A DNA stretch of 64,000 bases from a virus, in the IMG/VR virus record IMGVR_UViG_3300021959_000011, positions 1 to 64,000 of that record; one strand, 5' to 3'. The notes beneath the pieces were generated by a model. That model saw only the letters and a list, made by a program, of their open reading frames with translations. It did no database searches and was not told the origin of the DNA. A program made the translations under genes and the position numbers. Below, one piece after another: positions 1 through 64,000 of the stretch; within the stretch, counting starts at the first letter, position 1; every line of letters starts with the position of its first letter.

Positions 1-2828
1 GAATCTACAAGGTTTGCAATTTCTGTATCCACATAATTCTCAGTTGCATATCCAGTAAGAGATGGAACTTGTGATGCAACATATGATTTTGTTGCATATG
101 TTGCCAAATCCGCACTTACAAGTTCATCAGTAAAATCTAGTGCAAGTGAGGTGGCATTGATAGCAGTACCAAGTTTTGAACCACCACCGGTCGTAGTAGA
201 TATTACACCTTCATCGCTGGTATAATATACACTGCCTGTAGTAAGTCCAGAGAGACCTGTATGAATTCCGTGTTCAAGAGTTACATCAATAGTCGTTCCC
301 GCTGATGCTGCGACACCATGCAGTTTGTTAGAATCAAAGTTGCTTGCAGTAAATCCTGCTCGAATAAATCTTAGTGCTGCATTTGATCCATTGGGGTAAT
401 ACAAAGAACCGTGTAAACTTGCAGATGTGTAATCAAATGATGCTCCCTCTAACGGCCAACTATTATCGATACTAGTTAATACACCGCTCTTTGTGGGTCC
501 GCTGGCATCAGTAGCAGCAATAGGTGCCTGAATAATCATTGAAGCGCGATTCGACGTGCCGCTGCGATAGTTCATTACCATATGATCACTATTCGGGAAA
601 AACTGAAGATATGATGTTCTGTAATTGGTTGACTGCCATGCAATATGCAAATAATTCGATCTTACTAGAGTAATAGAACTACCACTAATCGTGTATTGTG
701 CATAATTCGCTTTACCACCAACATCACTGTATAGTGAGAAAATTTGATCAGAAACTTTTGGATTCCAATCAGCGTGGTGTACATTAAGACTACTATCAAC
801 AGAATTATTTAAATATGTCGCTGTTGATGAACTTGTTCCATTTGCATAATCAGTGTCATAAACTCTAATATAACCATCATATCCAGAAACTAACCACCTT
901 CCCAAGTTATTTGGATCTAGTTTAATTCTACCACAATCACGATTATTAAATTTATTAGCAACACTAATTACTGAACCAAAGGTTGGGGCATTTACGCCAT
1001 CCCACTCAACTCTGATACAGTATATATCATCCTTTTCAAAGAAAATATTAAAGAAATAACTTCCAGTTGAGCTATGAGCATAGTCATATATAATTTTCAC
1101 ATCTCCACTAAGTGTAGTTGTAGAACCCCAAGTTTCGCCATCAGAATCTGTTATAGTTTCCATGTCTGGTTCTGCATCGTGAGTTGTAGTAGTAGATGTT
1201 ATATTTTTACTGGAGTCCACAGAAAATAGGTGTGCTGTGAATGTTAGAGCCCCCGCTGAGACTGTATCTCTACCAATCCAGAGAACTTTTGATTCGTCAA
1301 CTGGACTTACAAATGGATAACTTTGTTGTCCACTATCACCACCAGAAAAAGAATGCGTACTCCAATAGGTATTATCCTCTATAATTTGAGAATACCAGTT
1401 AGAACCTGCTCTATAAATATGAAAAACTTTCAAAGGATCTGATGGATAGTGTCCACTGAACCATTTATTAAAATTATTTCCAGCACCGCCGGCCGGATTC
1501 AATTCGGCAACATTAGTGTTGAGTGCGGTTGTTGTTACTTCTACTGGAGTCACAGTTCCATCAGTATTCAACATCATAACATCGTTTACAGACGCTGAAG
1601 CTGTTGATGTATATTCTACAACATTAGCGTTTGGCACATCTGCCACTGTGATAAATCCAGCACCATTTGTTAACTGATTGTTGTTTGTTGGAATAGTTGG
1701 TAGATTAGTTAAGTCATTATAAGAGCCAGATGTCGCAACAGATGCGAGAGATGATGTATCTGCCTTAGTCGCTAATGAGTTAGTGACTGTAGTAGAGAAG
1801 TTTGCATCATCACCTAGTGCAGCTGCGAGTTCATTAAGAGTGTCTAATGTGCCGGGCGCAGCATCTACTAGATTATTTATTTGAGTCGTGACATATGTTT
1901 CAGTTGCAAATGACTCCGTACTACCCCCACCAGTTGATGTGACTTCTAAAGCTCCACCATTGTCTGAAAGTTCTATAGTACCAAGTGTGATACTATTCCC
2001 ACTAAGATATAAATCTCTAAACTTATTAGTCGCACTACCTAAGTCATAAGTTTCAGTTGTGTCTGGTATGATATTTCCAGATATACTACTAAGTGACGAA
2101 TTATCAACCCATGTATAATCAGTTCCATTCCAAGAAAGAATTTGATTGTTGGTTGCACTAGTTTGATTTAAGTGTGAATCTACTTTTGTGTCATCATAAT
2201 ATAAATTATAAATTCCTTCATCTACATCATCTGTAGTAAGTAATACCGATCCCTGATAACCATTAACAGAATTTACAGTTACCACGGCCGTTACAAATAA
2301 ATCGTCTACATATTTTTTTCTTGCAGCATCAGTATCATTTATGGGTGCATCAAGACCTTTTATATTTGATGCATATACATCAACCCAAGTTTTTGAAGGA
2401 CTACCTAAGTCATAAGTTGCAGTTGTATCTGGTAATATATCAGTGTAAGAACCTGACGCAATATCATCTGGTTTCCATAATGCCGTAGAATTTTCCCACA
2501 CCAAGGCCTGGCCATCAGTTGGTGGGGTAGTGGTTGTATCTACATCAGTATGGTCACTTATAGAGGTCGTTGCAGTTGCCGCGCTGGCCGTGTCTGTTAA
2601 GTTATCAACAGCTCTTGCGAGTTTTTCTAATTCATCAGCTGTAGCAGTGGACGTTAATTGGTTGACGCGAGTATTTACCGCAATTTCGATTGCAGTGTTT
2701 TCTGTGTGTCCAATTGACTTTGCAGCTCTAGTTATAAGAAGTAATTCAGTTACAGACGCGGTTGCAATTTGATTCTGTAAATCACTTACTAGTGCAGAAA
2801 TAGAACTGTTTAAATTTGAATCTGCCAA
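1..2828 (-). CDS. Tail fibre-like protein, >940 aa, runs off the left edge; member of the MADSNL N-terminal paralog family
   Basis: Not in the ORF track. TTG start at 2828 with GAGG RBS 8 nt upstream and a TATAAATA at 2855-2862. Translates MADSNLNSSISALVSDLQNQIATASVTELLLITRAAKSIGHTEN... Contains fibre motifs IPDTTETYDLGS, APGTLDTLNELAAALGDDANFSTTV and, at the window edge, YATENYVDTEIANLVD in the same frame. Frame checked at both ends and at several internal points. Confidence 0.85.
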   Translation of the reverse strand, partial: MADSNLNSSISALVSDLQNQIATASVTELLLITRAAKSIGHTENTAIEIAVNTRVNQLTSTATADELEKLARAVDNLTDTASAATATTSISDHTDVDTTTTPPTDGQALVWENSTALWKPDDIASGSYTDILPDTTATYDLGSPSKTWVDVYASNIKGLDAPINDTDAARKKYVDDLFVTAVVTVNSVNGYQGSVLLTTDDVDEGIYNLYYDDTKVDSHLNQTSATNNQILSWNGTDYTWVDNSSLSSISGNIIPDTTETYDLGSATNKFRDLYLSGNSITLGTIELSDNGGALEVTSTGGGSTESFATETYVTTQINNLVDAAPGTLDTLNELAAALGDDANFSTTVTNSLATKADTSSLASVATSGSYNDLTNLPTIPTNNNQLTNGAGFITVADVPNANVVEYTSTASASVNDVMMLNTDGTVTPVEVTTTALNTNVAELNPAGGAGNNFNKWFSGHYPSDPLKVFHIYRAGSNWYSQIIEDNTYWSTHSFSGGDSGQQSYPFVSPVDESKVLWIGRDTVSAGALTFTAHLFSVDSSKNITSTTTTHDAEPDMETITDSDGETWGSTTTLSGDVKIIYDYAHSSTGSYFFNIFFEKDDIYCIRVEWDGVNAPTFGSVISVANKFNNRDCGRIKLDPNNLGRWLVSGYDGYIRVYDTDYANGTSSSTATYLNNSVDSSLNVHHADWNPKVSDQIFSLYSDVGGKANYAQYTISGSSITLVRSNYLHIAWQSTNYRTSYLQFFPNSDHMVMNYRSGTSNRASMIIQAPIAATDASGPTKSGVLTSIDNSWPLEGASFDYTSASLHGSLYYPNGSNAALRFIRAGFTASNFDSNKLHGVAASAGTTIDVTLEHGIHTGLSGLTTGSVYYTSDEGVISTTTGGGSKLGTAINATSLALDFTDELVSADLATYATKSYVASQVPSLTGYATENYVDTEIANLVD

Positions 2829-2854
2829 CTTATCTTCCTCTTAACTTTCTGTAT

Positions 2855-2862
2855 TATTTATA
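2855..2862 (-). promoter_or_regulatory. T4-type late promoter TATAAATA
   Basis: Exact consensus in the intergenic gap upstream of the 2828 TTG start. Confidence 0.75.
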
Positions 2863-2864
2863 TT

Positions 2865-3845
2865 TTAATAAAGTGCATTTTTTATAGTTGCTTCTTTCAT
2901 ATTAAATATGGTAGGAATTTTTTGACTTCTATTAATATTAATGTCAAAATTTTCTACTTCTGTAATGGAATATGGAATTCTTGTGAAAATATATTTTCCG
3001 TTTTTTTCTACTCTACCAATTTTAGAGTTTATAGTCAAATAATTTTCATCGTCTACTAATATGATATTTTTATCATAAAATATATATTCCGGCAAACTTA
3101 TATTGGATTCCCAAGCATTGTGGCCAAGTATATAATAGTATGTATCTGAACTTGAATATATCTCATTACTATCATTTATTGTAATTGATTTTGAAGAATA
3201 ATAGTATTTAATTTTTTTAATAATATTCAACTTTTCGTCAAAATGTAGAAAATATGTATACTTATTTCCAGATACAACAATACCTAGTTTTGAAGTCTTT
3301 TCTCCGATTTCAATGTTTTTTATCTTGTCATCTATACTAATCTGTGTTATACTCTCCATGTTGTTGTTACAGAGAATAAAATAATCTTCAAATACAAATA
3401 AAAACCTATTACTACTTGCACCATCCGAAATGACTAAACCTTTTATAAATTTAGAACTATATTTCCCACAAACTTCAAATTGATTATCTTCAAAATTTGC
3501 TACAGAAATATGTCCATTGAATAGAATTGGAAATGAAGTACCAGAAAAATTTTTAGAATTATTATTTGACTTATAAGATTTATATACTATATTATCATTT
3601 GGGTTATTGTAGAATATTTTTGTTTTATCTTTTTGGTGTGCAATTTTCATGCCTGATTGATTTAGGGATAAAACATACCCCCCATCATACTTTACAGGTA
3701 AGTTAGTCACATAATTATTTTCCGAAACTCTATTGGTGTCTATTACATATTTTTTAGTAGTATTACCACTAGATGCATTAGTTGTCATATATGAGTAAGA
3801 AACACCATTATGATAATTAGTTTCTGACATTAGATAGAACCCCAT
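2865..3845 (-). CDS. Hypothetical protein, Asn/Ile/Lys-rich, predicted beta-rich; true start probably the ATG at 3830
   Basis: 326-aa ORF; its second Met (MSETNY) overlaps the upstream stop as TAATG; visibly more AT-rich than its neighbours. Confidence 0.7.
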   Translation of the reverse strand: MGFYLMSETNYHNGVSYSYMTTNASSGNTTKKYVIDTNRVSENNYVTNLPVKYDGGYVLSLNQSGMKIAHQKDKTKIFYNNPNDNIVYKSYKSNNNSKNFSGTSFPILFNGHISVANFEDNQFEVCGKYSSKFIKGLVISDGASSNRFLFVFEDYFILCNNNMESITQISIDDKIKNIEIGEKTSKLGIVVSGNKYTYFLHFDEKLNIIKKIKYYYSSKSITINDSNEIYSSSDTYYYILGHNAWESNISLPEYIFYDKNIILVDDENYLTINSKIGRVEKNGKYIFTRIPYSITEVENFDININRSQKIPTIFNMKEATIKNALY

Positions 3846-4420
3846 TCATGCCACTGTCCATTTGCATATGCATATACTTTGTTAGTATCTTGTGCAATTG
3901 CAAATGTAGAATTTTTACCGTTTGCTGGGAAACTTGCATAATCTGTATAACTATTAATTTTTGTATTCGTAGGTGCGTTTGCAATACCTACAAATTTATT
4001 TGTAGAATTATTATATACTAAAACATCCCCTGTAGATAAACTACTATGGTCTATATCTCTAATATCTGCCTTTACAATTTCTGACCAAGACATATCAGTA
4101 CCATCAGTTTTTAAGAATTCTCCGGCCTGACCATCCTGTCTTGGTAATTCTGCACCACTGGATGTATTTGGTGTTACTAAGTCTAATACTTTACTAACTA
4201 CCAAAGATAATTTTGTAATCGTTGCAACATCGTTTGCACCAGATAATAAACTGTTTAATCTAGTATTTAATAACTGTTCTAAATCATCATTTTCTGTTTG
4301 TCTAATATTCTTAATTACTCTTGCATATTTAAGTAAATCATCGGCATTCGCTGTAGGAATACTGGTTTTTAAATCTGCAATAATAGAATTGATTGTAGAA
4401 TGAAATGTTGTATCTGCCAT
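3830..4420 (-). CDS. Virion fibre/adaptor-like protein, MADSNL-family paralog (MADTTF...)
   Basis: 196 aa; shared N-terminal helical domain, then LPRQDGQAGEFLKTDGTDMSW and GDVLVYN fibre motifs. Confidence 0.75.
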   Translation of the reverse strand: MADTTFHSTINSIIADLKTSIPTANADDLLKYARVIKNIRQTENDDLEQLLNTRLNSLLSGANDVATITKLSLVVSKVLDLVTPNTSSGAELPRQDGQAGEFLKTDGTDMSWSEIVKADIRDIDHSSLSTGDVLVYNNSTNKFVGIANAPTNTKINSYTDYASFPANGKNSTFAIAQDTNKVYAYANGQWHEWGSI

Positions 4421-4424
4421 TTAA

Positions 4425-4979
4425 TTATCCCCAACTAGTTCCATTCCAAATCTGGAATGTATCGTCTGCTTGTATATGTACAACTTGACCGGTGACTGAA
4501 CCAGAAACTGGAATATCTCCCGAAGTTGCGACTGATTGAATTTGTGGTATATTCGAATCAAATTTAGATGTTCCGTCATATAACAATATATCATTGTCAT
4601 TTGGAACTTCGTCTCCAATTTCTGTTATATTTCTTGTTACTACACCATTCCATTCATCTTGATTTCCGTCTGTCGATAAAAATGTATTTGCAGAACCTGT
4701 TTGACTTGGAATAATTTCACCAACTGTCGCAGTATATACTGGATCTAACATTAAACCAACTGCCCTACCAAGTTTAGAAAGATCTGATGCTGTTGCAGTA
4801 GATGTTAAGGAAGAAACGCGAGAGTCTACTGCAACTTCTAATGTTGCATTTTCTGTTTGATCTAAAAAAACATTTGTCCTACATAACTTTAATAATTCTT
4901 CTGCAGATGCACTACTAATTAGTGTTCCGACTCTAGATATAACTGCCGATGTTGATGTATTTAAATTTGAATCTGCCAT
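4425..4979 (-). CDS. Virion fibre/adaptor-like protein, MADSNL-family paralog
   Basis: 184 aa; shared N-terminal domain, IPSQTGSANTFLSTDG, C-terminal FQIWNGTSW. Confidence 0.75.
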   Translation of the reverse strand: MADSNLNTSTSAVISRVGTLISSASAEELLKLCRTNVFLDQTENATLEVAVDSRVSSLTSTATASDLSKLGRAVGLMLDPVYTATVGEIIPSQTGSANTFLSTDGNQDEWNGVVTRNITEIGDEVPNDNDILLYDGTSKFDSNIPQIQSVATSGDIPVSGSVTGQVVHIQADDTFQIWNGTSWG

Positions 4980-4989
4980 CTTTTAATTC

Positions 4990-6177
4990 CTATTCTATCG
5001 CCGGTGGTGTAAAGTTTGTGGTATATCTTACGGCATTACTAATTCTAAAATGTTTTATGTACGCAGAATCGATACCATTATTTGAGGTTTCGTGTAAATA
5101 TAATTTTACTCTACTAATATTAGGTGTTCCTGCATTTGGATTTAAATACGCGACTTGACTACCATTGTGGTAAACTTTACACCCACCAGAATTATATCCA
5201 GAAAATACAATTGCATGATGAACCCACTGCCCAGTTACACTCGATGTTGAGGCGGTTATTGATGCATTTGTACTACTTCCACCAGCTCCATCAAAATTGA
5301 TCATGTCTGTTTTATATTCAACCATTCCTGTGTCAAACCAGTATGCTGGAGTACTTCCGAGAGTATCGATATATCCCCAGAATTCTATTGTAAAATTTGA
5401 CCCCATCGAAAATGATGAGAAGTCATATTGCACTCCACCCGAATTGATATTTTTTAGTGCATTTCCTGATATACCAGTACTAGTTGCACTGACTACAGCA
5501 GTATTTGCATTTACCTGATTGACTCCACCATTACCGTAATTTGATATTTGTTCATTTCTATTTGTGTCAAATGATGCATACCAAATAGTATTTGCATCTA
5601 TCCAATTATATGCTGCGGCCTTAGTTATTTCCTGCCATGCACTACCATTCCAATAATGATATGTGTCTTCTGCAATTGCATAAATAAATTGTCCAGATGT
5701 GCCAGATACTAAATTTGCAGATGATGCAATTGTTTCTATACTTGAGAATGGAGAATCAACTGCAGAAATATTTGTACCATCAAATCCTAGTGCTTTGCCA
5801 TCAGCAGCTGCCGTAAAATCTAAACCAGTTACATCCGTAGAATCTACTTTACTCCAACTTGTTGATATACCATTTGTTTCTAATAATTTATTTGTGTGTC
5901 CAGTTTTAGTAGGTAAATCTACACCTACTACTACATTTGTTTCCAACAGATTATAAACTGCCCTAGAAAGATAGTGTTTTTCTAATGGAGTTGCAGTAGA
6001 TAATAAATTACCTACTCTAGTAGAAATTAAATTTTCTACTGTGTTGTTTTCTGTTCGATTAATAGATTTTAAACATAAAGATATATCAAAAAGTTCTTTT
6101 GCTGTTGAAGTAGGAATTAATGATGTACATCTTGCAACTAAATCGTTAATAGAACCTGTTAAATTTGAATCTGCCAT
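4990..6177 (-). CDS. Fibre-like protein with C-terminal ConA/LamG-like lectin domain, MADSNL-family paralog
   Basis: 395 aa; LamG-like motifs NFTIEFW, QWVHHAIV, VYHNG, FRISNAVRYTTNFTPP. Confidence 0.75.
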   Translation of the reverse strand: MADSNLTGSINDLVARCTSLIPTSTAKELFDISLCLKSINRTENNTVENLISTRVGNLLSTATPLEKHYLSRAVYNLLETNVVVGVDLPTKTGHTNKLLETNGISTSWSKVDSTDVTGLDFTAAADGKALGFDGTNISAVDSPFSSIETIASSANLVSGTSGQFIYAIAEDTYHYWNGSAWQEITKAAAYNWIDANTIWYASFDTNRNEQISNYGNGGVNQVNANTAVVSATSTGISGNALKNINSGGVQYDFSSFSMGSNFTIEFWGYIDTLGSTPAYWFDTGMVEYKTDMINFDGAGGSSTNASITASTSSVTGQWVHHAIVFSGYNSGGCKVYHNGSQVAYLNPNAGTPNISRVKLYLHETSNNGIDSAYIKHFRISNAVRYTTNFTPPAIE

Positions 6178-6186
6178 ATCTCTACC

Positions 6187-7179
6187 TTAACCAATTGTAA
6201 CGATTTGGATTTCAGAATTCAATTCCTGTCCATTCGTAAATTGTAATTCGTATTCATTTAATAATGTATATTTTGTTGGACATAAAATTTTACCATCAAC
6301 AAATACCTGTATCCATGAACTATTTATAAATAAATTTTTTCCCTCATTATCAACAAATGTATACTTCAACCTACTTTGAGTTTCAACCTTTTGTATTCTG
6401 GAATATATCAGTTTTGGAGTATTTGATAATTCTTTGTAATCTTTAGTACCCAATTCTGGTTTATTCTTTAGATATTTCCAATCAATTTTTAGGGTTGTCA
6501 AGTCTGGTTTATTTTGGATATTTTTATAGTCTATTGAGTTAAATAAAGGCCTAATTTGATCGACAATATTAGATTTTAACTCGTTTGTATTAGATTCTGT
6601 TATAACTTTATTCCATTTTCTACCATCAGAATAATATAACAATCCTGTATCTTTTGCAATAGTAACCATACCATTGTGTAAATATGGATGTGGAAATTTT
6701 GTAATACTTGAAAATCCTGTAGACCATTTAAAACTTTTCTTTACATGTGCGGTATCTGCAGTTATGTCCAATGTGTTAATTTCTGGATATTTGAATACTG
6801 TAACGCTACCTTTGGCCAGTTCTCTAAATGTCAATTCAATTCTATTATCATCTTTATATGTTACATCATAATTAGTTGTCAAACTATCTTCAATATATAC
6901 AAAAAATGAATTTGCATCAGTACCAAAATTATGATTGATAATCCATTTTCTTTCATTATTATTTTGAATGTGAAAGTAAGTATCTCTTTTTTCTGTAAGT
7001 TGATACCATGTTTTAATTCCATCTAGTTTTGTATAGATGTATAACGCACCACGTACTAGTGCAGTTTCCCCAACTTCTGGATACATTGGAAAATTTAAAT
7101 GATTTGTTGCAAAAGTCAAAGTACCCTTGACTCTTACGTTTTGCATATTTAATGTTCTAGTTTTCTGTGTCATCGTCAT
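6187..7179 (-). CDS. Putative virion structural/fibre-associated protein
   Basis: 330 aa; WIINHNFG small beta domain shared with the 858-aa and 127-aa proteins; YKNIQNKP/WKYLKNKP/YKELSNTP repeats. Confidence 0.65.
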   Translation of the reverse strand: MTMTQKTRTLNMQNVRVKGTLTFATNHLNFPMYPEVGETALVRGALYIYTKLDGIKTWYQLTEKRDTYFHIQNNNERKWIINHNFGTDANSFFVYIEDSLTTNYDVTYKDDNRIELTFRELAKGSVTVFKYPEINTLDITADTAHVKKSFKWSTGFSSITKFPHPYLHNGMVTIAKDTGLLYYSDGRKWNKVITESNTNELKSNIVDQIRPLFNSIDYKNIQNKPDLTTLKIDWKYLKNKPELGTKDYKELSNTPKLIYSRIQKVETQSRLKYTFVDNEGKNLFINSSWIQVFVDGKILCPTKYTLLNEYELQFTNGQELNSEIQIVTIG

Positions 7180-7393
7180 CTTCTCTAAATCTAATGTCTT
7201 GTGCAGTACCTACAAAATATACTTTACCAGACAAGGCCATTTTTATAATTTCAAATAAATGTCTTTGATATCTAATATATTCTAATTTTTCTTCTTTAGA
7301 TGCGGATTTATTATCGAAATTAAAATTATCAAGATTTTTTTCAATTTTTTGTATCCATGCAACTATTTGAGTTGGGTGTATAGTTCTACTCAT
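7157..7393 (-). CDS. Small hypothetical protein
   Basis: 78-aa ORF overlapping both neighbours in the same operon. Confidence 0.65.
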   Translation of the reverse strand: MSRTIHPTQIVAWIQKIEKNLDNFNFDNKSASKEEKLEYIRYQRHLFEIIKMALSGKVYFVGTAQDIRFREDDDDTEN

Positions 7394-7592
7394 GTTCTAA
7401 CTTAATCTCCATTTGTGTGAGATAGTTTTGAACTACAGAAACTTGCTCTGCATATTTTTCTCTTAAATCATCTTTATGGAAGTTTGTTACTAATGCATTT
7501 TGTTTTAGCATGCCAATAGATTCTCTCATAACACTTTTCATTTCTGTCGGATCATCAATGAGAGATAGATCATAATATTTTAACTCTTGCAT
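7386..7592 (-). CDS. Small helical hypothetical protein
   Basis: 68-aa ORF with AAGGAG RBS and a late promoter directly upstream. Confidence 0.75.
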   Translation of the reverse strand: MQELKYYDLSLIDDPTEMKSVMRESIGMLKQNALVTNFHKDDLREKYAEQVSVVQNYLTQMEIKLEHE

Positions 7593-7611
7593 TTTTAAAA
7601 CTCCTTTCTTC

Positions 7612-7619
7612 TATTTATA
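7612..7619 (-). promoter_or_regulatory. T4-type late promoter TATAAATA
   Basis: Exact consensus just downstream of the terminator and upstream of the 7592 start. Confidence 0.75.
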
Positions 7620-7620
7620 T

Positions 7621-7649
7621 AAAAAAATAGGGGGCCTGGCCCCCTATTT
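7621..7649 (-). terminator. Rho-independent terminator
   Basis: Inverted repeat AAATAGGGGGC-CTG-GCCCCCTATTT with a T-tract on the minus strand, about 25 nt after the stop of the 858-aa gene. Confidence 0.85.
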
Positions 7650-7673
7650 CATAAAGAATTAAATTAATGAGTT

Positions 7674-10250
7674 TTAAATATCAGTCATTGCCATTACTGA
7701 TACGCGCACATGTCTAGATTCTGTGAGATAAACAGTAAGAGTATTTGAATCAGTTTCCTCTATTGGTACAACATCGTTTGCATACAAGCCGTCATCTCCC
7801 AATACCATACATTGGATTATAAGAAAGTTTGTATTCAAGTTATGCGAAACTGTATGTGTTGTTGCAGTTGCAGTTGATTGATATGTAAATCTTAAATCAT
7901 TAACATCTGTTCTAATTGAACTATCGGAAGAAATTCTCTGTGCCTGTTCTGTCGCTAAATCTGATTCCAAATCTAATACAAGAGATTCTAGAGTATCATA
8001 ACTATCTTTAACTGCAGAATCTAATAATACGTGTGCATTTGCAATACTAGTTGCTGTATCAATATAATTTGTACCAGATGGTGCAGCGTAAGTACCATCG
8101 GTATTTAATCCAGATGCAGTTTCAACTGCGTCTACTTCGGTTTGTAAGGTTGCAATTGCAGTTGTGTTATCACTAATACTAGTAGTGATAGATGAATCAA
8201 GTTTTAAACCATTTGATGATGTTGAAAGTGAACTACCATCTATTCTGATTGCTAGATTTGCACCAGTGGCGACCGAATCTGTCGAACCATCTGCAGTCAA
8301 CATCAAACCACCATCTGCACGTACATCGATACCAATTTCGTCTGAAGGTAATTCTGAAACACCAGCACCAAAGTTTAGAAATAATTCGTTACCACTTTTT
8401 TGAATACCGGCCCCAGCAATAATTTGTCCAGCACCAGAGAATTGTTCAAATGATATTGATGTTGTACCAACTGTAATAGAACCGTCTGTTACAAGTACAT
8501 AACCATTATCTGCATTTAGTGTACCTTCTTCCACAAATGTAAATGTACCAGAAGTTAATACAGAACCAGTATCTGCGTCATCAGATCGGGCCAGAGTTGT
8601 AGTAGATAGTGTATAAGTGTAAATACCATTTTCAGAACCAGTACTTTGGTCTTTAACAAGTACTCTATCACCATCGACTAATGTTACACCATCAATTGAT
8701 GTTACACTTGATAAACTTGTAATATTCGAAGTAGTTGCAACTCTAACAGATTCTTTTACATCTAAACCAGTTGCAACACTATCGACGTATTCTTTGTTCG
8801 CCGCATCTGTCGGGTCGGTAGGATTTGCAACACTAATAATTCTATTGTTGCCCATGTCCAAATTGCCAGACATAGTATCACCAGATTTACTAACTTTAGT
8901 AGTAATACTATCTGTAGTAGTTTTAATTTGAGCATCCAATAAATCGTCTGCATCAGTTAAATCTGTTGCACCAGTAATATAGTTAGAAGATGAATTTGCA
9001 GTATATGCACCATTAGTACCTAATCCGGCGCCAGTCTGTGTTGCGTTAACTTCTGATTGTAAAGAATTTAATGCAGTATCAAGTCTTTCATCTGCATCCT
9101 TTAATGAAGTCGCTGCAGTAAGATAATTTGTACTAGAGTTTGCACTGAAAGTGCCGTCCGTGGCAAGACCTGATCCAGTTTGTGTGACATCTAATTCAGA
9201 TTGTAAATTTGTAATTGCAGTATTGATTGTAACATCTGCATTTGTTCTTGCTGTAATCTCTGCGGATAAATTATCGTTTGTGGTTTTTAATTGTCCGTCC
9301 AAAGTTGCATCTGCGTTTTTTAAAGATGTTGCAGTAGTTAAATAGTTTGTACCAGAATCTGCACTGTAAGTACCACTCGAACCAAGTCCTGCCCCGTTCT
9401 GAGTACTGTCTAATTCATTTTGTACACCTTGTACCGCACTATCTAATAGAAAGTCAGCATTTTTTAAAGATGTTGCAGCAGTAAGATAATTTGTTGTATT
9501 ATCGGCAAGATAAGATCCATCTGTTTCTAGTCCAGCTCCAGTTTCAATATCATCAATTTCTACTTGGACTTCTGCTGGGAATGATGTTGTCTTTAGAGTA
9601 CCAACCATTGTACTTGGATGATTGTCACATACATAATACAAATAATCTGGTGAATCCATCGGCACTTTAAAAATTAATGTACCACTCTCTTTGCCCTGTG
9701 CATTAGTTCCTGTGACAACTGTACCAGCACCGTCATCGTGACTTACACCATCATTGTATTCCGTTGCAGGGTTTGATGCATCCGTAAGAATTCTAAAGGG
9801 ATGTCCAGATGCATTTAAATCTAATTTATATGTAATTCCTGGCTGTAATTTGAGTGTAGGATTATTATCACCGTCTATAACATATGCGCCAGATGTAGTA
9901 GAAACTGCAAAGGTAATGGATGCCTCTACGTTATCTAGTGCGGTTTCTAATGTATCAATCTGGGTTTGCAGAGCCGAGTCTGCATTTGTTCTGTCTGTTA
10001 CTTCTGTGGTAATTGTAGAATTTAAAGTTGCAACTTCTGCTGTTAGTTCATCTAATGAAACGGCCTGATGAACTATAATTGCCCCACCAGAATCGAGAGA
10101 AGAAAATTTGAATACTTTATCCGTAGTATTGTACCACAGTCTGCCAGGTTCAGACGGCGTTGGGTCAGAGGTAAGTTTCTCAATTCGTAAGTTCTCAATA
10201 AACGAATTATCTGCTAACTCTAAACCATGAAATTTTACATATCTAGGCAT
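7674..10250 (-). CDS. Repetitive tail fibre/whisker-like protein with a cupredoxin-like insertion
   Basis: 858 aa; five ~48-aa repeats (ELDxTQTGAGLxxDGxYxAxSxTNYLTxATSLKxADxxLD), fibre module KSGDTMSGNLDMG...DAANKEYVD...GDRVLVKDQ...ENGIY, and GHPF...YYVCDNHPSTM. Confidence 0.8.
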   Translation of the reverse strand: MPRYVKFHGLELADNSFIENLRIEKLTSDPTPSEPGRLWYNTTDKVFKFSSLDSGGAIIVHQAVSLDELTAEVATLNSTITTEVTDRTNADSALQTQIDTLETALDNVEASITFAVSTTSGAYVIDGDNNPTLKLQPGITYKLDLNASGHPFRILTDASNPATEYNDGVSHDDGAGTVVTGTNAQGKESGTLIFKVPMDSPDYLYYVCDNHPSTMVGTLKTTSFPAEVQVEIDDIETGAGLETDGSYLADNTTNYLTAATSLKNADFLLDSAVQGVQNELDSTQNGAGLGSSGTYSADSGTNYLTTATSLKNADATLDGQLKTTNDNLSAEITARTNADVTINTAITNLQSELDVTQTGSGLATDGTFSANSSTNYLTAATSLKDADERLDTALNSLQSEVNATQTGAGLGTNGAYTANSSSNYITGATDLTDADDLLDAQIKTTTDSITTKVSKSGDTMSGNLDMGNNRIISVANPTDPTDAANKEYVDSVATGLDVKESVRVATTSNITSLSSVTSIDGVTLVDGDRVLVKDQSTGSENGIYTYTLSTTTLARSDDADTGSVLTSGTFTFVEEGTLNADNGYVLVTDGSITVGTTSISFEQFSGAGQIIAGAGIQKSGNELFLNFGAGVSELPSDEIGIDVRADGGLMLTADGSTDSVATGANLAIRIDGSSLSTSSNGLKLDSSITTSISDNTTAIATLQTEVDAVETASGLNTDGTYAAPSGTNYIDTATSIANAHVLLDSAVKDSYDTLESLVLDLESDLATEQAQRISSDSSIRTDVNDLRFTYQSTATATTHTVSHNLNTNFLIIQCMVLGDDGLYANDVVPIEETDSNTLTVYLTESRHVRVSVMAMTDI

Positions 10251-10288
10251 CGTGTCTTACTCCAAGGTTTTTATTTTTTATATACTGA

Positions 10289-10296
10289 TATTTATA
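10289..10296 (-). promoter_or_regulatory. T4-type late promoter TATAAATA
   Basis: Exact consensus in the intergenic gap upstream of 10250. Confidence 0.75.
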
Positions 10297-10313
10297 ATAT
10301 TTAGTTTCTATGT

Positions 10314-10697
10314 TTAAGTTACTAATGAAGTTCCGTCAAAAAATACGTCCACATAACCACTTATACTTTCTGACAGGTGTACCTTGAAAGAATTTGCATC
10401 TAATGTTTCTACATATGCGTAAAATTGGTCTCCATTGGAATCGAAAAGTTTTTCACTGAATTGTGTTGTGTTTTTATTATGAGTAATTACCCAACTCACC
10501 GAAGGAGTTGAAATATTATATCTTTCAAATTCTATAGTTAAATTTGTCAGACCCAAATTCACACGAGCTGTTGCTGCATCAGTGGCACCTGTACCACCAT
10601 GTGCCAAACCAACCGCTTCACTTGCAGTAAACTCGCCGAGGGCGTAAGAGTCACCCCCAGCGTCTGTAATTACTTTTAATGGTATAACATCAGTCAT
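10314..10697 (-). CDS. Small virion structural protein
   Basis: 127 aa; GGTGATDAATARVNLGL fibre motif plus WVITHNKN domain; N-terminus paralogous to the 1062-aa protein. Confidence 0.7.
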   Translation of the reverse strand: MTDVIPLKVITDAGGDSYALGEFTASEAVGLAHGGTGATDAATARVNLGLTNLTIEFERYNISTPSVSWVITHNKNTTQFSEKLFDSNGDQFYAYVETLDANSFKVHLSESISGYVDVFFDGTSLVT

Positions 10698-10715
10698 TAA
10701 CTAATGTCTCTCTTA

Positions 10716-13700
10716 TTATGATGAAAGGTAGGAATTATCAACACCCCACCCGTCAGTTAATAGTAGTACACGCATTCCATTTCCATAACTTTTTGTACTC
10801 ATCATACCTTTGTAAGTTCTAGTCTTATTGGTTAGTCCACTATCACTAAATCTATCACTAGATACTAGTGTATCTTGTCCTACAGAACCACCATCACAGA
10901 ATGCAATCAAATCAATCTCTTTTCCAGTGAATAGATATCTTTGCGAACCAATTCTGTTAGGAAATTGGATAACCAACTGACCATCATCATTCAAGGATAA
11001 TTGTTCTAATGGATTGATTACAGAGTGTGAATCGGTTTCATTAAGACCTGCAAAAACATGTCTATCCCATGGTTTTAATGTATCTTTTTCTCGTACAACA
11101 AACCTACGGAATCTACCCTGTCCTTCCATATCAAATGCAGCAAGTTCCTCTGCAATAACTGGATTAACATAAAAATCCGTAACATAATTTCCTGCTCGGT
11201 CATATAATCCTTGATATGCAACAGAACTTTGTCTCTTATCGATTTCTCTATCTGTAAAGTAAATACCATAATCTGACCAAAGAACTGGTGGTTCGGATGT
11301 TTGATATATGCAATGAACTGGTTGCGTATTAGATGTGAAATCAGGCTCTCCTGTAACAGAATCGACATGTCTTTGAACAACAACCCATGCATTATCATCT
11401 GATTCTGATGATGACGCCTGATCCCTCACTGCAAATGCTATTCCATGATCTGCAATAGTTAAGAAATAACTCATAGGATATGATGGTGCGACATCCGAAA
11501 ATTGTTTTCCACTTCTTCTAAAAAATCCTTTTTGAATACGCATATTACCAGTATTATATGGTGTATCATATATTAATTCTGTACTAGAACCAGTTAAATA
11601 TTGTTCTTCGTATCGATATTCTCCATCTTCAAGTAATCCTTTTGTAACAACCACAGGAGCGGCAGTAGTACCTCTAGTTTCATATGTGATATTTTTAACA
11701 CCTGAACCACTAGTATTATTGGCGAAAATATCCGCAAGTCCAGACGTATCAACCCCTTCTACCTGATCCATTGCAATACCAACCCTACCGGCACTAATAT
11801 TAATTTCTGATTCTACTGCATCATCCAATTGGGCCCTTAGTGTATATGGGTTTATTAAATGTACATTTGATTGTACATATCCACTATATTGTGGTCTTAA
11901 TGCACCAAGAAACCCTGGCTCTCTTATTCTTGCCGGTTTAGTTACATCTACACCTTGTGTTTCGGTAACATCACCATTACTTAGTAATTGATACTTTGTT
12001 GCAATATGTAATTGTAAATATTCAAATTGTCTATCAGATACTAAACGTGGGTCTACAGAATTATTTCCTAATTCGATATGAACCTCGTTAATATATGGTG
12101 ACGCATCTTTGATTTCATACCCTCTAGAAACATTAAGTCTAATTCTCCAAGCCTGATCTCCATCAGTTCCCGATAGTGGTGAACTATTAGATGTTTCTAA
12201 TACAATTGGACCCATTGAATAATCTCTTACGTATTCAAAAGAATCGATATCTAAATTAGAAGTGTTGTACTGGAAATCCGATGCCTTAGTTAATCCCAAA
12301 TCTAAACTACCATGTGTTTGATTTGGATGTCTATATCTCTTATCATAATCAAATGATATTTCTGGACCTGTTGGTCTTTCTGTTTTCACATCCGCCGAGG
12401 TATCACTCAATATTTGTTGATAATATGAGTATGTATAATTTGATGCTGAGCTGTTACCTTGAATTGCAGGGAAAACTTCCCAACCAATATTATTAACTGG
12501 ATTTGCAAAAGTGCCCATATCTCTTGATAATGGGAACGATAACCTAATATTACCAACATTAGATACTGCTGGTTCTTTTGTTGTTTGGAAATTAAAAGTT
12601 AATGGGTCACTTGTGACTAAAGTATTCTCAGTATAAGTCACCGAAGAACCGAACTTTGCCAAATCTGGAACATCTTCTGCAAACAACCCATCGGTTAGAA
12701 CAGTTGGACCATAATGTGCGTAAGGATTAACAAATTTAATACTACCTTGTTCGGTATTTGCGTCCATAGTGCCAGTGGATGGAAATAATCCACCAGTACC
12801 AAACCTAGTCGCGTCAGTTGCAAAAGTGGTTGAAATATTTGCCGCAACGGAATTTTCTATCCATGCAAAGAAGTTTTTACGTGTGGATAGATTGCTGCTA
12901 GTTAGGTTTGCCATAGTCCACCAATCGTGGTTAAATGTAGCAAAAGTGCCAGCGGTGAATCTACCAGCGGTGACCGCAGTTTGATATGCGACAGACTTAG
13001 CATTAAATAACCCCCACCCCTTATCATCGGTGGCAGTACGTTTTTTTGATCTTCTTAAATATGCACTAGAATCTTCTGCATATTCTACGTCGATATAATT
13101 TGTACCAGTTTTTACAAACATATATTGCGAAATATATGGATCTAGTTTCATCTCATTAGCCATAGCAGTTGTTAATGCTAATGCAGTCATAGGAACCTTT
13201 GCTGTGAAAGTTATTGAAAGTTCAATTGGATCAGCAGTCCAAGGTTTTTCGGCAGATTCATCAACCAAATTGGTTAACTTAACCTCGAATGTATCGCCAG
13301 GGTCTGCACCATCAAACCCACTAATAGTATGTTTGTGTACATAACCCTCCATATAGTGGGTTTTGCCACCAACACTGACAGGAGATCTGAACTGGCTCGA
13401 TTGCCCGAAATCTTCATACCACCTCCAGCCGGCGGTGTTAAGTCCAAGTTGATCGGTATTTAAATTTCTATAATTCATTTTAAATCCAGAATTATAGGTT
13501 ACAGTACCGTGTTGGGCGATTTTAGGCTCGGTGATGCCAGAGAAACTTTGGTTTGAACCAGATGGAAATCCAACAGTTGGTGTAGCTCCATACTGTTTTA
13601 CGTAAGGAATTCTGTTTACCGTCATAGTTTGTTCGACAGAATTCTGGTTTGCATAACCTTCCATAATACCAATTCTTGATGGGTCTACACTAAGAGTCAA

Positions 13701-14756
13701 ATAACCAGATAATGGATTTGCAATTGCAGAATTAACAAAACTATTATAAACCTTTTCTAGAAAAGGTTCGACTTCATCACTATCAACCGTAACCGAATCT
13801 AGTGTTGTAATTGAAGCAGAAGTTTTTTGACTTGTACTTGTCAATGTAAACTCGTAAGTGTCTCCATACTGTAATATGCCAGGCTCAGAACTTAACCCAA
13901 TAAAACCTTCCCATTTTGCAGGTTCGGTAACATCGGCTGGGAAAAATTGTTCATCTTTGTATGTTGTAAACCAAAAATGGTGATTAATAACACCACTAGG
14001 TTCTAGTTCTTCTACATAATTTCTTAAATTTCCTTTTGAATCAATGCCACTTGCAACGTCTGGATAAGCAACGACATATCTTGCACTAGTAGTAATAAGT
14101 CTTTTAATTTTTGCAAATTCGTTTCTATAAACTCTTTCTGATATAAAACTTAATCCAAAATAACCTGTCTGTTCATCGGCCTTCTTCTTTCTAGTAGGTA
14201 CATTTGGTAATACTTTCAACCAATTACCGTCTGCATCCTGATTCTGTGGGTTTGGGTTTAAATATGCAAATAACTCGGCGTTTGGTCCTAAGAACTTATC
14301 AAAATATGTTGCATCTTCGCCAGGATACTGTGTTTTAAAAGTGGCGGATTTGGAGCCAGGCAACGATGTTGAAAGATAATCTGCCCAGTGATCGTTGCCA
14401 AATCCAGTATAAGGATCGTCTTGGATTTGTTTAATTTTTAAATCATTATTATCCATTTTCCATTCTGTAAAAGTTCCGTCATATCCTTCTGACGTAACAT
14501 TTCTTAATCCGTGAGCCCCTTCATTAATAATATTTGTATTGGAATCATAATAGTACACAATAATATTATCAATATATCTGGTTAGAGCTGCATCACTAAC
14601 TGTAATTTTTACGACTTCTGGGCCAACATCTATAAAACCATTGTCCATTAAATCTTCTGCTAATTGTGTAATTAATGGTTTATCTGGTTCTCTTCTTCGG
14701 TTCCAACGATACCCATCTAATTGAAAAATATCATTTCTTTGAATAGCTCTACTCAT
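10716..14756 (-). CDS. Large virion structural protein, KPWD/GNGMR paralog family member 1
   Basis: 1346 aa; motifs QAWRIRL, IATKYQLL, REPG, YPMSYFLTIADHG, AWVVVQRHVD, PVHCIY, RFVVREKDTLKPWD, INPLEQL, YGNGMRV. Confidence 0.75.
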   Translation of the reverse strand: MSRAIQRNDIFQLDGYRWNRRREPDKPLITQLAEDLMDNGFIDVGPEVVKITVSDAALTRYIDNIIVYYYDSNTNIINEGAHGLRNVTSEGYDGTFTEWKMDNNDLKIKQIQDDPYTGFGNDHWADYLSTSLPGSKSATFKTQYPGEDATYFDKFLGPNAELFAYLNPNPQNQDADGNWLKVLPNVPTRKKKADEQTGYFGLSFISERVYRNEFAKIKRLITTSARYVVAYPDVASGIDSKGNLRNYVEELEPSGVINHHFWFTTYKDEQFFPADVTEPAKWEGFIGLSSEPGILQYGDTYEFTLTSTSQKTSASITTLDSVTVDSDEVEPFLEKVYNSFVNSAIANPLSGYLTLSVDPSRIGIMEGYANQNSVEQTMTVNRIPYVKQYGATPTVGFPSGSNQSFSGITEPKIAQHGTVTYNSGFKMNYRNLNTDQLGLNTAGWRWYEDFGQSSQFRSPVSVGGKTHYMEGYVHKHTISGFDGADPGDTFEVKLTNLVDESAEKPWTADPIELSITFTAKVPMTALALTTAMANEMKLDPYISQYMFVKTGTNYIDVEYAEDSSAYLRRSKKRTATDDKGWGLFNAKSVAYQTAVTAGRFTAGTFATFNHDWWTMANLTSSNLSTRKNFFAWIENSVAANISTTFATDATRFGTGGLFPSTGTMDANTEQGSIKFVNPYAHYGPTVLTDGLFAEDVPDLAKFGSSVTYTENTLVTSDPLTFNFQTTKEPAVSNVGNIRLSFPLSRDMGTFANPVNNIGWEVFPAIQGNSSASNYTYSYYQQILSDTSADVKTERPTGPEISFDYDKRYRHPNQTHGSLDLGLTKASDFQYNTSNLDIDSFEYVRDYSMGPIVLETSNSSPLSGTDGDQAWRIRLNVSRGYEIKDASPYINEVHIELGNNSVDPRLVSDRQFEYLQLHIATKYQLLSNGDVTETQGVDVTKPARIREPGFLGALRPQYSGYVQSNVHLINPYTLRAQLDDAVESEINISAGRVGIAMDQVEGVDTSGLADIFANNTSGSGVKNITYETRGTTAAPVVVTKGLLEDGEYRYEEQYLTGSSTELIYDTPYNTGNMRIQKGFFRRSGKQFSDVAPSYPMSYFLTIADHGIAFAVRDQASSSESDDNAWVVVQRHVDSVTGEPDFTSNTQPVHCIYQTSEPPVLWSDYGIYFTDREIDKRQSSVAYQGLYDRAGNYVTDFYVNPVIAEELAAFDMEGQGRFRRFVVREKDTLKPWDRHVFAGLNETDSHSVINPLEQLSLNDDGQLVIQFPNRIGSQRYLFTGKEIDLIAFCDGGSVGQDTLVSSDRFSDSGLTNKTRTYKGMMSTKSYGNGMRVLLLTDGWGVDNSYLSS

Positions 14757-14809
14757 TCGTGAACTCCTTAATGCATAAAGTTTTATTAACTAACTTGTTT
14801 TGTTTCTAT

Positions 14810-14817
14810 TATTTATA
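14810..14817 (-). promoter_or_regulatory. T4-type late promoter TATAAATA
   Basis: Exact consensus in the intergenic gap upstream of 14756 (AAGGAG RBS follows). Confidence 0.75.
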
Positions 14818-14833
14818 AAAATAAAAATCCTTA

Positions 14834-15778
14834 TTATGTAACCATATCTATATTATCTTGTGTACCATCTGAAAAGAAAAATCTAACATAGGAAGATAAT
14901 ACTTCTGAACCGTCAAATGTTGCAATCAAGTTTAAATCATCTCTTGTACCATCTGAATATTGAAAATGTAAAAATGCGCCGGATGTGCCTGATGCTATTT
15001 GTTGAGGTTCGAATCTTTCTGTTACACTATTATATACAATACCAACTTGTTGTTGACTTTGTACCAAACTATTTATTTGCGATTCAGTATGTCCACCATA
15101 ACTAAAATTTGCCAAGGAATATTGCACACTATTTATAGTTGCTCTATTTCTGTCTACGTCTTGTATTAAATCATCTAAATCTGTGTTTACTCTATCTTCT
15201 AATTCTAATAACTGATTTGAAAGAGAATCAAGTTCAATTTGTGTCTGTCCACCAGACGTACCAAATGTTCCTATATATCTTGCACCAGAAATATAAATTT
15301 TATTTCCAGAAATTCCAGATGGTAGATTATTACCAATAAAATGTAAAATGCCAGATTGATAATCAAAAAACCATTCATCATCATTTCCAGAACCTGCTGC
15401 AAATATTTGATTGCCGGATGTTGGATTTGTAGAACTTGCAGAATCTATATAAACTTTTACTTGATATGTACTACCAAATTCTGGTGGTATCCAATCTGTT
15501 AAATTTGTTTTCCAAGTACGATTTGATGTAGACGTTAAATCCATATCACACTCAACCGTATTTGAATTTAAATATAATTCAACATATGTACTATTTACGG
15601 TTGGAATAATTGCAGGAATTTCTTGAGATTCTGACCAAAGTCTATCTCCACGTAATAATAATGGACTTGGGATAGCTTCGTTAGTTGCGCCCTTTATAGA
15701 ATTTAAGTCTGTCTTGGATGCACCATAACCTAATTTTTTCCAAAGAAAGTCTAATTTTTGATTATCGGGTATTGACAT
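14834..15778 (-). CDS. Putative virion structural protein
   Basis: 314-aa ORF in the fibre cluster; globular N-terminal domain, short coiled coil, duplicated C-terminal SDGTxD motif. Confidence 0.65.
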   Translation of the reverse strand: MSIPDNQKLDFLWKKLGYGASKTDLNSIKGATNEAIPSPLLLRGDRLWSESQEIPAIIPTVNSTYVELYLNSNTVECDMDLTSTSNRTWKTNLTDWIPPEFGSTYQVKVYIDSASSTNPTSGNQIFAAGSGNDDEWFFDYQSGILHFIGNNLPSGISGNKIYISGARYIGTFGTSGGQTQIELDSLSNQLLELEDRVNTDLDDLIQDVDRNRATINSVQYSLANFSYGGHTESQINSLVQSQQQVGIVYNSVTERFEPQQIASGTSGAFLHFQYSDGTRDDLNLIATFDGSEVLSSYVRFFFSDGTQDNIDMVT

Positions 15779-15787
15779 TTACTTATC

Positions 15788-18700
15788 CTATGTTATACTA
15801 ATAGAGTTAACTGATTGTCCAGAGTTTAATGCAATTCTAACCAATGCAACATTATTAGTTGCGTTAGTCAAATTTTCTGTACCTAAAGTCATAGTATAAG
15901 AACCACTCAATGAAGTATTCGATTGTATTCTATCTCCACCAGTTGACGCACAACCATTACTACCATTACCACCACCTGATGTACTTTCGCCTGGCACACC
16001 AGCGCCAGCATATTGTACACTACAATCCAACCAACCATTTAAACTACTTGCAGTGTCAATTGTAGTGCCCGGCGCTGCAATCCAAACACCAGAAACACCA
16101 CTACTACTTATATTAATATTAAAGTTTGCAGTGATAGTTCTCCTAAACGCAAAAGTAAAATATTGAACACCCGAATCACCACTTCGATCTGGGCCAACTG
16201 GTAAAAATCCACTATAATCATCCAGACTATGTTTCAATACACCAAGTCGAACTGTTGCCTCTTGTGTACCAGATACGCCTGGGTCTGAACTTTCAGAGTA
16301 AAGATTGTTTGTATAAAAATTGATCGTATTATTATATGTAGGAGTATCAGTAATCTCTGATGCAAAATCAAAAATTCTTTTTCCACTATCGTTATAACCA
16401 GACCCTAAACTTGAACTTACAGGAATAGAAAGCTCACTAATACCAGATTGTGATGATGTGTGGACTGCAATTTTTTGATTATTATTTACATAACTACCTG
16501 TACCATTTACGTTGTATGCAACTGCACGTATAGATTCAATTGTTCTAACTCCAGAATTTGTTATATCAATTTCTAAATCCCCAATTGCATATGGAGTACC
16601 AACACCAGTATTTACTAATGGATATCCACTTTGCAACATGGTTGTTGTGCCATCTATTGCAGAATAATTAAAACTCTTGTTATTAATAGATTGACTTGAC
16701 GTGCCTTCATAATTGTTACTGCCAGTCACATATAGCACTTGTGATGTATTTCTGTATGTTTGACCGACCAAATTAGATACCGAAATATCACTCCAAGTTA
16801 ATTTAGAATTGTATGTATAATAAGGAATTCCACTTATATATTTGTAAAATCCAGTTTTTTCTGAAATAGTTCCAGCAGTCAGAGTTGGAGTAGACGTTAG
16901 ATTATCTTTAACAAACTCTATTGAGTTAGTGTTTCCTGTTCCACTGTGCGAAAGTTGATATCTATTTACTCCTACAGGCACTGCAGCTGCAGATTTTTGA
17001 ATTTTTGCCTTAAATCCTTTATATAAATTTGGATAATATATACTATTATTAAAATTACTGTAACTACCACTAGAGTTTAATCCATTATAATCACTTTCAC
17101 TATCAATTTTTAGACTAGTATATGTGCCACTATTATTATTAGAATCCAATACTTTATTTCCGTTGTCTACGCCGTTAACGAGTGCAGTTAATGTACCACT
17201 ATCCGCATTATATGCAAATGATGATATTGAAGTTGATGAAATATTTCCACTTGTAGATGTTGTTCTTTGTACAGAAGAACCTATACTATAAGTAGTACCT
17301 GTTGTATTGTCAGTGAAACCACTCGCAAGTAGTGGGGAAGATCCAGTATTACCACTAAATGAAATACTTTTAGAACTTAGTCCTTGCGGCGCAGATGGAT
17401 TAATATCATATACCTTTAATGACTTTGTTGTTTGTTTTGGAATTACATTAGGGTTTGCTGTACTGTGACTTGAAAGAGTTAATCTTAAAGTGTCTCGCCC
17501 AGAGCCAGTGTGTGTACCAAATCCCCAAGTATGTTGTAATCTATTACCAGTTACCCCACCATCTGCATTATCTGAAGTGATATTTTCAACTGCAGTACCA
17601 TCGCCCCAATCCATTGTATATTCTACATCTGCCATAGTAGTCTGGGTTGATATATTTTCTAAGTATAAACTGTCGCCTTCGATTACATATAAATTATTAC
17701 CAGACAGTTCAGACCCCCCTGTTGCATTTCTATAAAGTCTAAACGCGGCCGCTGGATCTGTTGTATAGATAATAATATAATCTTCTATTGTTGATGAAGC
17801 TTCACTACCAGCACCAGAACCACTTGAATTATATGCACGAACAGTTACTGTATATGGACTATTTGCATTTGATGTATATGTGTGACTTGGAGTAGAGTCT
17901 GTGGTGTTATTTGTATTAGACCCATCCCCCCAATCAATATCATATCTATTTGCAGTACCATCAACTGTCAAATTTAATGTGACATATGTACCTTGTCCAC
18001 CGAAAGTGGGATTTGCAGAAAATGAAACTGACTTAACATATACACCTTTTCTTATGTTGTCAAGAGCTTCATTTAAATCATCAATCACATCCGCAGTTTT
18101 TCTATCAGATTCGATTACCAATGCACCATCACTAAAACTGCCATCAGATGCATTTCCAACGTCTAAATCTGCTGCCGTTTTGGTCTGAAATGCCGCTTCA
18201 AAATCCGAACTATTAAATGATGCGCCAGGAATCCATTTTGAAGTTGTTGGATCCCAAATAATTGCATCACCTTGTATTGGTGCATTAGTTGTTAAATCCA
18301 CATTATCAAAATTAGTTATATCTTGTTTGAATGTTGTAAAATCTGTATCTAATTGATTAAAGTCTAAAACATGATTATCAAAATCATTTCTAAAATCTAA
18401 AGTGTCTCCTAAAGAATCTGCAATCTCTTTCAGTGTGTCAAGTTCTGGAATTACTCCATCAAGTAATTGATCAAATCTTTGTTTGATTAAATATCTAACA
18501 GAACCACTTGTTTGATCGTCATCTTCGAGAATATCTAATCTATCTTCAATATCATCTACATCTACTGTAAGAGTTGCAGTTTTTGTAGGCCCATCATATG
18601 AATATACAATTCTTCCAGTAAATATAAATTTTTCTACTTCGGTTTCATCTACAAATACTCCAGAATTATCAGTACCAGAAACTAATTGAGATTGTCCAAT

Positions 18701-18976
18701 CTGTAACCAAGCATTTTGATGTGAGTAGTATAACTTTCCATCTGCACTGTTTTTTGCAAGTTTTCCAGATTCTGGTAAAGTATCAAAATCACTAAAAGTG
18801 GGAAATTCTCTATAATGTATTAATTGTAAATTACTACGTGCTGTCGCAGAATTGGATGCGCCAGTACCACCCATATCAATGCCAATAAGATCTTGATCAG
18901 TAAATTCACCAAGAATTACTTCTCCATCATTTTGGAATATTGCCTTGATAGGTCTTACTGTATCGAATGCCACCAT
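15788..18976 (-). CDS. PKD-domain-containing virion structural/adhesin protein
   Basis: 1062 aa; two PKD signatures (YDIDWGDG...HTY, YTMDWGDG...HTW), ELDTLKEIADSLG fibre motif, Ser/Gly/Thr-rich beta C-terminus. Confidence 0.75.
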   Translation of the reverse strand: MVAFDTVRPIKAIFQNDGEVILGEFTDQDLIGIDMGGTGASNSATARSNLQLIHYREFPTFSDFDTLPESGKLAKNSADGKLYYSHQNAWLQIGQSQLVSGTDNSGVFVDETEVEKFIFTGRIVYSYDGPTKTATLTVDVDDIEDRLDILEDDDQTSGSVRYLIKQRFDQLLDGVIPELDTLKEIADSLGDTLDFRNDFDNHVLDFNQLDTDFTTFKQDITNFDNVDLTTNAPIQGDAIIWDPTTSKWIPGASFNSSDFEAAFQTKTAADLDVGNASDGSFSDGALVIESDRKTADVIDDLNEALDNIRKGVYVKSVSFSANPTFGGQGTYVTLNLTVDGTANRYDIDWGDGSNTNNTTDSTPSHTYTSNANSPYTVTVRAYNSSGSGAGSEASSTIEDYIIIYTTDPAAAFRLYRNATGGSELSGNNLYVIEGDSLYLENISTQTTMADVEYTMDWGDGTAVENITSDNADGGVTGNRLQHTWGFGTHTGSGRDTLRLTLSSHSTANPNVIPKQTTKSLKVYDINPSAPQGLSSKSISFSGNTGSSPLLASGFTDNTTGTTYSIGSSVQRTTSTSGNISSTSISSFAYNADSGTLTALVNGVDNGNKVLDSNNNSGTYTSLKIDSESDYNGLNSSGSYSNFNNSIYYPNLYKGFKAKIQKSAAAVPVGVNRYQLSHSGTGNTNSIEFVKDNLTSTPTLTAGTISEKTGFYKYISGIPYYTYNSKLTWSDISVSNLVGQTYRNTSQVLYVTGSNNYEGTSSQSINNKSFNYSAIDGTTTMLQSGYPLVNTGVGTPYAIGDLEIDITNSGVRTIESIRAVAYNVNGTGSYVNNNQKIAVHTSSQSGISELSIPVSSSLGSGYNDSGKRIFDFASEITDTPTYNNTINFYTNNLYSESSDPGVSGTQEATVRLGVLKHSLDDYSGFLPVGPDRSGDSGVQYFTFAFRRTITANFNINISSSGVSGVWIAAPGTTIDTASSLNGWLDCSVQYAGAGVPGESTSGGGNGSNGCASTGGDRIQSNTSLSGSYTMTLGTENLTNATNNVALVRIALNSGQSVNSISIT

Positions 18977-18991
18977 GCGCTCCTTTATAAC

Positions 18992-18999
18992 TATTTATG
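18992..18999 (-). promoter_or_regulatory. Late promoter variant CATAAATA
   Basis: Overlaps the PAAR gene stop; followed by AAGGAG RBS and the 18976 start. Confidence 0.6.
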
Positions 19000-20038
19000 T
19001 AACTTGACCACCAACCCCAGAGGACTTTGGTGCATTTACTTGTCCTACTTGCGGCGCAAGAGTTTTTCCATCTTCACAAGATACTGCACGTCGAATGGTT
19101 AACACACCTCTAGACCCACTATTTCTCTTATATGTTCTTACAGATAAAGTGTTACCCTGATTTCCACCTATCATATCAACTGTATTATTTGTATAATTTC
19201 CTGTCGCAAACCCAACATGTCCACTACCAGAACTCCTACCATTTCTAAACATTACAACTATATCGCCAGGCTGCATTTCATTCCATGGTATTTCTTTACC
19301 ATATGATTCGTAACCACGGGCCATTGCAGTTTTATGATATTTGTTACCACTTCTTTTAAGGGTTGCTCCTACAAAGACCGCACACCAAGCAGTTTCATCT
19401 GCATATTGATTTCCTTGATATCCAATTTCATCCCATAATGCAGTAATGTTTGGGTTATTGCCAGTTTCTTTCCATGCACTATTTCCCATAGATAATGCCT
19501 TTTGTGCGACCTCATAGGGGTTTCTTTGGGGCATTTCCCCACACATTCCACTAGACAATTCTTCATATTCTGGTTTCTCGCCATTTGTAGATTCTATTTG
19601 TTCTGAGTTGTTAATAGGATTTGCATTTGCAGAATCATCCACTGTTTGTATATTACTAGGATATAATGCTGGCGCATCTCTTAATTTAGGGGCAGGGAAT
19701 GGTGTAAATTCTGGAAATGTGAACTCTGGGGGGGTGAAAGATTCTCCACTATCTCCAGCAAATACATTACCACTCCCTTGGGCAATAGCAGAACCACACG
19801 CAACAGGGTCACCTATTCGCGCAACTGCCTTGCCGTTTGCATATACGGTTGCAGACCCAGCTGCAGTAGACGAACCATGTGGTGGTACATTTGGGCATCC
19901 ATGTGGTGTCCAACCATCACCTTTTCTATGGGTGGGTTTACTATTTGTTTTTACATTACCACTGCCACCATTATTCGCTCTTGGTGGGAAACATCCATGT
20001 CCTGTGCAGTTGTCATCTTTTCTAGTTACAGCTGGCAT
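18995..20038 (-). CDS. gp5.4: PAAR spike-tip protein (gp5.4-like) fused to a TIGR02594/NlpC-P60-like peptidoglycan hydrolase
   Basis: N-terminal ~95 aa PAAR (PAVTRKDDxCTGHGC, KPTHRKGD, AVARIGDPVACG, GSGNVFAG); Pro-rich linker; C-terminal DETAWCAVFV...PGDIVV...GHVGF...GGNQGN. Confidence 0.85.
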   Translation of the reverse strand: MPAVTRKDDNCTGHGCFPPRANNGGSGNVKTNSKPTHRKGDGWTPHGCPNVPPHGSSTAAGSATVYANGKAVARIGDPVACGSAIAQGSGNVFAGDSGESFTPPEFTFPEFTPFPAPKLRDAPALYPSNIQTVDDSANANPINNSEQIESTNGEKPEYEELSSGMCGEMPQRNPYEVAQKALSMGNSAWKETGNNPNITALWDEIGYQGNQYADETAWCAVFVGATLKRSGNKYHKTAMARGYESYGKEIPWNEMQPGDIVVMFRNGRSSGSGHVGFATGNYTNNTVDMIGGNQGNTLSVRTYKRNSGSRGVLTIRRAVSCEDGKTLAPQVGQVNAPKSSGVGGQVT

Positions 20039-23000
20039 ATATTGGATATCCTCTCACTATTCTAACTTCTTGGGAATAATTATAAAAATCTTCTTCACTT
20101 ACATCAATTTCACAATTTAATTTAAATGGAGAAATATCTTCCAAATATTCCATGGCCTCTGGTAAGTCTCCTAACGATCTCATTTGTTCATATATTTTAA
20201 GTTGATTTTCATATTCTTCTTTTGAAATTGCAAGTTCACCTTTTTCATATTCTGATTTAAAATTATTAATCAGAGTTTCAACATCTATATTATTTTCAGA
20301 ATTATCAAATCTAAAATGTCCATCTTCTCTCATTTTATTTATCCATTCAATTCTGTCTAAATAATCTCCTTTATAATATAATTTTTCTGGTAATTCATCA
20401 CTGGTAAATAAAAATCTATCTCTGTCATATGACCAATTATTGTGTACAGGAAATTCTAAATCAATTATTTTTCTAAGACCACGAGCAGTATCAATCTCTT
20501 GTCTAAATAGAATATTTTCTACAACAACATTATCTCTCAATACACCAATTTTTTTCAAATCAAAAGATACATTAGACCCCGTTACTACCAAAATTGTATA
20601 GTCTCCAGTTAAAGATCTTTCTGCTTGCAATGATGCAATTTCATTTGTAAGTCTTTCTATTTCAGTTGGGTCTGTCTCATTTGCTAGTTCTGCCTGTCTA
20701 TCTGAAATTATAATATCAATTTCTTGCAATGAATTTAAATTATTATAAGAATATTGAATATTTTTTGTCATTTCTTCAAATTCACCAAAAACGTTTTGTA
20801 CCTCTAATCCTACGATAGTTCTTGGTTGTTCACCCAATCCATCTCCTAAGTCTATAGGATATAATTCTTCATATAATACATCGGTAATTATGCCATGAGT
20901 CGAACCTTGAAATACTTTCTCTCCAACATTAAATCGGTTTACATCACTCAAAGGATTTTCTAAAATATATGTTAATGTACCTTTTGTTGAGTTAATTCCT
21001 AGTACACCTGTTTTTAATATTCTAGGAGTTAATAATTCAAAATCAGTATAGTCATAATCTAAAGGATAATGACCATGTTCTTGTACCCAAGATTCATAAG
21101 AGTATTTTCTTAGAAATTCATCGACTTCTCCAATACGACCTCTAACATATCTTTGATCTACCATTTCCAAACATTCTGGCAATCTCCCAGAACCCTGTAT
21201 AATTTCATATGTAAAGTTATATTTACCATCTCCAATTCCCCCACTATCTTTATCCATATCATGATCGACATATTCAAATTCATATAGAGTGTTAGATGGA
21301 TTGTTTGCCCCTGTAACAGTTTGTTTTATCCTATATTCTTGATCAAATGATCTGCCGTGCCTACCAGAAGGTCTACCATCACTTTCTTTCAGAAAGCCTG
21401 GAAATGGAATAAATTTAGTAGATGGATCTAATCTTGGCACTGGAATAACATCGTGTCCATATGCATTAGACCCACCATTTCTAGGGTGTCCTGATTCGAT
21501 TTTAAAATGTGGTATTATAATTTGTTTTAATTGATTATAATGAGAAATTCCAATATAATTATTTGAATATACAAATTCATATGGAGACTCTACATACTCT
21601 TGATACATACCACCATACATTGCAGAATTATGATCGTAGAATATAACAGCCTGTGTATCCATGACAGAATACTTACCAGTATTTTTAATATTGACTGCAT
21701 CCAGAATTATCTGTCTACCACCTCTAAACTCAAATAGTCCAAATTGTTTTTTAAATAAACTTTTACCATTTGTATTGGTTGTTGCAGTAGTTTTTGCAAA
21801 ATTAGAATCTGGAATATATGATATATCTGTTGGTGGTGTAATTTGAGGCACCATTCCAAATGTAGTATCTGTGTCTATATCAATATAAAAATAATTATAT
21901 AGATAAGTCTTATCTGGTTGACTATAATATGGTTTTATAGGTACAATAATATCTTGAGAACTACGAATTTCAAATTCAGTTCTAAATACTAAATCAGATT
22001 GTTCTGCATAAAATTTACCTTTAGGTTCTTGAATAGATTTAAACTTTTTAAAGTAATTATTGATAGGAACATTTGTTATATCTGGAGAACCAAAATATAA
22101 ATTCTTTTGTATAACTACATCATCTGGACTTTGATAATATAGTAAATCATTGAATATTTTATCCTGTGGTTTTGTGATTAATAGACCACTTGGACTCTTT
22201 ATCCAATCTGGTTCTTGATTATATAAGTGCGCGTATGAATTGTGCAACTCTTTAGCTTTACTTAAATCATAAGATAAATTTAATTCAAAATCTTTATCTA
22301 AAGTTGTCGAAGAGTATGTTATCTTTGAAGTAACTTCGCCTGTATCTTTTGCGCCTAAAATAATCTTATTGTCTGGAACTATTTGTTGGAATAACAAATT
22401 AGTTTCTTTTACATTAGATTTTATCAGAGAACTTTCATCTCTGGTAAATAACTCTGCGTGTACTAAATCTACAAATTCACCATAACTATCTGCAATAGTT
22501 GCCATTTTTGTTACTTGGTCTAAGTTATACCTTGCAAATTCTGAATTTTCTCCATGCAGAATATGTTCACCGTCACCTGATAGTAGGTGTTGTGCAGATT
22601 TTACTTGATTTTGTATTCTTTGTATGATATTTTTACTGAATATTCCAATATCACCAAGTTTAGATACAATAATGTCATCTGTATCATAATTTGATATTGC
22701 ATTTTGAACAATATCTCTACTAATACCAAGATCAAATTGTTTTGAATCTGTTCCGATATTACTTGTCACTAATTCCATTAGTTTGGATTTATCAGTAATG
22801 ATACTATCGAGTCTAGATAAGTTATTCCATATACTACCAATAATACCTGTTTCTGAATATCTATCAAGTCCAACATCTGTTATTTCAATGATGTTATTGA
22901 AACTGACAACATCTGTAGAAATTATTTCTACCTTTGTGGAGAAAATTTCTGCTATATATTCCGATCCACCAGTTTCATATGCATTACTTGCATACTCTAA

Positions 23001-23141
23001 AGTTTGTCCATCATCTTGAGTATAACGAAATAAATTATAATATTCTATTGTTACAGATGAATCGCGCTCAAATACATAATTCCATCTTTTAGTGGTTTTA
23101 ATCTGTGTTTGTACACCGCCGGAGGTAAAAAATTGTGGCAT
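20022..23141 (-). CDS. Large hypothetical virion protein whose gene overlaps the PAAR gene start
   Basis: 1039-aa ORF, 17-nt overlap with the PAAR start; FNVGEKVFQG motif and a short coiled coil. Confidence 0.7.
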   Translation of the reverse strand: MPQFFTSGGVQTQIKTTKRWNYVFERDSSVTIEYYNLFRYTQDDGQTLEYASNAYETGGSEYIAEIFSTKVEIISTDVVSFNNIIEITDVGLDRYSETGIIGSIWNNLSRLDSIITDKSKLMELVTSNIGTDSKQFDLGISRDIVQNAISNYDTDDIIVSKLGDIGIFSKNIIQRIQNQVKSAQHLLSGDGEHILHGENSEFARYNLDQVTKMATIADSYGEFVDLVHAELFTRDESSLIKSNVKETNLLFQQIVPDNKIILGAKDTGEVTSKITYSSTTLDKDFELNLSYDLSKAKELHNSYAHLYNQEPDWIKSPSGLLITKPQDKIFNDLLYYQSPDDVVIQKNLYFGSPDITNVPINNYFKKFKSIQEPKGKFYAEQSDLVFRTEFEIRSSQDIIVPIKPYYSQPDKTYLYNYFYIDIDTDTTFGMVPQITPPTDISYIPDSNFAKTTATTNTNGKSLFKKQFGLFEFRGGRQIILDAVNIKNTGKYSVMDTQAVIFYDHNSAMYGGMYQEYVESPYEFVYSNNYIGISHYNQLKQIIIPHFKIESGHPRNGGSNAYGHDVIPVPRLDPSTKFIPFPGFLKESDGRPSGRHGRSFDQEYRIKQTVTGANNPSNTLYEFEYVDHDMDKDSGGIGDGKYNFTYEIIQGSGRLPECLEMVDQRYVRGRIGEVDEFLRKYSYESWVQEHGHYPLDYDYTDFELLTPRILKTGVLGINSTKGTLTYILENPLSDVNRFNVGEKVFQGSTHGIITDVLYEELYPIDLGDGLGEQPRTIVGLEVQNVFGEFEEMTKNIQYSYNNLNSLQEIDIIISDRQAELANETDPTEIERLTNEIASLQAERSLTGDYTILVVTGSNVSFDLKKIGVLRDNVVVENILFRQEIDTARGLRKIIDLEFPVHNNWSYDRDRFLFTSDELPEKLYYKGDYLDRIEWINKMREDGHFRFDNSENNIDVETLINNFKSEYEKGELAISKEEYENQLKIYEQMRSLGDLPEAMEYLEDISPFKLNCEIDVSEEDFYNYSQEVRIVRGYPIYASCN

Positions 23142-23142
23142 A

Positions 23143-25461
23143 TTATAACCTTATCTGCCACATGGAATTGTCTCTTGCGACAAATGGGCCCACGAATGTA
23201 TTTAATTCAATAGTAGATGGTACTGGGTTTAACTTATAAAATGTCACAGTTCCATCTCTTAGTTGTATGATACCTTTTGATGCGGCACCATTATTTTCAT
23301 CTGGAGAAATTTCTGCGCCGATTTCGCCAAGTTGTTCTCCACTAGATGCACCTATACCAGTTTCATCTTCTCCAGTTTCACTGCCAGTATTTGTTGTTGT
23401 AGATTCATCTTCTCCAGTATCACTACCAGTATTTGTTGTTGTAGATTCATCTTCTCCAGTATCTGCACCAGTAACTAATGTTGTAGATTCATCTTCTCCA
23501 GTATCTGTGCCAGTGACTAATGTTGTAGATTCATCTTCTCCGTCATCTGTACCAGTATTTGTTGTTGTAGATTCATCTTCGCCAGTTTCACCACCAGTGA
23601 CTAATGTTGTAGATTCATCTTCGCCAGTTTCACCACCAGTGACTAATGTTGTAGATTCATCTTCGCCAGTTTCACCACCAGTAATTAACGTTGTAGATTC
23701 ATCTTCTCCAGTTTCACCACCAGTAATTAACGTTGTAGATTCATCTTCTACTTCATCTTGACCTGTATTTTTTTCTGAAACTTCGTCTTGTATTTGTTCA
23801 TCGCCAGTAATAACTGTACTAGATTCATCTACTACATCCTCAGAACCAGTTGTATTTGTTGATGCATCGTCAAGAATTTCTTCTCCCGATAAATTTAATA
23901 TACTAGTAGAATTTTCTACTACAAATTTTTCAAATTCTTCAAAAGTTTCAAATAAATTAAAGTTTAAGAAATCTTCATCTTCTGATAATGATGTGAATAT
24001 AATTGATAGTATATTTTCTATATCTTCTGGAGTTGCAAAATCTAAAGTTGCAAGTTGTATTTTTTCTACAAACCCTTGAATATCTAACTGATTGATTGCT
24101 TCTAATAGAGTAGTATCAGTTATATCTAGAGTAATTCCTTCGGATACTTCTATTTCATTGAATAAGAAATTTATAAAAAATTCTTCTATTTCGGACAAAT
24201 CTTCGAAGTTTACATTTGAAAGTTCTAATTTATCAGTATCTTCACTAAATACCTTATTCAATAATTCATTTAATGTTGTTTCTTCTAAAGTTTTTAACTG
24301 AGTAGATGCAACAGTTTCAATTAATTCACTAAATTGAGTATCTTTAGATTCTACTATATCATCTAAATTAGTTAAAACTTTTTGTGTTAATTCTTCTGTG
24401 ATCTTTTCGATAATTGTGGGTACAACCGTAGTTTCAATTACTTCTTGAACACCTTGAATTACACTCTTTTGCAATTCTTCGTTGTCAGTAGTATCACCAA
24501 TATTTAAATTACTAGATGCTTCTACTACAACTTCTTCTATGAAACTTTGGAGTGAAATTTGTTCTTTAATTGTTTCAACAATAAGTTTTTCGGAAAGAGA
24601 CTGCAATTCCTCCTTTGGTAAAGGTTCTATATACTCTCTACGAACTTCATCTGAAATATCTGAATCAGAAATTTCTTCTGGGGCCTCCCCTTGGGAAACA
24701 TTCGATATACCACTAGATGATAACGCTTCTGCGGCGGCGATAAGTGATGTTTTAGTTTCTTCTACTATTTGTTCAATTGCATTGGCCAATAAAGCTTTTG
24801 TTGATTCTTCTTTTGGCTGAGTTGAAGGTAATATTGTTAGAGCAGAATCATTTACTTCAGAATCAGTTACTGCAACAATAACAGTTTGTGGTATAATTTC
24901 ATCACTACTTTGAACTAAGTCAGAACCTTCGTCAATTTTTTCGAAAGACTTTTCTGTTGGTGAAACGGATACCGTTTCTACTTCATTTGTTGTTGTATTA
25001 CTCGATTCAGATTCAAATTCGGAAACTGGGCCCGTTGTTGTTGCAGATACAGATTCTGTTTCAATAGCAACGTCCGATACAGGACTAGTACTACTTTCTG
25101 GTATCGCAATATTTCCAGTAGAAGAAAAAGTACTAAAAGATTCTATTTGAGAATTATCAGTATTATATAATTCAACCCACCATTCAAGTGTTGTGCCGTC
25201 TACATCATAATAATACTTCGTGAGAGTATCTATAGTGGGAGTATATATTTTTAGTTGGAAAGTGTCACCATTGGATATGGTAGCAGAATTTCCTTGATTT
25301 GTACCATTGACAATAATATCACCAGTTGAAAATGTCACTGATGCGGGAGCAACTAGTCCAGATATTGTCAGTTCGACAGACGAAACCTCGGCAGGAGAGG
25401 TTAATCCTGTCTCGGCAAGAACGTAATCTTGCAAAAAGAATATTTCAGTAATAGTTGCCAT
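23143..25461 (-). CDS. Highly acidic protein with 14-aa tandem repeats
   Basis: 772 aa, very rich in E/D/S/T; GEDESTTLVTGGET-type repeats near the C-terminus. Confidence 0.8.
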   Translation of the reverse strand: MATITEIFFLQDYVLAETGLTSPAEVSSVELTISGLVAPASVTFSTGDIIVNGTNQGNSATISNGDTFQLKIYTPTIDTLTKYYYDVDGTTLEWWVELYNTDNSQIESFSTFSSTGNIAIPESSTSPVSDVAIETESVSATTTGPVSEFESESSNTTTNEVETVSVSPTEKSFEKIDEGSDLVQSSDEIIPQTVIVAVTDSEVNDSALTILPSTQPKEESTKALLANAIEQIVEETKTSLIAAAEALSSSGISNVSQGEAPEEISDSDISDEVRREYIEPLPKEELQSLSEKLIVETIKEQISLQSFIEEVVVEASSNLNIGDTTDNEELQKSVIQGVQEVIETTVVPTIIEKITEELTQKVLTNLDDIVESKDTQFSELIETVASTQLKTLEETTLNELLNKVFSEDTDKLELSNVNFEDLSEIEEFFINFLFNEIEVSEGITLDITDTTLLEAINQLDIQGFVEKIQLATLDFATPEDIENILSIIFTSLSEDEDFLNFNLFETFEEFEKFVVENSTSILNLSGEEILDDASTNTTGSEDVVDESSTVITGDEQIQDEVSEKNTGQDEVEDESTTLITGGETGEDESTTLITGGETGEDESTTLVTGGETGEDESTTLVTGGETGEDESTTTNTGTDDGEDESTTLVTGTDTGEDESTTLVTGADTGEDESTTTNTGSDTGEDESTTTNTGSETGEDETGIGASSGEQLGEIGAEISPDENNGAASKGIIQLRDGTVTFYKLNPVPSTIELNTFVGPFVARDNSMWQIRL
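23371..23750 (-). repeat. 42-bp in-frame tandem repeat, 9 well-conserved copies plus degenerate flanks
   Basis: AGATTCATCTTC recurs at 42-bp spacing from 23401 to 23737; encodes (G/V)EDESTT(LI/LV/TN)TG(G/T/A/S)(E/D)(T/D). Confidence 0.95.
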
Positions 25462-25468
25462 TTGTTAC

Positions 25469-25476
25469 TATTTATG
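25469..25476 (-). promoter_or_regulatory. Late promoter variant CATAAATA
   Basis: 7 nt upstream of the 25461 ATG, downstream of a terminator. Confidence 0.6.
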
Positions 25477-25498
25477 AATTAAATTGCCGAGAACAAAT

Positions 25499-25525
25499 AA
25501 AAAGGGGGATAAATCCCCCTTTTTT
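25499..25525 (-). terminator. Rho-independent terminator (potentially bidirectional)
   Basis: AAAAAGGGGGAT-AA-ATCCCCCTTTTTT inverted repeat about 25 nt after the stop of the 1049-aa gene. Confidence 0.85.
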
Positions 25526-25550
25526 CTACTTTATTTTTAAATTATAATTA

Positions 25551-28500
25551 CTATAGTCTTACTGTCCAATCAGAATATTCTGGTCTAATTGGTCCACCAC
25601 GTACTAGAGTGAAAATACGCATTCCATTACCATCTGACTTCGTTGATTGCATCCCTGCATATGTTCTATTTGCAGATGTTGTTGCTGTATCAGTACCTGT
25701 ATGCCATGTGTATGCTGCTCGGTAATCCAATGCATCTGATGGTTTAAGTGTAGATGTGCCGGCGGTTCCCCCACCAACACTACTATCTTGTTCTCCATCT
25801 AAATCATATTTTGGAGATGTGGCTGTACCAACATTGGTAATTCCACCTTCAGTTGATGAATCTGCACCTGAGAAACAAATTAAATCCATTTCTGAGTTTG
25901 GATATATATATCTTTGAGATGCCATTGGTGTTGGAAAATTAAACACAAAGGTTTTATCTTGAGTAATAGATAATTGTTCAACTGGATTGATAATAGCAGG
26001 ACTATCAACTTGTGGAATAACTGCAGAGACATGATAATCCCAAGGTTTTAATACATCATATTCTCTTACAACAAACCTATAAATTCCTTTTGCCTCTCTA
26101 TGCATATCTGTCCAGTGTTTTGGAAAATCTGGATCTTCTGGTACTTCTATTAAATATAAGTTTTGTGCTTCTGGGTCTTCTGCATAATTTTGTAGTTGCA
26201 TTTTCAAGACTTGACCTTCGGATAAAGATTCTCTAAGGAATACGGAATCTACTGGTAAACTATATACATATGTATTTAAACTAGTACCTTGAAATGATGC
26301 AGTATTTGCAGGCCACAATACATCACCAGTAGAATTTACTGTATATTCGTATGGATTCCTTGCATGATCTAATTCAACATTCTCGACAAATACATTCAAC
26401 CTTGCGGCATCTTCTAATTGTGCAGTTCCATCTCCTTGTCGGCCATATGGATTGATATATTTATTTAGATAACCAGCACCTTTCCATCTATATTTGACAC
26501 GTACTTTGGGGGTTGTATCTGTGCCCAATGTAGGATTAGTGTTGGTGGAGCTGATGGTGGTGTTGCGAAAGACGACCCCACCAATTTCCAAAGGATTGCC
26601 CGATGGATGAAGAAAACTCATTTTGTGCGAAACCATTTCTTGAGTTGTTAGTGTAGAACCAGTATATACTGCTGGGGTAACTGAGTCTATTTCAAATTTA
26701 TAATCAACTCCTTCAACTAATACTGCATGTACTGAATCGTTGTCAATCGTGTCAAGTAATACAACTTCTTCAATTTCTAATCCCAACATAGCTGGACCAA
26801 GTTTATCGTTATATGCTGCATCATATTGGTTTACTGTTATGTAATCGTATGAATTGACCGTTGTTATGTTCGTGGTTCTCTGCGCGGTGGCTTGATCATC
26901 TACATAACCACCACCAGAAACACTTTGCAAAGCCACTGTTTTGGTTGAAGCAGATGTACCAGTTGGAGTATTATAAATTTTCTGGGCATTTGGTCCACTA
27001 TAATTTATACCACTACCATATTCATTTGCTTGTATAGGTAAACTATCGGTTATAATAGAAATATCTATTTGGTTTCCTGGCTTCAATCTTCTGCCAGAAG
27101 CATCATATATATTTTGTAAATCTGTAGAGACTGTAGTTGTTTGAAATGGAGTTGTAGCAAAATCTAAATTCTTCTCAAAAGATGAGTAATATCCAGCATT
27201 TTGTTCTGAAGTCTCAAAAGGTCTTTTACTTGGGGAATATACACAATGCACAGGAGACTTACCATCTTCAAATTCGATTTTACCCGAAGAATTATCCACA
27301 TGTCTCTGTATAACAAACCATGCATAATCATCATCTTGATCTACAGATGCCTGATCAAACATAAATAGAGAAGTACCATGATCTGTACATGTCAATCTAT
27401 AAGTAATTGGATATGTATTATTTGTATCAGATGATGTTTTACCTTGTCTACGGAAAAATCCTGCTTTTGCCTTTGCTCCTTGTATGCCTGGCGCAAAATA
27501 AATTTCGGCCAACTCGCCCGGCAGTCTAAACACGGACTTCTTCGTACCATCTCTATCCTGCCCTCTAGTAGTATCACCATTATCTAGAAGTTGATATTTT
27601 GTACCAACGTTAACATGCACGTAATCATCTCTTTCGTCATAATAGAAACGAATTCTCCATTTTTGTGGAGAGCGTCTTTGTCTAACTGGCGATGGTAAAT
27701 TCAAATTTGTAGGTATGGCCTCTGAAACTGAATTAATATCTGATCTAGATGACAATAAGTCGGTTGCCTTTTCAGATTCTACTACTAGTAAATTACCAAC
27801 TCTACGAATTGCCTTCATAACAGCAGTATGATCTTGTTGTCCGTTTACATCAATTGAAATTGGTGTTGTTGAAGTTTCCGTTTCATATGGATAAATCAAA
27901 TTATAAGGTTGAACCTCAACTTCATCTGCCGGAATAATTAGAGACCACTCTCCTTTAGAATAAACTTTATCGCCCGCAGTAACTTGGGAAAACGGAACAT
28001 CTACAGTTGCAGTAATGGTAGTACCATCGGTAATAGATGCAATTGTTGCAATACCAGTACCAGAAACTTCTCTAATTCGTTTACCTACAAGTGTAGTAGA
28101 AGCAGACCCATCTACTAACCAACTACCTACTGGTGCATCACTAAATTCCGCAATCATAGTTGCACCAACTCCTGTTGCACCAGTTACTGTTAGTGGTGCA
28201 ACAGTTTGAGATTGATTTTCGAATGTTGATGTAAAGTTATTTTTATATGGATGTAAACATAAATCTAATGCAAGATTTCTCAAAACACCATCTTCATATT
28301 CAGTATAGTTTTCTGGATTTATAAAATATACTATTTTTATAGTTGCACCAGATGTAGGAATTTTTCCAGTATTAAACAAAATATAACCGTTTGGAGTTTG
28401 AATTACTCCACTGCCTGGATCATATGTTTGTTGGTCACTGAATAAAAAATCACCACTATCTGGATATGTATCGTCGCCGGTATAATTGTCTGCAATTAAT

Positions 28501-28700
28501 TCATTAAATTCATTTACAAAAATTCTTACTGAAGCAATATCGGCCAAACCAAGATCTGGCAATCTTTTGAGTGGTAAATGTCTAGTGACACCATCACTCA
28601 CAAAATATTCCGCATAGGTTGGTTGCATAACACTAGTAATTTCAGTTCTTTGTACTGAAAATCCAGCTGATGCGAATGGTTGCGTTAAAGTAGATGCCAT
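25551..28700 (-). CDS. Virion structural protein, KPWD/GNGMR paralog family member 2
   Basis: 1049 aa; QKWRIRF, VGTKYQLLDNG, YPITYRLTCTDHG, DDDYAWFVIQRHVD, SPVHCVYS, RFVVREYDVLKPWD, DGNGMRI. Confidence 0.75.
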   Translation of the reverse strand: MASTLTQPFASAGFSVQRTEITSVMQPTYAEYFVSDGVTRHLPLKRLPDLGLADIASVRIFVNEFNELIADNYTGDDTYPDSGDFLFSDQQTYDPGSGVIQTPNGYILFNTGKIPTSGATIKIVYFINPENYTEYEDGVLRNLALDLCLHPYKNNFTSTFENQSQTVAPLTVTGATGVGATMIAEFSDAPVGSWLVDGSASTTLVGKRIREVSGTGIATIASITDGTTITATVDVPFSQVTAGDKVYSKGEWSLIIPADEVEVQPYNLIYPYETETSTTPISIDVNGQQDHTAVMKAIRRVGNLLVVESEKATDLLSSRSDINSVSEAIPTNLNLPSPVRQRRSPQKWRIRFYYDERDDYVHVNVGTKYQLLDNGDTTRGQDRDGTKKSVFRLPGELAEIYFAPGIQGAKAKAGFFRRQGKTSSDTNNTYPITYRLTCTDHGTSLFMFDQASVDQDDDYAWFVIQRHVDNSSGKIEFEDGKSPVHCVYSPSKRPFETSEQNAGYYSSFEKNLDFATTPFQTTTVSTDLQNIYDASGRRLKPGNQIDISIITDSLPIQANEYGSGINYSGPNAQKIYNTPTGTSASTKTVALQSVSGGGYVDDQATAQRTTNITTVNSYDYITVNQYDAAYNDKLGPAMLGLEIEEVVLLDTIDNDSVHAVLVEGVDYKFEIDSVTPAVYTGSTLTTQEMVSHKMSFLHPSGNPLEIGGVVFRNTTISSTNTNPTLGTDTTPKVRVKYRWKGAGYLNKYINPYGRQGDGTAQLEDAARLNVFVENVELDHARNPYEYTVNSTGDVLWPANTASFQGTSLNTYVYSLPVDSVFLRESLSEGQVLKMQLQNYAEDPEAQNLYLIEVPEDPDFPKHWTDMHREAKGIYRFVVREYDVLKPWDYHVSAVIPQVDSPAIINPVEQLSITQDKTFVFNFPTPMASQRYIYPNSEMDLICFSGADSSTEGGITNVGTATSPKYDLDGEQDSSVGGGTAGTSTLKPSDALDYRAAYTWHTGTDTATTSANRTYAGMQSTKSDGNGMRIFTLVRGGPIRPEYSDWTVRL

Positions 28701-28731
28701 CTTTTATTTACCCCATATGTTTGTTTATCTA

Positions 28732-28739
28732 TATTTATA
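28732..28739 (-). promoter_or_regulatory. T4-type late promoter TATAAATA
   Basis: Exact consensus upstream of 28700. Confidence 0.75.
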
Positions 28740-28754
28740 ATCATCATTATAATA

Positions 28755-31700
28755 CTACGCTGGAGCGCCACCTTCATTGGTATCAGTAAATTTGATACTA
28801 CTACCGGCAGTTTGCATAAAGATCCTCATTCCATTTCCGTTTGGTAATGTACTCATCATACCTTCATATCTTCTTTTATTTTTCTTCCAGTAGTATTTCT
28901 GTCCATCTGGTCCTACATGTCCAGCGTATGGGTGTGCAGTACCAGCGGATGTTACATCAAAACCTTGTCCACCAACTGTAAACTGTGCATTCAAACCATC
29001 AGAATCTGTATATTTTTCAATTTCAATACTACCTGATTGAGTACTAAAGTCTGCAGAAGAAACTGTAATCAAATCAAGTTCACTTCTTGGATAATAAAAT
29101 CTTTGTGATGTAAGTTGAGTTGGGAATGAGAATACAAAGTCTCTATCCTGTGTAATTGACAACTGTTCTTGTGGATTAATAATTGCATTTGAATCAATTT
29201 CATGCATAGTTGCAGATACGTGGAAATCCCAAGGTTTTAATACATCCTGTTCTCTAACAACAAATCTATTAATTGTTTTTTGGAAATTTTGATTTCTCTC
29301 TGGAAAATCCCTATCTTCAGGTGTTTCGATATAATATGCGTTTCCTGCTGGGTCCGCAAATACGTAATTAATTAATTTAACAGTTAATGCTGCACTAGGT
29401 CTTGGTGCATCTCTAAACAATAATGTTTGGTTAAAGAAATCATAGATATATACATTTTTAGTTGGGTCTAATAATGACCAAATTGGATCGCCAGGCAATC
29501 TACCATTCACAGACGCACCAGTTAGATTTGTATATTTACTAATATTTAATCCAGTTGATGAATTTACAGGAGTCTTATATTTATCACCAAAGATTTCCCA
29601 CAATGCATAAATGAAGTGTATTTTATATGCCTCTTTTGTTGTTGGGTTTATAACACTACATGCCATACTCGCACCACCAGTGGGATCGGTTGGATTGTAT
29701 ACGGTCCAATCAAGGTCTACACCTTCCTTATATGTTGCAGCATTTTGTGATGTACCATCAAAAATTTCTTTAATATAATCTGGTACTGCTGCAGTAGATT
29801 CAACTGGTAGTTTAAAACTACTACCCAATTTAGTTACACCAGCGGCATCAAGTGATTGTATAAATCTATGACCTGTTGATGGATCTCCCATTCTTACCCA
29901 CTGGTCATAATTAAGAATATATGCATCTGTATCTCTAATCAATTCTTGTCCATCAATAGCAACAATCAAAGAATCTAAAACCTTCGTTTGGTTTGCTTGA
30001 TTTTCGTTGTATAGAATGTCCAACATTGCATATGAAGGGTCTGACCAATCTCCAGGCGCTGCGCCGGTTGCACCATCTGGAATACCATCGGTTGCATCAG
30101 TTGCGGCAGTTACAAAAGTAGAAACACGTTCAATTCTATTTTCTGGATAAATTACATTACCAGAAAAATGTGGAGCTAGTCTAGAATCCATAACCCAACT
30201 AGAGCCTTTGGATTTTGCAGTAGAAGATACACCATCTCTAGGCAACTCTGTAAACCCGACAATTTCTAAATCATTAACTCTCTCGTTTGAAGTTATCGTC
30301 GTAAAATCTGCTGGAAAATTGAATGCACTTGGATCAAAAGTAGCTGGATCTGTTACTTGCCACTGATAACCTTTCAACCAATAATCCGTTGTTTGAGTCA
30401 TTTTAGAACCAACGATACCAACATCTAATTCTTTTTTCTCTCCAGTACTGTCTCCAGACGCATCAGTACCTGTCAAATACCCTTTACCTGTAAAGTCTAG
30501 TGCGTTTACCGTACCATTAAACATTGTCTCTGTTGGGTCAAAATAAAGTGTTGGGCCTTCTGTTTCCAACATTTGTCCTAATGATGTATAAAGATTTGGT
30601 GTCTTTGTTAAATCATTAATATCAGATGCGGCATAGTATTGGTTTAAATCTGCAATATCTATTGGTCTTTTACATGGAGAATACACACAGTGGACAGGAG
30701 ACTTTCCAGTAAACTCTGGTTGTCCTGTTGTTTGGTCTACGTGTCTCTGTACAACAAACCACGCATAATCATCATCTTGATCTACAGATGCTTGTTCCCA
30801 CATAAAGAAACCCATACCATGGTCAGTAATAGTAATTCTATATGATAAAGGATATGTTCGTGCAGTATCGTCTATATCTTTTTGAGATCTTCTATAAAAA
30901 TCTGATTTAGACTTAATTAATTGATAAGTACTACCTCTACCAACATTAGGTTCTTTATAGATATCACACAGTTCTCCAGGCTCTCTAGATACTGGACCTT
31001 TGATACCATCTCTAGATTGTCCTTTTGTCACAGACATGTCATCAAGTAATTGGTATGAAGTTGCAACATTAACTCTTACAGATGCAAGTTTTCTATCCCA
31101 TTCAAAACGCAATCTCCATTTTTGGGGTTTACGATTTGAAGTAGGAGATGTATATTCTGGTGTCAATGTGTCATCAGACAACAAATCTACCCCTTTAGAT
31201 GATTCAACTAAAAATTTATCACTGATATCTCTTAGTGCATATTCAACATCTACTTTATTATTGGATAATGGTTTTGGATAAATCAAGTTAAATGCAGGTG
31301 CATATGTATCAACTTCTTCGTATTCAATCAAAAAGATGCTACCAGCATCAATATATGAATTTTGATCCGAAGTTGCCAGAACTTGACCACCACCGTCAGT
31401 ATTGACTGTAAATGTTTGATTTGCTGCATCCCAATTTAAATCTAATATTGCATATTGTTGTGAAGAAGTGGCGGGAATAAATACAATACCATCATTCGCA
31501 ACAAATGCATGGTTTACACCACTTATTGCAGTTTGAATTGGACCCAATCCAGCCTTTCCTACTAATGCACCATATGGAACATCTAAAGAATGTTTCCAAT
31601 GATATCCGATTGCAACATTAACATTATTGAGATCTGCTGAGTCTACCCATGTAATTTCTGAACCAGCAAGTAATGTAATAGTACTTCTTCTAGTCGCGTC

Positions 31701-32543
31701 ATCTGATTCGACTGTGTAAAAACTTTCTGGTAATAATTTTCCATTAATTGAAACTCTAAATTCTCCATCTCCCAAATCACCTCTAGTGAATGGTAACATT
31801 GCAGTACCAGATGCTGCAGTCAATACAACATTAGATGATCCAATGGTAGAGATATCCTTTTCAAAAGAAGTTCTCCATTCTCTAACAACTTTATAAAGAT
31901 GTTTAAAAGTTTTCTGTACACCCTCAATTCCTGTTGTGGTATAATCATCGTTATATTGTGTAGTTAAAGTATGTCTAAGTTTTGTAACACTTGCATCTGT
32001 ATATCCAGCCGCTACTGGATCGCCGTTAACGTCAAGAGGTGTTGCATGTGTTGCCTTTAACAATTCTGGTGTGTCATAAGGATGAACAGTCAAGTCTTTT
32101 GCAAGTTGGTATAATAAACCACCATCTGTACCTGTCCAAGAATCTTGCGCCTCTTGAAATCTAACCTCAACTGTATCACCAGATACTGGTCTATATTCTT
32201 CTGCAAAAATCAAAGAACCGAAAATTCCGGCACTTCTATCAAATTCTACAGAACCTAGGCCGGCAAGTTGTGAACCTTCTTTATATGTACCATCTTCCCA
32301 AGATGTTACATCGGGGTCTGTTGTAGTACCATCAACTGAATTTTTACCTTGTGTTCTGTCAATAGAATATCTTACTTCACCAACTTTAATTTCCCAATTC
32401 CAATCTTTATCTTCGTAATCGATTTTTGAACGTAATGGAAACACTCTTGTAGAACCGCCACCTGTATGGTATTCTACGTGTTGTCTGTGAGAGATATTAA
32501 TAATCTCATTTCTTTGAATACTATACCCACTTGAACTTGGCAT
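28755..32543 (-). CDS. Virion structural protein, KPWD/GNGMR paralog family member 3
   Basis: 1262 aa; QKWRLRF, VATSYQLLDD, REPG, YPLSYRITITDHG, DDDYAWFVVQRHVD, RFVVREQDVLKPWD, NGNGMRI. Confidence 0.75.
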   Translation of the reverse strand: MPSSSGYSIQRNEIINISHRQHVEYHTGGGSTRVFPLRSKIDYEDKDWNWEIKVGEVRYSIDRTQGKNSVDGTTTDPDVTSWEDGTYKEGSQLAGLGSVEFDRSAGIFGSLIFAEEYRPVSGDTVEVRFQEAQDSWTGTDGGLLYQLAKDLTVHPYDTPELLKATHATPLDVNGDPVAAGYTDASVTKLRHTLTTQYNDDYTTTGIEGVQKTFKHLYKVVREWRTSFEKDISTIGSSNVVLTAASGTAMLPFTRGDLGDGEFRVSINGKLLPESFYTVESDDATRRSTITLLAGSEITWVDSADLNNVNVAIGYHWKHSLDVPYGALVGKAGLGPIQTAISGVNHAFVANDGIVFIPATSSQQYAILDLNWDAANQTFTVNTDGGGQVLATSDQNSYIDAGSIFLIEYEEVDTYAPAFNLIYPKPLSNNKVDVEYALRDISDKFLVESSKGVDLLSDDTLTPEYTSPTSNRKPQKWRLRFEWDRKLASVRVNVATSYQLLDDMSVTKGQSRDGIKGPVSREPGELCDIYKEPNVGRGSTYQLIKSKSDFYRRSQKDIDDTARTYPLSYRITITDHGMGFFMWEQASVDQDDDYAWFVVQRHVDQTTGQPEFTGKSPVHCVYSPCKRPIDIADLNQYYAASDINDLTKTPNLYTSLGQMLETEGPTLYFDPTETMFNGTVNALDFTGKGYLTGTDASGDSTGEKKELDVGIVGSKMTQTTDYWLKGYQWQVTDPATFDPSAFNFPADFTTITSNERVNDLEIVGFTELPRDGVSSTAKSKGSSWVMDSRLAPHFSGNVIYPENRIERVSTFVTAATDATDGIPDGATGAAPGDWSDPSYAMLDILYNENQANQTKVLDSLIVAIDGQELIRDTDAYILNYDQWVRMGDPSTGHRFIQSLDAAGVTKLGSSFKLPVESTAAVPDYIKEIFDGTSQNAATYKEGVDLDWTVYNPTDPTGGASMACSVINPTTKEAYKIHFIYALWEIFGDKYKTPVNSSTGLNISKYTNLTGASVNGRLPGDPIWSLLDPTKNVYIYDFFNQTLLFRDAPRPSAALTVKLINYVFADPAGNAYYIETPEDRDFPERNQNFQKTINRFVVREQDVLKPWDFHVSATMHEIDSNAIINPQEQLSITQDRDFVFSFPTQLTSQRFYYPRSELDLITVSSADFSTQSGSIEIEKYTDSDGLNAQFTVGGQGFDVTSAGTAHPYAGHVGPDGQKYYWKKNKRRYEGMMSTLPNGNGMRIFMQTAGSSIKFTDTNEGGAPA

Positions 32544-32589
32544 TAATAATCTCCTTTAAAATTTTTAGGACTTTTTGTTTATCTGAATA

Positions 32590-32597
32590 TATTTATA
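32590..32597 (-). promoter_or_regulatory. T4-type late promoter TATAAATA
   Basis: Exact consensus upstream of 32543 (AAGGAG RBS follows). Confidence 0.75.
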
Positions 32598-32608
32598 AAA
32601 CTTTTCTT

Positions 32609-34357
32609 CTAGTCTATGTTAACATCACTGTTGAAAATATAGTCTCCATTCACTAACATCAACACTCTCATTCCGTTTCCATTTGGTAGAGTTGATAACA
32701 TCCCCTGATATCTTCGGTTATCTGTATTTGTTCCATCTGGTTTGTATGTTTGCATAGGTACATTACTACTCTGTGCAACTACTTCTGAAGATGAGAATGC
32801 AATTAAATCAATTTCTTCTTTTGGATACATATATCTTTGAGTAGTGAGTCCTGTTGGGAAAGTGATAACAAACCTGTTATCATCTGTAATTGCAAGTTGT
32901 TCCATTGGGTTGATAATTGCATTACTATCTGTCTGGTGTCTAGTACAATCTTTGTGTACATCCCATGGTTTTACGATATCAAATTCTCTTGCAACAAATC
33001 TCCAAATATTTTTTGCCATAAATTCATCTGCGAGAGAATCTTCTCTGTCATACGGATTCAAAATATATAATGAATCTGAATTTAATTCGGATACCGAAAA
33101 TTCATTTCCAGATTCATCATACACACTACCAATAGCATTTGCTGCAGTCTGTAAATTTGCAGCCTGTTGAGTAAAGTATACACCAAAATCTCTAGGCGAA
33201 ACACTTTCCCTTGAACAAGAATACATACAATGTAATGGGAATCTAGATGATTCATCAGTTCTTGTAATACCTGTTTGATTATCTACAGTTCTTTGTGCAA
33301 GTACCCATGCATAATCATCGTTTTGGTCTGTTGAACTATCATCCATTATAAAGAAACAAAATCCACGTTCTGTGAATGTAATTCTATATTGCATAGGATA
33401 TGTACCGGCTACTGAACTATCCTGTTTGGGGAATCTTTTAAACCAACCTTTGCCGCGTCTTTTATTTCTCCAACGAGTACTTCTATTAATAGTACCACCA
33501 TCTTCAGGAATTACAATATCTTCGAAAAATAAATCAACACACTGGCCAGGATCTCGTAAGATAGAAGTAGAAACTGATGCACCATTTTCTAAAGTAATTA
33601 AACCATCACTAATACCTAATGGTGCAGTAATATCTCCGTTATCTAAAATTTGGTTTTTGGTTGCAATGTTAATTTTTAACCACGCATAAGAAGGATTTGG
33701 AATTCCTACTGTGGCCTCCCATCCCGCCGGCAAACTTGCATTTGTAACAGTACCATAGCCAGGATGTGAATTAACTAGGGTTTCTCCCCAAGTACTTACG
33801 AGAGTTTCATCAATTGCATTACCGTCACTATATGTGTCTAATCCCAAATTACGCATTTTTAAATTTAGTTGATATAACTCTGCAGAAAATTCTTTGTCAC
33901 TTTCAAATAACCTCGGACGTTCATCATATTCAAGACGCAATCTAAATTTTTGATCGATACCTCTAGAAACTTGACCTTGATTTGGTGACATTTGGTCTGT
34001 AGAATCGTATACAATTACATGTTGCAATTGTGGTTGTCCATCATCAGTAGTACCATAACTAGGTGTACCATCATATCCAGCAACAGGAAATACTGGGTCA
34101 AAAAATCTTTTTGTTACTAGGGTTGAACCATCTGCGGCGTCTACCACTTCATTACCAGATTGTGGGATTCCGTTGTATAATTGCCATTCTCGTTTTAAAT
34201 CTAAATCTAAAACTTTGAGCATTCCACCATATGGAGTACCGTCCAATCCACCATCACCAGTAAAACCACCATTACCAGTGAAGGCAGTGAACCCTGTTCT
34301 TACAGTAGAAACTCCATAGTTTTTAAATGCTGATAAGGTAACTTGTAATTGTGCCAT
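32609..34357 (-). CDS. Virion structural protein, KPWD/GNGMR paralog family member 4 (shortest)
   Basis: 582 aa; QKFRLRL, IATKNQILDNG, YPMQYRITFTERG, DDYAWVLAQR, RFVAREFDIVKPWD, NGNGMRV. Confidence 0.75.
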   Translation of the reverse strand: MAQLQVTLSAFKNYGVSTVRTGFTAFTGNGGFTGDGGLDGTPYGGMLKVLDLDLKREWQLYNGIPQSGNEVVDAADGSTLVTKRFFDPVFPVAGYDGTPSYGTTDDGQPQLQHVIVYDSTDQMSPNQGQVSRGIDQKFRLRLEYDERPRLFESDKEFSAELYQLNLKMRNLGLDTYSDGNAIDETLVSTWGETLVNSHPGYGTVTNASLPAGWEATVGIPNPSYAWLKINIATKNQILDNGDITAPLGISDGLITLENGASVSTSILRDPGQCVDLFFEDIVIPEDGGTINRSTRWRNKRRGKGWFKRFPKQDSSVAGTYPMQYRITFTERGFCFFIMDDSSTDQNDDYAWVLAQRTVDNQTGITRTDESSRFPLHCMYSCSRESVSPRDFGVYFTQQAANLQTAANAIGSVYDESGNEFSVSELNSDSLYILNPYDREDSLADEFMAKNIWRFVAREFDIVKPWDVHKDCTRHQTDSNAIINPMEQLAITDDNRFVITFPTGLTTQRYMYPKEEIDLIAFSSSEVVAQSSNVPMQTYKPDGTNTDNRRYQGMLSTLPNGNGMRVLMLVNGDYIFNSDVNID

Positions 34358-34389
34358 ATTAGTTTACTCTTTCTAATTCGTTATATATC

Positions 34390-34397
34390 TATTTATG
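34390..34397 (-). promoter_or_regulatory. Late promoter variant CATAAATA
   Basis: Overlaps the stop of the 198-aa gene, upstream of 34357. Confidence 0.6.
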
Positions 34398-34989
34398 CCG
34401 CAGAACCTGTATTACTTCCGCCGCCACCAGACAAATTTTGATAATGTATTGGTACAAATCCATTACAAGATACAGTTGCAGTTATATTGTTAATTCCAGA
34501 ATTGTCTCCATAAGAAAGTACGAAGATATCATCATTTTCTGGTTGTGGTAATATTAGACTATGGAACTTAGAAGTTCTATTGCCGGTGTTATCTTTTCCA
34601 GAAACACTTACAATTTTTTCACCAGTTGTCCAATCTTCTGTTTCACTTAATCTCCAAAAACCAATATCAAATTCATCTTGTATATCAAATCTAAACCAAA
34701 CCTCAATAATAGAATATGATAAAACTGTTTCTTCTGGGTCTATTCCAAGACTAACCAATCTTTCTTTTGTTACACTGGGCCCAACCAATACTATTTCAGT
34801 TTCACATGAATATGCATTACCATAATTATTTGAGGTAAATGACGAAATCATAGGGGCAAAGTCTACTGCAATATCACCATTCGGAGTTGTTACCACACCA
34901 TTACTAACATTATCAATACCAGTAGAATTTCCATCTATACCGATATTTATGATAAAATTACTTTGTTGACTGTTTTCTATATATGACAT
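34393..34989 (-). CDS. Hypothetical protein (probably structural)
   Basis: 198-aa ORF tightly packed in the operon. Confidence 0.65.
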   Translation of the reverse strand: MSYIENSQQSNFIINIGIDGNSTGIDNVSNGVVTTPNGDIAVDFAPMISSFTSNNYGNAYSCETEIVLVGPSVTKERLVSLGIDPEETVLSYSIIEVWFRFDIQDEFDIGFWRLSETEDWTTGEKIVSVSGKDNTGNRTSKFHSLILPQPENDDIFVLSYGDNSGINNITATVSCNGFVPIHYQNLSGGGGSNTGSAA

Positions 34990-34992
34990 TTC

Positions 34993-37521
34993 TTATCCAT
35001 TAAAATATTTTGTACCAAATGAAAAATCTTCATTAGGGTCGTGCATCCATGAAAAATCAGAATTCTTTAATTGCCAATCATTACTATGGTTTGGAGATTT
35101 TACAAATACTCTCAAAACATCACTGCCGCGTCTTTCATACATGTTTGCAAATACAGGATATCTTTGTCCTGCTGTTAGATATTTAGAGTATTCCTGAGAT
35201 GCAAATCTTTTACCATGATCCCCACCATTGTCAACTTGTGCGTTTGCGCGAGTCCTAGTACTTTTAAATTTTGCATGGTCTCCTAACCAAAAATAACTAC
35301 CATCATCTGAATACGTATTAAATTTGTATGTACCAGAAACATGTGGTACAATATATCCATGATACATAGATACATAATAGTTACCAATATTTTCTGGAGT
35401 ATCCATTTGGCTTTCAATATACTTAACTGTTGCAGGTCTACCACCACGATAGTACCCATACCCACCTAATAATTTACTATCGCCCCACCAACCCCATACG
35501 TGATATCTGACAACGCCAGGTGACAGTGGTGGTAAAGTTCTTTTAGTATTTGCCAATGCATCAGCACTTGTAGAACCAGTTCTATTTAAATTCATTCCAG
35601 ACCATGCTAAAGTAAATGCATGTGGATTTGTAGATGATGTTTGTTGTTTAAATCCGGCCTTTGCAACAGTTTTAATAGGTATATTATTTGTATCTCTAAA
35701 TACGATAGTAAATATTTCTGATGAGTCATTTGCATGTTGTGGAAAGTTATATACTTTTCCTGAGTCCGCCTTTGATGCAATTTTTGTATAAACTACAAAA
35801 CCATTTTCACCACCAGAAAATGACTGTAAACTCCACCCTGCAGGCCTTGCTGAATTATATTCAGTTTCTGTACGTACAGAACTTGGATTAGAAAATCTTT
35901 GTATTGCAACTATTAAATCATTATCTTTTATTCCTGATTGTAAATTTGCACTAAATCCAACATCCTGTATACCAACTCCAACTTGGTTAAGATCATTTAT
36001 ATTTGGCCCATCAACTTCTAACGCCAACATAAATCCGTTATTATACGAACCTGTATCGTTTTGATCTAATTTCCATTTTGGTAATTTTTCACCTCGATTG
36101 TATAGAGAATATCCCCATTCAAAGTTTGTGCCCGTCAACTTACCAGATTCCAGTGGAGGTGTGATTAGGAAACTTGGAGCTGCATCGGAACTCACCCCAG
36201 CAATTAATATTACTGGATTTGGTAAAATACTGGATGCAGTAATAGTTGTCGTATTATCCACATAAACTGCACTTAAAGGAATATAATCTTTCTTTTGTTT
36301 TATTTGTATATCGGAAATACTAACAAAATTTTCTGAGTTAATAAACAATGGATATACTTTATTCCAATTATTGTTATTCTTTACATAAACTTCTCTGATT
36401 TCTTTCCATGCACCAGAATCTTTTGCATATATTTCTTTTGGAACCCACCATTTTGTCCTATCATTTCCTAATGGACTTAGTAAAGTACCTGTCGAATTGT
36501 TTGGTTTAACATCTCTTACTACATTATGACCATTTTTTGATATAACAGAAAATCTAAAAAATCTCTTATTCGCACCACGGCCAATATTATCACCAGAAAC
36601 GTATGGTCTACCATCACCTATAACTTCAACTCCCTGATACTCACCACCCTGATTAAAGTAGAAATTTGCAGTTGCATCACCATTTTTATAATGAGTTATA
36701 GTTGATGTGCCTTTGAAAAAACAAAATCCTGCTCCATCATATTTACCGCCAGAATGATGTGGTTGTACAATTTTAATATAACAGTTTCCACTTGCATTTC
36801 TCACGTTCATACTCATTAGTGCCCAAGAGTTTTGTCTAAAGTCAAAGTTTAGTGTCTGCATTACACGACCATCAGATTTTCTCACCAATGTCATGATATA
36901 TTTTTCTCTGGTCATATCTGTATATTCCAGACCATTACTATCATTACCAATGATATAATAAAATGAAAGAGTATCCATTCCAGTTGCATTAAATGTTGGG
37001 GATTGCCAAGAACGAGGATAATGTGTACCTATTTGTACATATCCTGTAATATCATTTCTGTTTGCAATGATACCATGTTTGGATGCACCACCAGTATCGC
37101 CAGAACCACTACCAAATCCACGGTTCTTTGCATCTAGTTTAAGACTCACTCTAGTCTCTGTCCAAGATAAGGGTTCGTTTGTTGCATCAATTCTTGCAAC
37201 TTCTGTCCAAGGGCCCTCTTCTGTTTCACATGCCTCTAATGATAAAATTCTATCACCTGTACCAATATTTGCAGGCCAAGTTAAATCATACGTGATATAT
37301 GGATTTTCTCCCTGTTTTCTAGGATGGTTATCATCGATAGTAAAAACAGGTGTATACATTCTATCTAAATTATTTTCACTGTAATTTTTAAGTGGCTCAT
37401 ATAATCTGGCATCGACTGCCTTCAACCCTCTACCCTTATTACCAGAGTGTTGGATTTGCAAATCTACTTTATACTCTACGTTCTGTTGATTAAGAGTATC
37501 ATCTTTGACATAGTATGCCAT
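34993..37521 (-). CDS. Putative receptor-binding protein with C-terminal PA14/GLEYA-like domain
   Basis: 842 aa; GYIVPHVSGTYKFNTYSDDGSYFWLG...VDNGGDHG...LTAGQRYPV resembles the PA14 pattern including the DD Ca-binding motif. Confidence 0.7.
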   Translation of the reverse strand: MAYYVKDDTLNQQNVEYKVDLQIQHSGNKGRGLKAVDARLYEPLKNYSENNLDRMYTPVFTIDDNHPRKQGENPYITYDLTWPANIGTGDRILSLEACETEEGPWTEVARIDATNEPLSWTETRVSLKLDAKNRGFGSGSGDTGGASKHGIIANRNDITGYVQIGTHYPRSWQSPTFNATGMDTLSFYYIIGNDSNGLEYTDMTREKYIMTLVRKSDGRVMQTLNFDFRQNSWALMSMNVRNASGNCYIKIVQPHHSGGKYDGAGFCFFKGTSTITHYKNGDATANFYFNQGGEYQGVEVIGDGRPYVSGDNIGRGANKRFFRFSVISKNGHNVVRDVKPNNSTGTLLSPLGNDRTKWWVPKEIYAKDSGAWKEIREVYVKNNNNWNKVYPLFINSENFVSISDIQIKQKKDYIPLSAVYVDNTTTITASSILPNPVILIAGVSSDAAPSFLITPPLESGKLTGTNFEWGYSLYNRGEKLPKWKLDQNDTGSYNNGFMLALEVDGPNINDLNQVGVGIQDVGFSANLQSGIKDNDLIVAIQRFSNPSSVRTETEYNSARPAGWSLQSFSGGENGFVVYTKIASKADSGKVYNFPQHANDSSEIFTIVFRDTNNIPIKTVAKAGFKQQTSSTNPHAFTLAWSGMNLNRTGSTSADALANTKRTLPPLSPGVVRYHVWGWWGDSKLLGGYGYYRGGRPATVKYIESQMDTPENIGNYYVSMYHGYIVPHVSGTYKFNTYSDDGSYFWLGDHAKFKSTRTRANAQVDNGGDHGKRFASQEYSKYLTAGQRYPVFANMYERRGSDVLRVFVKSPNHSNDWQLKNSDFSWMHDPNEDFSFGTKYFNG

Positions 37522-37533
37522 TTATTGCCCTCT

Positions 37534-38664
37534 TTATACTCTATACCAAACATCACCATTAGAACCACCAGATGGTAGATTTGAACTAATTGTTTGGTTG
37601 TGTTGCGACTGATTACCTAAATTTCTTTTTGAAAAAGATTGTATGTGTCCTGATGAATCGACAATCACTTTATCAATCACTTCAGTACCATTGGTATTTA
37701 CAGATGATGGATTATGTGTTGCGTGTGAATATGTAAATGCTGCAGAATCATATACAATTAAAGTGTCACCAGATGTTGGTGGTGTTTCTAATTTAAGAGC
37801 AAGTTGATTATAGATATTTGTATCTTCGTTTATTAATGATTGTAAAGAAACATCTACTGCCTCTAATTTAACATCAACTGCATTAATATCGCCCTTAATA
37901 TTATCTGTTATTGCATATGTATTTCCACCATCTGATGTGTAAACGCCGGCAGAGTTCAATCCAATATTTGTTTGTGATTTAGTTAATCTATTGTCTAATC
38001 CAACAATAGATTGAATATTTTGATTAATTCTATTTTCATTTGTCGCAGACTGAGTATCTAATGCAACCAAAGATTCTTTAACAGTACCAGTAATATAATT
38101 ACCAACTAACGTAATATTACCACTAGAATCTGCACCAAGATTTGTTTGCGTATTATTTAATATATCAGCTTCTTCTTTAATCTTCGTGTCTAATAAATTG
38201 TCTGCATTTGCGAGAGAAACAGATGTTGACAAATAATTAGATGTTGTTGGTTGGATATATTGTCCAGCTGGTGTTAGACCTGCATTTAATTCAACTGCAT
38301 CAATACTTTGTTGCAATCCAACATCGGCATCAATCCTTGAATTCTTTTCAGTTAAAACTTCTGAATCAGTATATGCGACTAAAACATCATGTGCATTATT
38401 TAAACTCTCAACAAGGTTTGCACCAGCATATGCAACATCAATACTTCCAAGAGGACCAATATTCGAAATATTGGTATTAATTAATGTTTCGTGTTCGTTA
38501 AACGCTCCTACTACAGTCTTACTATCTGTAGATAGTCCGTTAAAATCTCCTACTAGTGCCTGTACATATAATGCATGGTCTCTAATTTCATTAGTTTTAG
38601 TGGCCCAAACGTCAAACGTATCAGTTCTAATAACTTGTGTTAGTGATGGATATGTAAATGCCAT
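37534..38664 (-). CDS. Coiled-coil tail fibre/whisker-like protein
   Basis: 376 aa; N-terminal DTFDVWATKTN motif, repeats shared with the 858-aa fibre, C-terminal PSGGSNGDVWY. Confidence 0.7.
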   Translation of the reverse strand: MAFTYPSLTQVIRTDTFDVWATKTNEIRDHALYVQALVGDFNGLSTDSKTVVGAFNEHETLINTNISNIGPLGSIDVAYAGANLVESLNNAHDVLVAYTDSEVLTEKNSRIDADVGLQQSIDAVELNAGLTPAGQYIQPTTSNYLSTSVSLANADNLLDTKIKEEADILNNTQTNLGADSSGNITLVGNYITGTVKESLVALDTQSATNENRINQNIQSIVGLDNRLTKSQTNIGLNSAGVYTSDGGNTYAITDNIKGDINAVDVKLEAVDVSLQSLINEDTNIYNQLALKLETPPTSGDTLIVYDSAAFTYSHATHNPSSVNTNGTEVIDKVIVDSSGHIQSFSKRNLGNQSQHNQTISSNLPSGGSNGDVWYRV

Positions 38665-38665
38665 T

Positions 38666-38884
38666 TTAAGTTCTCTCTACTAGTATTTTTAATAATTCTT
38701 TTATTTCTTGCACTTCTGTTTTAAGGTTGTCTATTTCTCTTTCAGTTTTATCAAATCGATTTACTCTTTTCATATAGTTTCTATATGATTGTATATCTGT
38801 ATTAATAACCGCCTTTGAGTGCGGATCTCTGCGTAGATTTTTTTCTTCCTTAACTATCATAAAATCATTTATATCTCTACTCAT
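38666..38884 (-). CDS. Conserved small protein found downstream of VrlC-like genes in T4-like marine phages
   Basis: 72 aa; NLRRDPHSKAVINTD motif plus C-terminal coiled coil. Confidence 0.7.
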   Translation of the reverse strand: MSRDINDFMIVKEEKNLRRDPHSKAVINTDIQSYRNYMKRVNRFDKTEREIDNLKTEVQEIKELLKILVERT

Positions 38885-38892
38885 TATTTATA
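38885..38892 (-). promoter_or_regulatory. T4-type late promoter TATAAATA
   Basis: Exact consensus, but it directly abuts the ATG at 38884. Confidence 0.5.
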
Positions 38893-38895
38893 ATC

Positions 38896-41800
38896 CTAAG
38901 TGGCGAGTGCAACAATTCTTAAATCTGAGACACGAGGCACTATAGAAGAATTTTTACTTCTCAATACAATTTTAACGCCAAACCCAATGAATTCTTCAAT
39001 ATCTCTTATATCATACTCAAATTCCCTAAAGTCACTTATTGAATTTGCAGGAATTCCATACCCATCTGGTCTTTCAATGAAAGTATATGGCAATTTTCTA
39101 TATTCAAGTGAATCACTACTTTTAGTTTTGTAATATAAGTCAATATCTGTATCTGCAGGTCTATTCGCAGTAATAACAATTTTCATAGATTTAGATGGCT
39201 GTGCAAGTTGGATTTCTCTAGTGATATATGTTGCATCAACAGAACCACCCGTCGATTCTAGTTCACTCACAAATCCTGTATAAACATGTCCAATATTACC
39301 AGATGCGAGGTTGGTATCCGTTTGAATACCATTCGCATCAACGTCACTAGTCCACTGTGGTGAGTTAGTTCTATTAGATACTAATATTGCACTACATCTT
39401 TGCGTATCAACCTGTGGAGACAAATTGTCTGATTCGGAGTACATATCGATTTCGTAAACCAAAGATTTTTTATTTATTGCATTACCACTATTAAACTGTT
39501 GTTCATTAAATCTACTAGAAATCATTCTTGGTGCATTGAATGTGATATTACTATTAGGCACCATTGTAGACCAGTTACTATCCTTTACTCCAGCGATTTG
39601 ATCTCCATCTTGTGATGCACCAGAGATAGATTTAAACTTATATTGAATATTTGTGCCAGGCAACTGTACGTTTTGTACAATAGGCATCATCAAATCATAT
39701 TTAATATTCGAATTTAAATATGGTAAAAATCCATCTACACCTACTGGAGAAAATCTTCCAGATGTTGCAGGCATAACATTTGTACCAGTTGCAGCTGAGT
39801 ATGTCTTATTATTAAAATCTATAGTAGTTTCATTATATTTAACATTTCTCATGTCAATAGAAAAACTATCAAGTGTAGTTGACAATACCTTATGAATCCC
39901 ATTTAACTGGGCACCACTAAGTGAATTTGTAGAATCTGTACCACCAAACAACGCATTATCTTTAAATCCAGTAATTTGTACATAATTATGATTTTCATGG
40001 AAATCTGTACCAATACAACCGTGATCTATAGCATGGAATGTTACAATATGTGAATTCGCAGTCAGTTCCATAGAATCCGTACCAAGTAAAATTCTATTTT
40101 CTTCACTACCCAATGAATCATAATCTTCGTTTGCAAAGTACAATGTTGACTTTTTAGAATTATCAAATTTTGCGCGATAAACTTTAAATTTTAAATCTTC
40201 CATTTGATCCGCAGTCCAAGTGGATGCGTTTTGTGATTTAAAGAAAACCCCTGCATATGGTTGTTCTGAAATAATACCAGAACCATCAAGTGCCTCTTCA
40301 CCCAATCTTGAAACATGACAGCGATATCCCTGTGTATCCGCAAGCACAACAATACAATACTCTGTACTATCCTGTACATACACTGGACAATCAAATCTAA
40401 AGTTTGTTGGTAAACTACCATCATCTGAAATTTGTACTTGATTTGGATATAAAGTTTTCTCACCAAAAGGTAGAATTTTCTGGCCAGGATAACCATTTAC
40501 TGTTTCTCTTAATTGCAGAGTTACAGGAATTCCTTCATCTTTTGTAGAGAAGAATAAATCTACACTAGTAATATATGCACCACCATCTTCCTCAATCAAA
40601 ATTGTTTCTGCAAGTGGGTCATACCAACCAGTGTCAGACTCAACAACTCTTCTGGTAGTTGTATTTTGTAAAGTTCTTGTATCAGAAATATTTCTCTGTA
40701 CAATTTCTGCAGTACGAGTTGATAAAATAGTTTGTTGTCTCGTTTCGATTGTACCTTTTGCGGTATAGTTTGTTTGTGCGTTTGTATCTGTGTCATCAGA
40801 GTTGTTTGGTTGGTCTGTTAATCTAAAGATACGATCACCAGTTCTAAATCTGATATTATCTGTATTTGGTAGGTTAAAGATACCACGTACCTGTCCTAAA
40901 TCATTTGTTTTTAGAACTTTATTATCTACTGAAACACCTTCTCCACTTTGATAATTACCAACACGAATTGAATTTCCACGAGCATCTCTTAGATACATTC
41001 TTTCTAATGTTGTGTAATTTTTGTTATCCATATTATCAACAACAAAAAATCTAACTGAATTTGTATCTACATACTCTAGTCCAAATACATTTGTTTGATG
41101 ACCACTAGTATCACCTGTTAGAGTCATTTCACCAGCTTCTGAAATCCATTTTTGTTCATTATCATTTATAAAATTGTTTGCACTTTGTGTCATTGAACCG
41201 ACAGTATGTGTCTGCGCTGCAACACAAAATTCACTCACATCAACATCATCAAAGAATGGATAAACCTTTGTGTTTGGTTTCATTCGTGTACCATGGAAGA
41301 AAATTGAACGTTCTCTAATAAATGGTACAATCTCTGTATTAACTACTCTATCACCCATGTTTTCTGTGGTTACGCGAGGTACTAATTCAGTTGTGATACC
41401 AGTTCTGGTTTGATTATTTGTAGTTTGAATGGTTTCATTTCTACCAGTAACCCTTCTAATGCCAGGGCCTCTCATAAAGTCGTTGAATTGAGTATTGCCA
41501 GTAACTTCAGTACCTGTCCAAGCGGTTTGCCAGTTATTCCATTCTGTACCCAATACTCCCATTTCGTTTGCAAGGAATTGAATATTATCAAATTGTCCTT
41601 CGCGGTTGATAGTCAAATCTGGTTGTCTATTGACATCTCTCCACTCATCACTCGCTGGAGTAAGTTTAATAGAGCCACGGAAGGTGAAAATTGCAAATGG
41701 ATTTACGTTTACAGTTTTAGATGATTTGTCTTGGTTGATTACCATCACATCTTCGTATGGTAACAATAAAACACCATCATGGTCAGAATAATGACTTGAA

Positions 41801-44800
41801 TCATTATATCTGAATTTCATATTAGTATTTTTTTCTGCAAATCTAGGTCTTAATTGTCCAGAAACACTATCGATAGAACAATTATATTCTGGGTCAAAAA
41901 CATCACCAATATTGTGTCCAGTAAATGGTTCTACTACAAATCCGTTCTTAAATCTGTCCATACCATTTTCGTCAGTAATTTGCATGTCTTTTGTTTCTTT
42001 TTCCAAAAGACTTAGTGATGTATAGTATTCTAAACTTTTGATTCTTGTTTCTAGAGCACCAATATCTCTCATAGTGTAACGTTTGTTGTCAACCATTTCC
42101 GCCTTTACATCTTGCACCGTTGCAGTGTAAGGACTTGCCTGTAATCTATACAATACCATACCATCATCAGGATCTTCGGGATATTCTGGTGTGAGACTAG
42201 AAGAACCATATTTAACCTTGAAATTACCAATTTTATCCACAAAAACTTTATCTTTTCTTGCGAGATATTGTCTATAATCACAAATAACATATGTGTTGTC
42301 TAATGGATATTCCCCACTTGTTGAAATTTTAGAATAACCACGCAACTTAGATTCTGTTGTACCATCGTTTGCCTCATATATTGTGGCAGGACGAAAATCT
42401 AGTACATCAGACAATCTACTACTATTAAATTCTCCAATTTCTCCATATGTTAAACCAGAGTTTGCATGTGTATATGAATCCACAGATGCATAGTCACCGG
42501 CACTATGTTCAAAGTATGAATATACAATAATTGGTCTACCGGCACAAATTGATTGTCCACGTTTAAGTGTTACGTTACCCAAATTTAAAACGCCAGGCCT
42601 CATACCATTATCAAAAGTGTATCTATTCGTAACATCTACAATTTTACTTGGAACACCACCAGACGCTGGTACTGGAGTACCACCTGATTCAATCAAGTCT
42701 AAAATATCCTGTCTGAATGGGGCATTTTCTGTTGTATCTGTAAATGGATCTGCACCAGTTTCTTCGTAATAATTCCATGCACTGAGTGCAAACAACAATT
42801 CTTCTGCAGTCATTTCAACAATAAGTTTAAATGTACCGTCAACATTAGTTTGATATGCAATTGTATTAACATTACATGTGTCATAAATCTTTTTCAATTC
42901 ATGAATATCTGAGTGTTGAAGTTGTAAATCTGCTAGAGATAAATCATAACCCTGAGCATCTTGGAAAGTTTCTGGAATATCACCACTTGCATTCAAACTA
43001 GTATAAAGAATATCTGCCTCAAATGTATCACTACTTGGAGATGACACAAAAGTTTTTCCGACTTCTGTGAAATTACCAACACCGTTTATAAGTGAGTAGG
43101 GAGTAATTACAACATCTTCGATTAATCTTTTTTGTTTTTCGACTGCTTCAGTTTTAATAATTGGAATGAATAATTTGACAGATTGTCCAACACTAGCAAC
43201 TGAAAGGTTTGTGATTGTTAAAGTTTTACCAGAAATACTAATTTGTACATCTTCTGATGCAATACTTTCGATACCACCCACATTTGCGTCATCTGTTGGG
43301 GGCTTTACTAGAAAATAATAATCAGAATTATATGTACCAAATGTTTCGGCCACATTTGGAGATAATTCAATCACTACTCTTGGTTGTCCGCCATCTGGAT
43401 TAATTACTTGTGCGTTGATCTCTCTTTGGACTGTGTATGAAGTATCAATAGTTTCATTGCCACTTACGTCATCAATGAATCTAACTGTTTTTACATAATC
43501 TGCGTAAGTATCTACAATACTAGAACCATCACCATCAAAAATAACTTGTTTATTTAAAATTCTTGCCCCGTTATCGATATAACGATAATTTGCAAGAGAA
43601 TTGAATAGGTTAGTTGTACCACCAGTAGATGTGAATGTAATTTCTTTTAAAATCTCATTTGGTTTGAATTGTCTAGGAGTCAATAGTGCTGCATCGTCAC
43701 TTGTAAAATTACCACTACCTAACATCTTGACAAGTGCAGAACTTCTAGTTGCATTAAAATCGTAAACAATTCCACGCACTTTTCTATCTTCATATTCAGA
43801 TACTAAAATATTTTTATTCGCAAAATCTTGATTTTGGTCTATAACTGAGTAATCAGACAAAACGTTAGAGGTAAATCTATATGTCTGTAATGCACCTGTA
43901 CCAACTTTTTCTTTAGATACCAAAGACCTAACATCATTGATTGTATAATCTTTTGTTGTTAATGGATTTTTTTGGAATTTAAAATCATATAGATATACTT
44001 TCCAAATACCAGTTTCTACTGAGGCATTTGTACCATTCCAATCACCTTGTAGAAAGTCATTTACTTGTGCATTTTTATAATGTTCAACATATTTTACTTT
44101 TGCAGTTGCAACTACATCATGTCCTAATGTATTATTTGCATCGGAAAAGTCTGCTTCTGGAGAATATGCATAAGTTGTTACTGTAAATGAATCATCAATA
44201 GTAACAAAATCTGGACCATTAGTATTTAAGTTTGTAAATAAAACTTCTTCATTAATAAATGGTAAAGTCATATTATCAGTGACATAAACATATGTACCAA
44301 GTTTTGCAGTTAAGTATTCATTATTCTTTTGAATATCATCTCTTGAACGTTTATAATCAACAAATGTAGTTGCAAGAGTTTCAATTTCATAACCACGAAC
44401 ATATGCCTTACCAGCCTCCAATCCTAGAGACAAGTTTTGTTGCAATGCATATACTAAATCTGCATGAGTACGGCCTGGATAGAATTTTTCACCAGTAGTA
44501 TCTAAATCTTGATCTGGGTATGCAGCCCTTTCAATTGGACCTACAGTATGTGCCAGTCCAACATCCAGTACACCATCAACCATTCCACTATATTCACTAA
44601 AACGATCATACGCTTGGTTTTTTGCATCTACCTCAGTATCAAATTCAAAATCTTTCATGGTGAATACACCGCGATTTGAGTTTTCATTAAATAGTGCTCT
44701 AATATCTAATTTAAATGGACTAACTGTATAGTCACCAGACTCATCAAATGTGCGTCTTGCGAGAGTTTCTTCTAAAACTGCATAATCGGTACTACGCACT

Positions 44801-45663
44801 TTTTGTTGAATTTTACCATTCTGAATAGAAATTAATTGAATAAAGTTTTTGGTATCAGAACCACCATACTCTCTTTTCTTAAACACAAGGGTCGTTTTAT
44901 ATCGATCTGCGCCTGGCGAATTATAGTTTTGTGTGCCTTGGGCGTTATCTAAAAGACTAGGATCGTCATTTGCACTAATCACTTGTTCTTGAATTTCTAA
45001 ACCAATTCTATATGATGGCGAATTTGTATACTTATCAAGAATAATTTTTTGATCTTGCACAACCACCATATGTTTTTGTACATAGTAAATACCACTTTCG
45101 ATAAACGCAATGGAACCCGTACCAATAGGTGTTTCTTCTACTGGTCTTACAATACAACTATAATCTGATTGATTTGTAGATGATATCGTTGTTAAAATTT
45201 CATTAGGTAAAAATGAAATACTATCTCCGTCCGCAAAACTGACTGATGACGGGTCTGATGGATTTGCACCAGTTGTATACTTTACATAAATTGTGTCGGG
45301 GTCATCTGTTGTTTCAGTGCCAGTTGCACCAACTGCGTGTACAATAATACCTTGTACACCAGAAATAGAACCAGTAACAGTTCTACCTATAAAATCTGTA
45401 GGACTGATATAGGAATTTGCACCATTTAAATCAATCTTTACATATGTTGCACTAATATCTACTGCAGATTGTCCAGGCACCACCATTGCACCTTCTTTGA
45501 AGAAATGGTCTGCCATGTTTGCAATTTGTTGTTGCAAAGTAGTTTGGATTTGAGTAAGTTCACGCGCCTGTACAGAATGGCCTGGCTTGAATAAAATTCT
45601 CAAATAGCCTGTATTTACATCATAATCATCGTAATACGGTGTTACATTAAAATTTGTAGCCAT
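38896..45663 (-). CDS. VrlC-like / DUF4815 large baseplate-associated structural protein
   Basis: 2255 aa; NFNVTPYYDDY, LFKPGHSVQARELTQIQT, APGADR-like SPGADRYK, LARRTFDESGDY, NKRYTMRDIG, FKSQNASTWT, LRIVALA; position after gp8. Confidence 0.85.
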   Translation of the reverse strand: MATNFNVTPYYDDYDVNTGYLRILFKPGHSVQARELTQIQTTLQQQIANMADHFFKEGAMVVPGQSAVDISATYVKIDLNGANSYISPTDFIGRTVTGSISGVQGIIVHAVGATGTETTDDPDTIYVKYTTGANPSDPSSVSFADGDSISFLPNEILTTISSTNQSDYSCIVRPVEETPIGTGSIAFIESGIYYVQKHMVVVQDQKIILDKYTNSPSYRIGLEIQEQVISANDDPSLLDNAQGTQNYNSPGADRYKTTLVFKKREYGGSDTKNFIQLISIQNGKIQQKVRSTDYAVLEETLARRTFDESGDYTVSPFKLDIRALFNENSNRGVFTMKDFEFDTEVDAKNQAYDRFSEYSGMVDGVLDVGLAHTVGPIERAAYPDQDLDTTGEKFYPGRTHADLVYALQQNLSLGLEAGKAYVRGYEIETLATTFVDYKRSRDDIQKNNEYLTAKLGTYVYVTDNMTLPFINEEVLFTNLNTNGPDFVTIDDSFTVTTYAYSPEADFSDANNTLGHDVVATAKVKYVEHYKNAQVNDFLQGDWNGTNASVETGIWKVYLYDFKFQKNPLTTKDYTINDVRSLVSKEKVGTGALQTYRFTSNVLSDYSVIDQNQDFANKNILVSEYEDRKVRGIVYDFNATRSSALVKMLGSGNFTSDDAALLTPRQFKPNEILKEITFTSTGGTTNLFNSLANYRYIDNGARILNKQVIFDGDGSSIVDTYADYVKTVRFIDDVSGNETIDTSYTVQREINAQVINPDGGQPRVVIELSPNVAETFGTYNSDYYFLVKPPTDDANVGGIESIASEDVQISISGKTLTITNLSVASVGQSVKLFIPIIKTEAVEKQKRLIEDVVITPYSLINGVGNFTEVGKTFVSSPSSDTFEADILYTSLNASGDIPETFQDAQGYDLSLADLQLQHSDIHELKKIYDTCNVNTIAYQTNVDGTFKLIVEMTAEELLFALSAWNYYEETGADPFTDTTENAPFRQDILDLIESGGTPVPASGGVPSKIVDVTNRYTFDNGMRPGVLNLGNVTLKRGQSICAGRPIIVYSYFEHSAGDYASVDSYTHANSGLTYGEIGEFNSSRLSDVLDFRPATIYEANDGTTESKLRGYSKISTSGEYPLDNTYVICDYRQYLARKDKVFVDKIGNFKVKYGSSSLTPEYPEDPDDGMVLYRLQASPYTATVQDVKAEMVDNKRYTMRDIGALETRIKSLEYYTSLSLLEKETKDMQITDENGMDRFKNGFVVEPFTGHNIGDVFDPEYNCSIDSVSGQLRPRFAEKNTNMKFRYNDSSHYSDHDGVLLLPYEDVMVINQDKSSKTVNVNPFAIFTFRGSIKLTPASDEWRDVNRQPDLTINREGQFDNIQFLANEMGVLGTEWNNWQTAWTGTEVTGNTQFNDFMRGPGIRRVTGRNETIQTTNNQTRTGITTELVPRVTTENMGDRVVNTEIVPFIRERSIFFHGTRMKPNTKVYPFFDDVDVSEFCVAAQTHTVGSMTQSANNFINDNEQKWISEAGEMTLTGDTSGHQTNVFGLEYVDTNSVRFFVVDNMDNKNYTTLERMYLRDARGNSIRVGNYQSGEGVSVDNKVLKTNDLGQVRGIFNLPNTDNIRFRTGDRIFRLTDQPNNSDDTDTNAQTNYTAKGTIETRQQTILSTRTAEIVQRNISDTRTLQNTTTRRVVESDTGWYDPLAETILIEEDGGAYITSVDLFFSTKDEGIPVTLQLRETVNGYPGQKILPFGEKTLYPNQVQISDDGSLPTNFRFDCPVYVQDSTEYCIVVLADTQGYRCHVSRLGEEALDGSGIISEQPYAGVFFKSQNASTWTADQMEDLKFKVYRAKFDNSKKSTLYFANEDYDSLGSEENRILLGTDSMELTANSHIVTFHAIDHGCIGTDFHENHNYVQITGFKDNALFGGTDSTNSLSGAQLNGIHKVLSTTLDSFSIDMRNVKYNETTIDFNNKTYSAATGTNVMPATSGRFSPVGVDGFLPYLNSNIKYDLMMPIVQNVQLPGTNIQYKFKSISGASQDGDQIAGVKDSNWSTMVPNSNITFNAPRMISSRFNEQQFNSGNAINKKSLVYEIDMYSESDNLSPQVDTQRCSAILVSNRTNSPQWTSDVDANGIQTDTNLASGNIGHVYTGFVSELESTGGSVDATYITREIQLAQPSKSMKIVITANRPADTDIDLYYKTKSSDSLEYRKLPYTFIERPDGYGIPANSISDFREFEYDIRDIEEFIGFGVKIVLRSKNSSIVPRVSDLRIVALAT

Positions 45664-45694
45664 GTTTTCTCTCTTGTTCTAGATACTACTTAAA

Positions 45695-47389
45695 TTAGAA
45701 TTCAAAGACAACTTTAATATCTTCGATTTGGTCGACAGCACGCGAAACTGGTTGTCTGTTTTCTATGTATAATACTTTTCCAGTACCAGTATCGATATCA
45801 AAAATTGTCTGTCCTGCAGTACCATAATTAGGATGTTTTGGGCCTCTATAAGAAGTACCGTATGCAAGTTTATCTGTATATTCATCAACTGGATCACTTA
45901 AAATAACAATTTGTCTGAATACTGATCTATCTCCAGTTACAGGGAATACAGATTCTGTAACATTTGTTACACCATCTTCTGATCTTGTATCTTGTTCATC
46001 ATATTCTAGTTTGAGTGCAACCATCGCATAATAACCACCCAATTCTTCAACTGCGTTAAATCCATGTCCAGTTGTAGGCGAAATGATTGGTTTTGCTTTA
46101 CATGCAGACACACTAGATGATGATACATTTCCTGCCGAGACAGTTGCGGTTGCGTTAGTGTATCCTGTACCTTTATTGGTAATCATTACTTTTTTAATTT
46201 GGTCGCCCTGAGTAATTCCATATGCAGTAAATCCTGTACCATCACCATTAATTTCAACATCTGGTGCAATAACAATACTACCAGAACCACCCTCTCCCTC
46301 TAGAAATGCATTTTCAATTGTGATTGTTGCAACATTGGTAGAAGTATTAAAATTCCAATTACTAATTTTTCTTTGTACTGGAGTAGTCGCACCAGTTTTT
46401 GTAAATACTACTGCATAACCAGTATAATCATTTGTTGCGAGTGCAGTTGCAGTTCCAGATAAGGTTACTGCAAAACTTAAAGTGCCCTCTGCAACTGTTG
46501 AATTGGATTGATTAATATTTTGATAATATCCAGAACCACCAGCATGGCCACTATTTACATTATCATCAGTAATTTTAACCCAATCAATTCCACCAGAATT
46601 TGCGATTGCATTTTGTTTAATTTGCCACTGTACATAATCAGCAGTCGCGGCATTTGGTTCTGCAGTCAAAAACTTAACAGGTACATAATCCTTTGTCAAG
46701 AATTTTAATGATGCATCTAAATCTACAGAATACATATATTTCCATGCATAACCATCACCAGTTTCAATAATTGCATTTGTTGGTGTACCAGTTGGTTTTA
46801 CTGTAGATTTACCAGGCTGCACACCAACTGCAGCATCTTTCCAACTAGTATTATTGATACATTTATAAACATTGAACTGGTTGTTGCCTTCTGTCAAGAT
46901 ATATCCATTAGGAATAATTTCTTCTACGTTGTCATGTTCATACATTGTGTATTGGGTATCAGTATTCCAATCAATTCTAGGAATTGCAAGAGAGATTGTG
47001 TCTGCAGAAACTTTCTTGAGTGCCAATAGATCAGATTTTGTTGTATTATGATATCCGACAGAATCTTCTGGAGTTGGTGGATTACTGTCATCATCCCAAG
47101 ATGAATACTTACCAATACCCATGTAAAGATTGTTGAAAAGTGACCTGTTGTAGAATGCCCAAGAGACACCCCCATCAGTTACAATACCTGACAAATGAGT
47201 TGGTGGCACTGTACCAGAAACCCCACCACCATCTGGTCCTACTGCAACATACAAATTTGAATTGTGCAAAACAACATCACCCTCATTGTAGGAATTACTT
47301 TCTTTCCACAATGGTGATTGTTCATTAATAGATTCAATGAACTGCTGTGCATTGAAAATTCTAAGTTTGTTGGTAATAATAGCAGACAT
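45695..47389 (-). CDS. gp8: Baseplate wedge subunit gp8
   Basis: MSAIITNKLRIFNAQQF, NVYKCINN, TGDGYAWKYMY, ISPTTGHG, LYIENR...QIEDIKVVFEF; synteny after gp6/gp7. Confidence 0.85.
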   Translation of the reverse strand: MSAIITNKLRIFNAQQFIESINEQSPLWKESNSYNEGDVVLHNSNLYVAVGPDGGGVSGTVPPTHLSGIVTDGGVSWAFYNRSLFNNLYMGIGKYSSWDDDSNPPTPEDSVGYHNTTKSDLLALKKVSADTISLAIPRIDWNTDTQYTMYEHDNVEEIIPNGYILTEGNNQFNVYKCINNTSWKDAAVGVQPGKSTVKPTGTPTNAIIETGDGYAWKYMYSVDLDASLKFLTKDYVPVKFLTAEPNAATADYVQWQIKQNAIANSGGIDWVKITDDNVNSGHAGGSGYYQNINQSNSTVAEGTLSFAVTLSGTATALATNDYTGYAVVFTKTGATTPVQRKISNWNFNTSTNVATITIENAFLEGEGGSGSIVIAPDVEINGDGTGFTAYGITQGDQIKKVMITNKGTGYTNATATVSAGNVSSSSVSACKAKPIISPTTGHGFNAVEELGGYYAMVALKLEYDEQDTRSEDGVTNVTESVFPVTGDRSVFRQIVILSDPVDEYTDKLAYGTSYRGPKHPNYGTAGQTIFDIDTGTGKVLYIENRQPVSRAVDQIEDIKVVFEF

Positions 47390-47430
47390 TTTTATAATAC
47401 CCTTTATAGATTAATTTTTTTTGTTTCTTT

Positions 47431-47438
47431 TATTTATA
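47431..47438 (-). promoter_or_regulatory. T4-type late promoter TATAAATA
   Basis: Exact consensus upstream of gp8. Confidence 0.75.
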
Positions 47439-47451
47439 AGATTTTTTTGTG

Positions 47452-50400
47452 TCAAATCTGTTGCAACTCTTTTAATTCCGCAAAACTTGTAGGTTCAGTA
47501 GAATATTGTTGAATAATTGTTTCATGAGTGATGTTTGTGCGCGTATTATATTTGGTCATTACATCATCAATACTTTCTAAATATAGATTATTATCAACAC
47601 TTTGTGGTGTTTGATTAAATTTCATTCTTTCAATTGATGCGAAAGTCATACCAGATAATAAAGGTCCGTCGACTCCTGCAGTATCCTTAGATATAACTAA
47701 ATGTTTAGGCATCAGATTTACGTGTGCATCTAACACTGCGCGATAAGATTTGTCGTAACTTGCCATTATATTTTGTATTGTTTCTTGTTGCCAGTCATGA
47801 TCTGTACCATCAGTAACACCTAAATACTGATTATTTCCATATGTTGGAACCATTCCAAAGGTATTATCTCCATTTGGATTTTGCATAATAGTATGTTGAG
47901 TACCCTTCATATTAATATTATTGAATTCTCCATCAAATCCATAGTAGTCCAAATATGGAGAACCCTGTGCCTCTTCATACGGACTAAATCTATATCTAAC
48001 AAGATTATCAAATGGGAATATTGCAGAAAAATTAAATTTGAACCTTTCCAGTGATTTATAAGTACTACCACTATCTGGCAATTCCTTTGGTTGAATTTTC
48101 ACAATAAACTTTTCATCTCTTGGATTCGCGCCGTCTCTGATTGAACCAATCCAAGAACTATTTACTCTTTCAACATTACCCCTAGTTTTCTTATCCCATC
48201 TAAACTCTATATTATTTAGTGGACTTTCATTGGGTAAATTTAGATAACTATTTTCTAAAACAACTCCAAACATAATAGTATTGTTCACACTATCTTCCAC
48301 TGCACTAATAATTTTATATTTTGCCCAAGGCCTTGTAGATTTCCATTCATCATCTACAATATTTTTTTCAGATATATTGTAGATTGTAAATGTTCTTTCT
48401 AATATTTCACCACCATAAAAAAATGAATAATCCTTACCAGAACCATCTAACTGATTTAATCCAACATATTTAACTTCGTTCCAAGTGGTTGCGTTTGTAA
48501 ACCCATCTCCTAATAGGACATATCTGCCAGAACCAGTATCTACTGACTGTCCAGCTGGAGTATCATCACCTACTCCATATAATTCATTCATTGCAGATTG
48601 TCTATTGTTGTATACAATAGTATAACCATGTGACATGATATCATTAGAGTTTTGGGGATCTGTGTCTTGTCCTGTCCATACACCCAACCCATCCATGTTT
48701 TTAACTGTGACATCAACATTCTTGATAATCTCATAGAACAAGAATAGGTATGCATCTTTCAGTCTTTTACCTTCGACTTTGGATAGTAGTGTTAATTCAC
48801 CAAACATCATCATACCAGCTGGGTGGATAACTTTTTTAACAATATCTCTCCACTCATCAATAACTCTACCAACTTGAATTACATAGGAATAATCCTGCCA
48901 TAGATAACTATCATGTATTCTATTATTATCCGATAAGAAACCTTGGTCTGAAACAAAAGAACCATCACGCACACATAAAGGTCCAGTTATGGGAACAACA
49001 ACTGCAGTACCATCTCCTAATCCTGTTAAATCTAGTGTTGGTGGAGTGACATATCCAATTCCAAATCCATCATATGCATCATTTGGGTCATTTTGAGTAA
49101 TTTTAATATCTTTAATTCCACCAATAGTATCTCCTTTTGCAAGTAAAGTTGCACCAAGACCCTGAGAAACATAACTACCAGTTTGTTCTGAAACAAATGT
49201 TGATGGTGGAATGATATACCCAAATCCACCTGTCATTAAGTCAACTCTTTTTACACCACCCCTAGGCATCTCTGTCCAATTAATTGTAACACTATAATAA
49301 TCTGGAATTGGTACAGGACGCAAAGATTTTAAATCATCACCAGAACGTATGGTTAAATCGTCTACAAAACCAGTAGTATCACTCAAAAGTCCAGTGATAG
49401 AATCCCATGTTTCTGGTTTCCCGCCCGTATCATAAATTTCTTCCATAATAGTAAGTTTATTATTTGCAATTGCATAATAATATTTTGCATTACTATTTTT
49501 AGTATTCTCTGCATTAACTGCAATGTTTGATTTTTCGATGGGGTCAAGTTCCCATTCATATAAAGTTTCTACATTGGAGTTAGCGGCATCCAAGAAAGTT
49601 GTATATCTGTTTCCTTTAGTAATTCTAAATGAGTCAAAATATGCAGCGATATAATCCCCCATATCAAGTTCACCAAATACTCTAAATTCCGTATCTTCCC
49701 ATGCAGCGCCACCCTGACTATGGTTACAATATCCATAAGGAGATAAACCAGCAAAAACATTTCCCCAAGAATAATCAGAAAGTTTGAATGTATGTTCTGT
49801 TGTTGGGTCTAAATCTGCATCTGTATGCGTTGCATTTGTAGTAAATTGGGAGACACTTACAGTAAATACATCTCCAACATCCCTAGTAACTTTGATTCTT
49901 GATTTGTTGCCTTGCCAATCACCGGCAAGACCAGGCGCCAATGAGTTTCCATCAAATACTAATTCCGCATCTGATTGCAAATGGTTATACCAAATTTGAT
50001 AACCGCCACCCGACAACGTACCTTGCATCGATCTTAATACTGATAAACTATGTTCTTTTCCTGTATCTGGGTCTTTGTAAAATCCTATCAATGCACCAAT
50101 TGTGTCATTATCACCACCAGAGGCCGTAACGGTTACTCCAAAGTCATATTGCGAATAACCAGAAGGAGAGTAAAATCCTGTTAACCGCGCCAAGTTTGTT
50201 GTACACTCAATTCTATCTAAACTTGAATTATATGTGAATGCATTCAAATCACTTGCATCTGCTGGAAAATTATTTGAACTATCGTGAGAAAATCTCCCCC
50301 AAGTATCAAAAATTTGTTGTCTTGTTGGTGGTGGATCATCTGACCCTAAACCAGCATCACTGTCTGCAGCAATAAACAATCTGTCAGTAGATTCAATATC

Positions 50401-52419
50401 TGCACAATCCACAGAAAGTGCATTAAGGACAAGGGCCCCATTTAAATAAATTTTTGTGCCACTACCCACAACTGAATGTACTGCAATATGATTCCACGCA
50501 CTATAACTAATTGGTAAAACAACACTTGCCACCTCACTATCTTTATTCTGGATAATAATAGTGTTATCTGGTTTTTGCCACAATGTGAATGCATTATACG
50601 TACCATCTGATGCACCAATAGAGAATAATGCAGAACCCCTAGAATTATCAGTGTCTAAAGTAACTGGTAAATACCAAAAATCAACGATCAATTCATCTTC
50701 GCCTGCGATTTCAATCGCTGCGTCTTTAACTTCTACAAACCCATTTGTAAACAAGGTACTTTCATTACCAAAAAGTGGCCCTGCCAATGGAGTTTCTAGT
50801 TTTGCATTTGTTCTTAATGTCTGTAAACTATTTTTATATTCTTTATAGTTTCTACTATCAGTCATTGTTTCAAAGTCTAATAGAGTTGTTACATTATCAA
50901 AATAATTATCAATATTTCTAACATCTACAACTTCGTTTCTAGAAGATCCTGTAGTAAAAGTTTCTCCCCCATCTGAGAAATCCCAATAATAATTTGGATA
51001 AGTATCATTCGATTCGTGTTGTACCCAAGTGATATTTTTATCTTCTGTTACACCAGTTACTTTAGTAACAGTACCAATTGCACCACTACCAAAAGTTCCT
51101 TCGCCTTCAAAAATTACTTCTTCACCAGTAATATAATTATCACCTTCGTTTACAATTTCGATTGAGTCAACTTGTCCATCTGTGGTGTTTGTTATTCTTG
51201 CACCGAAACCTGTACCACTGCCGGCAGATGATATAAAAGAATTTAAGTACATATTTCTGGGATAATTTCTGCCTGGGTTTTGAATGTCAAAACCAGTAAC
51301 ACATGTCCACAATTTTTCTTTGAATGTTACACCATTTTCATTTTCAATGAATACATTTTCTTGATCTTGAAATTCACCAAAAATACTACTAATAAAATAT
51401 TCTCTCACCGCATTATTAGATAGAGAGTATTCTTGATATCTCTCTACTGTCGCAAAGGCTTTACTAGTTTCTCCAACAACTCTTATTGGATTTGTAAGTG
51501 CATTCGTGCTAGGTTGAGTTCTAATACTTGTTTCCGCCGTCCATTCATTATTACTTACCTTAAAAACATTTTCTTTTGGATAGTAGAATGAAATATCTTC
51601 GTTGAAAAAAGTTCTGAATAAAAATTCATATGATTTTTCTGAACCTTTTGCAAGATAAAACTCTTTCATAAGTTTCAGAAATTGTTTTTTGTTTGTAAAT
51701 TTAGTTTTCTTAATATCAGATTTATTATTGCCGGTGGATGCATTTGTGGTTTTAAGTCTATATAGAACTCTGATTGCAACTTGATCCGTAGGTGCAACAA
51801 TTTGACCTGTATTTTTATCGTAGAATATAATTCTATCTTCTGATACAATATAGTCTTCGTCTTTAACTAATTCTACAAAATCATCTGGAAAAGTTAGGTT
51901 TGCAAATACTTGCGAAGGAGTTTCACTACTTCTTGTAATTAATGATTCATCTGTGTATTGTCCAGTAGTTGGATTTACATAAACTTTAAAATCTACAACT
52001 CTGGTTGTTACAGTTTTTCCTTCGTAGAAAGAAGGCTCTCTATAAGAGATTGAAAATTCCGAACTAACACCATTACCCAAGAAATCATCAGATTCAAATC
52101 TTTCATTCTCCAACGGAGACACACCAAAAATTCCAGATAATTCTGAATTAATTTGATTTTTATTTTTGACCTGAACTGTATTTGGAAATGCTTCTGCAAG
52201 TAGGTGCTTAAATTCATCTACAAAAATATCTAGAGTGTTATCCAAATCCGAATAATCTAATATTTCTGCACCAACATCAAGAGTATTTGTTTCTTGAGAC
52301 ATCCATTCATAATACAACTCTAAAAATTTTACAAAATTATCATAATCATTCTGTTGTAAATAGAATGGTAGTTCAGAACGAACCTGAGATGCTAAATCTT
52401 TATAGTTACTATTATCCAT
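47452..52419 (-). CDS. gp7: Baseplate wedge initiator gp7-like protein with lectin-like insertions
   Basis: 1655 aa; FVKFLELYYEWM, FYLAKGSEKSYEFLFR, IHDSYLWQDYSYV, VKKVIHPAGMMMFG; between gp6 and gp8. Confidence 0.8.
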   Translation of the reverse strand: MDNSNYKDLASQVRSELPFYLQQNDYDNFVKFLELYYEWMSQETNTLDVGAEILDYSDLDNTLDIFVDEFKHLLAEAFPNTVQVKNKNQINSELSGIFGVSPLENERFESDDFLGNGVSSEFSISYREPSFYEGKTVTTRVVDFKVYVNPTTGQYTDESLITRSSETPSQVFANLTFPDDFVELVKDEDYIVSEDRIIFYDKNTGQIVAPTDQVAIRVLYRLKTTNASTGNNKSDIKKTKFTNKKQFLKLMKEFYLAKGSEKSYEFLFRTFFNEDISFYYPKENVFKVSNNEWTAETSIRTQPSTNALTNPIRVVGETSKAFATVERYQEYSLSNNAVREYFISSIFGEFQDQENVFIENENGVTFKEKLWTCVTGFDIQNPGRNYPRNMYLNSFISSAGSGTGFGARITNTTDGQVDSIEIVNEGDNYITGEEVIFEGEGTFGSGAIGTVTKVTGVTEDKNITWVQHESNDTYPNYYWDFSDGGETFTTGSSRNEVVDVRNIDNYFDNVTTLLDFETMTDSRNYKEYKNSLQTLRTNAKLETPLAGPLFGNESTLFTNGFVEVKDAAIEIAGEDELIVDFWYLPVTLDTDNSRGSALFSIGASDGTYNAFTLWQKPDNTIIIQNKDSEVASVVLPISYSAWNHIAVHSVVGSGTKIYLNGALVLNALSVDCADIESTDRLFIAADSDAGLGSDDPPPTRQQIFDTWGRFSHDSSNNFPADASDLNAFTYNSSLDRIECTTNLARLTGFYSPSGYSQYDFGVTVTASGGDNDTIGALIGFYKDPDTGKEHSLSVLRSMQGTLSGGGYQIWYNHLQSDAELVFDGNSLAPGLAGDWQGNKSRIKVTRDVGDVFTVSVSQFTTNATHTDADLDPTTEHTFKLSDYSWGNVFAGLSPYGYCNHSQGGAAWEDTEFRVFGELDMGDYIAAYFDSFRITKGNRYTTFLDAANSNVETLYEWELDPIEKSNIAVNAENTKNSNAKYYYAIANNKLTIMEEIYDTGGKPETWDSITGLLSDTTGFVDDLTIRSGDDLKSLRPVPIPDYYSVTINWTEMPRGGVKRVDLMTGGFGYIIPPSTFVSEQTGSYVSQGLGATLLAKGDTIGGIKDIKITQNDPNDAYDGFGIGYVTPPTLDLTGLGDGTAVVVPITGPLCVRDGSFVSDQGFLSDNNRIHDSYLWQDYSYVIQVGRVIDEWRDIVKKVIHPAGMMMFGELTLLSKVEGKRLKDAYLFLFYEIIKNVDVTVKNMDGLGVWTGQDTDPQNSNDIMSHGYTIVYNNRQSAMNELYGVGDDTPAGQSVDTGSGRYVLLGDGFTNATTWNEVKYVGLNQLDGSGKDYSFFYGGEILERTFTIYNISEKNIVDDEWKSTRPWAKYKIISAVEDSVNNTIMFGVVLENSYLNLPNESPLNNIEFRWDKKTRGNVERVNSSWIGSIRDGANPRDEKFIVKIQPKELPDSGSTYKSLERFKFNFSAIFPFDNLVRYRFSPYEEAQGSPYLDYYGFDGEFNNINMKGTQHTIMQNPNGDNTFGMVPTYGNNQYLGVTDGTDHDWQQETIQNIMASYDKSYRAVLDAHVNLMPKHLVISKDTAGVDGPLLSGMTFASIERMKFNQTPQSVDNNLYLESIDDVMTKYNTRTNITHETIIQQYSTEPTSFAELKELQQI

Positions 52420-52423
52420 GTAT

Positions 52424-54304
52424 CTATCTTCTTATAATTTGTACGTTTTGTGTAGTAATATCGTAATTATTATTATATTCGTCTGAATCTGCATCCATTG
52501 TAATAGTAACATCATTAGGATCGATTAATAGAATTTGATTTCTTTTTGGAAAAATGTCAAAAGACACTGGTTCGGCCTCCATTCGGAAGTTATTATTAGT
52601 GCCACTTTCAACATTTTCAATTATAATATCTTGTACCGTAACTAATCCTGTGTTATAATCGATAGTTCCTTTAATATTATTAGTATAAATCTTTTTATTA
52701 TTTAAATCAAATGAATAAAAATTAAGATTACCATCGTAAGTATCGGTTTCTTCTACATACCAATAATTTTGAGATCCAGAAACTTGTACCCCAATAGATT
52801 TTAAAGTACCTTTCTTGATTTGATTATTAAATCCGAATTGATACTGTGCGGCTCCGCCTAATAAAATTACTTTTTCATTAATCATATTTATCTTGGTGAC
52901 GTTGTTTGTAATCGAACGATCTGTCATGTCAATTTGATGAACTAAATTTGAATATCTAAAATAACTATCAAATTCATTTAAATTTTTTGCACTAAAGTCT
53001 TTAATAGTAGTTAATACTTTTTCTTTAAGTTCGTCTGCAGTAAATATTGTAGATTCATTATCCCATTTTATTTCTGTATTAATTCTAATTCTTGTGTATT
53101 CGGGATCAACAATATCTGGGAGAATAGATACGATAGAATATTCTTTTCTTAATGTACTTTTAATAGTTTCCTTCTCAAAATCCGATAAAAAATATCCATT
53201 GTTAGGCCTAATTGCCATGAAAACTCTGCCAAATATTTGTGGTACGTTATCTTCTCCACCCCAAACATTTACTGATGATGCGGATGGATATATTTGCGGT
53301 ATAATCGCCTTATAATCTCTAATAGTAACTGCACGACCTTGTCCTTCAAAATTTCTTGGTGCATTAAATTTTATTGAAGAAATATCTTCTCTGTTTGCCC
53401 CACCATTTGCAACACCTGTTACAGACAAATTACTTACTCTAAACAAATCTCTATCTGCATTTGCTCCAATAGTAAATTGTGCAATCCCATTTGCTTCCGG
53501 GCCTGTTGTAACTAAATATTTTACAATTAAGACATTTCCTGATAACAATTCACTCCCCAAGACACCATCACCAAAAAATAATTCCCAACCATTTTTTGAT
53601 TCTTGTATAAAATATACTTCGTCTGTACTTTGTAGTCTTAAATTATCTGTAGATTTTTTATATTCTATTAATGCATCATCTTCGGCATCGGGTTGTACAA
53701 ATACTTTTAACGTGTCAATATCTGCCATTTCGTTAGACAGATAGAATCTTTGGTTTGGATTTGTGTTATCTACTACAAATTCTTCTTGTACTTCGATGCC
53801 TTGGATTAATTCTAGATCGTCAATTTTATATACATTTGTGTAAGTACCATTATCGTTTTGAATGGAAGTACTCTTTTCAACAATTCTAGTGATTGTTGGT
53901 ACAAAACTATAGGATTTTCCGTTATAGTTTGTTGTAAACTGAAGTCCACGATTGATTTTAATTGTATCATATACATCTGCCGATGCATAAGAATTTTGAT
54001 CTAAAAGTTCTAAACTAACCTGTGCCTTGGCTGCCTTTGCACTTCTTGGTGTATAGTTTAAAAGTTTTGCCTTTGATACAACATTTTCTCTAATTCTTGC
54101 AGTATCCAAGAACATTTCATTTGTCAACATATTCATATAGAAAGAATTATGATGTGTGTTTACTGCGAGAATATCGATAAGTGTATTAAGTCCAGATGCC
54201 TCAAAATCGTAATCTTTGAAGGTTTCATCTTTTTTCATATATGAGATAATATTAGATTTAATATTTTTTAAATCTAATTCTGTAATTTCTATAGTCTTTG
54301 CCAT
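52424..54304 (-). CDS. gp6: Baseplate wedge subunit gp6
   Basis: FKDYDFEASGL, EMFLDTA, AKLLNYTPRS, FFGDGVLG, RAVTIRDY, VWGGED. Confidence 0.92.
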   Translation of the reverse strand: MAKTIEITELDLKNIKSNIISYMKKDETFKDYDFEASGLNTLIDILAVNTHHNSFYMNMLTNEMFLDTARIRENVVSKAKLLNYTPRSAKAAKAQVSLELLDQNSYASADVYDTIKINRGLQFTTNYNGKSYSFVPTITRIVEKSTSIQNDNGTYTNVYKIDDLELIQGIEVQEEFVVDNTNPNQRFYLSNEMADIDTLKVFVQPDAEDDALIEYKKSTDNLRLQSTDEVYFIQESKNGWELFFGDGVLGSELLSGNVLIVKYLVTTGPEANGIAQFTIGANADRDLFRVSNLSVTGVANGGANREDISSIKFNAPRNFEGQGRAVTIRDYKAIIPQIYPSASSVNVWGGEDNVPQIFGRVFMAIRPNNGYFLSDFEKETIKSTLRKEYSIVSILPDIVDPEYTRIRINTEIKWDNESTIFTADELKEKVLTTIKDFSAKNLNEFDSYFRYSNLVHQIDMTDRSITNNVTKINMINEKVILLGGAAQYQFGFNNQIKKGTLKSIGVQVSGSQNYWYVEETDTYDGNLNFYSFDLNNKKIYTNNIKGTIDYNTGLVTVQDIIIENVESGTNNNFRMEAEPVSFDIFPKRNQILLIDPNDVTITMDADSDEYNNNYDITTQNVQIIRR

Positions 54305-54757
54305 TTATCGAACTCTCTCTATTGCAAATTGGGTTGTGATTTCCCCGTCCATTGCCGGTAGTGTATATACAATTGTAATAATAATATTATTTTCATCATT
54401 AAAATCGGATTCAACATTCACATCCAAAACAATAATTCGTGTTTCACTGGATTTTAGTATATCTTCAATATCCTTACCCATATTTATCAAACTTATTGGG
54501 TCTGCTGGCTCAAATAAAGATTTGTAGAGATTTCCACCAAAGTTTGGTTTAAATGGTCTATCAAAAAAATTTGTTAATAGATTATTCTTCAAAGATTGAT
54601 TAATTGCCGAAATATCTTTTTTTACTGTAATATCCTTAGTAACAGGATTCAGTTGCATTTTTAAATCAATATCAACAAATTGATTTTTTTTGGAATCTAA
54701 TATTCCTAATCTATCTTCTTTTACATCCTCAAAACTGGTTGTTACAACTTCTGCCAT
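54305..54757 (-). CDS. gp25: Baseplate wedge subunit gp25
   Basis: DIDLKMQLNPVTKDI, AINQSLKNNLLT, RPFKPNFG, ETRI; between gp5 and gp6. Confidence 0.9.
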   Translation of the reverse strand: MAEVVTTSFEDVKEDRLGILDSKKNQFVDIDLKMQLNPVTKDITVKKDISAINQSLKNNLLTNFFDRPFKPNFGGNLYKSLFEPADPISLINMGKDIEDILKSSETRIIVLDVNVESDFNDENNIIITIVYTLPAMDGEITTQFAIERVR

Positions 54758-54766
54758 TTTCTACCC

Positions 54767-56272
54767 CTATGGATTTAAATCTATTTTGGGTGCTTTTATT
54801 GTAGTGTTACCCCCACTTTTAGTATCGATAGTACTTCCTGCACCTATTAATGCAGTACCACCAACAACAACTTGCCAATAACCATCCACTACAATATTTA
54901 AATTTCCCTTTACGTGTATATTTTTGTCACCATGTACAATATCGAAATTACTACCAATAGTTCTTTCTACAATATCGCCGTTTGGATGATATTCTTCAAA
55001 CGAACCACTTCTATGATATGTGTGCAATCTTTCTGCGCCGGGCGTATCATCCATTTCAATCAAATGTCCTGAACGAGAATATGTTGCAGTATTATATGGA
55101 TACTGTGGCGCAGCTGGTGATTCTGGTTCTCCAAATAAATCATTTGATGTAACTGGAGTTTTATTCTCTACTGGTTCTGTTGTATCTAATTCTTGTTGAG
55201 TTGAATGTTGTGGTAAATCCGACAACTGGGCCCTAGACTGTCCAGTAGAACCTGATGTGCCACTACGAGAACTACCAGATGATGCAGCTTGACTAGTTGT
55301 GGTTGTAGATGCACGATTTCTTTCACTTGCGGTTTCTCTCTGTACTAATTGATCCGTTGATGTTTCTGGAGATAATGCAGCTGGTGGTACATTACCATCT
55401 GTACCACCAGAATTAAACATTGCAACTTCTTGTTGTCTACGTCTTGCAAGGCCAGGCAATACTTTACCAGATGCTTTATTGTATTGCAACATTTTATTTG
55501 CAATAGTCGCATTGTCTCGCGTACCATTTGCAGTCAATGTATCTATACTGCCGGGCCCAAGGTTGTATGCAAAAGAAGTAAGTGCATCTACTTGTCTATC
55601 ATTCCAATCATATCCATATTTATTTTTTCTTGCGATAACTCCAGCACGAAATTTTGCAATATTTACTTCTAGTCTACGGGTTGCTTCGGCTTCATCGATA
55701 ACTTCGCCTTTGAAGTTTGCCTTAGTGCCATACCCAATAGATTCTTGTTTATGATCCCAGAATGACTTTGCAGAAAATCCTTCTTGTTGTTTCAAAAAGT
55801 CAGTTAACTCTGCACTTCCTGCATTAGATAGTTGTTCTGGTGTTGCGGTTGTATCACCTTGTGCATATCCCGCTGTACCTTCTGAAACAGAATCTGGGGA
55901 TGCTGCACCACTAAGTACTTTAAGTGCGCCAGGCACCTGTGAACCCCTTCCAGAACGGTTTCCGTCTGGTGAAACTTGTTTGCCTGGAACTGTACCCCAA
56001 ATAATTGGGTCTTGTGCATATTCTCCATCTCTAAAAAATCCTAAACACCAAGAACCTTCAATTACACCAGTTGGTGAAATTCCAATACCCCCAGCAGACG
56101 CACTATTCATTGGCATTATTGGACTTGCCCATGGTAATTCTTCTGTTTGCACGAATTCTTCGTGATATCCAATAATACGAATTCTCACACGGCCCAATTT
56201 TTCTGGGTCGTTAACGTCCTCCACAACGCCAGTCCACCACACAAAATTGTCTTTGCCAGCAAAATTTAACAT
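54767..56272 (-). CDS. gp5: Baseplate hub/tail spike gp5 with GH24 lysozyme domain
   Basis: OB-fold WWTGVVEDVNDPEKLGRVRIRI...GFFRDG; lysozyme QEGF...WD...SIGYG...DALTSFAYNLG...GLARRRQQE; C-terminal YPYN...SGHLIEMDDTPGAER and beta-helix ending KIDLNP. Confidence 0.92.
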   Translation of the reverse strand: MLNFAGKDNFVWWTGVVEDVNDPEKLGRVRIRIIGYHEEFVQTEELPWASPIMPMNSASAGGIGISPTGVIEGSWCLGFFRDGEYAQDPIIWGTVPGKQVSPDGNRSGRGSQVPGALKVLSGAASPDSVSEGTAGYAQGDTTATPEQLSNAGSAELTDFLKQQEGFSAKSFWDHKQESIGYGTKANFKGEVIDEAEATRRLEVNIAKFRAGVIARKNKYGYDWNDRQVDALTSFAYNLGPGSIDTLTANGTRDNATIANKMLQYNKASGKVLPGLARRRQQEVAMFNSGGTDGNVPPAALSPETSTDQLVQRETASERNRASTTTTSQAASSGSSRSGTSGSTGQSRAQLSDLPQHSTQQELDTTEPVENKTPVTSNDLFGEPESPAAPQYPYNTATYSRSGHLIEMDDTPGAERLHTYHRSGSFEEYHPNGDIVERTIGSNFDIVHGDKNIHVKGNLNIVVDGYWQVVVGGTALIGAGSTIDTKSGGNTTIKAPKIDLNP

Positions 56273-56292
56273 TTAAACTCCATAGTTTATAT

Positions 56293-56300
56293 TATTTATA
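56293..56300 (-). promoter_or_regulatory. T4-type late promoter TATAAATA
   Basis: Exact consensus between the two gp5 genes. Confidence 0.75.
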
Positions 56301-57137
56301 TCATGGATTTTGATGTATAGTTGGTGCAAGTATAGTTACTGTACTACCACCTAATACTTCAAATGTTCCTGATATACTATATTCTATCTTATCCCCAACT
56401 TTAATATTGAGATTTCCCTCGACAATATAATTGCAATTACCACCTACATGCATATCATAATCTCCATGCACGACTTCAAAACTACTACCAACTGTTCTTT
56501 GTGTAACATCACCATTAGGTTGATACTCTTGTGACGAACCACTTCTATGGTAATTATGAATTCTTTCTGATCCTGCACTATCGTCAATTTCTTTGATGTG
56601 TCCAGACCTAGATGATTCAACCATATTTGATGGATATACTATTCCAATATCACTTTTTGGTTCATTACCTAGAGTACTATTCTTTTTTGTTTCGTGTATA
56701 GTTTCATCCAATTTATTAGTTGTTGCAAGTCTATTTAAATCAGATTCTTCAACAGTACTACCACCATAAAGAGAACCTTTTTCAGATGGATATATAGTGT
56801 CTGGGTCTTGAAATCCAACAGTTGCATCACTGTTAGACTTTTGTGGTTTGCCAGGCACAGTACCCCAAATCAAAGGTTCTTGAGCATATTCACCATCTCT
56901 GAAAAATCCTATAACCCATGAACCATTCGTAACACCAGTAGGAGATGTACCAATTCCATTCAAAGATGCACTGGTAACTGGCATAAGTGGACTTGCCCAC
57001 GGTAACTTGTCTGTAGGTAACAGTCCAGTATCTTCATTATGAATACCAAATATTCTAACCCTTACTCTACCAAGGCCTTCTGGGTCAAAAATATCTTCAA
57101 CCACACCTTGAAACCATACGAAATCATAAAGATTCAT
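56301..57137 (-). CDS. gp5: Second gp5 paralog, lacking the lysozyme domain
   Basis: WFQGVVEDIFDPEGLGRVRVRI...GFFRDGEYAQEP; YPSN...SGHIKEIDDSAGSERI; ends TIHQNP. Confidence 0.88.
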   Translation of the reverse strand: MNLYDFVWFQGVVEDIFDPEGLGRVRVRIFGIHNEDTGLLPTDKLPWASPLMPVTSASLNGIGTSPTGVTNGSWVIGFFRDGEYAQEPLIWGTVPGKPQKSNSDATVGFQDPDTIYPSEKGSLYGGSTVEESDLNRLATTNKLDETIHETKKNSTLGNEPKSDIGIVYPSNMVESSRSGHIKEIDDSAGSERIHNYHRSGSSQEYQPNGDVTQRTVGSSFEVVHGDYDMHVGGNCNYIVEGNLNIKVGDKIEYSISGTFEVLGGSTVTILAPTIHQNP

Positions 57138-57144
57138 TCATCAC

Positions 57145-58359
57145 CTATTTTGTTGGTTGTGGTTGCGGTAATGGTTTATCTGTGGAATCTCTTACACATT
57201 CCATATCTATGTAATACGCTTCTTGTTCAAATCTATGCTTGACTGCAGATACTAACCAATTCCCAGATAAATAATTGTTTACCGCACCATCACCTAGTGG
57301 ACTAAATACAGGAAAAGTTAAATTTACCGTATCACCAGAACCCAATTCGGTATCTCCAAATACAGTCAAATCCATCTTTAAATTATTAAATAACTGTAAT
57401 TGCGCCCTACGTTTTAAATTAGTTTCTTTGTTGTTATATGTCAAAAATGGATTTTCTGGTAATACATATAAATTTGCAGGGTTGTATTGTGTACCTTGAC
57501 CACTGATATCAAATAATGGATTATTTGTTAAATGTGGAACATTTTGATACTCATCCCAAAAACTGTAAGAAATGTCTTTAAAACTTCTTGTAATAAGGTC
57601 TACAGTGATTGCTCTACTATTATACATACCTGATAAAATGTTTTGTACCACATCAAATGAAGATTTTAACCTATAATTTTGAATAATTTTATCTTCAAAG
57701 TTTGGATCTCCAACGACATTAGGTGGTTGTGCCTTATATTCAATTTTGGGAGATGCTTGAACTAACTCAGATAATGGTGAGAATACATAATTATCTTTAC
57801 TTTCATAGAAAACATAATTGGCTGCGTCACCTTTATATGCCTTTTCTGTCATCCAATTACAAGTTCTAAATGCAGTAAAATTTGGAATAACAATTTTTTG
57901 TTCGTCATCACTAGAAACTGCTGAAACTGGTTTACTTGCACCCATCAAACTCAATACCTGACTGGCAATATCAGATGATGGGCCCTCAAAGTATTGCGAT
58001 ATTTTTGTTTGGAAATTTAAGATATAATCTAATGTTACCAATTCTAATATGAATTTAGTTGACATATTATCTCGTTCAAAACCAACAATCTTATGCACAA
58101 CCATATGTAAATCTATTTGTTTTCTGCCGCCAGGATGGTCAACAGAAATTATAACTTCTTCTTGACCAATAATCGGCAAAATTGTAACTAAATCTTCTGT
58201 TGTTACAATACCCAAACGGGCAGTCATAGATGTGGAGTATATATCTTCATATATTTCTAAAGACGCCATAACTTGTCTCAAGTCCATAACAAACCCATTA
58301 TGTGACTTTATAGACAATGTAACTAATTCATATTGACCTGCTGCAACAATTCCTGTCAT
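57145..58359 (-). CDS. gp27: Baseplate hub protein (gp27-like)
   Basis: 404 aa; IYEDIYS, LPIIGQEE, YVFYES, GDTELGSGD, YLSGNWLVSAVKH; between gp53 and gp5. Confidence 0.7.
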   Translation of the reverse strand: MTGIVAAGQYELVTLSIKSHNGFVMDLRQVMASLEIYEDIYSTSMTARLGIVTTEDLVTILPIIGQEEVIISVDHPGGRKQIDLHMVVHKIVGFERDNMSTKFILELVTLDYILNFQTKISQYFEGPSSDIASQVLSLMGASKPVSAVSSDDEQKIVIPNFTAFRTCNWMTEKAYKGDAANYVFYESKDNYVFSPLSELVQASPKIEYKAQPPNVVGDPNFEDKIIQNYRLKSSFDVVQNILSGMYNSRAITVDLITRSFKDISYSFWDEYQNVPHLTNNPLFDISGQGTQYNPANLYVLPENPFLTYNNKETNLKRRAQLQLFNNLKMDLTVFGDTELGSGDTVNLTFPVFSPLGDGAVNNYLSGNWLVSAVKHRFEQEAYYIDMECVRDSTDKPLPQPQPTK

Positions 58360-58361
58360 AA

Positions 58362-58916
58362 TTAATCCTTCATCGACTCAGCAAACTTTTCAACAAAATC
58401 CACTAATACACTTTTTCTCAATAATCTAATAACTCTATTTTTTTCATTTTTTTCATTTTCCATCACATATGCACTATATGGTAAATATTTTTCTGCTGCA
58501 GGGTCTTTTTTTTCTACCATTCTTTCATATGTTTGTTTATTGATAATAGTGTTCCACTGTTTATCGTAATAATGAATGATAGTACTTTCTGCATTTTGAA
58601 TTGTTTTATACTTACTCTTTATCATTGCATCAAATCTGGCGGTTGAAAGTGGCCATTCATCCCTGTAATTAATAATATCATTCATCATCAATATAACCCA
58701 ATAATAATTTGAATCGTCATAGTAAAGCTCGGAAATAATCTGTGGGGTCTCACCATCTTTTATTGTATATTCATAGTGACTATCGGGGTTTTGTTTAAAT
58801 GCATCAACTACAATTGCTTTGTTAAATATGTTTTTTACTTTTTTGGGTTTGCCATTATAAAACATATCATAATGAATATTATTAATTTTTTCGAACATAT
58901 ACGGTGTAGTTGCCAT
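58362..58916 (-). CDS. gp53: Baseplate wedge subunit gp53 (LysM-like)
   Basis: YTIKDGETPQIISELYYDDSNYYWVILMMN...EWPL, ENEKNEKNRVIRLL. Confidence 0.9.
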   Translation of the reverse strand: MATTPYMFEKINNIHYDMFYNGKPKKVKNIFNKAIVVDAFKQNPDSHYEYTIKDGETPQIISELYYDDSNYYWVILMMNDIINYRDEWPLSTARFDAMIKSKYKTIQNAESTIIHYYDKQWNTIINKQTYERMVEKKDPAAEKYLPYSAYVMENEKNEKNRVIRLLRKSVLVDFVEKFAESMKD

Positions 58917-58917
58917 C

Positions 58918-59751
58918 TTAATATCCCTCGTCTATATTTTTCTTGACTACCTGTTCCAATTCTAAAAATGTTAAATTCATAGAAACGTTAGTTGGTTTGC
59001 CATCAAAGAATAATCCAAATGATCCATCTCCCCCATAACTAATTTCACAAGAAGTTAATGCACAGGGTTTAAATTTGTGTAGAGTAGTCAGACTACCATT
59101 TGCAGAAGATAATATATATTCTATTTCAAATATATCTGGAATTGTATAAAACCCCACCTTACCTTCTGCAAAATCTGGTAACATGTGTTTTCTAAAAACT
59201 TTTGTTATCTTTTCAATTTCTTGACTTTCTTTTTCGTTTTTTGCGACAAATTTATATTGAAATTGAAATTGTCTAAATTCAATACCATTGAATAATTGAT
59301 AACGAGATGCATTGGATGCAACTCCTTTTTGAAATTGTGCTCTGGCTTCGCCCAAATTATTTAATAACATATTTGAAGCTTCTCTGGTAATTGTTTCTAT
59401 TCCCATACCAACCAATTCTCCAACAGATGCATCACCTTTTGCCATGATTGCACCAATACCAGAAGTCATTTCATAATTTGCAGTCTGATTCAGAGAAACA
59501 TTCTCTGGTACATAGAGACTCACATTTGCAATCGCCCTCTGATCTGCAGCCTGAGTTGCCTGTTGAGTATCAGTATGTACAACTTCTTTTTTGGTGACAG
59601 CACGATAATTGATAAAACTATGCAATTCCCCGTCCATTTGACCCAAATCTAAGGGATATTTAAATCCTGGCGCTCCAGTAGAGGCATATTTGTTATTAGA
59701 TTTTTGCTGCATAACTTTTGCAGGCCCATCATTAAAGTTTAGACTTACCAT
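58918..59751 (-). CDS. gp48: Baseplate tail-tube cap gp48
   Basis: YPLDL, SLYVP, LFNGIEFRQFQFQYKF, FKPCALTSCEISY, LTFLELE. Confidence 0.85.
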   Translation of the reverse strand: MVSLNFNDGPAKVMQQKSNNKYASTGAPGFKYPLDLGQMDGELHSFINYRAVTKKEVVHTDTQQATQAADQRAIANVSLYVPENVSLNQTANYEMTSGIGAIMAKGDASVGELVGMGIETITREASNMLLNNLGEARAQFQKGVASNASRYQLFNGIEFRQFQFQYKFVAKNEKESQEIEKITKVFRKHMLPDFAEGKVGFYTIPDIFEIEYILSSANGSLTTLHKFKPCALTSCEISYGGDGSFGLFFDGKPTNVSMNLTFLELEQVVKKNIDEGY

Positions 59752-59776
59752 CTTGAGCTCCTAAATAGTATAATTA

Positions 59777-59784
59777 TATTTATA
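59777..59784 (-). promoter_or_regulatory. T4-type late promoter TATAAATA for the baseplate operon
   Basis: Exact consensus upstream of gp48; a CTAAATA variant on the plus strand at 59761-59767 may serve gp4. Confidence 0.75.
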
Positions 59785-59807
59785 ATACATTATTAAGGAT
59801 TTGAATT

Positions 59808-60251
59808 TTGCACAAAAGATTCACATATAAAGGTAAGTTCAAACCAATAAATCCCCACAAATACGCTGGTGACGTAAAAAATATTGTATTTCGTTCACTA
59901 TGGGAACGTAGATTCATGAAATATTGTGACACAAATAGAAATGTTATTGCATGGAACAGTGAAGAAGTAGTAATACCATACAAATCGCCAATCGATGGAA
60001 AATATCATAGATATTATCCAGACTTTTTAATAAGAATAAAGTCATCAAATGACACAAAAAAGACGATATTGATAGAAGTCAAACCGAAAAAAGAAACAAG
60101 GCCTCCCAAAAAAAGAAAAAAGACTGTTAGATATCTACAAGAAGTAAAAACGTGGGGAGTAAATGAGGCAAAATGGAAAGCTGCAGAAGAATATTGTAAA
60201 GACCGTAAGTGGGAATTTAAGATTCTTACAGAAGATCATCTTTTGCCCTGA
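59808..60251 (+). CDS. gp4: Head completion nuclease gp4 (TnsA-like fold)
   Basis: YKGKFKPINPHKYAGD, RSLWERRFM, WNSEE, HRYYPDF, IEVKP, NEAKWKAA; TTG start. Confidence 0.92.
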   Translation: MHKRFTYKGKFKPINPHKYAGDVKNIVFRSLWERRFMKYCDTNRNVIAWNSEEVVIPYKSPIDGKYHRYYPDFLIRIKSSNDTKKTILIEVKPKKETRPPKKRKKTVRYLQEVKTWGVNEAKWKAAEEYCKDRKWEFKILTEDHLLP

Positions 60252-60260
60252 TATTTTAAT

Positions 60261-60268
60261 TATAAATA
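60261..60268 (+). promoter_or_regulatory. T4-type late promoter TATAAATA
   Basis: Exact consensus upstream of gp2 with GAGG RBS. Confidence 0.75.
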
Positions 60269-60286
60269 GTCTAAAACGAGGTTTAT

Positions 60287-60865
60287 ATGGCGAATTTTGA
60301 TGTACTAATCAATCGAATGCTGCGTTCTGGTGTAAAACCAAATACAAATGCAGCAAGAGAATGGTTTAGAAAAAAAATTAGAGAGACTAGAGTGAATAGA
60401 CAAAAATTGTTGTCTGATTCTAATAGGAGTTCATCAACTCCTACTATTGGTCGCATGTATTGTTATTCTTATAATCCAAAACATGCAAAAACATTACCAT
60501 ATTATGATGAATTTCCTTTAATTTTTGTCGTAGAAAGGTTTAGTGGTGGATTCTTAGGTATTAATTTGCACTATGTACCACCAAGAACAAGAATTATACT
60601 TATGGAAGCACTTACTGATATTGCAAATAATAAAAAATATGATGAAACAACTAGACTTATGTTGTCATATAGAGCATTAAAACAACTTTCCAAATTTAAT
60701 GTTGTAAAACCATGCATCAAAAAGTATTTGTTTAGTCAAGTAAGAAGTAAATTTGTAAAAATAGATGCAAATGAATGGGATCTTGCAATATTTTTACCAG
60801 TACAGAAATTTAAAAAGGCTGCACCATCAACTGTATGGTCGCAATCCGCTTTAAAAAGTAGATAA
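60287..60865 (+). CDS. gp2: DNA end protector protein gp2
   Basis: YNPKHAKTLPYYDEFPLI, GFLGINLHY, PCIKKYL, EWDLAIFLPVQKF. Confidence 0.9.
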   Translation: MANFDVLINRMLRSGVKPNTNAAREWFRKKIRETRVNRQKLLSDSNRSSSTPTIGRMYCYSYNPKHAKTLPYYDEFPLIFVVERFSGGFLGINLHYVPPRTRIILMEALTDIANNKKYDETTRLMLSYRALKQLSKFNVVKPCIKKYLFSQVRSKFVKIDANEWDLAIFLPVQKFKKAAPSTVWSQSALKSR

Positions 60866-60876
60866 GAGGAATTTAA

Positions 60877-61803
60877 ATGTATAAGCCTGGATTTAGTGTA
60901 GAAGATTTTCGTAATGGTATTGCGCGTACTGGATTATCCAGAGCAAATAAATATGTGTTGAAAATATCTCCCCCGCCCAAGTTGGTTGGTAAACTAGAAA
61001 GTAGAAATCTAGAAGAAATATTTCTTAGAATTGACACAGTAGAATTGCCCGGCAAATCTCTTGCAACTTCAGAGGTTAAGTACTATGGGCCCCCAAGAAA
61101 ATCTCCATATGGAATGACATATGAAGATTTAAATTGCACACTTATGTTGTCTGCAAATATACGTGAAAGATATATTTTCAGTCAATGGATGAATGCGATA
61201 TACGATTATGAAACTGCAAGACTAGAATATTTTGAGAACTATACGACAGACTTAGAATTTATAACTTACAGTGAAGATGGAAACCCGTTAGCTACTACAA
61301 AGTTTGAAGAGGCATACCCATTGTCTATTGGTGCGATTAATTTTGCATATTCAAACGAAGATGTTGCAAGGATGCCACTAACATTCGCATATAGAAAGTG
61401 GGTAGAAACCGCGCCAGTTAAATTGAGTGGTGCGGTATCTCCATACGGTAGTCTTGCAAACGCACAGCAGTATTTATCATCAGAAGAATATGGAAATTCT
61501 TTTGAAAGATTTATTAATCAAGCCGAATCAAGTAGTCCATTCGGACAGATAGCTTCGGGATTTGCAAAACTAGGTGGGGTGGATGCATCATTAAATTCCG
61601 TAGTAAATAACATGAGTAGTATACTAAACGAACCATTTAGTGCAGTACAAGACTTTGGTAACAAGATAACTGCATCATTAAACGAACCATTTAAAGAATT
61701 TGGTAATTTACAAAATAGAATTAGTCAATTTAATCCAGTTAGTAGATTACAAAGTCAGGCGAACAATTTTGTCAAGAAAAGATTTGGTGGACTTTTCGGA
61801 TAA
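60877..61803 (+). CDS. gp54: Tail-tube initiator gp54-like (gp19 fold) with C-terminal extension
   Basis: GLSRANKY, VELPGKSL, FSQWMNAI, FEEAYPLSIG, TFAYRKW; ~130-aa amphipathic tail. Confidence 0.7.
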   Translation: MYKPGFSVEDFRNGIARTGLSRANKYVLKISPPPKLVGKLESRNLEEIFLRIDTVELPGKSLATSEVKYYGPPRKSPYGMTYEDLNCTLMLSANIRERYIFSQWMNAIYDYETARLEYFENYTTDLEFITYSEDGNPLATTKFEEAYPLSIGAINFAYSNEDVARMPLTFAYRKWVETAPVKLSGAVSPYGSLANAQQYLSSEEYGNSFERFINQAESSSPFGQIASGFAKLGGVDASLNSVVNNMSSILNEPFSAVQDFGNKITASLNEPFKEFGNLQNRISQFNPVSRLQSQANNFVKKRFGGLFG

Positions 61804-61831
61804 ATATAATTATTGAATTGAGGAGTATAGA

Positions 61832-62569
61832 ATGTCTTTACCTATTATTAACCAACCAACATATGAGTTGACTTTACCATCAACAAATAAAACATTAAGA
61901 TTTAGACCTTTTTTGGTAAAAGAAGAAAAAATTCTTTTAATGGCCCAAGAGGGGGGAGATATCGATGAACAGATTGAATCAGTAAAACAGATAGTAAGAA
62001 ATTGTATTGTTTCTGATACTAATGTAGATACTATGTCAACATTTGATATTGAATATCTTTTTATTAAAATTCGTAGTAAATCTGTCGGAAATATTATTAA
62101 TCTAAATTATAAATTTGATAACTGCACAGCAGAGTTAAATGATGATAGTACTGTACCAAGAATTTGCGAAGTACCATTTGAATTAGACTTAGATGAAGTA
62201 GTAGTTAAAACCGAAGGAGAGCACAATAACATTATCAACATAACCGACGATGTTGGTGTTGTGATGAAATATCCAGATTTTAAATTATTAAGTAAAATCG
62301 CATCAATGAATAATTATGATGAACTAATTGATGTTGTTGGTAATTGTGTAAAAATGATTTTTATGGGAGATGAAACATATGACCCCAGTGAATATAAATC
62401 AGAAGAATTGAGAAATTTCTTTGAGAGTTTGAGTCAGGAACAATTTCAAAAAGTTAGTAATTTTTTTGAAACAATGCCACAAACAATGGCAAATGTTCGT
62501 ATACAATGTAAAAAATGCGGAAAGATGGAAAATATTGAATTAAAAGGTATATCGGATTTTTTCGAATAA
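61832..62569 (+). CDS. gp26: Baseplate hub assembly protein gp26
   Basis: MSLPIINQPTYELTLPS, FRPFLVKEEKILLMA, FDIEYLFIKIRSKSVG, MKYP, FFETMP, ends GISDFFE. Confidence 0.92.
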   Translation: MSLPIINQPTYELTLPSTNKTLRFRPFLVKEEKILLMAQEGGDIDEQIESVKQIVRNCIVSDTNVDTMSTFDIEYLFIKIRSKSVGNIINLNYKFDNCTAELNDDSTVPRICEVPFELDLDEVVVKTEGEHNNIINITDDVGVVMKYPDFKLLSKIASMNNYDELIDVVGNCVKMIFMGDETYDPSEYKSEELRNFFESLSQEQFQKVSNFFETMPQTMANVRIQCKKCGKMENIELKGISDFFE

Positions 62570-62739
62570 CTTTATATCATGAAAGTTTGGGGTCTCTCTA
62601 CCAAACAAATTTTTCTCTTATGCAATATCATAAATATAGTTTAACAGAACTAGAAAATATGATTCCTTGGGAACGTGAAATATATGTATCGTTATTAGTT
62701 AACTATTTGCGTGAACAAGAACAGAAACAAAAAGGCTAG
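62539..62739 (+). CDS. gp51: Baseplate hub assembly catalyst gp51 reading frame (first ATG at 62620; possibly entered by -1 frameshift from gp26)
   Basis: Not in the ORF track. Translates ...RITLYHESLGSLYQTNFSLMQYHKYSLTELENMIPWEREIYVSLLVNYLREQEQKQKG*; frame open from 62539 to TAG at 62737-62739. Confidence 0.85.
   Translation: MKRYIGFFRITLYHESLGSLYQTNFSLMQYHKYSLTELENMIPWEREIYVSLLVNYLREQEQKQKG
62557..62563 (+). other. Candidate -1 slippery heptamer T TTT TTC
   Basis: X XXY YYZ pattern in the gp26 frame, one codon before its stop; the -1 frame is the gp51 frame. Confidence 0.55.
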
Positions 62740-62747
62740 AGGATAAT

Positions 62748-62996
62748 ATGGAAATGACAGAAAACAGAGATAATAAATATCAAAATTGGATCGATTTGGC
62801 AAAGGCCGTCGATTCGTGGAGAATCTTTCCAAGACTTTTTATTACGACATACATTTATTTACTGTATGCAGTAGTAAATTGGTTCATGACATTAGACACA
62901 CCAAATTTAGAACAATCTGGTTTGGTTAGTATCGTTGTCGGTGCCGGTGCTGCATGGTTTGGATTATATTTGGGTTCAAGTAAAAAGGCTGAATAA
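62748..62996 (+). CDS. Small two-TM membrane protein (holin-like, function uncertain)
   Basis: 82 aa; DSWRIFPRLF followed by two hydrophobic segments; GAGG RBS. Confidence 0.7.
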   Translation: MEMTENRDNKYQNWIDLAKAVDSWRIFPRLFITTYIYLLYAVVNWFMTLDTPNLEQSGLVSIVVGAGAAWFGLYLGSSKKAE

Positions 62997-64000
62997 TGGC
63001 AACTTTAGATTCCGTAATAGAAAATATTAATAGTTTTAATAATACAGGACAACTATCACAGGCACTAGAAAGTGTCTCTGATAGTTTAGAAACTGGTACT
63101 GGTGTCACTGCACTTGGTGAAATTTCACAACTCATCAAAACACAAGGTGATATGTCTGTTAAGGAATTAAAACGTTCAAGAGAAGATTTAGCATCTCTTA
63201 AAGATAAAGTATTAACATCTGATAGAATTGCAGAAAAAGATAGAAGTAATATTCTAACTCTTATTCAAAATCAAGAAGATGTAATTAATCAAAATACTAC
63301 ATTATCAAAAAGAGCTGCAGAGTTTGTCCAAGAAAATATTAAAGAAAAAATACCAGACATTGCTGGTGTTGCAGCAGGGGTACTTTCGGAGAGTCCAGCG
63401 GCCGCTCTTGGTGTTAAGTTTATTGGTGATAAAATCCAAGAGAGTAGAGAAAGAAAAAGAAAAGAAAGAGAAGAAAGAGCTGCAAGATTGCAGAGAATTG
63501 CAGACGAAGAAGATAGGCATAATAGAGAATTAGAAGTACTACGTGGACAAATAACTAACGAAGAAACTCTTTCTAAAGTCAATATGACTCAACAGGAAGC
63601 TGCAGATATTGCAAAACAAAATGGGATGGATTATCAAGATTATATCAATGACTTAAAAAATCAATTGATTGAACAATCCAAACTACAGAAACAACAAAAA
63701 GATGTTCAAGAAGCAAAATTAAAAGAAACTGAAGAACTAAAAGATAAATTTGGTTTTGATCAAAGTGGGGCCCCAGTAACAGAAAGTCCTATTGGGCCTG
63801 GCAATCCATCTACCCCATCAGAACCACTAGAAACATTATCTGATGGTGGTGGCGAACCATACCTTGCAGAAATTAGAGACTTGTTAAAATTTATGTCAAG
63901 TCCAGATACAGTGACTCCATTTGACATAGAAAATAGTAGAGAAGAACGTAGATTTCAAAAAGATTTGGCCGCAAAAGAAGAGGCAGTAATTGAACAATTA
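62996..64000 (+). CDS. Probable tape measure / gp29-like protein, N-terminal 335 aa, truncated by the window edge
   Basis: Not in the ORF track. ATG overlaps the previous stop (TAATG); MATLDSVIENINSF... stays open to 64000; coiled-coil-rich; located after gp26/gp51. Confidence 0.65.
   Translation, partial: MATLDSVIENINSFNNTGQLSQALESVSDSLETGTGVTALGEISQLIKTQGDMSVKELKRSREDLASLKDKVLTSDRIAEKDRSNILTLIQNQEDVINQNTTLSKRAAEFVQENIKEKIPDIAGVAAGVLSESPAAALGVKFIGDKIQESRERKRKEREERAARLQRIADEEDRHNRELEVLRGQITNEETLSKVNMTQQEAADIAKQNGMDYQDYINDLKNQLIEQSKLQKQQKDVQEAKLKETEELKDKFGFDQSGAPVTESPIGPGNPSTPSEPLETLSDGGGEPYLAEIRDLLKFMSSPDTVTPFDIENSREERRFQKDLAAKEEAVIEQL

Follow-up and report, generated by a model that had tools for sequence, protein, structure and literature searches.

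The question raised by this locus is whether a single gene of a divergent marine T4-like phage gives rise to one tail assembly protein or to two. The window, meaning the entire stretch of DNA analysed here, spans 64,000 nucleotides with a G+C content of 34%, and belongs to an IMG/VR record of 140,926 bp that is estimated to be 70% complete. Towards its end, on the plus strand, an open reading frame at 61832-62569 encodes by standard decoding a 245-aa gp26, matching PF12322 across profile positions 2-219 of 219 (E 8.7e-58) as well as phrog_150 (E 2.6e-60). The 3' end of the gene reads TCG GAT TTT TTC GAA TAA and holds the slippery heptamer T TTT TTC (U UUU UUC in the RNA) at 62557-62563, in phase with gp26 and in X XXY YYZ register. 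The frame at -1 relative to gp26 is closed by a TGA at 62536-62538, open from 62539 and terminated by a TAG at 62737-62739. Counted from the slip site (62563-62739, plus strand), it offers an extension of 58 codons and the stop, the peptide of which matches phrog_634 ('baseplate hub assembly catalyst', E 1.4e-27) and also the C-terminal positions 230-277 of phrog_150, the profile of the gp26 family itself. Slippage would join 244 residues of gp26 to these 58, with a predicted product of 302 aa (...GISDFF-RITLYHESLGSLYQTNFSLMQ...KG). The first ATG of the -1 frame, at 62620-62622, represents Met22 of the extension and is preceded by CAAATTTTTCTCTT, where no purine-rich stretch is present; a TTG is found at 62587.

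The preliminary description of this DNA had reported the heptamer, the -1 relation of a gp51-like frame open from 62539, the lack of a ribosome-binding site ahead of 62620 and the resulting pair of 245 and 302 aa, and all of this is confirmed in the sequence and its translation. It then went further, proposing that a programmed frameshift fuses gp26 to gp51 and that the two form a tail chaperone pair. Both proposals gain from the comparisons below, through conservation of phase and heptamer, conservation that sets in at the slip site, colinearity with T4-type gp51 and the predicted fold of the N-terminal domain. We consider it highly probable that this one gene yields two products. The best explanation, to which we assign a probability of roughly two in three (0.68), is a single chaperone gene with two forms, made by a ribosomal -1 slip on U UUU UUC.

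The gene order around gp26, namely gp4-like, gp2-like, gp54-like, gp26, the gp51-like peptide, an 82-aa protein and a large ORF, is that of T4-like marine phages, with Pelagibacter phage HTVC008M as the nearest isolate (gp26 identity 41.5%). The upstream neighbour at 60877-61803 (plus strand) is a gp54-like tail tube initiator according to phrog_45 (E 7.8e-34) and to synteny with an HTVC008M gene annotated as baseplate tail tube initiator; its match to PF06841 (E 2.3e-5) falls under the family cut-off. Downstream, the 82-aa protein (62748-62996, plus strand) belongs to phrog_10198, a family of unknown function (E 7.4e-21), and is followed by an 847-aa ORF on the same strand that begins at 62996, passes the end of the window at 64000 and runs to 65539 of the genome record. 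The preliminary description placed the pair one small gene upstream of the probable tape measure gene. The small intervening gene is indeed there, and the large ORF is a putative tape measure by gene order only: its position is all it shares with the 'putative tail tape measure' of HTVC008M, to which no similarity was detected, and no Pfam or PHROG family was matched. Besides the gp54-like gene, neither a sheath gene (PF04984) nor one for a major tube protein (PF06841, phrog_45) was found in the genome record; these may either reside in the absent 30% of the genome or be too divergent for the profiles.

To assess the junction among relatives, we compared 80 related IMG/VR loci with gp26 identities of 36-59%. 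The gp51-like peptide lies in the -1 phase in 80/80, and an in-phase N TTT TTN occupies the homologous place, again in 80/80. Variable phase, which the preliminary description had named as evidence that would count against a shift, was not seen. The T-run varies in length among the 70 unique junctions (T6 in 43, T7 in 13, T8 in 14). The residue preceding Phe-Phe varies as well, being Asp, Asn, Ser or Gly, and its codon ends in T every time, while the first Phe codon of the slip site is TTT in all relatives. With the background codon use of the same genes (TTT 73%, GAT 77%, AAT 75%), such a pattern would arise from codon usage alone with P of about 10^-7.4, as calculated on 26 clusters below 60% identity. 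A stronger control is provided by gp26 itself: the equally invariant F211-F212 is coded by an in-phase T6 in 25/70 sequences, compared to 70/70 at F243-F244, and at P26-F27-L28 an in-phase run is present in 6/70. Across the window, the 19,281 codons of the ORFs of 150 aa or more include 9 in-phase copies of T_TTT_TTN. The slip-site motif is therefore conserved in excess of chance.

Three of these nine heptamers sit in gp26. The two additional copies are T TTT TTG at 61909-61915 and T TTT TTT at 62461-62467, and they are not conserved, the run being found in 6/70 and 25/70 relatives, respectively. As read from the sequence, a slip at 62461 would run straight into a TGA.

The constancy of phase also bears on a trivial explanation, that a sequencing error in the homopolymer, or a pseudogene, mimics a shift and the true gene is one continuous ORF. 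Some sequencing chemistries are error-prone at homopolymer runs. The same -1 phase is however present in 80 independent assemblies and in seven isolate genomes, and the T6, T7 and T8 variants all preserve it, since the longer runs arose by substitution, with no base inserted. We regard an error of this kind as virtually discounted.

Next, the beginning of the conserved extension was delineated, as it separates a fusion from a small gene 51 with its own start, be it the TTG at 62587, the ATG at 62620 or re-initiation past the gp26 stop. Several features would suit such a separate gene. An ATG is located at +53 from the gp26 stop in most relatives, stand-alone ORFs of 45-58 aa are annotated in GenBank, as in HTVC008M and P-SSM2, and the phages ValKK3, Mendera and P10VF have an ATG that overlaps with the stop codon of gp26. 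The -1 peptides nevertheless align without gaps from the Phe-Phe of the slip site onward, and the conserved positions L6, H8, L11, Y15, N18 and F19 of the extension are all upstream of Met22, so that the open frame and the protein conservation precede the ATG by some 20 codons, from the T-run. Between the slip site and Met22, the codon-position entropies in the -1 frame are 1.04/0.82/1.48, with the third position most variable, and stops are found in 0/66 sequences in this frame as opposed to 66/66 and 64/66 in the other two. Six loci from three lineages (L052, L054, L055, L059, L078 and L080) have A, V or I in place of Met22. In seven loci gp26 extends 3-8 codons further (L052, L054, L055, L059, L072, L074 and L080), and there conservation begins at the T-run, not at the gp26 stop.

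The isolates point in the same direction. The N-terminal half of the extension is devoid of Met in Aeromonas phages Ah1 and 65.2, which leaves no usable start, and no ORF is annotated. Other GenBank records list a 45-58-aa 'hypothetical protein' or 'hub assembly catalyst', the annotated starts of which differ between phages. The window for its part lacks a ribosome-binding site ahead of 62620. Taken together, conservation from the slip site, the loss of Met22, the Aeromonas phages and the varying starts remove independent initiation as a general explanation, and we judge a separately started gp51 very improbable. A conserved start of gp51, which the preliminary description had considered as a possible refutation, is thus not borne out. 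As candidate starts, TTG 62587 and ATG 62620 were both rejected on comparative grounds, the latter being an unlikely start inside a conserved block.

We then turned to T4-type phages, where gp51 is a full-length protein. In RB68, genes 26 and 51 are divergent, and gene 51 encodes 250 aa, with PF12322 over residues 1-201 (E 3.5e-54) followed by an extension. The -1 peptide of the window aligns to residues 190-244 of this protein (BLASTP, E 4e-6). Moreover, a profile of 65 virtual fusions aligns through the junction as a single colinear match with RB68 gp51 (E 5e-13) and with gp51 of Acinetobacter phage Henu6 (E 1.5e-9); a single-sequence phmmer search of the virtual fusion against T4-type gp51 gave no match. 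The full-length T4 gp51 accordingly displays the peptide as the C-terminus of a gp26-like protein, which also speaks against a free-standing small gp51. Because gp51 consists of a PF12322 domain and the extension, colinear with the fusion, it is the natural counterpart, made without a shift, of the predicted long form. These alignments make T4 gp26 the likely counterpart of the short form and T4 gp51 that of the long form, and at the level of sequence they support a gp26 fused to the gp51-like frame.

T4 gp26 (208 aa) and gp51 (249 aa) have been described as hub assembly chaperones, gp51 being needed for assembly yet absent from the particle (Leiman et al. 2010, PMC3004832). PF12322 is common to both and to gp26 of the window, and T4-type gp51 bears the same C-terminal extension. 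The systems differ in that the two T4 genes are transcribed divergently and lack a slip site, whereas here one gene is followed by a -1 extension, and the 141-kb record is devoid of a second PF12322 gene. It contains one PF12322 locus and one phrog_634 locus, and no T4-like pair of a gene 26 and a separate full-length gene 51 was found in it; a full-length gp51 may lie elsewhere in the genome, as the record is estimated to be only 70% complete. The Phe-Phe pair is retained in RB68 gp26, coded GAA TTC TTT with the T-run gone, and Henu6 is without it.

The slip site also persists in distant lineages. An in-phase T TTT TTC/TTT/TTG with a -1 extension is present in the isolates HTVC008M (where the slip site is a T8), P-SSM2, Stenotrophomonas phage Mendera, Vibrio phage ValKK3, Rhizobium phage P10VF and Aeromonas phages Ah1 and 65.2. 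In Salmonella phage SeF6a (Ackermannviridae; L086 2790-2850) and Vibrio phage K362 (L093 2200-2260), the -1 extension is kept, but all that is left of the T-run is an in-phase T_TTC tetramer (ATT TTC and CTT TTC). Either a slip of the tetramer type or a different route could serve these two phages; in E. coli, U_UU.C ranks second among the tetramers (PMC4066793).

The structure predicted for gp26 was exploited to shed light on the nature of the pair, the preliminary description having suggested a comparison with tail assembly chaperones. The AlphaFold2 model (pLDDT 90.6, pTM 0.84) was compared with 48,161 representative solved chains using VIA-align. The best match, over residues 1-90, is 3fgx (Z 8.2, 85 aligned residues, rmsd 4.0), along with 2ob9, the HK97 tail assembly chaperone (Z 7.5, 82 aligned, rmsd 3.4), and 3klu, YqbN (Z 7.1, 85 aligned, rmsd 4.2). 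Each of the three spans most of the solved chain, and the entries below them drop to Z 5.3 and 4.3, with the top values being middling in absolute terms. We take 3fgx and 3klu to be tail assembly chaperones too. Foldseek with the gp26 model against a PDB library returned no significant match, nor did a profile search of PDB sequences. The model thus supports a tail-assembly-chaperone fold for the N-terminal domain, and for the extension the prediction is a unit of three helices (pLDDT 81).

These features recall lambda G/GT, and P2 E/E+E', where two forms, one short and one long, have the same N-terminal part. As in lambda, the extension is without a start of its own; the gene precedes a large ORF that would, by its position, be the tape measure gene; neither product is in the virion according to the lambda data, and the N-terminal domain of gp26, as modelled, matches the HK97 chaperone 2ob9. 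The heptamer is different, U UUU UUC here and G GGA AAG in lambda. Furthermore, gp26 has about 150 residues beyond the chaperone domain, a small gene precedes the large ORF, and neither gp26 nor the extension has detectable sequence similarity to lambda G or T.

The preliminary description knew of no report of such a frameshift in T4-like phages. The pair has in fact been published: as reported by papers that cite their work, Vladimirov, Gautam and Davidson assigned the role of tail assembly chaperones in T4-like phages to these genes (Virology 2022;566:9-15; doi 10.1016/j.virol.2021.11.003). The Pseudomonas phage Adele paper credits this work with the terms TAC-N and TAC-NC and with poly-T slip signals at the ends of T4-like TAC-N genes. 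The PRFect paper attributes to it that some T4-like phages have a short chaperone gene and a longer fused gene, with no frameshift. As these citing papers report it, the genes are the same as ours, the short TAC-N corresponding to gp26 and the long TAC-NC to the product with the extension, and the T4-type has a short and a fused long gene. The arrangement is hence not new, and the window adds a divergent marine phage to a published kind.

How would the shift be achieved? Heptamers of the H_HH.U_UU.Y class, to which U UUU UUY belongs, rank among the best -1 shift sites in E. coli, with more than 0.1% shift in the case of U UUU UUY without stimulators (Sharma et al. 2014, PMC4066793). As the site is a homopolymer, slippage by RNA polymerase, with one U added in some mRNAs, would lead to the same two proteins and may occur, above all in the T7 and T8 variants. 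Congruent with such a transcriptional origin, the site is always a T6-T8 homopolymer, with T7 or T8 in 27/70 unique junctions and T8 in HTVC008M, and E. coli genes are depleted of UUUUUUU in every frame, a deficit that has been linked to transcriptional slippage (Sharma et al., PMC4066793). The lack of a detectable downstream RNA stimulator would fit as well: no conserved structure emerged from 66 sequences (mean z -0.26; RNAalifold none), and the fold downstream of the heptamer in the window has -7.3 kcal/mol (z -0.39). A downstream stimulatory RNA structure was on these grounds rejected for this clade. Against polymerase slippage, 43/70 junctions, including that of the window, have only T6, a short run for productive slippage by the polymerase.

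More informative is the region upstream. Relatives have GAG GGA about 10 nt upstream of the heptamer, and the Glu codon at this Shine-Dalgarno (SD)-like site is GAG in 23/30, compared to a background of 17% (10/11 by cluster, P 2e-7). The GAGG is kept by selection on synonymous choice in the relatives. In the window the equivalent position (62543-62548) reads AAA GGT, a weak element with an anti-SD duplex of only -3.9 kcal/mol. As an SD-like stimulator plays no part in polymerase slippage, a synonymously kept GAGG makes sense only for a ribosomal event, and favours it. The spacing of this element to the heptamer in the relatives, about 10 nt, resembles that of E. coli dnaX; differences to dnaX are the lack of a detected downstream hairpin, the weak element in the window and the other heptamer. 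The cited literature leans the same way, since the 'other mechanism' of the 2022 paper is, as PRFect presents it, that of two separate genes, and the Adele paper takes its poly-T tracts as -1 frameshift signals. On balance we hold a transcriptional shift to be unlikely, at a probability well below that of ribosomal slippage. Should the 2022 paper favour a non-translational poly-T mechanism, the ribosomal and SD evidence would oppose it.

From the observed anatomy, conservation and homologies we infer how ribosomal slippage would operate. Most ribosomes would read gp26 to its TAA and release the 245-aa short form. A minority would slip back one base on U UUU UUC (62557-62563) with tRNA-Phe in the P and A sites, and we would expect the efficiency to be low, similar to lambda. 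The slipped ribosomes would go on for 58 codons in the -1 frame and complete the 302-aa long form with its putative three-helix extension. If the pair works like lambda G/GT, the tape measure protein would be coated by the N-terminal chaperone domain that both forms have in common, with the extension joining this domain to the next assembly partner. A broader scenario, for which we see even odds, is that the ribosomal shift is ancestral across the T4 superfamily and tuned in most lineages by a dnaX-like SD element, with T4 and its close relatives having later moved to two genes and lost the run.

With the idea already in print, the value of the present analysis is in its confirmation on a new, divergent marine phage and in the comparative controls, which bear on the choice between ribosomal and transcriptional slippage. 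Gp26 and gp51 have long been puzzling as hub assembly factors; as short and long chaperone, they would let T4-like phages fit the rule that such a pair is made by long-tailed phages. There are also consequences for annotation. The 'gp51' of cyanophages, pelagiphages and many other T4-like phages has been entered as a stand-alone ORF with an arbitrary start or omitted, and should become a joined CDS with gp26. The extension is unannotated in the GenBank records of Ah1 (L092, 2257-2422) and 65.2 (L094, 2218-2380).

Two minor observations concern the proteins of this region. Gp26 has a conserved C-x-K-C-G near its C-terminus (residues about 226-229) and an earlier conserved Cys (about 97-121), which as a sequence pattern suggests a small zinc-binding element past the chaperone domain; weak matches to zinc-ribbon Pfam families (E 0.04-0.06) are seen with RB68 gp51. 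The gp4-like head completion protein further upstream (59808-60251; phrog_218, E 5.8e-60) also matches PF08722, the TnsA-like endonuclease N-terminal domain, with E 3.5e-26.
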